Assembly (NCBI RefSeq): GCF_006345805.1
Contig: NC_042997.1
Coordinates: 163,432,001 to 163,496,000, forward strand
Length of the DNA: 64,000 bases
Origin: Octopus sinensis
Taxonomy: Eukaryota
Reading direction: 5' to 3'
Every line of letters begins with the position of its first letter. Within the stretch, counting starts at the first letter, position 1. Below the pieces are notes generated by a model. That model was given only the letters and a program-made list of their open reading frames with translations. It was not told the DNA's origin and ran no database searches. The position numbers and the translations under genes were made by a program. Below, in pieces: positions 1-64,000 of the stretch.

Positions 1-413
1 GGTAAATAACATTCTGTGCATAATGAATATGTCCCTCGTTTAAGAAACAGATTGGGTTTATTTACATTTGCGAAGAAAAAAGATACCCTTCCCCCACCCC
101 TAACTCTAACCCTAAATCTAAAATAGATTGAAATGCAATAGATCGATACTGGGGTTATAATTATGGGTGACAATTTCATATGACACCGCTACGGAAAATG
201 GGATTTTTTTCTAGCGGTGTCAAATGAAAATGTCACCCATAATTATGGCCCTAGTACCGATCTATTGCATTTCAATCTATTTTAGATTTAGGGTTAGTTA
301 GGGTTAGGGTTAGGGGTTGGGGAAGGGTATCTTTTTTTCTTCACAAATGTAAATAAACCCAATCTGTTTCTTAAAGGAGGGACATATTCATTATGCACAG
401 AATGTTATTTACC
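1..413. mobile_element. Long palindromic (fold-back/MITE-like) repeat, left arm truncated by window edge; contains short TTAGGG-like run
   Basis: 1-198 is the near reverse complement of ~205-413 (e.g. GGTAAATAACATTCTGTGCATAATGAATATGTCCC / GGGACATATTCATTATGCACAGAATGTTATTTACC); GGGTTAGGGTTAGGG at 301-315. Confidence 0.8.
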
Positions 414-772
414 TAAATGGAGGTCAGCGATTGGTTAAAATTGCCGAAATGCTCGAAATTAAAGACGAAATATGTTACAACATATAGAATTTTCTCAATA
501 AAGCCAAGAGAAAATGATGTTTTATAAACACATTCTACCAGTATACGAAGTTTAAAACTTTTTAGTTACCTAGAAATTATGTTACAAAGTGCCGTTCAAA
601 AGGAAAAGATCCAAATTTCCTACAAATAACTTTCAGATGGACTAGATTACAGTTATATCGAAATTTAAGTTGGCAAAAAAAACAAAAAAAAAAAACAACC
701 ATTATCGGGAACGTACACAAACAAACATACTGACTCGCATCAAAATTTTTTCGAAATCTCAAGTTTCATTTT

Positions 773-967
<195 letters not shown>

Positions 968-1018
968 TGATATATATCTGTATGTATATTACGCGGCCAC
1001 CAATATTTTAACCGCATT

Positions 1019-1217
1019 AAGGCGGCGAGCTAGCAGAAACGTTAGCATGCCGGGCGAATCTTCTGTCTTTATGTTCTGAGTTCAAATTTCGGCGAGGTCG
1101 ACTTTGCCTGCCATCCTTTCGGGGTCGATAAATTAAGTACCAGTTGCGTACTGGAGTCGATCTAATCGACTGACCTCCTCTACCAAAATTTCGGGCCTTG
1201 TGCCTAGAGTAGAAAAG
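1019..1217 (+). mobile_element. tRNA-derived SINE, family A (tail type ...GGGCCTTGTGCCTAGAGTAGAAAAG)
   Basis: Head AAGGCGGCGAGCTAGCAGAAACGTTAGCA, B-box-like GAGTTCAAATT, conserved body GTCGACTTTGCC..CATCCTTTCGGGGTCGATAAATTAAGTACCAG; many copies in the window. Confidence 0.85.
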
Positions 1218-2023
1218 GATATTTTTCCGCATTAAATTCCCTTATAATTGTAATATAGACCTCTGAAAGGTACTTGTTGAAAATTTCATTATAAAATATC
1301 CTTTTTTTCTGAAAGTTTTGAGGAAACAAAGTCGACTCGTGTGAATTATCCGAAACTCTCCCTACGCCCGCCCTAAAAAAGAAATTTTCACTAATCAGAA
1401 TCTACACCACCTGAAAGGCATCTGTAGAAACTTTTATTAAAAGATATGAGTAAATAAAGTGGGGAAGGGGACACATTTGTGTATGTATACCTTACTTTCA
1501 TCCCTTTCAATTCTCCGTTAGAATATGTACCAGCTGGGATTTAACCACAGGTCAGCTTCACCAAGCAGGCTTAAGATCAAAATTTAACCGTAACTATTCC
1601 GCCAGTCTCATTTTTACCGATTCTGTGTATCCAGAAATACATCATTAAATATGTGATTTGAGGTAAATTTAGCTACCTTCTCTATAGGTCGAACGACTCC
1701 GAAGATGCTCTCTGATTGTACCGACATTACACCGAGATCAAGATTATATCCCTAAAAACCGACTTTGTATATAATCAGAAATAGTCAACAACAAATAGAA
1801 GTGCGCAAAAAGATAAAATTGCGTGGTTGTTCTGTAAAAGCAGTTAAAAACATAAACAAGATACTAAATAAACATAATATACTTTGGCTAGGCTTGCCAA
1901 TCTGACAGTTCACTGTGAAGCTATCTTTATACTTATAAACATTCTACGAAATCCACAAATTAGAAAACTTTAATGTATTGTTAGATAATAGTTTGCGTGA
2001 AACGTTATCAAACGAACTACAAC

Positions 2024-2263
2024 GTGAGAGAGAGAGAGAGAGAGAGAGAGAAGAGAGAGAGAGAAGAGAGAGAGAGACAAAGTGTGTGAGTGTGTGAGAG
2101 AGAGACAGACAGAGACGGAGTGTATGTGTGTATGAAAGAGAGAAAACCGAGTGTGTGTGTGAGAGAGAGAGAGAGAGAGAAAGAAAACAAAGTGTGTGTG
2201 TGTGACAGAGATAGAGACAGAAAACCGAATATGTGAGAGAGAAACCGAGTGGAATAGAGATAG

Positions 2264-2337
<74 letters not shown>
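2024..2337. repeat. Compound (GA)n/(GT)n/(GATA)n microsatellite
   Basis: Direct reading. Confidence 0.95.
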
Positions 2338-2341
<4 letters not shown>

Positions 2342-3159
2342 AGGAAATTATAAGAATTTTCTTATCGGTATAATTTTGCGTCTTACGTTTAGTTTTGTTA
2401 TAACCCACTCATTTGAAATATATCAAGGAAAAAAAAAAAAAACTTTAACATTGGAATGAAGCATGGAGCCAAATAAGCTGATAGAAAAACATTATTTGTG
2501 TATGGAGACAAGATTGTATTTGAGAAACACTAAGTCCACCTTTTTCTATTAATGCTGTAAATAACAAAAACTTTAGATTTGTGGTGTTTCAGAAAATAAC
2601 AGGTGGAGGTCATGCTTTTGTCAATGGATTTATGTATGGTATTGAATGAATGGAGATACTCTAAAGATTGTAAAAATATGAAATGAAAGGAGATGAAAAA
2701 GAGTGTGAACATCACAACAGAAAAGGAAAACGGGTTAGCTAAACGGTACGAGAGGAAATAAAGATAGAAATTAAAGGGAGAAAGAGTTGACACATAAGTT
2801 GTTGTAAAACCACTTTAAAGGACAGTTCATAAAAAAAACATTAAAAATGAAAAGGAGAAAACTAACTGTAGAGAACCAAGAAATATATGAAAAGAAACCC
2901 AGGACGCAATGTAATTAAACACACTGAATGGCCTCTGCACATTAAGAATACTATCCTTAGAATAAACAAAAAGAAAAGAAAAAACGAACGGGTTTATTAT
3001 CAAGCCCAAAGTTGTGTCTAAAACTCATTCTCTACTATTCACATAACCAGGTTTTAGAAAATAATTGGAGTCTATCGAAAACATAAAAAGAATTTCATTT
3101 TATCTACAACTTGTTGTTACCTATGAATTAAAGCATTAATAAAACGTTCTGATAATAAT

Positions 3160-3683
3160 AATTTTTTCTAACTGCGGCACAAGGCCAGCAATTTTAGGAG
3201 GAGGTATCAGTTATATCGACTTCCAGTACTTGACTGGTACTTTATTTTATTGACATTAAATGATGAAAGGCAAAGTTTTCCTTTGAACTAAGAACGTAAA
3301 GAGCCGGAAGAAAAGCCATTGAGCATTTTGTTTCATGCACCAACAATTCTGTCAGCTCGCGCTCTGATAATATGATAATTTATGTATCATTTTAGATTAA
3401 TTAGTGCGTTAACAATGTTTTGTTTCAATATTACACTGCAGAATATATCTATAGATCTTAGCCACCAACACTAATTATTCTAGAAGAACAAGGCCTGAAA
3501 TTTTGAAGGTGGGGTTACTCGGTTACATCATTTCCCCATGCTCAACTGATGCTTATTTTCTCGACTTTGAAAGGAATGAAAGGCAAAGCTGATCTCGACA
3601 TTTGAACTCAGACCGTAAAACTGGAAAAAGTGCTGTTAAGCATTTTAGCCAAGATAGTAAAGATTCCTTTAGCTCACTGCCTT
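3160..3683 (-). mobile_element. Two degenerate family-A SINE copies (~3160-3362 and ~3480-3683)
   Basis: GATGAAAGGCAAAG...TTTGAACTCAGA...AAGCATTTT...AGCTCACTGCCTT blocks. Confidence 0.7.
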
Positions 3684-4296
3684 AACGCTGTATGGAATAA
3701 TAGATGTAAACACCGTCTTTGTATGCAGTATCTCTCATTGTACAGGGGAAAAGGGGTGGGAGGAATCATACTAATTAGTTCCAATCTTGTCTTAGGATTT
3801 CATTAACAACCGAGTGCTCTCTTTATTATTTAAACCTTTACTTATCACAGACTACAAATAAAATATTACTAATTGTATGGATTCCAAATCTTTAAATAAT
3901 TTCCTTTAAAAACAAAAGAAATGTATCAGTGAAAAGGGTTGGTGGGGGGAAAGAGGTCATCAGTTTGATTTAATATCTTGTTTGTTAAATTGATTTTCAA
4001 AAATGCCCCACCCTCCCCCAACATGCACACAAACACATATTACGTAAATCACCACTTAATACGCTTGACAGCATTGAAAAATATTGATCATCATATCTAA
4101 TTATAGTATTTTGTTACTTTCTGAGTGCCAAAATATCTTCTTACTGGAGAAAAAACTTAAGTGATTGGATTTTTAAAATGTATTTTGCACTTTTTATCAA
4201 ACTCTTAAGGTACTTAAGAGATTCATTTGATTTCTCTTACATTTCAGAAATCTTCATAAATGTATTTCACAAACGCTCAAAATGTTCTACTTACAG

Positions 4297-4579
4297 GGTA
4301 CTACTTAGGAAGAGTGGTCCCGGTGCGCGCACTCGCGTACTCAGGCATCCGCGCTAGCTAGTCGTGACTAGTCTATCTTTACTTTGTGTTTTTGTTACAT
4401 TTACTTTGTTTTTTAAAAATTAATTACTTTTTGTTTTTGTGTTTTATTTACTTTGTGTAAAACATGATTTATTTTGTGTTTTATTTACTTTGCTAGGTAG
4501 TCGTAGGATCGACTAGTCACGACTAGCTAGCGCGGATGCACGAGTGCGCGCACCGGGACCACTCTTTTTAAGTAGTACC
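4297..4579. mobile_element. MITE with ~75-bp GC-rich TIRs and 9-bp TSD (Mutator-like)
   Basis: TIR GGTACTACTTA..AAGAGTGGTCCCGGTGCGCGCACTCG..GCATCCGCGCTAGCTAGTCGTGACTAGTC mirrored at the right end; flanks TACTTACAG (4288-4296) and TACTTATAG (4580-4588). Confidence 0.8.
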
Positions 4580-5251
4580 TACTTATAGAATTCATATTAC
4601 GTATTTAACAATATAAGATTAAAGGAAAAAAAGGCGCGATTGTAAACGTCTTGAACTTTTAATCGCTTGTAGAATATAGTAACAAAGAAACAGAAGGTGT
4701 TGGGTATGAAAGCAATAAAAGCCATATGCTATCAGCAGGTAAGATAAGTGGGAATGTTAGTTTGCCGCCAATTTTGGATCTAACGAAATGGAGAGTCGGT
4801 TGTTGCTAACATGTATTAGTTAATTTGACAGCTGCAAGATGTTTCAGTATTTATTCTGTTACAGTTTGCATAGTAAGGAGCTTCTCTTAGCATTTCACTC
4901 AAACGAATATCTCCCACAACTGCGAAGCAATTAAAGTATCTCAAAGCATAACATTTCTTACTGGCGTATACCTTGCAAGTTCAAATAGAAAATCTCCCTC
5001 CAATCAAACTCTACAGATTTGATAATGTAGTCACTACTTCGTACCCCTACAAAAAGTCAGAATTGTCATGGCTGGAATGTATTTGATCTTAGACCTGCTC
5101 GATCAATGCTAAACAATAACAACTCAAAGCAAATGAAGGAATATCTACGTGGTCGTTTTACTTTTTAACTTCCAAGTCAAACCTGATCAACCAAGCATTC
5201 GACCAAAGGCGTTCAAACCACGGCCACCTCATTTTCCATATATCCTCTGTG

Positions 5252-5623
5252 TGAAAAGTTTGGCTGCATACACGTTAGCATATGTCAGGTGCATACAATT
5301 GACAACACAGTTAATTAAGATTTATTCAGTGAGTTCTATTCAACACATGTTTACACGTGGAATCCATTAGATGAAGGCATTTTCAAAGTTTTGGCCGATA
5401 AAGTTGAACTGAAAAATCCTACAACGAGGCATGAATTGCACGAAGCCGTCTTGCAGTCTTGGGAAGAGCTATCTGAGCGGAAAATTCGTGGATGTATTCA
5501 ACATCAAACTCGTGTTCGGCGTCAAATAGTTGACTGTCGTGGTGGTAACAGATTCGTGTAATAAATTTTGTGTTTATTTTGTTTCATAATATATATTTTT
5601 TCGGATGCAGCCAGACTTTTCCA
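5252..5623 (+). mobile_element. Internally deleted Tc1/mariner-superfamily element retaining the transposase C-terminus
   Basis: 5358-5561 translates WNPLDEGIFKVLADKVELKNPTTRHELHEAVLQSWEELSERKIRGCIQHQTRVRRQIVDCRGGNRFV*, matching the (SPDL)NPLD...EL...W...R...GG pattern; inverted ends GAAAAGTTTGGCTGCATAC / GGATGCAGCCAGACTTTTC. Confidence 0.75.
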
Positions 5624-6810
5624 ATGTGTCTTTCACTGCGTTTTTAGAAGATCGAACAGCCACATAGAGAATCTTTCGTTAGCTAACCTAAGGCAGTACC
5701 CGCCCTGACTAGCCCTTCTTTTGGTATACCTAGGATAGCATATGTGTCTTTTTTTTTTTTAGATGGTATAGTGAGAACTGAAATAAATTTGGTCACTGTC
5801 TAGCAAATGTTTTGTTGGATGCACCTTTGTTTATCTGGTGAAAGTTGAACGATAAAATATGAAATCTTTCTTTGCAAAATAAAAAAGAAATATTTTTTTT
5901 TTGCTTATAGTTTTCATTATTGCTACTTGGGTCTACTAACTCACTAAACAAATACATGTATCTCTTTACATCAGCTGAACTAATGACACATGAATATCAA
6001 GGGAGCTCTATATCGTAGGGGTGGGTGGAGTCTTTAATTTTTTTTTTACAATTCTAGAGCTCCAAAGATTTGCTTGATATATTGCTAAAAACAGCAGCTA
6101 AATCACTCTTATTACACTATCATCTTACAAACTGACACGTTGAAAAATGTAATCCAGGGCACACTAAACCTGCAACCCCCCCCCAAAAAAAACGAACAAA
6201 AACAAAAAATGCGAAGGTATGGTTAGAGCTGGAATGCTTTTCACCATAGCAACCTAAGCCATTTTAAGATAGGTACAATGGGTGCTGTTGCATCATGATC
6301 CAGGATCTCAATGAATATAATTTCATCATACTCTTGGCACAAACCCAAACTAATATCACCAAGCTAAATCTATGCAGTCTTAACTTTGAACTCTTAGTTA
6401 CTTTCAAGTCTTGAGATATTTGCAATTGTTTCTGTATTGATTATATCCATGCAATTTTAGCTGTTTACAGCAAGAGGCCAGCTATTGAAACTTATATTGT
6501 TCTACCGTTTTGATTAATTCAATTGAGTAACTATAGTGTTCATCAACAGAATCTAACGCTTTCAATATCTCAATTGTATCTGCAACTTTTGTCTTTTATT
6601 CATTAACTGATCAGCTAATTAATTACATAGATTAGCACTCCACTACTGTGTCAGTCTGTTGTGGTGATAATGAAGTCTTTGAATTTTTTCTGGTTAGTTG
6701 TTACAATCACGTTTGTGTGTTGTTATGGTGTCCAAAGAATTAGCATCCCAGTATTTCAAACTACAAGAGCTTGTCTGAAAGGAGATTTGGTTGTGGTATT
6801 TGTAGAGAGC

Positions 6811-7620
6811 AAGGTAGTGAGCTAGCAGAATCGTTAGCACACTGGGCAAAATGTTTGGTGGCATTTCGTCCATCTTTAGCTTCTGAGTTCAAATTGAACT
6901 CAGAACATAGCGATGGGCGAGATATCATTAAGCATTTCTTCCAGCTTGCTAACGATTCTACCTGATTGCCACCTTAATATTAATAATGGTTTCAAATTTT
7001 GCCACAAGGGTAGCTATTTTGGAGGAGGGGATGAATCGATTACATTGACCCCAGTGTTTCACTGGTACTTAATTTATCAACCCCGAAAGGATGAAAGGCA
7101 AAGTCGCCCATGACAGAATTTGAACTCAGAACGGAGCGACAGGCAAAATACCACCAAGAGTTTCGTCCAGTGTGCTAACGATTCTTATTTCTTTATTGCC
7201 CACAAGGGGCTAAACATAGAGGGGACGAACAAGGACAGACAAAGGGAATAAGTCGATTACATCGACCTCAGTGCGTAACTGGTACTTAATTTATCGACCT
7301 TGAAAGGATGAAAGGCAAAGTTGACGTTGGCGGAATTTGAACTCAGAACATAACGGCAGACGAAATACCACTCAGCATTTCGCCTGCCGTGCTAGCGATT
7401 CTGCCAGCTTGTCGCCTTTGATAATAATAGTAATTATAATAATTGTAATAATAATAATTATTATTTCAATGTTCAACTGATACTTGTTCTATTGACTCCG
7501 AAAAGATGAAAGGTAAAGTTGACTTTGACAGAATTCAAACTCAGAAGATAAAGGTGGGTGAAATGTTGTTAAGCATTTTGCTCAGCATGCTAATGCTTCT
7601 GTCAGCTCACTGCTTTAAAT
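6811..7620. mobile_element. Cluster of family-A SINEs: fold-back dimer 6811-6975, then minus-strand copies ~6985-7185, 7186-7418, ~7470-7616
   Basis: Repeated family-A head/body blocks. Confidence 0.8.
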
Positions 7621-7633
7621 AACAACAGTAATG

Positions 7634-7666
<33 letters not shown>

Positions 7667-7674
<8 letters not shown>

Positions 7675-8065
7675 TATTGAGTCAAGTACATTAACATCAA
7701 CATCAAAATAAATATCAAATGGAAATTGTAGTTGTGATACCTGTGCCGGTGGCACGTAAAAAGCACCAACTGATCGTGGCTACTGCCAGCTTCCCCTGGT
7801 AGCTGTGCCGCTGGCACGTAAAAAGCAGCCACTACACTCATGGAGTGGTTGGTGTTAGGAAGGGCATCCAGCTGTAGAAACACTGCCAGATCAGACTGGA
7901 GCCTGGTGCAGCCTCCTGGCTTCCCAGACCCCGGTCGAACTGTCCAACCCGTACTAGCACAGAAAACGGATGTTAATGATGATGATGATGTGTGTGTGTG
8001 TGTTCAAATTTCACTGAGGTCGACTTTGCATTCATCCTTTCTGAGTATATATATATATATAATAT

Positions 8066-8113
<48 letters not shown>

Positions 8114-8485
8114 TATTGAGTCAAGTACATTAACATCAACATCAAAATAAATATCAAATGGAAATTGTAGTTGTGATACCTGTGCCGGTGGCACGTAAAA
8201 AGCACCAACTGATCGTGGCTACTGCCAGCTTCCCCTGGTAGCTGTGCCGCTGGCACGTAAAAAGCAGCCACTACACTCATGGAGTGGTTGGTGTTAGGAA
8301 GGGCATCCAGCTGTAGAAACACTGCCAGATCAGACTGGAGCCTGGTGCAGCCTCCTGGCTTCCCAGACCCCGGTCGAACTGTCCAACCCGTACTAGCACA
8401 GAAAACGGATGTTAAATGATGATGATGATGTGTGTGTGTGTGTTCAAATTTCACTGAGGTCGACTTTGCATTTCATCCTTTCTGA

Positions 8486-8487
<2 letters not shown>
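7667..8487 (+). repeat. Tandem duplication (~439-bp period) of an RTE-tail element plus SINE fragment, separated by (TA)n
   Basis: 7667-8046 and 8106-8487 appear identical except for two homopolymer-length differences. Confidence 0.9.
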
Positions 8488-8550
<63 letters not shown>

Positions 8551-8736
8551 CATATACACATACATGACAGGCTTCCACACAGTTTCTGTTGACCAAATTC
8601 CGCTCACAAGGTATTAGTCAACCGGGCGGCTGTGTAGGGGGATTGAACCTAAAACCATGTTGTAAAGAACCTCAACCACATTGCTATACTTTACCTCTAG
8701 ATTTGAGCCAACTGTTTTCACGCGTTTCTTTTACAG

Positions 8737-8836
8737 ATTTGTAATGGCTGACAACATGAAAATATGTACAGGTAGGAGTTGTATGCAACATTTCTGCAGC
8801 TGAAGCTGACATTTGCAATGCAAGATTATTTTCACT
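8737..8836 (+). other. Candidate non-coding or 5'UTR exon
   Basis: Acceptor GTTTCTTTTACAG and donor GTGAGTA in non-repetitive DNA; all three frames contain stops. Confidence 0.25.
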
Positions 8837-9032
8837 GTGAGTAAAGCATTATTGTCGGTAAACCAGAAACTGGGTGGTATCGACTTACTTGTATACACAC
8901 CTGAAATCTGTTATGTTCTTATTGCTGGTGGTGTGATGTCGGTCTTGTTGATACTACTTATAATAGTGATGTAGTATGCTTGTTTTATTGTTTGGTGAAG
9001 AAATAATATATCAGAAATAGATTTGAAGTTAC

Positions 9033-9087
9033 CTTGTTTTCTAAATGCTCATTCCTATTGGAGTTGTATTTCAATAAACCTGACAGA
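9033..9087 (-). other. Candidate small exon (open frame LSGLLKYNSNRNEHLENK)
   Basis: Long polypyrimidine acceptor CCTTTTTCTTTCTCTCTCACTTTCTCAG and donor AAG|GTAACT on the minus strand. Confidence 0.2.
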
Positions 9088-9389
9088 CTGAGAAAGTGAG
9101 AGAGAAAGAAAAAGGAAAGAAATAAAACCAGCATTTTCTATACAGTGTGTGCTTTTTATGTCTCAGTTAAAGATATAAAATGTTTGCCACATTTTTTTTG
9201 AGCTGAAAGAACTTGACAATTTTTTTTCTCTCTTTATGAATGACATGACAAACTCTTTGTATATAGCATATCAATAGGTTTAGAGTTAAACAAACTAGTG
9301 CAGGCATGGGAGCCCATTATATATGTATATAGGGAGATGTACTTGCATAGCAAGTGACCTGATCTGAGATCGTGTGCTGGAACGAAAAC

Positions 9390-9670
9390 AATTGCAGTGT
9401 GGAAAGTGTTTATAAGCCATTTAAGAAATACACAAAAAACATTAGATTCACTTCAACATTTAAATCTAATTTGCCAAAATATTTTCGTCACTTTGAGACC
9501 GTGATCTGTTCACTGACAAAATTTCGTGCAGCATGAAATTTTGTCAGTGAACAGGTTGCGGTCTCAAAGTGACGAAAATATTTTAGCAAATTAAATTTAA
9601 ATGTTGAAGTGAATCTAATGGTTTTTGTGTGTTTCTTAAATGGCTTATAAACACCTTCCGTGCTGCAATT
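9390..9670. mobile_element. Palindromic Penelope-like pLTR relic with a variant hammerhead motif in each arm
   Basis: Near-perfect ~138-bp arms around TGCAGCA (~9530); flanked by TA-rich tracts; TTGTCA-GTGAACA-G-stem-GAAA-ATATTT-T(G/A)GCAA in both arms. Confidence 0.7.
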
Positions 9671-9894
9671 ATATATATATGTATATTAGAGAGTAAAAGT
9701 AGGAAAAGTTATATCTTAAAAATCACAGTAGAGATAAGTCCATAATATACACAGTATTCTATAATAAATAAATAGATGAAGTACAACTATGATCATTAAA
9801 AATTTTTTTTAAGTTTTGAAAGTACTTACGATCGTTTCATGAATATACTACATCTCAAAATGAAATCTAAAGTTGATAACCATTATTGGAAAGT

Positions 9895-10386
9895 GGCCGC
9901 ATCAGGCCCAGTCTGATCTGGCAGTGTTTCTACGGCTGGATGCCCTTCCTAACGCCAACCACTCTGTGAGTGTAGTGGGTGCTTTTTACGTGCCACCCGC
10001 ACAGGTGCCAGACGGAGCTGGCAAACGGCCACGAACGGATGGTGCTTTTATGTGCCAGGCGAGGCTGGCAACGGACGTAAAAGCACCATCCGATCGTGTC
10101 CGTTGCCAGCCTCGCCTGGCCCCCGTGCTGGTGGCATGTAAAAGCACCGTCCGTTCGTGGCCGTTTGCCAGCTCCGTCTGGCACCTGTGCGGGTGACACG
10201 TAAAAAGCACCCACTACACTCACAGAGTGGTTGGCGTTAGGAAGGGCATCCAGCCGTAGAAACACTGCCAGATCAGACTGGGCCTGATGCGGCCTTCCAG
10301 CTTCACAGACCCCAGTTGAATCGTCCAACACATGCTAGCATGGAAAGCGGACGCTAAATGATGATGATGATGATGATGATGATGAT
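9895..10386 (+). mobile_element. RTE-derived 3' fragment with fold-back duplication, (GAT)n tail
   Basis: Same 3' end as the RTE at 45944-47312; 9895-10077 is an inverted copy of ~10098-10294. Confidence 0.85.
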
Positions 10387-12263
10387 ATCCACTAGTCAGA
10401 GAAAAGGATGAATTTCAGTGTAGTAAATTGAATGAAAGAAATGCTTTTTAAAATCAGATGAGAAAGGTGTTGTTTAAAAGAGAGAGAGAGAGAGAGAGAT
10501 AATCAAACATGTCCTTTGAAAACAAAGTGTACTGGATCTCAGATAAGTGCTCTTAGTATGAGAAATGTCTAAAACCTTAGAAGGTATTTAGAGATTCAAT
10601 TAAAGCGATTATAATTAGAGAGCATAAAATATAATAATGATATCTTCTAGTTTTATCTCTATAAATATAAAAGCAACAAGTAATCACTTTTACTTTCTTA
10701 CACTTAATGATTATACACTGAAGAGGAAATGAATTATGAGAATTCTATCAACACAGACATTACAGATTCTTACCACGGATTTTACCATGGATTTATTTTA
10801 TTTTTTCAAAAGTTTTAGCTCAAATTTATACCAACTCAGATTTATACAAATAACTTGTAAGAATTCACTTGAACTTCTAGAAATAACAACCAAATTACCA
10901 TCTTAAAACATGGTCCTATTCACACTCATCATTATCATGATCCTCATCATCATCATCATTTAATGTTCGTTTTCTATGCTGGCATGAGTTAGGAATTTGA
11001 CTGGAGCTGGCAAACCAGAGAGCTGCACTAGTCTCCAATCATCTGTTTTAACTTAGTTTATATGGTTGGATGCTCTTCCTAATGCCAATCATTTTACAGA
11101 GTGTACTTGGTGTCTTTTATGTGTCACCAGCACAGGGGTCTTGTACATGTCACTAGCATACGTGCCTTATACATGTCACCAGTGCAGGTTACAACCACAA
11201 TTTCACTTAGTTTGACATTCTCAAGCACAGCAAATTATCAGAAGTCTCAGTCACTTGTCATCACCTCTGTGAGACTCAACATCCAAAGATCATATTTTAC
11301 CACTTCATTCCACATCTTTCACAGGTTCCCTCCACAATTAGAGATCAGGACTTCTTTATGCGGCTGTCTTTGTCCATATGCATCACATGACCATATCAAT
11401 GCAATCTTCTCTCTTGCACTCATCTACTGCCTCTGATATCCAATTGTTCTCTTAGAACACTTACACTAAGTTTTAAAATAAAATGGGATGATCATAGCCA
11501 ATGTTCCTTGAATATACGTCTGCCTAATTGGAACTGTCCCAGAGCTAAATCAACATAGTAATAACAGCACCAAGTATTATAAAATTTCATAATGAAGTAT
11601 CCACAGCTTTTATTCTTTGACTTGTTTCAATCACTGAACTGCAGCTATGCTAGAGTAACCACATTAGAGGGTTTTAGTTGATCAATTTTCATTTTTCTAA
11701 CTGCTAAGTTACAAAAGCATACACAAACCAACACCAACTGTCAAACAGAAATAGATAAACACAAAACAAAAATGCATGCACACATGTATGCATACATATA
11801 TGTGAGAGAGAGAGAGAGAGAGTGTGTGTGTGTGTGTGTGTGTATACACATATGAAACTGCAGACGCCCAACCTCCTGTCCTTTAGATAATGACTGTCTC
11901 ACAAAAATCATTGTTTATAAATGTACAGTATCAACTGCCAACTGTAGCTACATATATACCCTGAACAACGCTAATAGCTTTCTGTGAATCGATTTTTTAT
12001 AAAACTTTTCCCAGCTGGTTTGCACATTATGGCAACACCATTATTTTGTTTTCATTATTCTGTGTAATGTCCTTTCTTTTTTATTTCAGATTCTTCGGTT
12101 TTTGGGTGAACCACGCTAATAGCTTCTGAATGAAAAATAGCCCATCTAGACATTTTTTTTTTCCAGAAAAATCTCTAAATACCTTCTAAGGTTTTAGACA
12201 TTTCTCATACTAAGAGCACTTATCTGAGATCCAGTACACTTTGTTTTCAAAGGACATGTTTGA

Positions 12264-12327
<64 letters not shown>

Positions 12328-12335
12328 TAAGTAAT

Positions 12336-12569
12336 TAAGGGTTTAGCAACGATTTGCCTCACCACACACCGAATTTAGAAATAGCAGTCAAAGAGTTTTG
12401 GCTATTCTTTCTACTTAAAAGGGAGATCCCAGTAAAACCACAGCACTTAAAAAGCAAACAACGCAGGCAAAAGAGAAAGAAATGACGACAGAATGATTGT
12501 CAGCCAAAACTCTTTGACTGCTATTTCTAAATTCGGTGTGTGGTGAGGCAAATCGTTGCTAAACCCTTA
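12336..12569. repeat. Perfect 68-bp inverted repeat (12336-12403 / 12502-12569) in a TA-flanked element
   Basis: TAAGGGTTTAGCAACGATTTGCCTC...GAGTTTTGGCT mirrored. Confidence 0.9.
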
Positions 12570-12689
12570 CTTAAACCTTCCTTGAATGGGGCTTTTACAT
12601 GCCGAACTCTACTTGGTGAAATTAATGATTATTCCAAATTAATTAATTTCACCCTTTATTATTCTTTATTATTGAAAATTATATATATA

Positions 12690-12746
<57 letters not shown>

Positions 12747-12747
<1 letters not shown>

Positions 12748-12961
12748 TGACGTATTTTTGCCATTTCAATATGGCTAACCCCTAAGGGTGGATGCTACTG
12801 TAGTTTTTAGCCCAGGAGGACACACTCCTCCAGCTGGCCATAGACACACTTTCTGTGTCCTGTCTATGGCCAGCTGGAAGAGTGTGTCCTCCTGGGGCTA
12901 AAAACTACAGTAGCATCCACCCTTAGGGGTTAGCCATATTGAAATGGCAAAAATACGTCAC
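12747..12961. repeat. ~100-bp-arm hairpin element between (TA)n tracts
   Basis: 12747-12846 mirrors 12861-12961 with one substitution and one indel. Confidence 0.9.
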
Positions 12962-13004
12962 GATGTGTTACCGCTACTGTATATAACTCACTTTGATATT
13001 TATC

Positions 13005-13075
<71 letters not shown>

Positions 13076-13120
13076 TAAATGAAAGATGAAAAATGGAATA
13101 TATGAGAGTATTTATTATTA

Positions 13121-13226
13121 ATCACAACAATTGTTTTGACACATCTAGCATTGATCCCTTATGGGTAGGCCACTTAACGACTGGTTCAGGAGCATCCAGC
13201 GGTGCAGATCTGTCTCATTGGGTGAT
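13121..13226 (-). ncRNA. Degenerate hammerhead-ribozyme-like motif with long stem II (Penelope-type relic)
   Basis: Minus strand ATCAC-CCAATGA-GACAGATCTGCA...TGCTAGATGTGTC-AAAA-C-AATT-G-TT-GTGAT. Confidence 0.55.
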
Positions 13227-15780
13227 AAATAGATACAAATCATTAAAATAACAGTTTTACAATGTATCTCCTCATTTCGTAGAAAGAAAAGGAGCAAAAC
13301 AAAGGAAATATCCTCATTTATATAGAAGATTAAAAATAAAATCACAGATGCAAAAAAAGAAACAAGTACACAATACAGTGAGAAAAGTATCAAAAATAAT
13401 CATTAACAGATATGGATGTATAAATGTCCTAGCACAAGTTGCATGGCATGTGCACACTCACTCATACAAGCATCTGCAAATATGTAAACATATGCACACA
13501 TGTGGTTTGGTGCACTCACAGTCACAAAGTGAGTTAAATAATTACTTGATGTTTATAAGAATGGGGAAGTTAAAGCTAAACTAATATATACACAATGTAT
13601 GTTTAATATGTATCATTACCCATTATTTTCTGGAAAAAAAAAATGTCTAGATGGGCTATTTTTCATTCAGAAGCTATTAGCGTGGTTCACCCAAAAACCA
13701 AAGAATCTGAAATAAAAAAGAAAGGACATTACACAGAATAATGAAAACATAATAATGGTGTTGCCATAATGTGCAAACCAGCTGGGAAAAGTTTTATAAA
13801 AAATCGATTCACAGAAAGCTATTAGCGTTGTTCAGGGTATATATGTAGCTACAGTTGGCAGTTGATACTGTACATTTATAAACAATGATTTTTGTGAGAC
13901 AGTCATTATCTAAAGGACAGGAGGTTGGGCGTCTGCAGTTTCATATGTGTATACACACACACACACACACACTCTCTCTCTCTCTCTCTCTCACATATAT
14001 GTATGCATACATGTGTGCATGCATTTTTGTTTTGTGTTTATCTATTCTGTTTGACAGTTGGTGTTGGTTTGTGTATGCTTTTGTAACTTAGCAGTTAGAA
14101 AAATGAAAATTGATCAACTAAAACCCTCTAATGTGGTTACTCTAGCATAGCTGCAGTTCAGTGATTGAAACAAGTCAAAGAATAAAAGCTGTGGATACTT
14201 CATTATGAAATTTTATAATACTTGGTGCTGTTATTACTATGTTGATTTAGCTCTGGGACAGTTCCAATTAGGCAGACGTATATTCAAGGAACATTGGCTA
14301 TGATCATCCCATTTTATTTTAAAACTTAGTGTAAGTGTTCTAAGAGAACAATTGGATATCAGAGGCAGTAGATGAGTGCAAGAGAGAAGATTGCATTGAT
14401 ATGGTCATGTGATGCATATGGACAAAGACAGCCGCATAAAGAAGTCCTGATCTCTAATTGTGGAGGGAACCTGTGAAAGATGTGGAATGAAGTGGTAAAA
14501 TATGATCTTTGGATGTTGAGTCTCACAGAGGTGATGACAAGTGACTGAGACTTCTGATAATTTGCTGTGCTTGAGAATGTCAAACTAAGTGAAATTGTGG
14601 TTGTAACCTGTACTGGTGACATGTATAAGGCACGTATGCTAGTGACATGTACAAGACCCCTGTGCTGGTGACACATAAAAGACACCAAGTACACTCTGTA
14701 AAATGATTGGCATTAGGAAGAGCATCCAACCATATAAACTAAGTTAAAACAGATGATTGGAGACTAGTGCAGCTCTCTGGTTTGCCAGCTCCAGTCAAAT
14801 TCCTAACTCATGCCAGCATAGAAAACGAACATTAAATGATGATGATGATGAGGATCATGATAATGATGAGTGTGAATAGGACCATATTTTAAGATGGTAA
14901 TTTGGTTGTTATTTCTAGAAGTTCAAGTGAATTCTTACAAGCTCCTTTGTTGACCTGTAATTCTTGGTGTCTTCACCAAGAACACTATTTTATTAAAATT
15001 TACACTAGATTGTACAGAATGCTGCTTGCATAACTAGGTCTTTGTTCACACTATTTGTACTTCATGGAGTATGTATTCATTCCATTTCTAGCTACATGTG
15101 GAGAACATGCTTTGTTTTTATTATTAAATCTATATAGTCAGAGATAATTAAAATCATGAAAGAGTTTCATCCAGCTGTAGAAACTCTGCCAGATCAAGAC
15201 TGGAGCCTGGTGCAGCTGTCTGGTTTGCCAGCCCTCAGTCAAAATCGTCCAACCCATGCTAGCATGGGAAGTGGACGTTAAACGATGATGATGATGATGA
15301 TGTAATGGTATTTGTGCATGCACATGCGTGTGTGTATGGAGACAAGGAGTAAAATTAGAAATAAATGATCAAAATTAAAAATAAATTAATTTTAGTTAAA
15401 GAGCCAAAACAAAAATATATCTCAAGGAAATTATCTTTAAAATTAGAAAAAAAATACTGACATTTGGAAAGCAGCCTAAAACATGAAAATATTTTGACTA
15501 AGTTCATGCTCATTCGTTCAGTTTTTTTTTTCTGTACAAAATTATATATTTGATATGATTGTTTTAATCATTTAAGACTTCTTGTTATTGTTGTTTGACC
15601 CTAGGTCAACCCTGATCAAAATGCATTCTGTCTGTGACCATACCATCTTTTTAGGGAAAATTTTGGACTAAATTTTCTAAAGTGTGCTCCTTGTATTAAA
15701 ATAGTCACAAATGATTTAAAGGAGATCTAACTACTATTTCCAGTGCATCAAATGCCAAGTAAAAGCATGTATCACAAAGA

Positions 15781-15836
<56 letters not shown>

Positions 15837-17189
15837 ACAAACACACACACACAATATAAATTGATTAACTTTCATGCTGGATTATATCTACATTGTATTT
15901 CTTTTTTAATCATCTAGATATTTATATTATTCTGACATTTCTCTGTTCTGTGTTTTCTTGACACTTTGAAATGGTATTTCTCAAAATTCAGGATTTAGCT
16001 AACCTGTTAGTTTAGTATAATGTTTCTGGAAACTGCTTTAATGTTATGTGCCTTTACAGAGTTGAAGAGTTGATCAGTTTCCACAAAGCAGTTTGCCAGT
16101 TTTGTTGTCTATTACATTTCTACACTGCATTCAGCTAGAGCTTCTTACTACCTTCTTACTCACCTTTCAACACTTTGCTAAATATATTCTGTAACAGACG
16201 CATTTGTTATGAAAATTAGCTTCTTTCAAACAATGTTATAGATCTAGGCAGCTGTTTAGTAAGCTTTGGAGAATATTTCTTCCAACAGGTACTATAATGA
16301 CTTGAGAATACTAGTTAAAAATAACTTGTGTTTCTATGAGTAATAAATTGTGCATATTTCTAATTGCAGTTACTTTGTCTATAAGTAAGCTAAACGAGGG
16401 CAGAAATTCCGTTGAAATCTTTGACGCAAATAAACAGATCATCTTCCTTGTGGCTGTTTTGATTTTCAATAAATTCTCTCTGCTGCCAACACCATCTTCA
16501 AAAACAGTGTCACTATGACCAAGTACAGAAAAAAATAAATATATATAAAAATAAAAGTAAGTTTAAAATAGTTGTTGGTGTAACTTGAATGTAAACGTAT
16601 ACTCTAGGTTTGATGGCATTTTGTAGGGTGTGAGTACACAAAGTATTTTATAGAGGCTTAATATTTCTGGTACACTTGGTATAATGCAGTGGTTCTCAAC
16701 TTTTTTGTTTTTAACTCACTACCCTTTCACAGAATGGCATTTCACAGATGCCTTCTCACCATGTTTTGAAGAAGAAGAAGAAAAAAAAACAACAGCACAG
16801 ATTCAAATCAATTTAAATGAAACTGAAGCCAATTTTGCACAGAAGTTTATTATCTGTTTTTTTTTCAAAATTCTGTCCAGTATGTGCCTCCATTTAAAGT
16901 TTTGCATGGACCAGTTTTCCCTGTGTTAAATTTGTCCAAAAATTATTAAAGAAAATGAGGACCTATATAATGAAATTATATTTCACTTTGGCGCATCATC
17001 ATCAGTCACTGATAACCCAATGTTGTATTCTCTATAGATTTGTTTTTAACGTAAATACTGTATCTGGTTTAGATATTTTATAATGAAAATCATAATCCCT
17101 CTAAACATCCAGTGCCCACTTCTCTCATACAGTGTCTACTTCTCCCCCTTGACATTTGTTACTCTCTTCTGAGATCACAGTACCTGCAA

Positions 17190-17398
17190 GTGGTGTACTG
17201 GCAGAAGTGTTAACATGCTGGGCAAAATGCCTAGGGAATTTTGTTTGTCTTTATGTTATAAGTTCCAGTTCTACTGAGGCCTACTTTGCCTTTCATCCTT
17301 TCAAGTTTGATAAAATAAGTGCTTGTTCTGCACTGGGGTTGATGTAATCAACTAGACCCTCCTCCCAAAATTTCAGGCCTTGTACCTATAGTAGAAAG
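17190..17398 (+). mobile_element. Family-A SINE, degenerate
   Basis: Body CTTTGCCTTTCATCCTTT...GATAAAATAAGT; tail CAGGCCTTGTACCTATAGTAGAAAG. Confidence 0.75.
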
Positions 17399-18724
17399 TC
17401 GAAAGAATTATCACTTATGATAAGAATCACTGGTACAGGAGAAAACTGTAGGAATTTGACATATGGTCCATACATTTATAAGCCATTGTGTCCTTGGATA
17501 AAGATATCATCTCTTAAGGTCTATTTGATTAAGGTTGGAAAACAATCTTATTGAAAGTTAATGCACACTAGTGTAATGTATTACCCCAATGAAAAAGACT
17601 CCTCCATTCAGCTTAATCTCTTAAAAAAATCTATGATAAATATCAGTTCTATGAGTTGAAATTTAATTTTCCACCATAGGTGACATTTTATTACAAAAAT
17701 TAATTTGTTGTGTCATTGCTGTTCTCTCCTACTGGCTTTGGTGGATGGCTGCGTTCACATACAAAATTTCGATACCTGTGTATCATCATTTGACATACAT
17801 AACAATAGACAAAATCACCAATCTTCATTATGCATATAGTGATATTTTGGTATCGGTTTCTGTTTTGTTGATGGATGCCTTTCCTATTGTCAGTCACTTT
17901 ACAACATGGAATACATGCATTTTATCATGCCATCAGCACTAGAGAAGTTACCTGCTAGGATTAAAGAGTCTCCACTACCACATATCAGTTAAATCTATTG
18001 TTAGCATTCAGGTCAGGTCTCCAGACAGAGTTTAGCTCCTCCGTCCATCCCACCAGTCGCACAGGCCCTGACTGACTCATAAAGGAAAAATAAATAAATA
18101 ACAGATGCAAATGAAGGGAAATATTTACAGGTTATTGCTTTACAGTGATTAAAGATATTTCTTATTTTCTAGTAAGGCCAAGGCTTGAAGTCAACCCTGG
18201 GCAAAGAATTCTGTTGGTATCTTTCATTTAATTCCTAGCAAAAATGTTTGAATTGCTTGTATTTGTGAAGGATCCTTCTATACAGGGACCCCAGGACATC
18301 GCTAAATGTGATTTTGTTTAAACCTGACTATTTATCTCTAATTCATATTGATATTTCAAATCAAAAATTAAAAAAAAAATGTTCTAAGTTAATGAGCTAA
18401 CTATAAGTTTATCACCCGGTCTGCTAGAATTTGCAACCAAAACCCTTTCGACTTATTCCTCACCATCATTAAAGGAAAAAATGTATATTATAAAATTTAA
18501 TCTGAAAAACAACATACCAGTTAAAAAAATAGGTTATTCATTGTTTAAATGTTGAGCCAATAATAGAATGTTGACATAAAAATGCGTAAATGCAAATCAA
18601 CATTGAACAGGGGTGAGGAGGAAGAATTTGAAGGTGATTAATCAGCAATAAACAGGTAATAAGTATGTCAATGAGAAAGAACACTTCAGCACACACACAT
18701 GGAAAACAAAAAACACTTTCTTAA

Positions 18725-18945
18725 CCCTTTCATTACTGTATTTATTTTGAAATGCTCTGTGCTTTTTTCAATTAATTTTAAATATAACAAAGAATTTAAT
18801 AAAGTAACTTAGTTATCATTAAGCCAGTGTTAGAAACATAAATTGTGACTAAGGTTTGGTGGGAGATTTTAGTTCAAAACTTTTGAAAACAAGACATTTG
18901 TACCCAGAGCCAGAGCCAGTTTCAGCCTGGTTGGTAACGAAAGGG
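18725..18945. mobile_element. piggyBac-type MITE (TTAA TSD)
   Basis: TTAA-CCCTTTCATTAC ... GTAACGAAAGGG-TTAA; related decayed copies near 39695-39922 and 41190-41418. Confidence 0.75.
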
Positions 18946-19029
18946 TTAATCATAACTCTAATCACGACAAAGTATAACATAGAAGACTGTAGGTATTTTT
19001 TTTTATTTACTATCAAGGGGAACAAATAA

Positions 19030-19290
19030 AGATGGGCTGGCTACATGGTGCAAGTGAAGGACAACAAATAGTTGTCCACATTGTATGACTTAAGCATTAT
19101 GGACTACAGATGGACAATCAATATGATGGAATGGACACCAAGACAATGGACAAGAGCAAGAGACTGACCAAAGACATGGCGAGATGTTGTCACCTGCTAC
19201 CTGGGGACTACACAGCCATGACTGGCTAGAGACAGACAGTGGTGGAAGGAGTCCAGGAGGCAGGGGGTTCATTCTTCAGGAATGATGAAT
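19030..19290 (+). pseudogene. Decayed RTE-clade ORF2 3' end
   Basis: Fragments translate RWAGY..., DYRWT..MMEWTPRQW..., typical of RTE C-termini; stops and frameshifts. Confidence 0.55.
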
Positions 19291-20485
19291 CCCTGGATAT
19301 TGGATATTAGAGTCTGGAGGAAGGGGTAGAGCTCATGATGCTTACAGGCCCTCTGGGACTGGTAAGATCGATTCCAAGAAACACATGAGTAGAGAGAAGA
19401 TTCTTGAGGATCAATGTTCTGGAAATTAAAGATTAGGAACAGTGGTTGGTGCAGGGGGTACCCCTGTTGTATTTCTGTTAATATCTGGAGCTTCAACAAT
19501 GGACTTACTGCACATAATATAATGATAATAGCAGAAATACCAACATTATAAAATACAAACATGATTTTCCAGATTTTCCTTTGTTTCACTTGCCATCTTC
19601 ATCATCACCACCACCGCCACCGCCACCATCATTGTCATCACCATCATCATCATCACCACCACAATGCTAACATCAATGAATAAGTCAATGATGGAGCCTC
19701 TATGCAGTTGCTTGGCTTCCTAGAAATCACCCTTGAATCACATCCTATATTCATATAAAAGAAAGGAAGGATATATTGAACAATGTAGTTTTTGATATGC
19801 AAAATAGTAGATGACCAGAGATAATCTAGCAGCAAAATAACAACAACAAGCACTTTCAAAATTACTAGTGGAACCACTTTGACTAGTAGACAGATGTCAG
19901 AATTCAATAACACCACAAATACTGCAATACATAATACAATTCAAAACAATTAGTGTAGAAACATCATCTCCAGAACTTATACCACAATGCAATATAAAGA
20001 AACTGAACAAGGAAATAACAAAGAAAAACTATAGAAAGATAGAAAACTGGTAATTTTATTGTGTCTAAGCCAAGCAAACAGTACACTTTTGAGAAAGTAA
20101 TTAGCAACATCAATAACTAATGACCACACTTGCTTAATTAATATGTCACAATAATTTCAAGTTATGCAACAACCACACTCAGCTCCAGTTAGAAATGATG
20201 TCACTCATTGTATTTTATCAGGGAGCTCATCACTATTTAAAGAAAAAAGTGGCATAAGCATGGCTGCCTATAAGTGCAACTACAGCTGTGTGGTTAAGAA
20301 GCTCACTTTACAACCATGTGGTTTCAAGTTCAATCCCATTGTGCAGCACCTTGGGCAAATGTCTTCTGTTACGACTTTGAGCTAACCAATGCTTTATTAG
20401 AGAATTTGGACAGCAAGTATGTGGAAGCCTGTTGTATGTGTGTGTGTGTGTGCCTGTGTACGCACGTATGTATGTATACATATAT

Positions 20486-20797
20486 GTGGAGGTGGAATGG
20501 CTCAGTGGTTAGGGCAGCGGACTTGTGGTCGTAGGATCGCAGTTTCAATTCCCAGACCGGGCGTTGTGAGTGTTTATTGAGCGGAAACACCTAAAGCTCC
20601 ACGAGGCTCTGGCAGGGGGTGGTGGTGGTTCCTGCTGCACTCTTTCACCACAACTTTCTCTCACTCTTTCTTCTGTTGGCCTGCTCGCTTAGACAGTGGG
20701 GTGGCGTCATGTGAAGGCTAAAACAATGTGAAGCGCATTGTGACCAGCGATGTGTAGCAACATCTGATAGCCTGGTCGGTCATGGCGATCACGGTGA
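20486..20797 (+). mobile_element. tRNA-derived SINE, family C
   Basis: A box TGGCTCAGTGGTTAGG, B-box-like GTTTCAATTCCC; related copies at 55342-55646(-), ~61510-61815(-), ~61830-62066(-). Confidence 0.8.
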
Positions 20798-21025
20798 TAT
20801 ATATATATATATAGATAGATAGATATCATCATTTAATGTCTGTTCTCCATGCTGGCATACATTTTGACAGTTCGATGGGAGCTGGTGAGTGCAGGGACTA
20901 CTTTAGGCTTTATTGTCTATTTTGGCATGGTTTCTATGGCTGAATGCCCTTCCTAACACCAACACTTTACAGAGTGTACTGGATGCCCTTTACAACCACT
21001 AGTGCATATACATCTACGTACACAC

Positions 21026-21064
<39 letters not shown>

Positions 21065-21959
21065 TGTGTATGCATTGGTGTTTGTACCTCACTACTGCTT
21101 GACAATCGGTGTTAGTTTGTTTGCATCCCCATAATGTAATTGTTCAGCACAAGAGATTGATAGAGTTATACCAGACTTTAAAAATATGTACTGAGGTTAA
21201 TGTATTCAATTGTACTCATCAAGGTAGTGACTGAAACAAATATTTGATAAAAGAAACAAGAATTACAGTAAACACAATTTTATATTGTAAGTGGCAGGTA
21301 CAGGTGGATATGTATATGCATGAGCAACAGTGAGTTGTCTAATATGCATATCAATGGAAACAGCCTTCCACATTCATTGAATTTTGTACTAATTGATAGT
21401 ACTATGATATTTTTACATATATTACTTAAGAGTCGGATATTCATGACAATTGTCACACAGTAACAGCAAACAAATTCAATTATTGAATACCTTTTCAAAG
21501 TCACTTCCCTTACAAAGTGACAGAGAGAGGGAGTAGGGAAAAAGAGAGGGGGTGAGAGAGCAGTATGTGTGTCTGAGAGAGAGAGAGAGAGAGAATACAA
21601 TGTATCTTTTACTCAGACCGTAATCTTGGATCTTTCCTTTTACCAGTATCAGAGAAAGCAATAGAAATTTCCAAAAATGTAAAAGCCCCTGACTTCAGAA
21701 AAATTGCAGTCATACACTTAGGCCTGCCAGCTACTCATACTGCTATTGAATATCTCCAGAATCTTAAAAAGTGGGTATAATTCTAGGAAGGTTGCAATGC
21801 AAACAGTAGCACAGAAAGTGGCGACCAAGAGGTATCTAGGAGTCATGGCTTGAATGTAGCCCAGCACACTTAGGATGCAAGGAATTAAGGGCTTACATGG
21901 GTACAGCTTCTTCTCTGAAGACCTTCTGCTGTTCACTTCTCTTTAGAGTTTCTTACTAC

Positions 21960-22560
21960 CTAACAATTCCTGAACTTAACATAGATCAAGCTAAATCAGC
22001 ACTTCACAGGCCTGTCGCCATCTCTTCCACGTCTAAATTCCTTAGGTAACACATCCTTAACATTGTCAAGTCATATGTTTCTTTTTTTATCTCTCAGAAT
22101 GAATTCACACTGCTATACTCAAGTATCACATTACTCAAACCTCACACAAAGAATACATGATCTATTGATTCCATATGTGAGCTAGTTTAACTACCATTAT
22201 CATCGGCATCAATGACACCTTTCCCCACCTCCAGGAATAACATTACAAAACATGATAAGTGAACTGTTTCTCAGGTCATCAAGTCTACATAGAACACATA
22301 ACACTTTTAATCTTAAATCTGTATTTTCAGAACTGAATATCACCCATTCTTTCTAAATTATACCTACAAAATCTTTATACGTCCTTCCTCTACCCACAAA
22401 CGTTTACACAGCCTCATGTGCAATTGACATTACTATTGCCTTTGAATTCACACATCATTTTTTTTTAGACATAGCTGCACAAACTACTCCAACCTCAAAT
22501 TAACCACACAGACATCTGGCTCCAAGCAAATGGACTAAAATTAGCAACTACCAAATTCGT
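21960..22560 (+). pseudogene. Heavily decayed non-LTR retrotransposon RT-region relic
   Basis: HRPVAISSTSKFL at ~22005-22043 resembles the YRPISL...SK motif; the rest is unreadable. Confidence 0.3.
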
Positions 22561-23319
22561 GATCTCTTTCTTATTACCAACAAAACCAGAAAAAGAACAA
22601 AGAAGTAAAAAATAACCCCAACCAATCAGCATACCAAATAGCATAAACACTGCACACACGCATGCATGTGTGTGCTCACTTGCACACACACACACACAAG
22701 ATAAAAGGTACCAGAAACTTTCTATTATATTCATAGCATACATAGAAAACACAGTAAAGAAAGCAAAAATGATGTATAAACACTCTGTGAGCACTTAAGA
22801 AGCACATGTTTTTGAACACAAAAACACAATAAGCACAAGTGTATACATCTGAAGTAATGGATCTCTGAATCCATATGTCTGTTTGATGAAAGATCACATC
22901 AACAATCACATACACACACACATATATATATATATATATGATAAAATGATCCATTCTGATATTGGTTTCTTTTGATAAGGCATAAAGCTAATGTTGAACA
23001 GGAAATCATAAAATATTATCAGCCTGATCAAATTTATCAATGTTATTCATCTGCGAACAAGCAAAGAACTAAATGACATTGTGAAATGTATAAAAATTGT
23101 TGACATGGAATTGGGCTGGACACAACCAAAGGAAGAATGGCAACAAAGGAATTCTAAAAGATTGCAAAAGAAAGAGTGATACAACAATAAACATGATAGT
23201 GGAATGAATTTGATGAATTTCATAGAAATTGGGGAAATGTTATAGAGAGGCCTTTTATGTAGCAGTGAGAAAGCCATAGCTGATTCAATTGATGTAATCA
23301 TTTTATTTTATTTTATTTT

Positions 23320-23806
23320 TTGGTGATATGTATGGACGAGGACAGCTGTGTATAGAAGTGCTGATCTGTAATTTTGAAGGCAACCTGTGGAAGAGGTAAA
23401 CCCAGAAAGTCCTGGGATGGGGTAGTGAAATATGGTCCTTGGTTGTTGAGTCTCATGGAGGCGATGACAAGTGCAGAGTCTCCTGGCAATTTGCTACGTT
23501 TGAGAGGACATGTCAAGCCAAGTGAAATCGTTGTTGTGGCCAGTACTGATGACAGGTAAAAAGCACCTATGCTGATGACACATAAAAAGCACCCATTTTG
23601 GTGACATGTAAAAGGCACCTATGCCGGTGACACATAAATGACACTCAGTATACTTTCTAGAGTGGTTGGAATTAAGAAGTGCATTCATTTGTAGAAACCA
23701 AGCCAAAACAGACTGGAGTCTGGTGCAGCTCTGGTTTACTAGCTCTAGCTAATCAGACTAACCCATGCCAGCATGGAAAACGAACGTCAACTGATGATGA
23801 TGATGA
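23320..23806 (+). mobile_element. Decayed RTE 3' fragment
   Basis: TCGRGKPRKSWDGVVK matches TCGRGRPRKTWVEVVK of the 45.9-kb RTE; (GAT)n tail. Confidence 0.8.
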
Positions 23807-24439
23807 AATAGTTGATGCATGTTTTAATGGATGAATGCATGGTTAAGTTAAATTCACTTCACAATCATGAGGTCTCTGGTTCAATCATACTGCATGACAT
23901 CTTGGTCAAGTGCCTTTCACCATAGCCTTGGGTCAATCCAAACCTTGGAATAGAAATTGGGCAGGTGGAGGCTGGTATGATGGTTTGTACCTGTAATTTT
24001 AATTGTCAGTATTGTCACACACTAGTCATACTGATTCTGCCTTAGGATTATTTTAACAGTACAAATATCTGTGGAATACTCAGCCACTTATACCATGATT
24101 AAATCAGCAGGCTGTTCTATTGAGTGAACAACTGTAATACTCATCATTCAAACTAATTGGGATCCAATTAGTGTGTTTGTATTTATATCTGTTCCCCCAC
24201 CCCTTCACCACCATGTAACAACTGGTGTAGGTATATTTTATTTCCCCTCAACTTAGTGGTTTAGCAAAAGGAGTTGACAGAATTAGTTCTAGTTTTTTAA
24301 AAAAAGTACTTGGTTCAATTTGTTTGACTAAGCCCTTCAAGGCAATAACCCAGCGTAGCTGCAGTTCAGTGTCTGAGAGAAGTAAACGGTAAGATAAATG
24401 ATATTTCAGTAAGCTTATTTAAATTTATTTTACATATTG

Positions 24440-24654
24440 TTTTCAAAGTTTGGCACAAGGCCAGCAGTTTCAGAAGAGGTGATAAGTCGATTATATTGAT
24501 CCCAGTGTTCAACTGGTACTTATTTTATCGATCCTGAAAGGAATGAAAGGCAAAGTTGACCCAGTGGGATTTGAACCCAGAGCAATAAACACAGATGAAA
24601 TGCTGCTTAGCATTTTATCTGGCATGTTAATGATCCTGTCAGCTTGCTGCCTTA
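24440..24654 (-). mobile_element. Family-A SINE
   Basis: Family-A body and head; further copies ~25975-26185(-), 40285-40503(-), 40740-40950(+). Confidence 0.75.
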
Positions 24655-27600
24655 AGTTTATTTTACACATTGATAATGATAGCCCCAAGTTTATTTCAAC
24701 ATATGAGCATCCAGTTGCTTGATTAACTGGACAACTTACGCATTGATTTTAAGGCATGTGAAGTAATTGACTATTTTGCAGTTACCCACTTTGTAATTCT
24801 CTGGTAGAAACCGGCGTCTGTATGACAAAGCATGATAGTTTATCTGATGGGCTTCTATAGAATTTCCATCTGTTCAAAATTCAATCACTTTGGGTCAAGT
24901 TGATTCTATGGTCAGTACACTTGTACAAAATGCTATATAGTAGGATCAAAGCCAGGACTTCATTGTTGCAAAGCAAACTTTGTAATAATGTTTGCATCCA
25001 CATCTTAACATATTTATGCACGGTGTAGATGCATACTATATCTTTCATATGATATAATCATTAATTTTTACTCAGATTGTTTGCATAAGTTATACCAATT
25101 TTTAATTTTAGCAGTATTATTTTGCTTTTGTTGTTTAGCCCCCTACTCAGCTTAGATCAGGGAGACCTGTGATCAAAGGCATTTCAGTTATGACTATGCT
25201 GTCTTTTTTCAGGTGTGGTGCACACAGTAGCTTTCTTTCTGTTATCCAGTGTATGTTTCTTTTTTAAGACTAACATTACAGTGAACACATATAGACTCCT
25301 TTCTTAGCTCTTTTTGATGTACTCTTTAAAGCACAGGTGTTATTCTTATCAGTTTGCACACACACTTACACACATCTCTCTCTCTTTCATAGTGGATTGT
25401 TGACAGACACCTACACCTTGCTATATAAAGTCTTATAGATTTTGTAACATAAATTTGTATAGCTATTATCATTGTAGCTTATCTCATCTTTGTTCAACAA
25501 TTGCTTTATTGATTAAATATAGGCTTTTGCATGAGTTAAGTAGAACTAGAAAAGTGCAAATGATGATCTCACAACAGATCCACAAATAAATTGCAGTATA
25601 TTGCCTCATCTATCTAGATTTTAATTTTAGTTCCTGCCTGGTTTCATTTGAGATTGATAAAGATATCTATATACCTGGAGTTGATGCAATCAAATATACC
25701 ACCTACCCACTCCTTTACAAATTCGTGACCTTATATCTAAGTCAGAAATCATAACCATATTTGCTTATCAATGTAACTTTTTCCACATAACCATCAACAC
25801 AACAATTAACATAATAAAAATGGGGAAATTACAATTAGATAATATGGTCTTGAATGAGTTGATCATAGCTCAAGTGCCTTCAATCATGCCTGCTTGATCC
25901 AAGCTTACCTAAGGTTAGTCCGCAACACCAATAACATATAGGCAGTAGTTGCAATATAGAACCAAATAATTACTCTTGCTCCTATAGGCACAAGGCTGAA
26001 ATTTTGGGGGAAGATGTAAGCTGATTGCATCGACCCTGGTGTTCAACTGGTACTTATTTTATTGAGCCTAAAAGGATGAAAGGCAAAGTGAGCCTTGGTA
26101 AAATTTGAAATCTGAATGTAAAGCCAGAAGAAATGCTATTAAGCATTTTGTCTAGCCTACTAACAATTCTACCTGCTCAGTACCTAGAACCAACTAATAA
26201 TAATGCCTTTTGAAGAAGGAAAACATTCATCTTCTTCATGTGATACACCTACAGGTATCAGCTATCATAAACATCCACCCTTTTCTGTCCCACATACAGC
26301 TCTGTATGTTATTGGTTTGGTGTATCTGTATCCAGCTGGTAAGGCCATCGAGTATCTACTTTCTCAGTCTTTCCTGGTTTCTCCATCATTTCAATTTTCT
26401 GTTTGTCATTAAGTGCTCTAGGTATTTTCTTTTCATATGATGTCCAATAGACATGACCTTGTAATGTCTCCTTATGTTATCAAGAAGTTTTCTGATGGTC
26501 TCTGCTCAACAAAAGACTTTGTCATTTGGCACTTTATCTGCATAATACACCTTCAGTAGTCATTTAAGGAAAAACATCTCTGCTGCAATAACAACAACAA
26601 CAATAACAACCACTATATCCACCACTACCACCACCTCACCCTCCTCCTCATCATCACCATCATACAACATCTTGCTTAGTTCACCATTTTCCCTCGCATA
26701 TGCAAATAATATTTAATGAGTCATCAAGCAAACCTCAACATGGTGGTCTGACTGCTAGAAATAGCAAACAAATCTCACTCATATCACTCCATAACCATCT
26801 TAACAAGGACATATTGGGTATACTGTATCTAAAAAATTGGATGGTCATTGATGGAACACAGTTGGAACAGTACCTGCTGGTTGTTTATCTCCAGGTGTGT
26901 CTTGATTTAGCAGACCTATGATCAATAACATTCCATTCCCTGTCTTTTTTTCTAGATACAGTGCAGTTTGGACTCACTTTACTCAATGTGTCTTCTTTAA
27001 AGTTAGTAAGGTTGAGAGAGATTTAGCTGCTATTTCAACCAGTTTTTATAACCACACAGAAGCTCCAGTATTGGCTCATAGGAATACTGTAGATTATAGT
27101 GCTGTGTTCAGTTCTTAACTTCAGCTCATTTGAGTCATTCTTGACCTTTGAAGAACCAACAGTGAGCCACACTTAATTAGAGACATCATGAATTCTTACT
27201 GGCAAACTGCATACAAAACTGGAAAGGTTACAGAGAGGAGTGTGAAATGAAAGACAGAGTGGGAGATAGAAAGAAATAAGGTGTGCGTCATATCCAGTAT
27301 GTATGTTTGCTTTGCATTGTTGCATATAATTATTTCATGTATTTCTTTTGACATCACAAATGCAGTAACGACATACTCATTACTCAAGCTGAACTAAATG
27401 CTACCAAAACAAAAAGGAATGGTTGAATGAGATCAAAGGATGTGCAGCAGCTAATTCCCATAACTCAACAATTTCATTTTGTCTTCTGCAAATACTCCAT
27501 ATGTTTCCATTAAATATTTTGATATATTTTCTGTCTCCATGTTATAACTTGACCTTCAATAATTTCTTGTGCATATTGTTTCTTTCATCTCCCATAGGCA

Positions 27601-27721
27601 CGTGTTATATGCATGCTCACACATGCGCACGCGCACACACACACACACACACACACACCACACACACATTGCGCTCTGTTACTATCTCCTCTCCTAAGTA
27701 TCACCCACCAACAATTTAGAC

Positions 27722-27982
27722 AAGTGGTTCTCAACTGGGATCCATGTGGCCTCTGACTGTCCATATAAGATTTTGGCGGTCCATGTAACAAAATAGTAAT
27801 TGAGGATCCATAGTAATATTTTAAGGACCCTGGAAATAATTTTGCTTTATATACATGTATTGGTATTTATTACAAGAAACAGTTAGGTTTCTTTCTCTGA
27901 TATTTTACATAGTTCGGTCTACAATGTGTGAATAAATAGTAACCAAAGAAGTCCATAGGTAAAAAATGGTTGAGAACTCCTG
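27722..27982. mobile_element. hAT-type MITE with 8-bp TSD
   Basis: Ends AAGTGGTTCTCAAC / GTTGAGAACTCCTG; TSD ATTTAGAC at 27714-27721 and 27983-27990. Confidence 0.8.
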
Positions 27983-29684
27983 ATTTAGACACTTCTGTTT
28001 TGCCCAGGTTTATTTGATGTTGTTGTTGTTGTTGTTGTTGTTGTTAAATTCCTGGTCAGTCTTAATAGAGCAGACCTATGATCTAAACATTCAAGATGTG
28101 ACCTTCCAAATTTTTTTGCTTGGAATAGTATAGCCTGGACTATAATACACAAAGTACCCTTTAAAAAATGCTTGAGTGTGATTTGAGAACAATTTGGCTT
28201 TTTTTCTAGCTGATTGAAAACCCCATAATGACCGAAAGCATTCATCTGTTTTTGTTCAAAGAGTATCCTTCAGGTTATATCCTCCTCCTGGGGTCAATTT
28301 GCTTGACTAAAGGTGGTGCTCAAGCATGGCTACAGACAAATGACTGAAACAAGTAAAAGAAAGAATAAAAGAAAATCAATGATGAAGAAAATCAATGTGT
28401 AGTTACTTGATCTACAAGAAATAGCACCCAAATCTCTCTCAAATTCTAATCCTATAATCTTTAAAAAGAAAAAGACATTTTGTGAATAAAGGAAGTGGGG
28501 CATAAAATTGAATTCAGTTACAGATATGCTACATGAAATAAAAATGAGATTGTTATGGCTGAGGTGTCTTTTGATTTATAATTATCCTCATAAACATGAC
28601 ATCTGTAAGATTTTGACTATAATTTTACTTATAAGAGACAAATCCCTTTGATGATTTAAACCAAAAATAGCAGTTGTTATCCTAAGTAAGACTATTTTTA
28701 GATCAGACAAAGCATTACGTTAGATAAACTGTTTAATTAAAGTATTTGATTAAATAGATCAGTTTAGAAGATGACATAACAGGAATTTTTAAATAAGTTA
28801 CTATCAAAGATTTTCAGCTAGACTTTGTCCTCAATTTTCCATTCATCTGATACTTTCTGAAAATCATTATTGGATCAAATTCTCTTATCATATGGATTGC
28901 AGTGTAACTAATAATCTTTCATATCTTTATTTTGAAAAAAAAAAACTATGAATAAGTTGTGTGCCAACCTAGTTCTCCTTATTTGAGGCAAGAACTTGCC
29001 TACATTTCTCATTTATTTGTGCTGTTACCTGACATTATGGTGACTGCAGACAAGATTTGTAAGAAAGTGTGATCACTGAATGTTTATTTAACACTTGGCC
29101 TTTTTAACACACAACAAATGTTAATGTGTTAACATGACAAAACTGTTCCAAGCAAAAATAACTTTTATTGGTTGGATCACGTTTTAGTAATTATTAGTGG
29201 TTTAAATAAGCATGATCCAATTCACTGAATAGTCTATTTGTTTGGTGACATATATTGTTGAAAGACTATGTGTCCATATTTTAGTATGTGTGTGTGTGTA
29301 TGTGTGTGTGTGTAATGATTGATTTGAAGGTGGGAAAACATATAGGATGAAAGATATAAAGATACACACAGAAATTTTATGCTGTGCTTCTGTGTGAGTG
29401 TGTTGGGTGAATTGGCTCATTGACATAAAAGGAAAAGAAAGCTGTATGATTAAAGATGTGTATTTATGTGTGAGTATTTGAAATGATTAATTGAATGCTT
29501 GCACCAGTTGCACACAGTACGTGTCTAATACTTTGAAAGACATATATCTGAATGATGTTCTTATGTATGAGAGGCTAAGAGGTACTGGAAAACCTCAAAA
29601 ATACTTGACAGCTCTTCGTAATCAGTGCTCTACCACTTAATTGTTCTCTTGATTTCTATCTATCTTGCAATTGGTAGATCAGGA

Positions 29685-29720
29685 TATATGTATATCTATA
29701 TATATATATATATGTATGTG

Positions 29721-29756
<36 letters not shown>

Positions 29757-29771
29757 TAGATATATATATAT

Positions 29772-29862
<91 letters not shown>

Positions 29863-29962
29863 ATCCAAACAAGAAAACACAGAAAAAAACACAGCAACGC
29901 GAGGACGTGGAACAATTAAAGTATTATTTGATATACATATATATATCTATGTATACATACAT

Positions 29963-30006
<44 letters not shown>
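29685..30006. repeat. (TA)n-rich microsatellite tracts
   Basis: Direct reading. Confidence 0.95.
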
Positions 30007-30008
<2 letters not shown>

Positions 30009-30221
30009 TCTTTTACTCTTTTACTCTTTTACTTGTTTCAGTCATTTGACTGGGGCCATGCTGGAGCACCGCTTTTAGTTGAACAAATCGACCCCGGGAC
30101 TTATTCTTTGTAAGCCCAGTACTTATTCTATTGGTCTCTTTTGCCGAACCGCTAAGTGACGGGGACATAAACACACCAGCATTGGTTGTCAAGCAATGCT
30201 AAGGGGACAAACACAGACACA

Positions 30222-30290
<69 letters not shown>

Positions 30291-30462
30291 TATATATATA
30301 CATATATACGACAGGCTTCTTTCAGTTTCCGTCTACCAAATTCACTCACAAGGCATTGGTCGGCCCGGGGCTATAGCAGAAGACACTTGCCCAAGATGCC
30401 ATGCAGTGGGACTGAACCCGGAACCATGTGGTTGGTAAGCAAGCTACTTACCACACAGCCAC
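30007..30462 (-). mobile_element. CORE-like tRNA-derived SINE, family B, with internal TA/TG microsatellite
   Basis: Reverse complement of the 59892-60296 copy; tail (GTAAAAGA)n. Confidence 0.85.
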
Positions 30463-30481
30463 ATATAAAAATATACATATA

Positions 30482-31309
30482 CTAGCAGCATAGCCCGGCA
30501 TTGCCTGGGTATGTAAGAGCCCCTAGAGGCGACAACAAATCCCAATCTAGTCCTTTCCCTCTAGGGAACGAAGGCACATGTGTAGGTTGCAATGTCTTCT
30601 CTTCACTCGAATACTTCTGTGTATACGATGTTCCTAGCTGTCCCTTTGGGCGAAAAGATGAAAACACCATTGCGCCTCCCAAGAGAGTTAAAAAGGTCGA
30701 GTTGCGTCCCCTAGACAGTCTGTGGTTTGTGTTTAATACACAAATCGGTTTGCTATGTGTGCCACATATGATTTAATTAACCGATTTTTTCCAGTAATAA
30801 AGTATCCTATTGGAATAAAAAGGGCCATATAGCTCCTTGGAGCAGACATGATGCTCGCTGTGAATTTAAAAAAAAATTCCTGCCAATTTGTGAAAGATAT
30901 TGTCGAAAATATGTCATCTTGAATTTGAACGTGATTTCCCAAAATGGCATGATTTTATCGATTTTTTCTGATTGTAAAGTATTGCATGGAAAACTAACAT
31001 CAGAATTAAGTGTCTTAGGGTAACATTAAGCTTCACCATGAGTTTGGTGAAAATCGATTGCAAGTTGCGAAAACTACAACAGAAAATGTGTTGCATATAA
31101 GAAGCTTAGATTCTCGACCCCATGTCGAATTTATCAATTTTTTTCAGAACTGGGGGAACTTTTCAAAATTTTCACTGCGTTAGTTTTGAATTATGACATT
31201 GGGCTATGTGTGTGTCAAGTTTCATCAGAATCGGTTGAAAGCCGTGGTCAGTGTGAGGGTACAACCTGACAGACACACAGACAGACAAACTGCTGTTTAT
31301 ATATAGAGA
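30482..31309 (-). mobile_element. Non-autonomous Helitron
   Basis: Minus strand starts A|TCTCTATATATAAA and ends with the GC-rich hairpin CCCAGGCAATGCCGGG followed ~8 nt later by CTAG|T; A|T target, no TSD. Confidence 0.8.
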
Positions 31310-31339
31310 TATAGATATATATACACATGCATGTATATA

Positions 31340-32609
31340 CTGAGTCATCCCATAAATAATGTGTTTTTTTTATAGTTCTTTTATTTTTAAAATTAAGATA
31401 AAATTTCTTTTTTAATCTAAAATATACTCTCCTTCATTTTCTACAATGCTCTTCCATCTACCTGGTAGACTTGCATTGCACCTCTTCCAAAATTCACTTG
31501 TCCATGATGAAAAATACTCCTTCAGTACTGTTCTGACCTCTACAGAATTCATATTTTTTCTGTCCAGATGATTTTGAAAACTGCAGAATAAATGATAATC
31601 AGATGGGGCACTGTCTGGCAAATATGGTGGCGGGTGGGGGTTTGGGGCATCGTTTCCCATTCAAACTGCTCCAGCCTTTCGAATGTCATCCTCGCTGTAT
31701 GTGGCTGAACATTATCCTGTTGGAAGAACACCTTTCGTCTTGAAACCAAAGATGGTCATTTTTACTTCCAGCACTGACTTAATCCGCTCAAGCTGCTCGC
31801 AGCAGATCTCCTTTGTTATTGTTTGGTTTTGGTTTAAAAGTTCAAAGTGGACTAAACCTTTCATATCCTACCAAATAGATAACAATACCTTCCATGGGTG
31901 AAGACCTTCTTTAGCCTGGGGTGCCAGTGTTTCTCCTTTCCCTACCCACTGTTTTTGGTGCTTGACATTTTTATAGAGAACCCATTTCTCATCACCAGTC
32001 ACTATTCAGTCCAAAAAAGGTGACAGCAAAGAAGAGCACACATTCACTTTCTGTGCACGATTAGACTTGGAAAGTTTGTGAGGAATCCATTGACCTAATT
32101 TGCTGACTTTCCTGATGGCACACAGGTGTTGATGTATGGTTGAATGACCAAATCCAAGCTTCTCTGCTAGTTCCTCAACAGTTGCAATGGGATTTTGTTC
32201 CAGCAGGGTTTGCAGGACATCCTCATCAAGCTTTACAGATCTTTCAGGATGAGGCTCATCTTCTAGGCTGTAGTTTCCGGCTCGGAATTTCTGGAACCAC
32301 ATGACATTGGCTAACACTTATTATCTGATACCCATATACTGCATACCTTGCACTTTCCATTGCGTTGTTGCCTTTATTGAACTCATAAAGCAAAATATGC
32401 CAAATATGCTCCTTTGCTACTTCCACTACAGCTTTGAAAAAAATAACTATTAAAATCAAACTGCACTCTTCAAAACAGGCACTAAGAATAAGGACAAGGT
32501 AAAATTACTACCTCCTATTATAGCAAGTTGATGCAGGTAGTTTATCCCATCTTCCTTCGACTTTAGTTTATGCAATTGTAAAAACTGCATTATTTATGGG
32601 ATGACTTGA
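31340..32609 (-). mobile_element. Full-length decayed mariner (DD34D) transposon
   Basis: TIRs ..AGTCATCCCATAAATAATG at both ends with TA flanks (31338-39, 32610-11); motifs WIPHKL, VTGDEKWVLY, QDN, YLPDSAPSDYHLF spread over frameshifted ORFs. Confidence 0.93.
31412..32424 (-). pseudogene. Mariner transposase pseudogene (multiple frameshifts and stops)
   Basis: ORF pieces 32256-32459, 32006-32317, 31549-31749, 31412-31660. Confidence 0.9.
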
Positions 32610-33399
32610 TATATGCATATACTGTGTGTATAAATATACATCTATGTATACACACACATACACATACACACACACACACATACACACACACACACACACA
32701 CACATTAAGATTTTTTATATCAAAAGAAAATTGAGAAATTAAATTTGTAGTTGGTATTACTCCAGTAACAAGATTTATTCATTTTTTTTTAACGACAATA
32801 ATAAATTTCACATTTCTTCTCAGGCATATTAATCACAAATATTTTTAAATCCAGAAATTGTTTAAAACTCCCTTCCTTTCAATTTAATCTTCGAAATTGC
32901 GCATAAATTTTTGGTGAACAGAAATAAAGACAGGAAAGAAATGTCACAGAAAGAAAGCCACAGGGAAAATGTATCGCATTTAAATGCTATAATAATGAAT
33001 AGTTACAACAATTAAACAAGTTGTTTATTTACATGACTTATTTATATATATATGACTTGTATATAATGACATCACAGTTTATATGTATAATGTCACATTT
33101 ATGTGTAAAACTATGAAAGCCAAAAATTCAATTACAAATCTATGATATTTTCTCCTTGAATTCAAATTGTCAGCGAGGTTCAAATATGGGATTGGGAAGG
33201 TTACAGTGATACATTTTCATTAGTTCAAGCAGGATTGCCAGATTGGGTTACAAGTTAGTTTTCAGGACTGCATGAAACTATTTTTTTTTTCATTTGGGCT
33301 ACATACTATTTGAAAATTGTAATTTTTGAAAGTAAGAATCCTAATAAATATCATATAAAATTATCTGTGAAATAAATTGGAATTAACTTCCAAGCAATT

Positions 33400-33433
33400 G
33401 TATGTGTATGTATGTAAATATATGTATGTATAT

Positions 33434-33513
<80 letters not shown>

Positions 33514-33767
33514 TGTTTATTTTAATAGTTTTGACTTTAAGAGTCCCTCCTATTGTGTGGCATTTATGTGTAATAATGCCCTCTATATAATAAATAAATA
33601 TATTTAAGTGAAAAAATTGGTGGATTTTTTCTCTTATGAGGTTTTTCACGTTGACTACTTGATAAATTCTTATGAAGATTTTATCCTATTTTTAAATTAT
33701 ATATATATATATATATATACATACATACACATGCACACATATACACATGTACACATACATACATACA

Positions 33768-33798
<31 letters not shown>

Positions 33799-34030
33799 GT
33801 AATGGTAAATTGGTAAATTTACAACTCATGTATGTATGATATTTTGTAACCTGAGGTAGCATTGTGGATCACTGTATGTATGTATGTATGTATGTATATA
33901 TGTATGTATGTATGAACGCATGTATGTATGTATGTATGTATGTATGTATGTATGTATGTATGTATGTATGTATGTATGTGTGTATGTATGTATACACACA
34001 CATACACATTATGGATATATATATATATAA
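33400..34030. repeat. (TA)n, (TACA)n and (GTAT)n microsatellite complex
   Basis: Direct reading. Confidence 0.9.
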
Positions 34031-34750
34031 TATAAGGGAGTGTGTTGTGGTAATTTCCTTGTTAGAATTCAAGTGTCCTGAAATTAAACTTCTTTGTAAA
34101 TTGAAATAAATTATTGGTTAATAGTTTGCACCTATCTTGTTACCAATGAACACATTTATAGGAATGTTCACTTCCCAATGTATTTTATGGAATATCTAAC
34201 ACCACATAAATATTTTCCTTGTCATAGTCTTCCCATAAAGTTGAAATATTCTACATTCATCATTTATCGAGAGAAAAACTTGTTTCAAAACTAAATATAA
34301 CTTCTTTTCAGTTGCTATCTGCTCTGACTACACATTACAGATATCATATCAATAAGCTCTAAAAAATTTTGGCTGGAATGATATTTTCTAAATAACATTA
34401 TAGAATATTATATACAGTTAAGTCACATAATTTTGTCTTTCATTTCTAAAAAAAACAATATTTAATTTAGAGACCAGAATGCTGTGACTAATTAAAAAAA
34501 ATTTTTTTAATAAAATGTTATTATCATAGTTGGAGATTTTTAAAAGTTATCCTGAAATTACCTTACAATAAGTATGCCTATATTCTTCAAACCATGAGCA
34601 TATTCTGGAAAATATAGCTACATGAATGCCTGAGTTTGCACTTTATTGATTTAAAGTCCATATCCTCATTTCTAAGTGGTATATATCTAATTTTATTACT
34701 TTTTTAATGAGAATCTTTAACAATTCTTACCCTTTTTGTTTTTATATCAG

Positions 34751-34833
34751 ATTGGATTTTTATTACAGAAGAATATCTTTCAGTAGCTAAAACAGTTATA
34801 TCCATTACGCTTCTTTTTCTATCTCTCATTGAT
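34751..34833 (+). other. Candidate coding exon (WIFITEEYLSVAKTVISITLLFLSLID)
   Basis: Acceptor CTTTTTGTTTTTATATCAG, donor GAT|GTGAGT, one open hydrophobic frame; no recognised homology. Confidence 0.25.
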
Positions 34834-34901
34834 GTGAGTTGGTGTTTTCTTCAATTCCTGATATTATATCCCACACTAAGAGACAAAGACTTCATTGCAA
34901 A

Positions 34902-35312
34902 GTTTTGTCTAGCGAATGTTTCAAAAAAAGATGGGTGAATGTAGCAAGGATGGCATGTATGAATGACAAAGCCACCTTGAGCATGATCCTATGAACCCGG
35001 AAAAATTTAAAATAGAGTTACTTACTTGCAAATAAATGTGTTAACATGTGACATTATTGACTGAGGTTACCGTGGTCTTTTCCATTGGCTTTTCTTTCAA
35101 TGGATAAACCTTATCCACTTCCCCCTTTACACTTTACATCATGACACTTCTGTGATACACGATCCCTATTGATCGTTTTTTTTTCTTTCCTCTTTATGAT
35201 CCCTTTTGATCAAAAACCTACCCAACTTTTTTTTTTCTCCCCAAAAAGAAAAGCTCTACTTTGTAATTTGTCCTGCCTGTGTTCAGCCATGTGTGACTAA
35301 TAAAGAAACATA
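34902..35312 (+). mobile_element. 3' fragment of a Tx1/L1-clade LINE (second subfamily)
   Basis: 34902-34994 = VLSSECFKKRWVNVARMACMNDKATLSMIL*, similar to LSQSVFRKRWKSIASM at the end of ORF 52785-53885; ends AATAAAGAAACATA. Confidence 0.7.
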
Positions 35313-35839
35313 TTTATCTCAAATATCACCAAATGGTTTTATATACAAAGATAGATAATGCATTTTTAATAGTTTGTCAGAAGAGGAGGGGTGGTACCTA
35401 TCACCTTTGCAAGCAACTCCTATAATAGTGAGATTGATGGAAATGATGTTTAATTTGAGCATCTGTGTGTGTGTGTGGGGGAGGAAGGGGAGAATGTATT
35501 TAAAGAAGGAATAGGATACAAGTTTGAGAAAGAAGTATTGAGAGAAAGTTTTCAGTGAGGAATCTGTGAGGAGACTTCTCAGTAGAGATGGGTGTTAGGT
35601 GGGCTTGAGTGGCAAGGCATTCAACTGGCAAAGAGTGTTGTTGTGGTGGTGATGGCAGCAGCAGCAGTGGCAGTGCTGATGACAATGACAACAAAGAGAA
35701 GACATAACATCTATTGTACTGATTGTAGCATGTTGATGAGTGAATCTCTTCCAGTCAACTAGTTGTTCCAAGACGTTTGTAGGTTTAGAATCAGTGCTGT
35801 GTCAGATATATAAAAAGTACTTCTGCATATTGTACTCGA

Positions 35840-36252
35840 ACCAATTCTACTATATGGCTCAGAAACCTGGACATTATCAAAGAAGCTTGAGAGGCGGTTG
35901 GATGGAACTTACACTCGCCTCCTTATGAGAGCTCAAAATCTCTCGTGGAAGCCTCATCCAACCAAAGTACAAATATGTGGGAAACTACCACCTGTATCAT
36001 CTCTTGTGAAAGGTAGAAGAGTCCAGTTTGCTGGACATTGTTGTAGAGCTGAAACGAGGTAATTTCTACTCTTCTCCTCTGGAAGCCATCTGCTCACGAT
36101 ACCAGAGGGCGCACACTCTCCTACTCTGATGTAATCTCCAGGGATACAGGCATCCAGCAACAGGACCTCCGTAATGCTATGATGGACTGTGAAGTCTGGC
36201 GTAATATAGTAAATTTCATTGTCTCGACCACAGTCGAACAATGATGATGATG
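35840..36252 (+). mobile_element. 5'-truncated RTE-clade LINE (second family) with 13-bp TSD
   Basis: EPILLYGSETWTLSKKLERRLDGTYTRLLMRAQNLSW...RRVQFAGHC; (ATG)n tail; TSD ATATTGTACTCGA at 35827-35839 and 36253-36265. Confidence 0.85.
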
Positions 36253-36359
36253 ATATTGTACTCGACTTTTGTAGAGGTGTTTGCAACTAATCAAGGATTA
36301 AGTATTTTCTGGCCTTGAATATGAAACCTAGTCTTTTGGTGTAGATTAGCAATATCATA

Positions 36360-37240
36360 TGCAGACACATCTGATAAAACCCCAATAAAAGTCGAAAATC
36401 AATTAAGGCTGCTTATCATTTTTCCACTCTATGGAGAAATAGTTTAATTTGCCATACTTCTGTATCTACTACATAGATTTACATATATTATATCATACCT
36501 TGATACTGTGTGGACTGGGATCACTGTTGAGTGGCTGCTGATATTCAATAAAGTGTGAAGGCATGTGACTTAGTGGTTAGGGTATTTGGCTAATGATCAT
36601 AAGGTCATGAGTTCAATTTCCAGTGGTGCATTGTGTTCTTGAGCAAGGATTTTTTATTTCATGTTGCTCCAAGCCACTCAACTGGCAAAAATAAGAAGTA
36701 CCTATATTTCAAAGGGCCAGCCTTGTCATATTCTGTATCATGCTGAATCTCCCTGAGAACTAAATTAAGGGTATGCGTATCTGTGGAGTGCTCAGCCACT
36801 TACACTTTAATTTCATGAGCAGGCTGTTCCATTGATCTGATGAACTGGAATCCTTGTCACTGTAACCAATGGAGTGCTAGTTAAACACTTGTTTCTCTGG
36901 GATTGGTCAGATGATGTAGATGCTTCTGTGCCATGCTGAATCTTCCTGAGAACTACATTAAGGGTATGTGTATCTGTGGAATACTCAGCCACTTACACTT
37001 TAATTTTATGAGCAGGTTGTTCCATTGATTTGATGAACTGAAACCCTTGTCATTGTAACTGACTGAGTGCTAGTTAGTTAAACACTTGCTTCTCTGGGAT
37101 TGGTCAAATGATGTAGATGCCTCTGATGAAAGCTCAATAAGATATGAAAATCAATTCAGGCTGTTCATAATTTTTTTCCAGTCTACAGAGAAATAGTTAA
37201 ATTTGCCCATGTTTTGTATATGTCTGCTATATTACATATA
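36360..37240 (+). mobile_element. Penelope-like relic with two direct pLTR copies bearing hammerhead-like motifs, interrupted by a tRNA-SINE and a 193-bp tandem duplication
   Basis: 36367-36409 and 37119-37161 (GCCT-CTGATGA...GAAA-ATCAAT-TC-AGGC) share downstream sequence; SINE head at 36555; duplication 36731-36923 / 36924-37120. Confidence 0.6.
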
Positions 37241-37334
37241 TGTGAGATCATAATGTGGAATAAGAGATTGCAAGGATTAGCATTTCTAATGACTTTGAGA
37301 ATTTTAATTTTGAATTGTTAATATTTCCTTTATA

Positions 37335-37785
37335 GGCACTGCTGTGTGGTTAAAAGTTTTGCTTTGCAACCATGCAGTTTTGTGTCCAGTTCTACTGTGC
37401 TGTGTCTTGAGCAAGTGTCTTCTACTATATTCCCAGGCTAATTAATGTCTTGTGAATGGATTTGGTAGATGGAAACTGTGTGGAATCCCATGTGTCTCTC
37501 TCTTCCCCTTCTCTCTCTACATGTATATTATATGTTTATGTGAGTATGTGTATCTCTTTGTGTCTGTTTTTGTCAACTTCCCACCCCTGCTTGACAACCA
37601 ATGTTGGTTTGCTTACATCCCTGTAAATTAGTCACTTGCTAAAAGAGACCAAAAAGAGATCAATGGAATAAGTACCAAACTTTAAACAAAAAAGTAATGG
37701 GGTTGATTATTCAGCTAAAACCCTCCAGAGTAGTGCTCTAATATGGCTGCACTCCAATGACTGAAACAAGTAAACGATAAAAGAT
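37335..37785 (+). mobile_element. Family-B SINE, degenerate
   Basis: GCTGTGTGGTT...TTGAGCAAGTGTCTTCTACTAT...GACTGAAACAAGTAAA. Confidence 0.75.
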
Positions 37786-40700
37786 GTGTAGCAATTGTCT
37801 TTATCCTACAGGAAGATATTTTATAAATCTCTGTTCAAGGAAATTTGGTGTGATGTGTCTAGGTTATGAGAGCAGAAGATTAAGTCTCAAAGTCCTTTAA
37901 AAATGAGATCATCTACAAGGAATGTGTTATTAGAAGCGTCATTGAGAAAGAATGGGAAGAAATGTATGCGAGAAATAACTGACCCCTTGTAGTTCTGAGT
38001 TAGTCAAATGCAAGTCAAAAAAAGAGTCCTATTAGCATGCACTTTAACAAAGTTGTCTGATAGGAAACTTTTGATCCAATAGATCAGAGAATATGGAGCT
38101 CCGGAATATGGAGCTCTTGATAAGGTTGAAAGTTTTTACACATGTTAAAAGTAAAAACATTGCTTTTGCTGAACTTCTCAAGGATGGAGTGTGACGAAGG
38201 AGAAGTACATCTGACACTTTGGGAAATATTCTAGAGATCAAAGAAAGCAGAAAGACTCAAGAGGTGATAATGAAGGTTAGGTGTCTCTTCCAAAGCAGCA
38301 GTCTTAATACTGGATTTAGTGAAGTTTCTTGAATGACAAGCGATCTAGATGGGATATCAATTTATTTGCATGTTACATTCCCAAATCTAATATTTTTGAT
38401 AAGTAGATCGACAGATGTATATATAACAGTATTATGCATAGAGACATGACTAAGTCCCAGCAGGTATGAACTTAAGTTACATGAACGGGCAGGATTCATT
38501 CAGCCATATTACATTTATATGTATGGGCCACTGAGGGAGCTTCTGTATAGTTACTCAATGACAACCGAATCTCCTCAGATCTATTACAATTTTTACTCTT
38601 AACCTCTCCAAAGCACTTTCATAAGTTTGTTTTAAGTGTCTGTGCTTGTTTTCAGACTAAGTTAGTCCTTGTTTCATGTGTTCTGAGTAATATAAACTTT
38701 CATAATTCCTAAGTTACTCAGTGGGGTGGTGATTGAAAAAAAATTGGGAATGTGTATTATATATGAAGCATGGGTGTCAGGGAAATATGTCTGTGTATCA
38801 CAGATGATGCACAGGATAGGCAAAGAGTTAAATAAGTCAAGGATACAGTATTTTAGTACTAGACACCTCTAGGTATCAGCTAGAATATCTTTGATTATAG
38901 GTCTGCTAGATCTGGGTTACCCTGTCAGCCAAACAACTTCATTCAAAAAAAAAAAAAACTGCATTCAATAAATTTATTCTGATTTATTTTATTATTTGAT
39001 TAAAAATACTTATAGTTTTCAGAGAATGGGTTAATGGGTGAGTCAGAGGTTATGGATAGGGTCAAGGTTAATAAAGCTAAATAAAAAGAATTTCTTGGTA
39101 TTCATAGAAATGCTTGTGGATGAACAAACATAACCAATGCTATTGATAACTAGAGTTTCTCTATTTACTTTAGTTATTAATCCTCCTTATATATAACCTT
39201 TCTTAAAATATCTTCAGTAAATCCACATGCAGCCTCCCTACTTCCTGTTTGTATTGAACCATATCACTTTCCTACTCTCTTTCTTTCTTTTCTTTTTTTT
39301 CTCTCTCTTATTAATTATCAAGGAAACACTTCTATAATTTCACAGCTGAAATTACTGAACTATATAAATGTTCATAACTCAAGTTTCAACCCGATTCTTG
39401 TAGTGTAGTTTTGAATCTCCCTCAATGTGTCAATATTTCTTTCAACTTTTGTTGCATTGTTATTCTACTATGACAGAATGTCTCAGTTCAGTGTAAGGAT
39501 TTTTTATTACCAGGTTACATCAGTTATAGGAAGGATGTAAGTTGGTTGTTGTTGTTGTTGTTGTTGTTGCTGTTTAACCCTAGGTTTGCCTTGGTCAATA
39601 TGACCTGCAATTAGTAGCATTTCAGTTGTGATCATCTTGTCTTATTTTCAGTCAAAATATATCTAAGACTAGATTAATCTATGTGTCCTTGTTTAATCCT
39701 TTTGATATAAATCCTCTTGAGACTGCTCCTGGTACTGTGATTATAAATGTTTCCATTTTAAAATTATCTAAATTAAAGCCTTCCATTAGAATTGCATGTT
39801 AATTTATGTTCCAAACACCAGCTTAATTATGACAAAGTAATTTTACTAAACTGTTCATTATTTTCAAAATTTTGTAAAACAAAGGTAATATATTTAAACA
39901 GAAGTACGGTAGCAAAAGGGTGATAGCAATTTGAGTGTAATTTGGCTGCTATTTCTTAGAGATCAAGTAGCTATTTATAGATCTCCCTCTAAGTAGTCAA
40001 TAAAGGTGGTTGTAAATACAGCTCATATCTGCAGGACTATTTTCTCATGACTACTTTTGATTGTCATTAATTTGTGTCCTTAAAAATTAGGTCATTTTTT
40101 TTTGTATAGTTTCCCATCATAAATGAAGAGCAGATTATCATTATTAACATTGACATGTTGCTGAAGACTCATCTATTTTCTAGTGGTCCTGCTGCCTGCT
40201 CTTGCCTGTAAATAGTTAACTCAAGTGATATTCATTTATAGTTAAGTGGCTTGGGCCATTGAGGAAGTATGTAAAAAATATATTCTTTTCTAATCTAGGG
40301 ACAAGGCCTGAAATTTTTGGGTGAGTGGGGAGGGGGTAGTCATTAGATCGACCCCATTATGCAACTGGTACTTAATTTATCAACCCGAAAGGATGAAAGG
40401 CAAAGCCAACTTCAGTGGAATTTGAACTCAAAATGTAAAGACAGATGAAATACTGCTAAGCATTTTGGCTGGCATGCTGACGTTTCCGCCAGCTCACTGC
40501 CTTATGCAAAGAATATATTGCAATACTTAACATAGTGACAAGTTATGAAACATTTACTGTTGTTTAATTCCAGGTCAGACTTGATTGAGCAAAATGATTT
40601 CAGTCATGGCCATTCCTGTCTTTCACGAGTGTGCTATCTTGAAGTACAGTTTTTAAAACGGCATTTCTTTTTAAGATGATAGGGTGTGATTTGAGGGAGA

Positions 40701-43569
40701 TTTCATGCTGATCAACTTTTAATTAGTAGATACTGTAAAGATGGTGAGCTGGCAGAATAGTTAGCATGCCTGATAAAGTGCTTAGCAGCATCTTGTCTGT
40801 CTTTATGCTTTGGATTAGAATAATGTTGGGGTCAACTTTGCCTTTCATCCTTTTGGGTTGATAAAATAAGTATCACTCAAGCACTGTGGTCGATTTAATC
40901 AACTTAGCGCCACCTCTGAAACTGCTGGCTTTGTGCAAAATTTGAAACCAATATTAGTAGACATTGTAATAATGGAAAGTAGCAAAGGAGCAAATGTATT
41001 TGATAATTTTTTGTATGAAGTGTTGGAAAACACATTCAATGAAACAATAAAAAATGTTGAGTGAAAGTAGATTGAAGATAGGGATCATGATAAGTTGTTT
41101 TAGAAGTGCTAGATAATATTGATGTAATTTGTGCTCTGAGAGCATGAACTGAAAAATTTCATTAAAAAATGAATTCTTTTATTTCTGTTAAAACCTTTTA
41201 ATATCAACCAATCTGAAACTGCCCCTCGTTCAAAGATGAAAACTTACTGTTTCAAAGTAATCTACATTGAAACTTCTATAGACATTTTTGATGTTAATTT
41301 ATGTTCCAAGCATCAGCCTAATAATGACAAAGGTATTTTATTAAATTTTTCATTGTTTTCAAAATTAATAGAAACAATGTCATTGCATTCCAACTAAAAC
41401 ATGGTAATAAAAAGGTTAATATTTCAATGCTAATTCTATATGAAATAAAATAAAATGTTATTCTAAATGCTATTAATAAAAAGAAAGTAATTAGTGCTAA
41501 ACATCTATGTAGTTTTCTATACATGCATCTATGCAGTTTTCTAGTACAATTAGTACAATTAATAGGGTTTCCAGGAAAAAAAATCACTTAATAAATACAA
41601 CGGAAATTAATATAAACTACTTACATCTCAAAAGCAATTAATTTTCCTTGAGATAAATCAGCCTACTGATACTGAACATAATTTTATTCTCTTCTTTTCA
41701 ATAATAGATGATACAGTGTGTCATCAATATTTATTAGTAGGCAAACTATTTCTGATTTAAAATATTTAGTTCACTGTAAAACAATGATAGCAGTAAAGCA
41801 TTATATTAAAATATGAATAAAAATGAAATTGAAAATTTGTTCTTTTTTTTGTATCAAATATATTTGGGAATGTTGTGAAACCTTTTACTAAATTGGTTTA
41901 TCTTTTGAATAGTAACAATGACAAAGGTGGCAGCTATATAATAGTTTTTAGCTTGCATGCAAACTCTGGGAAAGGGAAGGGATATGATGACTCAGTAAAT
42001 AAAGAAAAAGGATACAAAGGTATAAAATGCAAGCTGTTGTAGCTCTATGTGAATGCTTCCTGGTAAATAATGTACAACTATTTTGATATGAAAATATCTG
42101 TAGACCTAGAAATTTGAGAGAAGCGGCAGTCTATTTTCCTAGCTCTTATTGATCGATGCTCAGGAACCAAATATAAATTATAACAAGGTTGTGGCATTGA
42201 ACCTCTTATTTAAAAAAAAAAATTGCTGTTATCTAAAGCTATCAAAATATATAGGAAACTGCTGAATAATCTGAAAGAGAAATAGTTTAATAAAGAAAAA
42301 CAATAAAACAAAATAGAGAAAGGATTAATAATTTATTTGTTAAGAAGAATGAAAAAAAAAAATCAATGAAAGTTAACATTAAAAAAGGCAACATTTTATA
42401 AGTAATTTTAAAAATTGCTAATTTAAACATATTTATTAAAAATTATTTAAAGCTTATTATAAAAGCAGTTATGGCCCGTACATCAGTAATTGTTTATTTA
42501 AATTTGATTTTTTTTATTATGCTATAATTTTTTTATGAAGTTATAAAATGTAATTATGGTAATGACATTAAAAAAAAATGAAGATAAAATATTTTTGGAT
42601 CAATATGATATTGAAATTCAAATTAAGTCAAAATCAAAGAATTTATTTTCTTAGCATCTTTGTTAGGTTTAACCTCTGAGAATGAAATCATGAAATCATG
42701 CTGCATTCTTAAAATCAAAATATTTCAAATGAAATCTTGATGTGTGCAACTATTTACTTATTCAGTCTTCCATTTATGCAAGATTTATATCTATGATGAA
42801 TCACAAGTTATCTGATTTACAGGATTGAGATTATAATCTGAACAACTTGCTAATTTTAGGAGTATATAACTAAGTGAACTTGCAAGGGATGATGCAAAAA
42901 AAAAGGAAAAAATTCTTGTATGTTGACTATTTATGAATTTGTTTAGATTTATGACTAGACAAGTATGATATGAATCTGTAAGAATTTCACTAAATATTTA
43001 TTTTCATATAACAGTTTTATAATTTAAAAATGATTCAACATTATGATTGGTAATAAGAATATAATTTGTGTATTATTTTTCTGCATATACGGAGAGCAAC
43101 AAGATGATTTCAGATCTGTTTAAAGTTCCCTGGGTGGTTTAAAATTTGTAGTTTAACTATTTTGAATTTACCTTAAATTTTCTAATAGATGTATTAGTGT
43201 TTATCAATTATTTAATCATGCTGCTGACAAATGCACAATATACAAATTAGTGTAGACATTGCAACTAATTTTTAGTTTGTAATTGTTTTAAAACTCTATT
43301 TGCTAATAACTTCCTACATAATCAGAGAAATGGGGGTATTGTCTATTGATGAGTAATTAACAAATCCTGAAAAATGTTCAGGCAATCTCCTTTATTTTTC
43401 TATGTGTGAAGAGAACAACAAAATGTATTCACAACACTTTAAAATTCTACAGTGAAAGGCTTAAAAACTAATTTAACTTCTTTGAATTTATGCTAGATTT
43501 TCTAATACATGCTGTGTTGTGTATAAGTATTTATTCAATGAATAAATTAAATAAATAATGTCACATGAA

Positions 43570-44118
43570 ATATATGTACAAAGTCATACTCAACATGTTC
43601 AAGTGCCCTCAGACATAAGAAGACCTTTCACTGTAGAGCCAGCACTCTTACACTTGTATAAAAATACAAGATTTGCTGTGAATGACACCATTGGATTTTA
43701 GGTTGATTTGATTCTTTTTGTCATTTCACTTTGTACAGTATGAAAGCCAAATCTATTACTCACAGCAGGTAAGAATGAAATTATTCTTATTAAACACTTC
43801 TTCCAGTGATATTATGTGCTTAATTCTAGCTTGACCAAGTTTTACACAAATCAGCATATATTTCATATGTTCCATATGTAAGAATGAATAATTTCATTCT
43901 TACCAGGCTATGAGTGACAGATTTGATTTATATAGCTGAAGAAAGGGAACAACATGGAAACACATGCCTCCTACAATCCATTGATGGCATTCACAGCTTA
44001 TTTTGTGTCTTTATACATTTCTAAATGGAAAATGTTTTTCTGTGACCAGCTCTACAGTAAAAGGTCTTTTCATGTGTGTATGCACTCAAATGTGTTGAAT
44101 ATTATTCTTACATGAGTA
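43570..44118. repeat. Old, diverged long inverted repeat (fold-back/MITE relic)
   Basis: GGTAAGAATGAAATTATTC / GAATAATTTCATTCTTACC; AAGACCTTTCACTGTAGAGC / GCTCTACAGTAAAAGGTCTT; GCTGTGAATG / CATTCACAGC. Confidence 0.75.
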
Positions 44119-44119
44119 T

Positions 44120-44162
<43 letters not shown>

Positions 44163-44719
44163 GTATATATCTATATACTCTACTGCTCTATAATCTAGAG
44201 TATGCTTCTTTTTTTGATTTATGATTTACTGATGATATACACACACACACGCACGCATGCACACATGCATGCACGCACACACACAGTCAACAGATGAGAT
44301 CCAGAGATTTTCAGTATAGAAAATACTTAGTAGCACTCAAATGATTTGAACTTACACTCTGATATCTTTGCTGGGGACCAAGTCTGCAGTGTAAAGTATG
44401 GCTATAAGAGGAATCTAGGCGAGCAGATATGGAAGCAATTATGCGATTAAACAAATAAAACTGCTTGGATTTGCTATACTAATTACAATTATCTACGTTC
44501 ATACATGTAAATAAAGAGAAAGCAAATTTTGTCATAATTTTCTTTAAAACTGAACCCATTAAGTATTTTGGGCGAACAAATTTTCAGATGATGAATATTC
44601 AAATATAAATATATAGATATTATATTTTAATAGAGCAAACTACCACAAACGACAGAGGAAATTAAAGGGGAGAAGATATGGTATTGTAAGTCTGACAGCT
44701 GTTTCTGGGGCCTTGGAGA

Positions 44720-44992
44720 TCCTTGTAAAAAGCACCAACCAATCGTGAAAAACACCAACTGATCATGGCTGTTGCCAGCCGTGCCTGGCATCTGTGCCGG
44801 TGACACGTAAAAAGCACCCACCACACTCACGGAGTGGTTGGTGTTAGGAAGGGCATCCAGCTGTAGAAATACTGCCAGATCAGACTGGAACCTGGTGCAG
44901 CCTCCTGGCTTCTCAGACCCTGGTCAAACAGTCCAACCCATGCTAGCATGGAAAATGGACGTTAAATGATGATGATGATGATGATGATGATG
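44720..44992 (+). mobile_element. RTE-tail non-autonomous copy
   Basis: GGAGTGGTTGGTGTTAGGAAGGGCATCCAGCTGTAG...CCATGCTAGCATGG...(GAT)n. Confidence 0.85.
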
Positions 44993-45413
44993 GTATATAT
45001 ACAGACACACATCTATCTAGGTATATGTGCATCTATATATATATTAATATAACAGAAGGTTGCAATATTTCACCTAAATGTGACTAGGGTGTTAAGAAAT
45101 ACCTACATTGCTAGAAATAAGAGCTAAAATACTCTAATGCTGTAGTTAACTCACATGAATGAAAACATACACACTAACAGAGACCAGAATTGTCTAAAAA
45201 GTGCCAAGTGAGAATTCTTAGTACTGACGTCAGTTTTGGCAATTTCTATTGCTTCATCAGTTAAGCCTGCTTGACGTTGGCTTTTTTTCAGACTAGCTTC
45301 TCTATTAGAATATATGTTTTTGTCATCCAAATTAAAAGAAAAGCTAGTCTGTAAAAAGCTGAAATCAAGCGGGCTTAACTGCTGAGGCAATGGAAGTTGC
45401 CGAAACTGATGTC

Positions 45414-45685
45414 ATCATCATCATCATCGTTTAACGTCCGCTTTCCATGCTAGCATGGGTTGGACAATTTGACTGGGGACTGGCGAACCAGATGGCTGCA
45501 CCAGGCTCCAATCTGATCTGGCAGAGTTTCTAACGCCAACCACTCCAAGAGTGTAGTGGGCGCTTTTACGTGCCTCTGGCACGAGGGCCAGTCAAGTGGT
45601 ACTGGCAATAGCCATGCTCAAATGGTTTTTTAAGTGCCACCCACACAGGGGCCAGTCAAGTGGTACTGGCAATGACCCCGCTCGA
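45414..45685 (-). mobile_element. RTE-tail copy inserted into stem III of the hammerhead motif
   Basis: (CAT)n at the left, RTE 3'UTR body; short duplication ATGTC at 45409-45413 and 45686-45690. Confidence 0.8.
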
Positions 45686-45939
45686 ATGTCGGTATTAAGA
45701 ATTCTCAGTTGGCACTTTTCAGACAATTCAGGCCTCTGCTAGTGTATATGTTTTCATTTATGTGCATTGACTACAGCATTAGAGCATTTTAGCTCTTATT
45801 TCTGGCAACGTAGGTGTTTCTTAACACCCTAGTCACATTTAGTAACAGTTATAATACTCTTTTTTGGTGAAACATTGCAAACTGCTATTTATATTAATCT
45901 TCTGTATACACATTAGCAAATCACTAAATCATCTATAAT

Positions 45940-46482
45940 TTGGGTGGGTGTGCTGAAAGTGTAACGGCTAGAGTAAGAATAGCCTGGGCAAAGTTTAGGG
46001 AGCTCTTACCTCTGTTGGTGACTAAAGGCCTCTCGCTCAGAGTAAAAGGCAGACTGTATGATGCATGTGTACGAACAGCCATGCTACATGGCAGTGAAAC
46101 ATGGGCCGTGACTGCTGAGGACATGCGTAAGCTCGCGAGAAATGAAGCTAGTATGCTCCGTTGGATGTGTAATGTCAGTGTTCATAGTCGACAGAGTGTA
46201 AGTACCTTGAGAGAAAAGTTGGACCTAAGAGGAATCAGATGTTGTGTGCAAGAGAGACGATTGCGCTGGTATGGTCATGTGGTGAGAATGGATGAAGATA
46301 GGTGTGTGAAAAAGTGCCACACCCTGGCAGTTGAGGGGACCTGTGGAAGAGGTAGACCCAGGAAAACCTGGGTCGAGGTGGTGAAGCACGACCTTCGAAC
46401 TCTAGGTCTCACCAAGGAAATGACCAGAGACCGAGACCTATGGAAGTATGCTGTGCGTGAGAAGACCCGGCAAGACCAGTGA
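45940..46482 (+). CDS. C-terminal ~180 aa of RTE ORF2 (post-RT region); truncated, not an independent gene
   Basis: LYDACVRTAMLHGSETW, RRLRWYGHVVRM, GRGRPRKTW motifs. Confidence 0.85.
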   Translation: MGGCAESVTARVRIAWAKFRELLPLLVTKGLSLRVKGRLYDACVRTAMLHGSETWAVTAEDMRKLARNEASMLRWMCNVSVHSRQSVSTLREKLDLRGIRCCVQERRLRWYGHVVRMDEDRCVKKCHTLAVEGTCGRGRPRKTWVEVVKHDLRTLGLTKEMTRDRDLWKYAVREKTRQDQ

Positions 46483-47312
46483 GAACAATCAAAATCAAAT
46501 CATATATCAGAAAGCAGGGGTTAAGTGACCCATCTGTTCGTGTCCGCTGTCAGCCTCGTCTGGCACCCGTGCCGGTGATACGTAAAAGCACCATTCGCTC
46601 ATGGCCGTTTGCCAGCTCTGCCTGGCCCCGTGTCGGTGGCACGTAAAAGCACCATCCGTTCGTGTTCGTTGCCAGCCTCGCCTGGCCCCGTGCCGGTGAC
46701 ACGTAAAAGCACTGTCCGTTCGTGGCCGTTGGCCAGCTCTGTCTGGCCCCGTGTCGGTGGCACATAAAAGCACCATCCGTTCGTGGCCATTTGCCAGCTC
46801 TGTCTGGCCCCGTGTCGGTGACACGTAAAAGCACCGTCCGCTCGTGGCCGTTTGCCAGCTCTGTCTGGCAACCGTGTCGGTGGCACGTAAAAGCACCATC
46901 CGTTCGCATCCGTTGCCAGCCTCGGCTGGCCCCCGTGCCGGTGACACGTAAAAGCACCGTCCGTTCGTGGCCGGTTGCCAGCTCTGTCTGGCCCCGTGTC
47001 GGTGGCACGTAAAAGCACCATCCGTTCGTGTCTGTTGCCAGCATCGCCTGGCCCCGAGCCGGTGACACGTAAAAGCACCATCCGTTCGTGGCCGTTCACC
47101 AGCTCTGTCTGGCACCTGTGCAGGTGGCACGTAAAAAACACCCACTACACTCGCGGAGTGGTTGGCGTTAGGAAGGGCATCCAGCCGTAGAAACACTGCC
47201 AGATCTGACTGGGCCTGACGAAGCCTTCCAGCTTCACAGACCCCAGTTGACCCGTCCAACCCATGCTAGCATGGAAAACGGACGCTAAACGATGATGATG
47301 ATGATGATGATG
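45944..47312 (+). mobile_element. 5'-truncated young RTE-clade LINE
   Basis: ORF2 C-terminus, 3'UTR minisatellite, (GAT)n tail; TSD AATTTGG at 45937-45943 and 47313-47319. Confidence 0.92.
46527..47142 (+). repeat. ~60-62-bp minisatellite, about 10 units, in the RTE 3'UTR
   Basis: Unit ~CCGTGYCGGTGRCACGTAAAAGCACCRTCCGTTCGTGKCCGTTGCCAGCYYYGYCTGGCC. Confidence 0.95.
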
Positions 47313-48861
47313 AATTTGGATGATGCAAACATATATTCTAATTGAGAAACTAGTCTGAAAAAAGGCAAGATTCTGTGGGCTTAACTGATGTCAGAATTAA
47401 GGATTCTCAATTAGCACTCTTCGGATAATTCAGGTCCCATTTAGTGTATATGTTTTCATTCATGTGCATTACTTATAGCATTAGAGCCTTTTAGCTCTTA
47501 TTTCTAGCAATGTAGGGGTTTCTTAACACCCTAGTCACATAAACACAGACATAGACACACACATAGATGTATGTATATGATGGACTTCCACACAGCATCA
47601 GTCTATCAATTTTCAGAGAAGGTATGGTCAACTTGAGGCTAAAGAAGATATGTAATCAAGGTGCTATGATAGAACTCAAAACCATATCGTAGTGAAGCAA
47701 ACTTCTTAACACTGCTATACCTGCTTTCTGCTACTTGCTATATTCCTGAATCACGAGTGTAGAATTTATTGGGTTTTTTTCTTGTTTGCAGATATGTGTT
47801 ATCAAAATATTTCATTAAATCAATGTGGCATATTGTAGAACTCCTAAAAGGTTAAAAGCTGCAGCTGTTTCAAAGGAACTTTTCCTTATAAAAAACAAAA
47901 AAGAAGTAAAGAAAAAGCAGGGAGAAATTACCAATACTAATCTGATATTCTTATTCAATACTTGCAAAATATTTTCATTTTGGTTGTTATTGATAACCCT
48001 TAAGTAAAAACTACTTAAACATAAATAAAAGTAATAATTACCACACAGCTCATTATGATAATTTTCTCCTATCATTGCTTAAGTATTTTTTGATGAAATC
48101 TTGAGATATATATTTGAGATTATATTTACCTACTTGTTATTCGTTTTTTTGTGTTTGTTTTTGTAACTGAAACCAGCAGGTACGTACAAGCTATTGCAAG
48201 ACTAATGGTATGTGAATTAGAAGGAAGAAATGTTAGCAAGTAGCTAGTTGCTATATTTAGTGTTTGATATAGCCACGCATAAAAGAATGAAAGCAAATTA
48301 TCTTTTTGTCTGAGATTTCCTGTTGCTTAAAAACGTAGTACAAGAAAACTTTGCCAGAGACATATTCATGAACATCCTACTCTTTTTATTTTCAACAGAC
48401 ATGGTAAGATGATATTTCAAGATGCTGTTGTAGTATTCCGAATGTAAAAATTAACGTAGTTAATGACGACGATGGTGATGATGATGACAATGATGATGAT
48501 GTTGGTGTTTATTTAAATTTTAATGGCTTAATCAAAGGAGGAAGAGCAGCTTCCATGATTTCTTTTCAAGGCAGCTGAGACTAGTGAGAGAAACAAAGGA
48601 AGATCAGAGGCCTGATGCAAATGCTTGCAACAGAGATGATTCTACACAAGGCCAGAGCTGATAGTGGTGCTATTTTAACCATACAATGAATTGAGTCTAC
48701 TACCACACAGTTTCCATCTACCAAATTTCACTCATAAGACATTGGTTGACTTGAGGTTAAAATAAAAGACACTTTCTCAAGATGCCACACTGTGAGATTG
48801 ATCCTGAGACTCATAGTTGCAAAGCAAACTTCTTAAGCTTGCTTCGATACCTGTTACTGAT

Positions 48862-48907
48862 AATGATGATGATGATGATGATGTTGATGATGGTGATGAT
48901 GATGATT

Positions 48908-48948
<41 letters not shown>

Positions 48949-48960
48949 ATGACGATGACG
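48862..48960. repeat. (GAT)n microsatellite
   Basis: Direct reading. Confidence 0.95.
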
Positions 48961-50379
48961 AATGTGTTGATGGTGATGTCTTTTTTGATTTATTGAACTC
49001 TATGATTTACAACTAACAAGGAATCTAAGGGTTTCTCAACCCTTTAAAATCAGTTCCCAGATTTTTTTATGTCCTGTGCATCCCTAGAAAGTATTTGATT
49101 AATTTTCACACCCCTACAAAAGTAATGTCAGATTTGAAGATGTAAAAGTCAATTTTGTAATAATTTTCTTTAAAACTGAACCCATTAAGTATTTTGGGCA
49201 AACAAATTGAACTAAAATAAATAAGAAATTAACTGTTAAATCTGGTATATAAAATGCAAATGTAAGCTGAATAATTAGAAAAAGACTGTAAACAGTAAAA
49301 TTATTGACAATTGTGAACATAAAACTCAATGACTTCTTTGTTCCTGCCTCCCATTCATGACTTTATCAAAATGTGGAACTTACTGATTGCAATCTACCAT
49401 TCTGCTTGTTAATTCCTTGGTTGATGAAAGAGAACTAAATTCAGATTCACACGTGCATGTTGTTACAAATAGAATAAAGACACAATTTTTGGTTATAATT
49501 GCTCAAGGGTTAAATCTACATATGAAGAATAATAAAATTGTTGGTATACTTAGAACATGTTATTTTTAAGAGTTAATCATATTTTGATAAGTAATTTTAG
49601 TAAAATATGTATTCACCATTCAGATGCTATGTGTATTACTTTGTGGTCAAGAAGTTTACTTCCTAAACACATGATTTTGGGTTCAATCCCACTATATGAT
49701 ACTTGGTCCTTGGGTTGTCGAAGCCTTGTGAGAGAGGGTTTGGTTGACAAACTGAAAGAAGCCCATCACGTGTGTGTGTGTGTGAATGTGTGTTCTTGCC
49801 TTGAGTCTGCATGATGGTTGTAAAAGAAAGCTGCTGTTTTACAAGTAGTGCCATTATTTTGAATCTTCCATGAAAACATGCCCAGCTAGAAATAGATGAG
49901 GGTTGGCAAGTGAAAGAGCATCCAGCCGTTGAAAATCTGCCTTGAAAATTCTGTCTGACTCAAAACACATTGAAAAAATGACAATGATGATGATGATGAT
50001 TATGAGGATAGAGATGATGATATACATTTCCTTTTAATTGCAACCCTTGAAATGTCATCTTGCGACCCCAGGAAGTTCCAGTACTTCCAAGTTGAGAATC
50101 CCTGTTTTAGATTGTGCTCTCACATCCTATTATCTAACATACAGCAGAACAAGTTGATTAGGTAAGCAAATATATTTTCTATAGAAATGAGATGAATCTA
50201 TATAACTGTTAGCAGCTTGTCTTTAGATACCTACTGTAAACTACAACAAACAATAGTTTGAAAAATGTATTTAATATTGTTATATATCCAAAATGACTAC
50301 TGAATGCTGTTCAACTATACATAATAGTTGGCAGCATTAGGTCCAGGTTCAGTCAAATCCCTATAAAGTAGTAAGAAGT

Positions 50380-51233
50380 GCCACTCCCAAACTGTTGAAG
50401 GAATCCGGAGTAGAGGTAGACCTAGGAAGACATGGGATGAGGTGGTCAAGCATGACCTTCGTACATTGGGCCTCACAGAGGCTATGACAAAAGACTGAGA
50501 TCTCTGGAGATATGCTGTGACTGCGAAGACCTTACAAATGAAGTGAGTTCATGGCTTGCAGGACAGCTTGCTGTGCTAACCTTGGATTGTAGGACGACCT
50601 GCTGTGCTTGAGGAGACCTATTGAGTGAAGTACATCAACATCAAAATAAAAATCAAATGGATATTGTAGTTGTGATACCTGTGCCAATGGCACATTGGGC
50701 CTCACAGTGGAAATGATGAAAGACCGAGACCTCTGAGATATGCTGTAACTGCGATGACCTGACAAATGAAGTGAGTTCATAGCTCGCAGGATGACCTGCT
50801 GTGCTAACCTTGGATTGTAGAGTGACTCGTTGTGCTTGAGGAGACCTATTGAGTCAAGTATGTCAACACCAACATCAAAATAAAAATCAAATGGAAATTG
50901 TAGTTATGATACCTGTGCCAGTGGCATGTAAAAAGCACCATCCCAACGTGGCTGATGCCAGTGCCGCCTGACTGGCATCCGTGTCGGTGACACGTAAAAA
51001 GCACCAACCGATCATGGCCATTTGCCAGCCTCCTCTGGTCCCTGTGCCAGTGGCACATAAAAAGCACCCACTACACTCACAGAGTGGTTGGCATTATGAA
51101 GGGCATCCAGTTGTAGAAACAGTGCTAGGTCAGAATGGAGCCTGGCGCAGCCTTCTGGCTTCCCAGACCCCGGTCAAACCATCCAACCCATGCTAGCATG
51201 GAAAACGGACGTTAAACGATGATGATGATGATG
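50380..51233 (+). mobile_element. RTE 3' fragment with internal ~229-bp tandem duplication, followed by (GAA)n at 51236-51313
   Basis: RGRPRKTWDEVVKHDLR; CATTGGGCCTCACAG at 50464 and 50693; (GAT)n tail. Confidence 0.85.
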
Positions 51234-51669
51234 GTGAAGAAGAAGAAGAAGAAGAAGGAGAAGGAGAAGAAGAAGAAGAAGAAGAAGAAGAAGAAGAAGA
51301 AGAAGAAGAAGAACTCTTGCTGGTTATTCATAAACTTTCAGGAAATATCATCCAAACCTTGGCATTAGAGAAGAGGAAGCAGGAAAATGGTTCTAGGAAT
51401 TTGAAAGAATTCTTATTAACTTGTAAGAATTTAACATAAAGATTAACTTCTCCCTGCTATTCCTTTTTTCCTATCTAAGAGGTGATGGAAAGACTAAGAA
51501 AACTGCTTAGATTCAAAGAAAAAGAAGAAAAGTCTAATAACTTGTGGAATGTGTTCTCCTTTACTGAAACCACTTGAATACAATTTGATCTCTTCAAATA
51601 TTGAAATGATTAAGTTAGGGTCTGTCCTATTGAAAAGAAAGAAGCAGTCATATTTTTTGACATTGGTTT

Positions 51670-51922
51670 GGCATGGCTGTGTGGTTAAGAAGCTCACTTT
51701 GCAACCATGTTGTTTTGGATTCAGTCCCACTGCACGGCACCTTGTTAAGTGTTGTCTGTTTTAGCTCTGAGGTCATCAATGCCTTGTGAGTGAATTTAAT
51801 TGATAGAAACTGTTTGGAAGCCCATTGCACATGTATGTATGTATGTATGTATGTATGTATGTATGTATGTATGTATGTATGTATGTATGTATGTATGTAT
51901 GTATGTATGTGTGTGTGTGTGT

Positions 51923-51967
<45 letters not shown>

Positions 51968-52170
51968 ATGTGTCTTTGTGTTTGTTCTTCCCCACTGCTT
52001 CACAACTAGTGTTGGTTTGTTTGCTCATGCCCTTTAATTTAGTGGTTAGCAAAATGGACAATAAGTACCAAGCTTAAAAAAATAAATACTGGGGTCAATT
52101 TTTTCAACTAAACCCTTCAAGGCAGTGCCCCAGCATGGCCACCAGTCCAATGAATGAATGAAACAAATAG
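51670..52170 (+). mobile_element. Family-B SINE with expanded (GTAT)n/(GT)n centre
   Basis: Family-B head and tail blocks. Confidence 0.75.
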
Positions 52171-52438
52171 AGTTGTTCAGTTCCAATCATTTTTTTTTAT
52201 TTTTAGAAGTCTGAGCAGTCACATAGAGGGCAAACTAAAAAAATACCCTTTTTTTGGTCACTCAGTTTACAAGAAATAGCAGTCAAGTTTCCCTCAAATT
52301 ATATTCTACCATCTTGAAAAAGGAGGTATGCATTGGATAGTCTTAGATATACAAAGAATCAAGAATAAAGATGTTGATAAGTCTTTGGTGAGACTGGTCT
52401 AAAGAAACCTCACAAAACTTAAACTTTTTCTGCTCAGT

Positions 52439-52565
<127 letters not shown>

Positions 52566-53917
52566 TATTTCTTTATTCACCATAAGGTTGAGAAAAAGAG
52601 GGGACAAAACAAACGTTGGGGTCAGGGTATCGAATGAGACGAAACATGAATAAACAAACAATTAATATATATACAATTAAATGAGAATGAGTGATTAACA
52701 AAAAATGAAGCGGAGGACGCGGTCGACCCCACAAACCACATACTCACACTGAAGACTTTGCTTTATCCTTTTTTACATTCTCGATTAAACAGGTTCTTTC
52801 ACTCGCAACATACTTGCTATAGACTTCCATCTTTTACGAAACACACTTTGCGACAGGCATTTCTTCTCCAGCCTTATTTTTCGTTTCATGTGGAAAACGA
52901 AAAAGTCGATTAGCTCGAGACTGGAGATAAACATGCCTGTTGCAATTCCTTTTACTCTCGTCTTCCACACTACTTCTTTCGCCATAGCAACTACCGAAAG
53001 AAAACAGGCTCGCTCCTCCCTATTCAGGAAGGTCGGCGGAACTATCTTAATTACAGATTCGCTCGACAGTTGTACTCTTCTCGAATGCAACAGCAGGTGT
53101 TCGACATAGGTCCAGAGTTCAGTCACCTTGGGGCATTGCACAATCGCGTGCAGGACAGTTTCACTGTCCCTCTTACATCTTGCACAAACCGGCGAAGGTG
53201 CACACCCATGTCTAAAGAGCTTATCTCGAACCGGTAAAGCTCCTCTGTAACATTGCCAGGCCAGGGACTTTTGGTAATTATCCATAGGCCCCGGACCGAA
53301 TGTTCTTTGGAACAGGCTGGCCAGTTGATTTTCGTCGAAGCCCAGAGTTTCTCCTAGGATGTCGTCACACTTAAACTCTACTAACCCTCTATAGAAGAAC
53401 GCAGTAGTAGCCCCGCCACCGGCGTTGCCTGACTGGGAGAGAAGCACGAGTGCCTGATAGCACTCTGCATGCCACATGCCCAACCTCGGTCTACACTTGA
53501 TCCATGGGTTCAGTTCGTTAAACGGTGTGAACTGTGGAAATAACAGCTTGACAAACGGAGACCACACCTGCTCACCGTCCAGGTAAATCCAGAGGTGCCT
53601 AAGCCTGAGCGCATGTCTGCGCATTTTTAGCCACGGCATCCCTAACCCACCCTTCAGCGGCTTTTGGCAGCAAATAGAGCACCTTACAAAAGGTCTGCTG
53701 CCCCTCCACAAAAAGCGAAAGAGCATGCGTTCCAGTTTGTTCAGCCACGAATCGGGGCAAGGCACTACGGTTAGGCGGTAAGTGATTACAGAGGCGATAA
53801 ACACTTCTGTAACCTCCGCCTTCCCTTTCAAGGACAGATTCCGCTCAGACCATGTCTGAGTTAGGAGAGCCACCTTTCTCGCCACCTCGCTCCAGTTCTT
53901 CTCTATCTGGAGATCTT
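52566..53917 (-). mobile_element. 5'-truncated Tx1/L1-clade LINE inserted within a (GA/TC)n microsatellite
   Basis: Uninterrupted ORF2 C-terminus, 3'UTR ending AATAAAGAAATA; (GA)n at 52443-52565 and 53918-53943. Confidence 0.88.
52785..53885 (-). CDS. Tx1/L1-type ORF2 C-terminal part with zf-RVT zinc knuckle (open to ~53915, 5' truncated)
   Basis: WSERNLSLKGK, FRFLW, KGGLGMP, LPVRDKL, CARC...ETVLHAIVQC motifs. Confidence 0.85.
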   Translation of the reverse strand: MARKVALLTQTWSERNLSLKGKAEVTEVFIASVITYRLTVVPCPDSWLNKLERMLFRFLWRGSRPFVRCSICCQKPLKGGLGMPWLKMRRHALRLRHLWIYLDGEQVWSPFVKLLFPQFTPFNELNPWIKCRPRLGMWHAECYQALVLLSQSGNAGGGATTAFFYRGLVEFKCDDILGETLGFDENQLASLFQRTFGPGPMDNYQKSLAWQCYRGALPVRDKLFRHGCAPSPVCARCKRDSETVLHAIVQCPKVTELWTYVEHLLLHSRRVQLSSESVIKIVPPTFLNREERACFLSVVAMAKEVVWKTRVKGIATGMFISSLELIDFFVFHMKRKIRLEKKCLSQSVFRKRWKSIASMLRVKEPV

Positions 53918-54082
53918 AGAGAGAAAGAGAGAGAGAGAGAGAGGAAGCAATACCAGCAGAAATGTCTGAATGGATGTGTGAAACTGCCATAGCATAAGTG
54001 TAAACTACTCAATAATTCAAGACATGTACTTATGCTCAAACACACATTTTTATGCTCACCAACACACTCTCATGCTCATATA

Positions 54083-54314
54083 TATTTCTTTACTGCCCAC
54101 AAAGGGCTAAACATAGAGGGGACAAACAAGGACAGACAAAGGGATTAAGTCGATTACATCGACCCCAGTGTGTAATTGGTACTTTATTTATCGACCCCGA
54201 AAGGATGAAAGGCAAAGTCGACCTTGTCGGAATTTGAACTCACAATGTAACGACAGACGAAATACCGCTAAGCATTTTGCCCAGCGCACTAACGTGTCTG
54301 CCAGCTCGCCGCCT
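54083..54314 (-). mobile_element. Family-A SINE with Tx1-like tail
   Basis: Tail (minus strand) TTTGTCCCCTCTATGTTTAGCCCTTTGTGGGCAGTAAAGAAATA. Confidence 0.88.
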
Positions 54315-54482
54315 CATATATTTTAACTTAAAGATACTATGAGTGTTCAGTTTGTACCAATAATGTTCATCTGAACAAGCATAAAGCAAAATATATCTAA
54401 GACAGAAGATTGACGATTGATCTTCCAAAGCGTGTCACTTGTCTTTTCAAGTTGAGGGCATCAACAATATGAGTTTCTATAT

Positions 54483-55125
54483 CAGTGATTCTCAACCATT
54501 TTTCCCTACAGATCTCTTTGATTCCTATCTTGCTTTGGTGAACCCTCATAATCATTTGATGTTTAAAAAATGCTATTATATTTTTATAAATAACCTGTTA
54601 TCATTTAAACCGGCCATATCCACTCTGCTGGGTGGTTGGTGTTAGGAAGAGCATCCAGCCATAAAAACTATGCCAAAACAGACACAGAAGTTTGGTGCAG
54701 GCTCCTGTCAAACTGTCCAACCCATGCTAGCATGGAAGGCAGACTTTAAACAACGATGATGATGATGATATCCAGCCCAAATATTCTTCCTGTTTTATGT
54801 TCAAACTGACCAGATCCAACCTCTCACACCTACCCAACATTTGTCATTCTAAACATAAACAGTCACTTCAATGAAATCTGAAAGCTACTAGAAAATATAT
54901 GAGTAATTCAAAATAATATGAATGTATGAGCATAGCATCCTGGCGGCAGCGATGATGATGATGATACATATGACAGAATAATTTGAATACTAAAGGGTTA
55001 AATATTGTTAAGAATTGTATAGAAAAAGTGTTAAAATATTTTATTTATTGTAAAAGTATAACCAATTTATTGCGCATAAAATTTTAATCACAAACTCTTA
55101 TATGGACCCTGGTTGAGAACCTGTG
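54483..55125. mobile_element. hAT-type MITE containing a nested piggyBac-type MITE (~54590-55001), which contains an RTE-tail fragment (~54620-54768)
   Basis: CAGTGATTCTCAACC / GGTTGAGAACCTGTG with TSD (T/C)TCTATAT; inner end TACTAAAGGGTTAA. Confidence 0.65.
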
Positions 55126-55341
55126 CTCTATATGGTTACTGAGTCTGCTAGAAATAGCAACCAAGTCTTCTTAAATTCGTGTGTTACTGTTTCATTGGAT
55201 ATTACAGTTGTAGATATACAAAGCAGTAATTGGATGGTCATGGCTGGAATACCTTTGATCATAGGTCTGCTCAGTCAGGATTGACTTGGGGTTAAGTAAG
55301 CTGAGTATATATATATATATATATATATATAATGATAAACG

Positions 55342-55645
55342 TCACCCTTTTCAAGCCTAGCCAGGCTCATGGGCTTGGTTTCCCAGTTTCTGTGGCATAA
55401 ATGTTCCCCCCAGCTGGATAGGATGCCAGTCCATTGCAGCATTACTCAAGAAACAGGAAGAGAGAGTGAGAGAAAGTTGTGGTGAAAGAGTACAACAGGG
55501 GTCGCTACCAACCCCTGCTGGAGCCTTGTGGAGCTTTTAGGTGTTTTCGCTCAATAAACACACACAATGCCCGGTCTGGGAATCAAAACCAGGATCCTCC
55601 GACCGCGAGTCCACTGCCCTAACCACTGGGTCATTGTGCCTCCAC

Positions 55646-55646
<1 letters not shown>
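55342..55646 (-). mobile_element. Family-C tRNA SINE
   Basis: Reverse complement of the 20486 head, with a different tail. Confidence 0.8.
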
Positions 55647-55676
<30 letters not shown>

Positions 55677-56194
55677 AAATTAGATTGATATTTCAGGAAA
55701 GTGAAGACTGTAGTATAGTAAATAAATAAGTTGAAAAGAATCTTGCTTGTAAAAATGAAAACCATCTGTACAATAACTTTTATTTTTAAAACTGCCATAC
55801 AATAACGCTCTTATCTTTACAAAATGTTTTTAATAAAAGATGGAATTTAGGTAATGTCTTTTGTTAATGAATCATTAAAAAAATATAAACAGCAGAATAG
55901 ATAATAAAACTGTAGTGAAATCTTTCAGTTTAATTTTATTTTCTGAGAAGCAAGTATCTTTGTTTGAAGTGTTTATCAATGAAAGTAACACGTAGAAAAA
56001 AAAGTGTTTATTGTGGATGATAAGTTAAGTACTGTTAAAAGAAATGTTTTATTTTCAAACCTGTGATATCTTTACTTTAATGTAAATGATTCATGACAAA
56101 TTGGAATTTAACGGGCAATTTGCAGTTGTTTTGGTAAGTGTTACTTGATAGTATATATTTATGATAGTATTGTATACCTGTGACTTTTTTTAAT

Positions 56195-56772
56195 TTTCAC
56201 TTGCTTCAGTCATTGAACTTTCATGTTGGAGCATTGCTTTGAAAGGTTTAAGTTGAACCAAAAAATGACATCTGGTACACATTTTTAAAGTCTGGTACTT
56301 ATTCTATTGGTCTCTTTTGCTGAACTGTTAATTTACTGGGATGTAAACAAACCAACACTGGTTGTCAAGTGGTGGTGGTGGAAGACATGCACACACATGA
56401 TGAGCTTTCATACAGTTTCTCTCTAACAAATTCACTCCCAAGGCATTGGACAGGCTGGGGCTATAGAAGACACCTGCCTAATGTGCTACATAGTGGAACT
56501 GAACCCAAAACCATGTGGTAGTAAAACGAGCTTCTTAACCACATAGTTATGCTTGCGCCTATCTTTGTCTCACTTGTTTCAGTCATTAGACAGCAGCCAT
56601 GCTGGGGCACCGCCTTGAAGAACTTTTTAATCAAATGAATTGATTCTAAGTCTGGTACTAATTCTATCAGTCTCTTTTGCCAAACTGCTAAGTTACAGGA
56701 TAAAAACACTGGTTGTCTAGTGGTGGTGGAAAACAAACACAGACTCAAAGACAGACACACACACACACATCA

Positions 56773-56815
<43 letters not shown>

Positions 56816-57030
56816 TATATATACGTTGATTGATTAGATTGATTAAATATATATATAGACACATATACATACACACAATGGTCTTTCAGTTTCCATCCAC
56901 TGAGTCCACCCACAAAATTTTGGTTGGCCTAATGCTATAGTAGAAGCCTTTTGCTCAAGGTGCCATGCAGTAGGACTGAACCCAGAACCATGTGTTTAGG
57001 AAGCAAACTTCTTACTACACAACCACACAT
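56195..57030 (-). mobile_element. Two adjacent family-B SINEs
   Basis: Repeated family-B blocks ~56195-56560 and ~56570-57030. Confidence 0.75.
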
Positions 57031-57758
57031 GTAGTTAATCTAATGGTAGTAGATTTTCTTTAACAATGTTTTTGCATGCCAGTGGTTCTAAAACAGTATG
57101 CTGAGGTAGGCATACTGTCATGTAGGGACTCCTAAAAAAATTTGGGTTGAGTGGAACATAACTATTTTCAGGTCCCAGGCTGGTGATGGTAGTGGGAAGT
57201 TTTCACAATATTCAAGAGTGAGAGGCCCTGAGGATAGTCATACACCCTTCTTTGGCTCTCTAGGTCCTGATCAATGTCATTGCTGAACCCTAACTTTCTT
57301 TGATCCTGTTGATGTGCAGCAAAATGTAGCTAGATAAACTGCAAAATTTAATTTTAAAAATATGAAAAATAGATGATTAAATTCTAAAATTCATAAATTT
57401 GTTATATTTATTGAATAAAAAACTAAATACTTAAATTTTTGTAGTTTAATTTTACATATAATTTATAGGCTAAAATATATAAATATATTTTTATGATTCT
57501 CCTTTTTATTTTATGTCCAGTGTGTACTTTATATTTTTAATTGCTGTAAAGTGTGCTGTGAGTAAATAAAAAAAAAAATAAAAGTTCAGGAAGCCATGGG
57601 ATTGGATGACAACTCAAATATTTCAAATTTTTTTATTAACAAGTGTTCAAAAAATGAAGAGCTAAGTAAATAGAAATTTAAGCAAAAAGCAAGTTAATAT
57701 TTACATTATTTACATTATTTACATTCAACGGATATTTGTCCTCATCTTGTTTGTTGTT

Positions 57759-57804
57759 AACACAACGTTTTGGCTGATATTCCCTCCAGCCTTCTTCAGG
57801 TGTC
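57759..57804 (-). ncRNA. Minimal Penelope-type hammerhead relic
   Basis: Minus strand GACAC-CTGAAGA-A-GGCTG-loop-CAGCC-AAAA-CGTT-GTGTT (G12 lost, CpG-type change). Confidence 0.65.
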
Positions 57805-57851
57805 TTGGGGAAATTTCGAACCTGGGTTCTCATTCCAAAGGTATTCTTCGA

Positions 57852-57885
<34 letters not shown>

Positions 57886-59455
57886 GTTCAGGTCACTTAA
57901 CAATAATAATAATAATAAAATATCCGTCGTGAGGTGGATAATAATGTACATAATTCCTCATCTCTCACATATAGAACAAGTTAATGTTTGTTTGAATATT
58001 GAGTATTTTTACTAATGCTGATTAATTACTATATTATTGTAGTTGTTACTTTGCTGCAATAGACTTGTAATTTCAACTATGACATCCAAGCTTTTATTCA
58101 GATATAGATTTTTTTTCCAAGATTGTTTGGTGTGGAGGAAAAGGCTTTACCCTCTGAGAATGTTGAGTTTGATGTGGTTGATGTTCTTGAAAAAATTTTA
58201 ATCAATGACTGCAGAGAAAAAGCAGAGACTGAAGGGGAAGTATGGATGGGTGATATTTGGGGGAGAAAGGATTGAGTATAGTGGTTAATGTAGGATCTGA
58301 GGTTGGAGAGGCATAATCTGGATGGTGAAAGGGGAAGTGAGCCTTAGGGAAGGGAGCTTGAGATCTACTAGTTCTAAGAAACAGAACCCCTTGTAGTAGC
58401 AGAAAAGGTAGACTAAGAAGACATGCCCGAGGATTGGAGATTAAAGGTGTTGGCGACTTCATATGTTTTCCCTCTTATAAGATGATAGCAAAGGAGATAT
58501 GACTGCTATTTTTGGCAGTTTGAGTGATCACATAGAGTCTCTTTATTGGAGAATGAGCTAATAATAGTAGCATAATGGGTTGGGTTTGAGAGGGAAAGAA
58601 CTACTGCTTCTATTCACAATGATTGTGTTTGATCTTTTTTTTCCAGATGAAAGGCAGAATGTAGCATTAACTGAAGTCTATAAATATTAAACATGCTTTT
58701 CAGCTAAAGAGGGAGCTGTTATCTGGTTACTTGAAGTACTAGAGATAGCAGTCAAATCTTCATGTCAGGCCCCATTGTGTTTGGATAGTATAGTCCTGAT
58801 AACACTGTGTCTCAGTAAAAGATGAGATGGTCATGGTTAGAATGCCTTTGATCATACATTTATTTAATCATGACTGAACTGAGGCTAAACAATAACAACA
58901 TACAAAGCATTTGTGTGTGTATGGTGTTACCTAACAGCAATACATAGATAGTGAATTTAAAGGATGTGCAGCGAATGGAAAGAAATTAGACGAGCATAAT
59001 TATTTGGATGAATGATTTGAACTTCTGAGAATGGTTAAAGTACAAGCTAGTTAAGACAGCAACTAGATGTCAAAAGTACTTAGTTGATGTAGGCAGGTAA
59101 GATGACTATGGTTGGTATAAATGTGCAATGCAAATGAATGATGCATGTTGGGTTAAGTGTTGTAATTTAAATATGGTGTGTGTTCCCTTGAAAATGTAAA
59201 CCAAGTGAGGCTTATAAAATAGTTTACACAAGCTTGAAAATGTGTTGCTGAACAGATGATAGAGGCTTAGCAAGTATGATTAACTGTAAAATTAAAAGAA
59301 AAATGTGATGATGTACCAGTCTCTGTATTCTTTATAATTGTTTGAAATCTACACTCCTGATAATGTTCATAATCCAGGGAAGTGAACCTGAAGTAACCCC
59401 TCATAAAAATTACAACATGAATGCTAATATCAAGCAATTATTAACACTTATTACT

Positions 59456-59689
59456 TATTTCTTTATTGCCCACAAGGGGCTAAACATAGAGGGGACAAAT
59501 AAGGACAAACAAAGACAGAAAAAGGGATTAAGTCGATTACATTGACCCCAGTGCATAACTGGTACTTTATTTATCGATCCCGAAAGGATGAAAGGCAAAG
59601 TTGACCTTGGCAGAATTTGAACTCAGAACGTAACGACAGACAAAATACTGCTAAGCATTTCGCTAACGTTTCTGCCAGCTCGACACCTT
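59456..59689 (-). mobile_element. Family-A SINE with Tx1-like tail and ~20-bp TSD
   Basis: TTATTAACACTTATTACTTATT at 59438-59459 and 59688-59709. Confidence 0.88.
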
Positions 59690-59809
59690 ATTAACACTTA
59701 TTACTTATTAACACTTATTATTGATGCGGTTAGCCATAACCCAGAACATACCTGAGAGCTACCATGGTATTCACCTCAATAATTTATCCCTATACACTCA
59801 CCTTAAATA

Positions 59810-59845
<36 letters not shown>

Positions 59846-59891
59846 TGTATGTATGTATGTATGTATGCATGTATGTATGTATACATATATC

Positions 59892-60296
59892 AGGAGTGGC
59901 TGTGTGGTAAGTAGCTTGTTTACCAACCCCATGGTTCCGGGTTCAGTCCCACTGCGTGGCACCTTGGGCAAGTGTCTTCTACTATAGCCTCGGGCCGACC
60001 AAAGCCTTGTGAGTGGATTTGGTAGACGGAAACTGAAAGAAGCCCGTCGTATATATGTATATATATATATATATGCGTGTGTGTGTTTGTGTATCTGTGT
60101 TTGTCCCCCTAGCATTGCTTGACAACCGATGCTTGTGTGTTTATGTCCCCGTCACTTAGCGGTTCGGCAAAACAGACCGATAGAATAAGTACTGGGCTTA
60201 CAAAGAATAAGTCCCGGGGTCGAGTTGCTCGACTAAAGGCGGTGCTCCAGCATGGCCGCAGTCAAATGACTGAAACAAGTAAAAGAGTAAAAGAGT
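59892..60296 (+). mobile_element. Family-B CORE-like tRNA SINE, well preserved
   Basis: A box TGGCTGTGTGGT, B box GGTTCAGTCCC, CORE-like GCACCTTGGGCAAGTGTCTT, tail GTAAAAGAGTAAAAGAG; partial copies ~60340-60530(-), 60838-60995(+). Confidence 0.88.
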
Positions 60297-61431
60297 ATAT
60301 ATATATTATATATATATATATAATATATATATATATATGGTACAACAGGCTTCTTTCATACGACATGCAACATACAACAGGCTTCTTTCAGTTTCTGTCT
60401 ACCAAATTTACTAACAAAGCTTTGGTTAGTCCAAGGCTATAGTGGAAGACACTTATCCAAGATGCCATGATTGGAGACTGAATCTAGAACCATGTGGTTG
60501 AGAAGCAAACTACTTATCACACACCCACTCCAGTTTAGTTTACCACTTATTTACAACTATGTTGAATTTAGCAAAAACCTATCCTTTTTTTTTTTTCCAA
60601 AAATGCAGTAACTCTTTAGAAGTGAGTTTGATATAAATCAGACATTGTGCCATTGACCTGCTTATTAAGAATCTGTATCTGTTGTTGATTTGCCACAATG
60701 TTATTCAATGTCTGTTGTTAATTATTATACTGATGAACAGAATGTTAATTCGAGATGAATGCCTGACAACCCAGAATACTGGAGAAGGTGAGATGTTTAT
60801 ATTTTCCAGATTGGATCCTATTTTAATATAGAAGGTGCAGGCATGACTGTGTGGTTAAGAAGCTTGCTTTCCAAATATTTGATCTCGGGTTCAGTCCCAC
60901 TGCACAGCACCTTGAGTAAGTATCTTCTACTATAGTCCTGGATTGTTCAAAACCTTTTGAGTAGATTTGGTAGATGGAAACTGAAAGAAGTTCATTGTTT
61001 ATATAAAACAATGATGATGACGATGACGATGACGATGACGATGATGATGATGGTGATGATGTCTTACTTAGGTACAAGGCCAAAAAGTAAGGATAGGTGG
61101 AGTGCAGAACAAGAGATGCAACATCTTATGAGTTTAGCTGTGCTATTACATTAAAGCTTCAATAGATAGATATCCTTCTCACTTGCTTCATGCTCTTTCT
61201 TGATGGGGCTGGGGTCATTCAAGGTTAGTGGTCCCAGAGGCGTCATAATACATACAGCTGACCAGGTCCACTAGTGCTTCCTATCACTAGCAGTCTCATG
61301 CCAGCCACCTCTACATCCTCCAGGATGATGTCAAGCCTCTGGATTAATCACATCTGGTCATGTAAAAGTGTCAGTTACTTTTTCTGCAGCCAGCTCTTTA
61401 ATCTTTTGACAAGATTATTTTAAATCATGCT

Positions 61432-61479
<48 letters not shown>

Positions 61480-61509
61480 ACCTTCTCACCAAATTCATGA
61501 ACGAGGAGG

Positions 61510-62066
61510 GATTTTTGTTGTTTGTTCCTTCTCGAGCCACGCCTGGCTCATGAGGGCTGGTTTCCTTGGCGTATAGGTTCCCTACCTGGACGGGACGCCA
61601 GCCTGTTGCAGGTGAGCTGCAAGATGCAGGAGGAAAGAGTGAGTGAAAGTTGTGGCAAAAGAGTCAGCAGAAGTTCGCCAATACCTTCTGCCGGAGCTGC
61701 ATGGAGCTTAGGTGTTTCGCTCATAAACACACACATCACCCAGTCTGAGATTCGAACCTGCGACCCCTCGACCACGAGTCCGTTGCTCTAAACCTCAGGC
61801 CATATGTCTCCACACATAAATAAATAAATGTGCCCTTTTAAAGCCTAGCCAGGCTCATGGGCCCGGTTTCCTGGTTTCTATAGCATATGTGTTCCCCAGC
61901 TGGATGGGACGCCAGTCCATCACAGCGTTACTCATTTTTGCCAGCTGAGTGGACTGGAGCAAAGTGTTTTGCTCAAGAACACAACGCATTGCCCGGTCCA
62001 GGAATTGAAACCACAACCTTACAATCATGGTGCTGACACCCTAACCACTAAGTCACGCGCCTCCAC
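61510..62066 (-). mobile_element. Two adjacent family-C-related SINEs
   Basis: Shared AGCCTAGCCAGGCTCATGGG / GGGACGCCAG blocks and tRNA-like heads. Confidence 0.75.
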
Positions 62067-63902
62067 TGAGGAGGGATTTGACTTAGTATATATCTTATTC
62101 TCTTAGCATCATTACCATTGTTAAAAACATCCCTGTCACTATTGACACTCTTTCTTACTGCTTAACATCTATGTGTTTTGTTCAGTGACAGAGAGGGTGT
62201 AGTGCAAGTCTATTTTTTTATCATTAACTCTGGACATGTTTTAATCATATTAGACCTCATCTGTAAAGCTTAGTCTCAACATAGTTCATTAACATTATGT
62301 CTTGTTATAATGATTCAAACTATGGAAGATCACAGAGCTCAGTAGTTCATATCCTGACATCAACACTAACCAAGAGTCTTTAATTCTGCTCAAATAAACA
62401 AGGTTGCTTGTATATTGTCATTCAACCTGCTAGAAATAGCAGCCAAATCTTTTTGAAGAAAGTTCAAAATTCTGTCAGAAATTTGGCCTCAGAAATAGTT
62501 GTGTGACAAACTGCATTTTGTAAAGTATATAGTTCATTTCAGTTTCAGCATCCTATTTATAATCACATTGATGATGATAGCAGAATGTATCATTTTCCCA
62601 TATATACTCTTTTAAATGAAAAGAAATAGAGTTTAGCACGGGTGAAGGAAGTTTCTGCTTTTGTAATTAGAATTACTAACATTGGAGTCCATTGGGTTCA
62701 ATTTGGCTGTTAATGTAGCATTAAGTTTGTTAATTGGAATAACTTATGAAAATAAAATTGTTGTTTGTCAATTCTCAAAAAAAAAAAAAGTAGTTGAGAA
62801 AAATCTATAGTTTCATAAAATTATTAAACAAATTGATTTGATGAATAAATAAGCACACAAAACATAAAGTGAACATTTCACAGATGTTTCATTTTTTTTT
62901 ATCTTAACTTTAGAGGAATTAAAATGTGTTTCTCTCTCTCACTCACACTTGTGAGTTGTGAATAGGCAATTTCCTGATATGCTTTGTTTAATAGGAGTGT
63001 ATGTTTATAGGAAGGAGGGAGTTGCTTTTGGAAAAGGGATGTTAGAAAATTAAAGCATCCTGCTTTAAAACTGTAAAATTCACGAGAGTTCTGATGAAAT
63101 TGTACTGGCATGAGTTTGTCAAATCAATAAATTGCTAACTTTTTTTTGCAATAAGATGTGTTGCTTAATATGTTCATGGAAAAAAAAAAGATAATGTAAG
63201 GAAAAGAAGTGAAAATAACTTTGTGAGCTGATTCCAAATAATCTAATTTATCAAATATTTTTTTTTTTTGTCTAGATGAAGCTATTATTATTTTTTTGAA
63301 AGTAACTTCTTCACTGGTGCCAACCTTTTAGCTTTATGAATATTAGCAAAGTTTGTGACTCAAGTTTTTTTCGTGTCAAATGAGTCAGATTCCTTTAAGA
63401 GACTGTAACATCATGTTGAGTCTCTCTCAAAGAAGTGTGTGCAAGGTAGTTAAATTCATTAAATTTTGAAAAACATTTGCAATAATATTGAAGATGATAA
63501 TTAAAATTTGATGATGGAATTTTTGTCTCTTGACAGTTTTCATTCATTCTTTCATAGTTGATAGTGACCTAGCAAAGAACAAACAAACAAAATAAAAACA
63601 TCAACAAGAAAAACAGGTAAAAATGCATTTTTTTTCTTTCTTAGTATTGGAGATAAAAATAGTATTTTCATTAAAATTCTTCTCAGCATATCTGTGAGAG
63701 TTCTCTGTTTTCTCTGTATGAATAATTTTCCTGCTAGATAGTAACCCACTAGTTTGCAGTAATATAACACTACACAACATACTTGATGTTGAAATTATGT
63801 TTTTATTTCTTTTTTAACTCTGCTGTGCTTTGCTGCATACTAAGGGGTGACCAAATCTGATGAGCTACTACTGCTCACAAAGGTATCCCAGGTACAAACT
63901 CA

Positions 63903-64000
63903 CTAACATCGTAGCACTGTCTCTTGCCACTGGGTCGCTACTGGTTCTTCAGCTCCATTCTCAATGACAAATGCACTCTGAATTTTTCGAGCATTTGGAT
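63903..64000 (-). CDS. Probable end of the last coding exon of a minus-strand host gene (...PNARKIQSAFVIENGAEEPVATQWQETVLRC*), continuing beyond the window
   Basis: Non-repetitive, higher-GC segment with a 31-codon open frame, followed by ~1.4 kb of repeat-poor AT-rich DNA consistent with a 3'UTR; frame not certain (an alternative frame gives IQMLEKFRVHLSLRMELKNQ*). Confidence 0.4.
   Translation of the reverse strand, partial: PNARKIQSAFVIENGAEEPVATQWQETVLRC

Follow-up and report, generated by a model that had tools for sequence, protein, structure and literature searches.

A naturally swapped 3-8 pair in the hammerhead motif of an octopus Penelope-like element

The palindrome described here consists of two 5′ pieces from a Penelope-like element (PLE), inserted head to head and since decayed. 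It lies in a 64,000-nucleotide stretch of Octopus sinensis DNA (contig NC_042997.1), referred to below as the window. Each arm carries a motif that is almost certainly a homologous hammerhead whose 3-8 pair has been swapped, to G3-C8. Taken as a whole, the explanation we consider fairly probable is that this hammerhead was inherited from the parent element, in whose RNA it is likely to cut slowly, and that it is likely to be inactive in the window copy. Read from the families aligned below, the PLE clade uses all four Watson-Crick pairs at positions 3 and 8.

The window palindrome and its parent element

The arms of the palindrome (9390-9529 and 9531-9670) are 140 nt each and 91% complementary, with mismatches at 12 of 140 positions, in agreement with the 281-bp palindrome claimed in a first-pass annotation. 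Eleven of the 12 differences are transitions, several of them at CpG. The repeat unit is asymmetric: a 57-nt tail extends the minus-strand arm to 9333, giving a whole insertion of 9333-9670 with its long-ended arm on the minus strand and its short-ended arm on the plus strand, a layout common to many copies. The insertion is 85-87% identical to the pLTR end and ORF start of a full-length element, L096. The tail (9333-9389, minus strand) lies between two preferred 3′ ends, includes some of the first codons of the ORF and runs on into the ORF in L096. In all, the long arm encodes the first 29 codons of an L096-type ORF (9333-9420, minus strand, ATG at 9420), starting MAYKHFPHCN in the window and MAYKHLPRCN in the parent. 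At the mirror position of 9420, the plus-strand arm holds a second ORF start and first codons (9640-9670), ending at the short 3′ end. The arms meet at 9520-9540, close to the element's 5′ end, at a junction that varies from copy to copy and usually shows short inverted microhomologies. Target-site duplications of about 13 bp flank the insertion on the left (9318-9330, plus strand) and right (9674-9686, plus strand); they are TA-rich and lie within (TA)n-like DNA, a simple-sequence context because of which their exact length is uncertain. The locus itself is most likely an ordinary dead insertion.

Searching the octopus genome with the palindrome gave 4,002 candidates, and all 40 that were scored were 88-93% alike over the full length, the query itself apart. 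A pattern containing the core matched 7,970 times genome-wide (4 for a reversed control) and a pattern outside the core 8,198 times; in round terms, there are about 8,000 motif matches of the PLE family. The 7,970-versus-4 excess shows a repeat family, not function, and genome-wide counts with the core pattern, which fix the core letters by design, were left out of the conservation evidence. Copy structure was read from 99 arms, de-duplicated from the first 100 matches on contig C1 to a pattern anchored outside the core. Measured from the shared 5′ end, 3′ ends were bimodal, falling at 143-151 in 37 and at 201-209 in 51 of the 99 arms. Inverted arms numbered 59. A tail, about 60 nt long, extends each palindrome at one side, and no constant centre is shared by the copies. 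Flanking duplications were mostly 11-14 letters (one mismatch allowed), roughly 10-13 bp, at AT-rich sites; targets were TA runs in 15 of 53 rows and the duplication was absent in 3 of 53. Tails at one end, AT-rich or (TA)n targets and variable duplications, all found here, are traits of the PLE class. Direct-orientation neighbours on contig C1 were mostly local duplications or separate insertions, and one led to an endonuclease fragment. One insertion was found six times with the same junctions and flanks (L110, L117, L126, L155, L175, L181), carried inside another repeat or duplication.

The first-pass annotation had proposed looking for a linked Penelope reverse transcriptase (RT)/GIY-YIG ORF, and a full parent with the order pLTR-hammerhead-ORF-pLTR was found. 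A longer copy led to an endonuclease-like fragment; of the 30 loci that matched this fragment best, 26 had the repeat unit at most 1.5 kb away. The full-length L096 consists of a partial pLTR, the motif (G3 at 2865), an ORF running from an ATG at 2957 to 6171 with one frameshift, and a second, downstream pLTR of about 1.2 kb, which contains a second motif and ends at the short site. The parent ATG is about 92 nt downstream of G3. In L087, a stop-to-stop frame spans 1042 aa. The pLTRs are direct in L096, and inverted units occur in L088, L092 and others. The ORF contains the RT motifs GSMDVVSLYP and YVDD, then a linker, CX3CxxC (CQSNCAVC), and a C-terminal GIVY..YIGET of GIY-YIG type. A linker of the form CX2-5CxxC before the endonuclease, which CQSNCAVC fits, is a Neptune/Nematis feature (PMC8557442). 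Pfam gave no match for the parent ORF and RVT_1 at E 0.004 for the sister protein; an RT structure matched at E 0.0007, and one homologue is annotated 'GIY-YIG domain-containing'. On these sequence features the parent is a PLE of the C-terminal endonuclease type, with weak profile support.

RT motifs A and B′ of the L087 ORF are separated by a long insertion, common to its relatives, which may mark an unnamed PLE subclade; canonical C-terminal-endonuclease PLEs are described as lacking an insertion in the fingers (PMC8557442). In the annotated octopus protein P0109, the first about 150 residues are sister PLE RT, fused to a leucine-rich-repeat gene model, and the fusion is probably a gene-model artefact. 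Other repeats lie close to the palindrome. A second head-to-head repeat (9895-10294) has 163-nt arms, 98% complementary with 74 nt between them; it is related to copies at 7784-7899 and 8223-8338, and we take it to resemble the 3′ ends of RTE-type LINEs. A 118-nt inverted pair (10479-10596 and 12170-12287; 100% complementary, 1.57 kb apart) faintly resembles the tail of the PLE (77% over 26 nt) and has no match to the parent PLE by blastn or tblastn. An identical 300-nt direct repeat (7637-7936 and 8076-8375, 439 nt apart) is either a recent tandem duplication or an assembly artefact.

The hammerhead core and its covariation

The plus-strand motif (9540-9590) is a minimal type I hammerhead motif with a G3-C8 core. 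It has stem I at 9540-9546, G3 to A9 at 9547-9553, an extra G at 9554, stem II at 9555-9559 and 9569-9573, GAA at 9574-9576, helix III (AATATT) at 9577-9582, U17 at 9583 and stem I′ at 9584-9590, with a predicted cut between 9583 and 9584; it is decayed in stems I and II, and one stem I pair is broken. The minus-strand motif (9470-9520; G3 at 9513, predicted cut 9477/9476), also of minimal type I with a G3-C8 core, mirrors it by x → 19060 − x and is likewise decayed, with G10.1 mutated. Both motifs read as they had been described, and the proposal that GUGAACA is a G3/C8-swapped core was borne out, the swap being real and inherited in the parent family. A palindromic helix III had also been proposed; the palindrome stands but its extent, an 8-mer, does not, since the proper helix III is the 6-mer AATATT and the 8-mer takes in A14 and U17.

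Among the features of minimal PLE hammerheads, U4, G5 and A6, A9, G12, A13 and A14, A15.1-U16.1 and H17 are all present. Young arms replace the literal C3 and G8 of CUGANGA, with G3 in all 68 and C8 in 66 of them, and the Watson-Crick 3-8 pair is retained as G-C in the octopus family. Stems I and II, G10.1-C11.1, the extra base at 9.1 and the palindromic helix III are intact in the parent and partly broken in the window copy. Compared by letters and predicted pairing, the octopus motif agrees with minimal PLE hammerheads in every feature tested except the literal C3/G8. CUGANGA patterns cannot match a GUGANCA core, as had been foreseen; the further idea of a non-canonical ribozyme family was not upheld, since the motif occupies the hammerhead position of its clade and varies only the core of a minimal PLE hammerhead already known. 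Rfam gave no hammerhead match at E up to 10 in the window region or the parent, and likewise none in the canonical relatives L192 and L204, which makes this negative uninformative; on the window region it returned only hairpin-like miRNA matches, below threshold.

Folding predictions separate the window copy from its parent. A strict hammerhead descriptor found no match in either window arm; the same descriptor matched the parent 230-nt unit and 0 of 3000 dinucleotide shuffles. The palindrome region is predicted to fold as a single 140-bp hairpin (−197.6 kcal/mol, z −26.9). Isolated window arms reach predicted hammerhead pair probabilities of at most 0.06, and their folding energy is no better than that of shuffles (z −0.54 to 0.35). 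The parent minimum-energy fold consists of stems I and II, with pair probabilities of 0.75-1.0. That a transcript of either strand would contain a ribozyme, as had been suggested, is therefore true of the sequence but not of the fold, given the hairpin and the isolated arms. The window copy is very probably inactive.

Retention of the core in both arms while the stems drifted had been put forward as evidence of selection. This argument is void: the arms are two copies of one template, and because they share descent their agreement is uninformative on selection. Conservation was instead assessed with an older subfamily, found with DNA downstream of the core (27 of 30 loci used, 3 young-like loci dropped). 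Between the old and young subfamilies none of the 14 core columns differs, compared to 23 of 84 columns downstream (binomial p 0.011; Fisher p 0.0096), as expected if GTGAACA/GAAA is conserved better than its flanks. Their commonest letters also differ at 0 of 14 positions in stem I, 1 of 8 in stem II (a CpG tie) and 6 of 8 in loop II, and N7 has changed. With 2 nt fewer in the old subfamily, helix III remains a palindrome there. A search for G3-C8 motifs in which helix III starts differently led to that subfamily; most of its 85 matches, versus 73 for a control, were background.

In the sister family (58% amino acid identity), 38 of the 39 motif copies, which come from 30 loci, have the core CUGAUGC, with a C3-G8 pair and C9; stem II is compensated in this family. 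From metagenomes we found 47 relatives, 19 of which reach the C-terminal region, and these were scanned with a descriptor blind to positions 3-9. A hammerhead scaffold was present in 10 of the 19, with 3-8 Watson-Crick in 10 of 10 (C-G in four, U-A in five, A-U in one); no hammerhead motif was found in the other 9 of 19, whose 3′ flanks span 1-1019 nt. As the families are related, the ten pairs are not ten independent events. The A3-U8 case (L198, 2810-2840) lies behind a related PLE ORF, on a single contig and with a weak stem I. Old, low-copy U3-G8 or U3-A8 motifs in the octopus genome were not counted, being single decayed copies with no ORF nearby.

In an alignment of 12 families, 95.5% of cells pair, compared to 26-44% in slid controls. 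The 3-8 pair, in four types, and the innermost stem I pair are each formed in all 12 families; G10.1-C11.1 is invariant, stem I is 86% paired, and U4, A6, G12, A13, A14, A15.1 and U16.1 are invariant. Pairing in stem II and helix III is required by the descriptor, so only the 3-8 and stem I covariation is independent. Thus, the covariation that had been proposed as a check for stems I and II was found for stem I, and for stem II it carries no independent weight. In a tree with two inner forks open and L198 left out, the octopus family groups with the C3-G8 sister (100/100) and then with the U3-A8 relative L188 (91/95), and from this grouping G3-C8 looks derived.

Relatives also depart from the standard core elsewhere. 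Position 9 is C, not A, in the sister family (L269, 2552-2590) and in L188 (2497-2535), and L195 has U5. These departures could reflect a relaxation of catalysis within the clade. In the sister family helix III is an imperfect palindrome.

Cleavage, insertion and rival explanations

The parent motif is likely to be a natural self-cutting variant, and we lean towards measurable cleavage in the parent context, in view of the conservation described above and of the partial rescue that C3G/G8C gives a PLE hammerhead (PMC11167929). Uncut RNA was the source of most genomic copies: of 99 arms sampled, 91 read through the predicted cut site. Genome-wide, an uncontrolled count gives only 54 matches that begin at the cut site and are preceded by two letters other than T, and stem I microhomology explains about 17 of these; by a hand estimate, such starts occur at most at about twice the background rate of the 99-arm sample. 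In PAc, the Poseidon element of Anolis, uncut RNA is the main template though the hammerhead cuts with its protein present (PMC11167929). Since uncut templates are also the rule there, read-through does not refute activity. Several observations count against cutting. G3 can wobble-pair with U17 (predicted probability 0.66), resembling the C3-G17 pair described as inhibitory in a hammerhead (PMC3884650), and the predicted energy of the helix III duplex is a mere −0.2 kcal/mol. A C3G/G8C change only partly rescues the PAc hammerhead, itself a PLE hammerhead (PMC11167929), and PLE minimal hammerheads are reported to cleave poorly in vitro (PMC4209133).

In the mechanism we propose, the element RNA would start about 15-17 nt upstream of stem I and be capped. 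The parent motif would cut slowly, as a dimer or with the element protein, the 6-nt palindromic helix III forming between two motifs and G3-C8 keeping the core geometry at reduced speed. The RT would start internally at two sites, one per nicked target strand, and copy RNA, for the most part uncut, as far as the cap; both cDNAs would then join at inverted microhomologies to leave a palindrome tailed at one end only. Two-site priming is a step that we judge moderately probable. Among 58 head-to-head rows, 48 paired a long with a short arm, 2 were short+short, none was long+long and 8 were unclassified; after removal of one tail-to-tail row and five duplicates of one insertion, long+short made up 42 of 44 classified pairs versus 22 expected. 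Such pairing is what priming at two RT start sites, each on its own target strand, would give, and in PAc both strands are extended. The PAc tail is the gap between two RT start sites (PMC11167929). A purine precedes the shared 5′ end in 1,075 matches, and in the first 100 it is G in 86, where the parent has C or T. Our reading of this extra 5′ G is a copied cap, and some of the extra G's are readable as junction microhomology. Cap-derived G occurs in retrocopies, and we take the 5′ end of the octopus PLE to be initiator-like.

What the motif is can be explained in two other ways. A MITE or foldback DNA element with a chance likeness to a hammerhead would account for a long, near-perfect inverted repeat in thousands of copies, often in TA runs. 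However, the ends are asymmetric where symmetric TIRs belong to such elements, duplications vary in length where theirs are fixed, the centre differs per copy and many arms are single (40 of 99 not scored as inverted). Above all, each arm derives from the 5′ end of an element that encodes an RT, and this parent refutes the idea, which we regard as extremely improbable. More weight, while still a clear minority view, goes to a hammerhead-descended fold, 3-8 pair included, that no longer cuts and has become a structural 5′ leader element with a role in protein binding, dimerisation or RT positioning. Such a loss of cutting would sit well with copies made mostly from uncut RNA, with the predicted G3-U17 pairing, with the core departures in relatives and with PAc insertion in vitro being unaffected by hammerhead mutants (PMC11167929). 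Yet the 3-8 pair, described as formed in the active conformation only (PMC3884650), has been kept through four pair types, and the seven single positions listed above are invariant across the 12 families. We continue to favour a motif that cuts slowly in the parent.

Two further rivals, both unlikely but slightly less so than a structural leader, concern how copies were made. Inverted copies might arise by snap-back of one cDNA with later arm flipping or conversion, which bears on the insertion mechanism only. Paired arms are nearly always of the same subfamily, some share private changes, and junctions lie at inverted microhomology, all of which snap-back would produce. But the short arm reaches further 5′ in 19 of the 48 long+short rows (14 of 42 after duplicate removal; the long arm does so in 15, with 14 ties), which is impossible by simple snap-back, and the short site at which the second arm stops is also where single copies end. 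The sharp 5′ boundary, for its part, might be a splice acceptor, in which case the extra G would close some short exon instead of copying a cap. At the boundary the parent shows a CTAAC that resembles a branch point, followed in our list by a pyrimidine tract and YAG, and PLE pLTR introns ending at helix I are known (PMC4209133). Bases upstream of the extra G vary between copies, though, and no pLTR donor leaving GAG was found by eye in the parent. Two-site priming back to a cap is the mechanism that we prefer.

Comparison with known systems

In the literature searched we found neither a natural G3-C8 hammerhead nor an octopus PLE hammerhead; Lunse et al. 2017, Przybilski & Hammann 2007 and the PMC4209133 supplement could already report the former. 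Natural U3-A8 and opposite-strand hammerhead pairs are already published. The G3/C8 swap is a classic laboratory rescue experiment. What may be added here is an active natural G3-C8 hammerhead, amplified about 8,000-fold, in a clade with all four 3-8 pairs, together with the use of both RT start sites per event; on sequence grounds we hold this combined claim tentatively, a little short of an even chance. If true, searches with CUGANGA and UUGANAA overlook a class of hammerheads in genomes, and the use of both start sites in one event explains why inverted PLE insertions have a tail at one end only. That a successful mobile element has the swap fixed, while its relatives have C-G, U-A and A-U, is evolutionary evidence for selection on the active-state 3-8 pair in PLE hammerheads. 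It also means that genomic hammerheads are undercounted by standard descriptors, and PLEs reported as hammerhead-free deserve a re-scan with 3-8 left free. For assays on the role of PLE hammerheads, the natural 3-8 variants give a ready series; the long+short rule and the extra 5′ G lead to testable predictions for PLE integration.

The closest systems are the minimal type I hammerheads of metazoan PLEs (Cervera & de la Pena 2014, PMC4209133), which like the octopus motif lie in the pLTR on the sense strand. Both have an extra nucleotide between 9 and 10.1, G10.1-C11.1, a short palindromic helix III and commonly U17, and in both the copies are mostly solo and truncated; opposite-strand hammerhead pairs 100-700 bp apart were already noted in that work. 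The octopus core, GUGANCA, differs from the 56 representatives in its Fig. S3, where G3 occurs in none and the covariant form is U3-A8, and at position 9.1 all 12 of our families have G where the consensus there is H. Natural core variants collected by Perreault et al. 2011 (PMC3088659) also include 3-8 covariation, limited in the part of that report available to us to U3-A8. Non-LTR retrozymes (bioRxiv 10.64898/2026.07.22.740005) are likewise non-coding, hammerhead-bearing and PLE-related, but they are tandem head-to-tail repeats, whereas the octopus palindrome joins 5′ fragments of a coding PLE head to head. We therefore rejected a retrozyme reading: the octopus copies are solo, head-to-head or attached to an ORF, and no master element of their own was seen. 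The tail is about 60 nt in octopus, compared to the 30-40 bp described for Penelope of D. virilis. PAc (Frangieh et al. 2024, PMC11167929) shares the hammerhead beside the ORF start, the AT-rich targets, the uncut RNA template and the two RT start sites, a short way downstream, that define the tail. The octopus ORF has a CX3CxxC linker of Neptune/Nematis type and starts downstream of the motif, while that of PAc starts inside it. Finally, PAc is C3-G8 and the swap there is a laboratory mutant, whereas the octopus element is naturally G3-C8.
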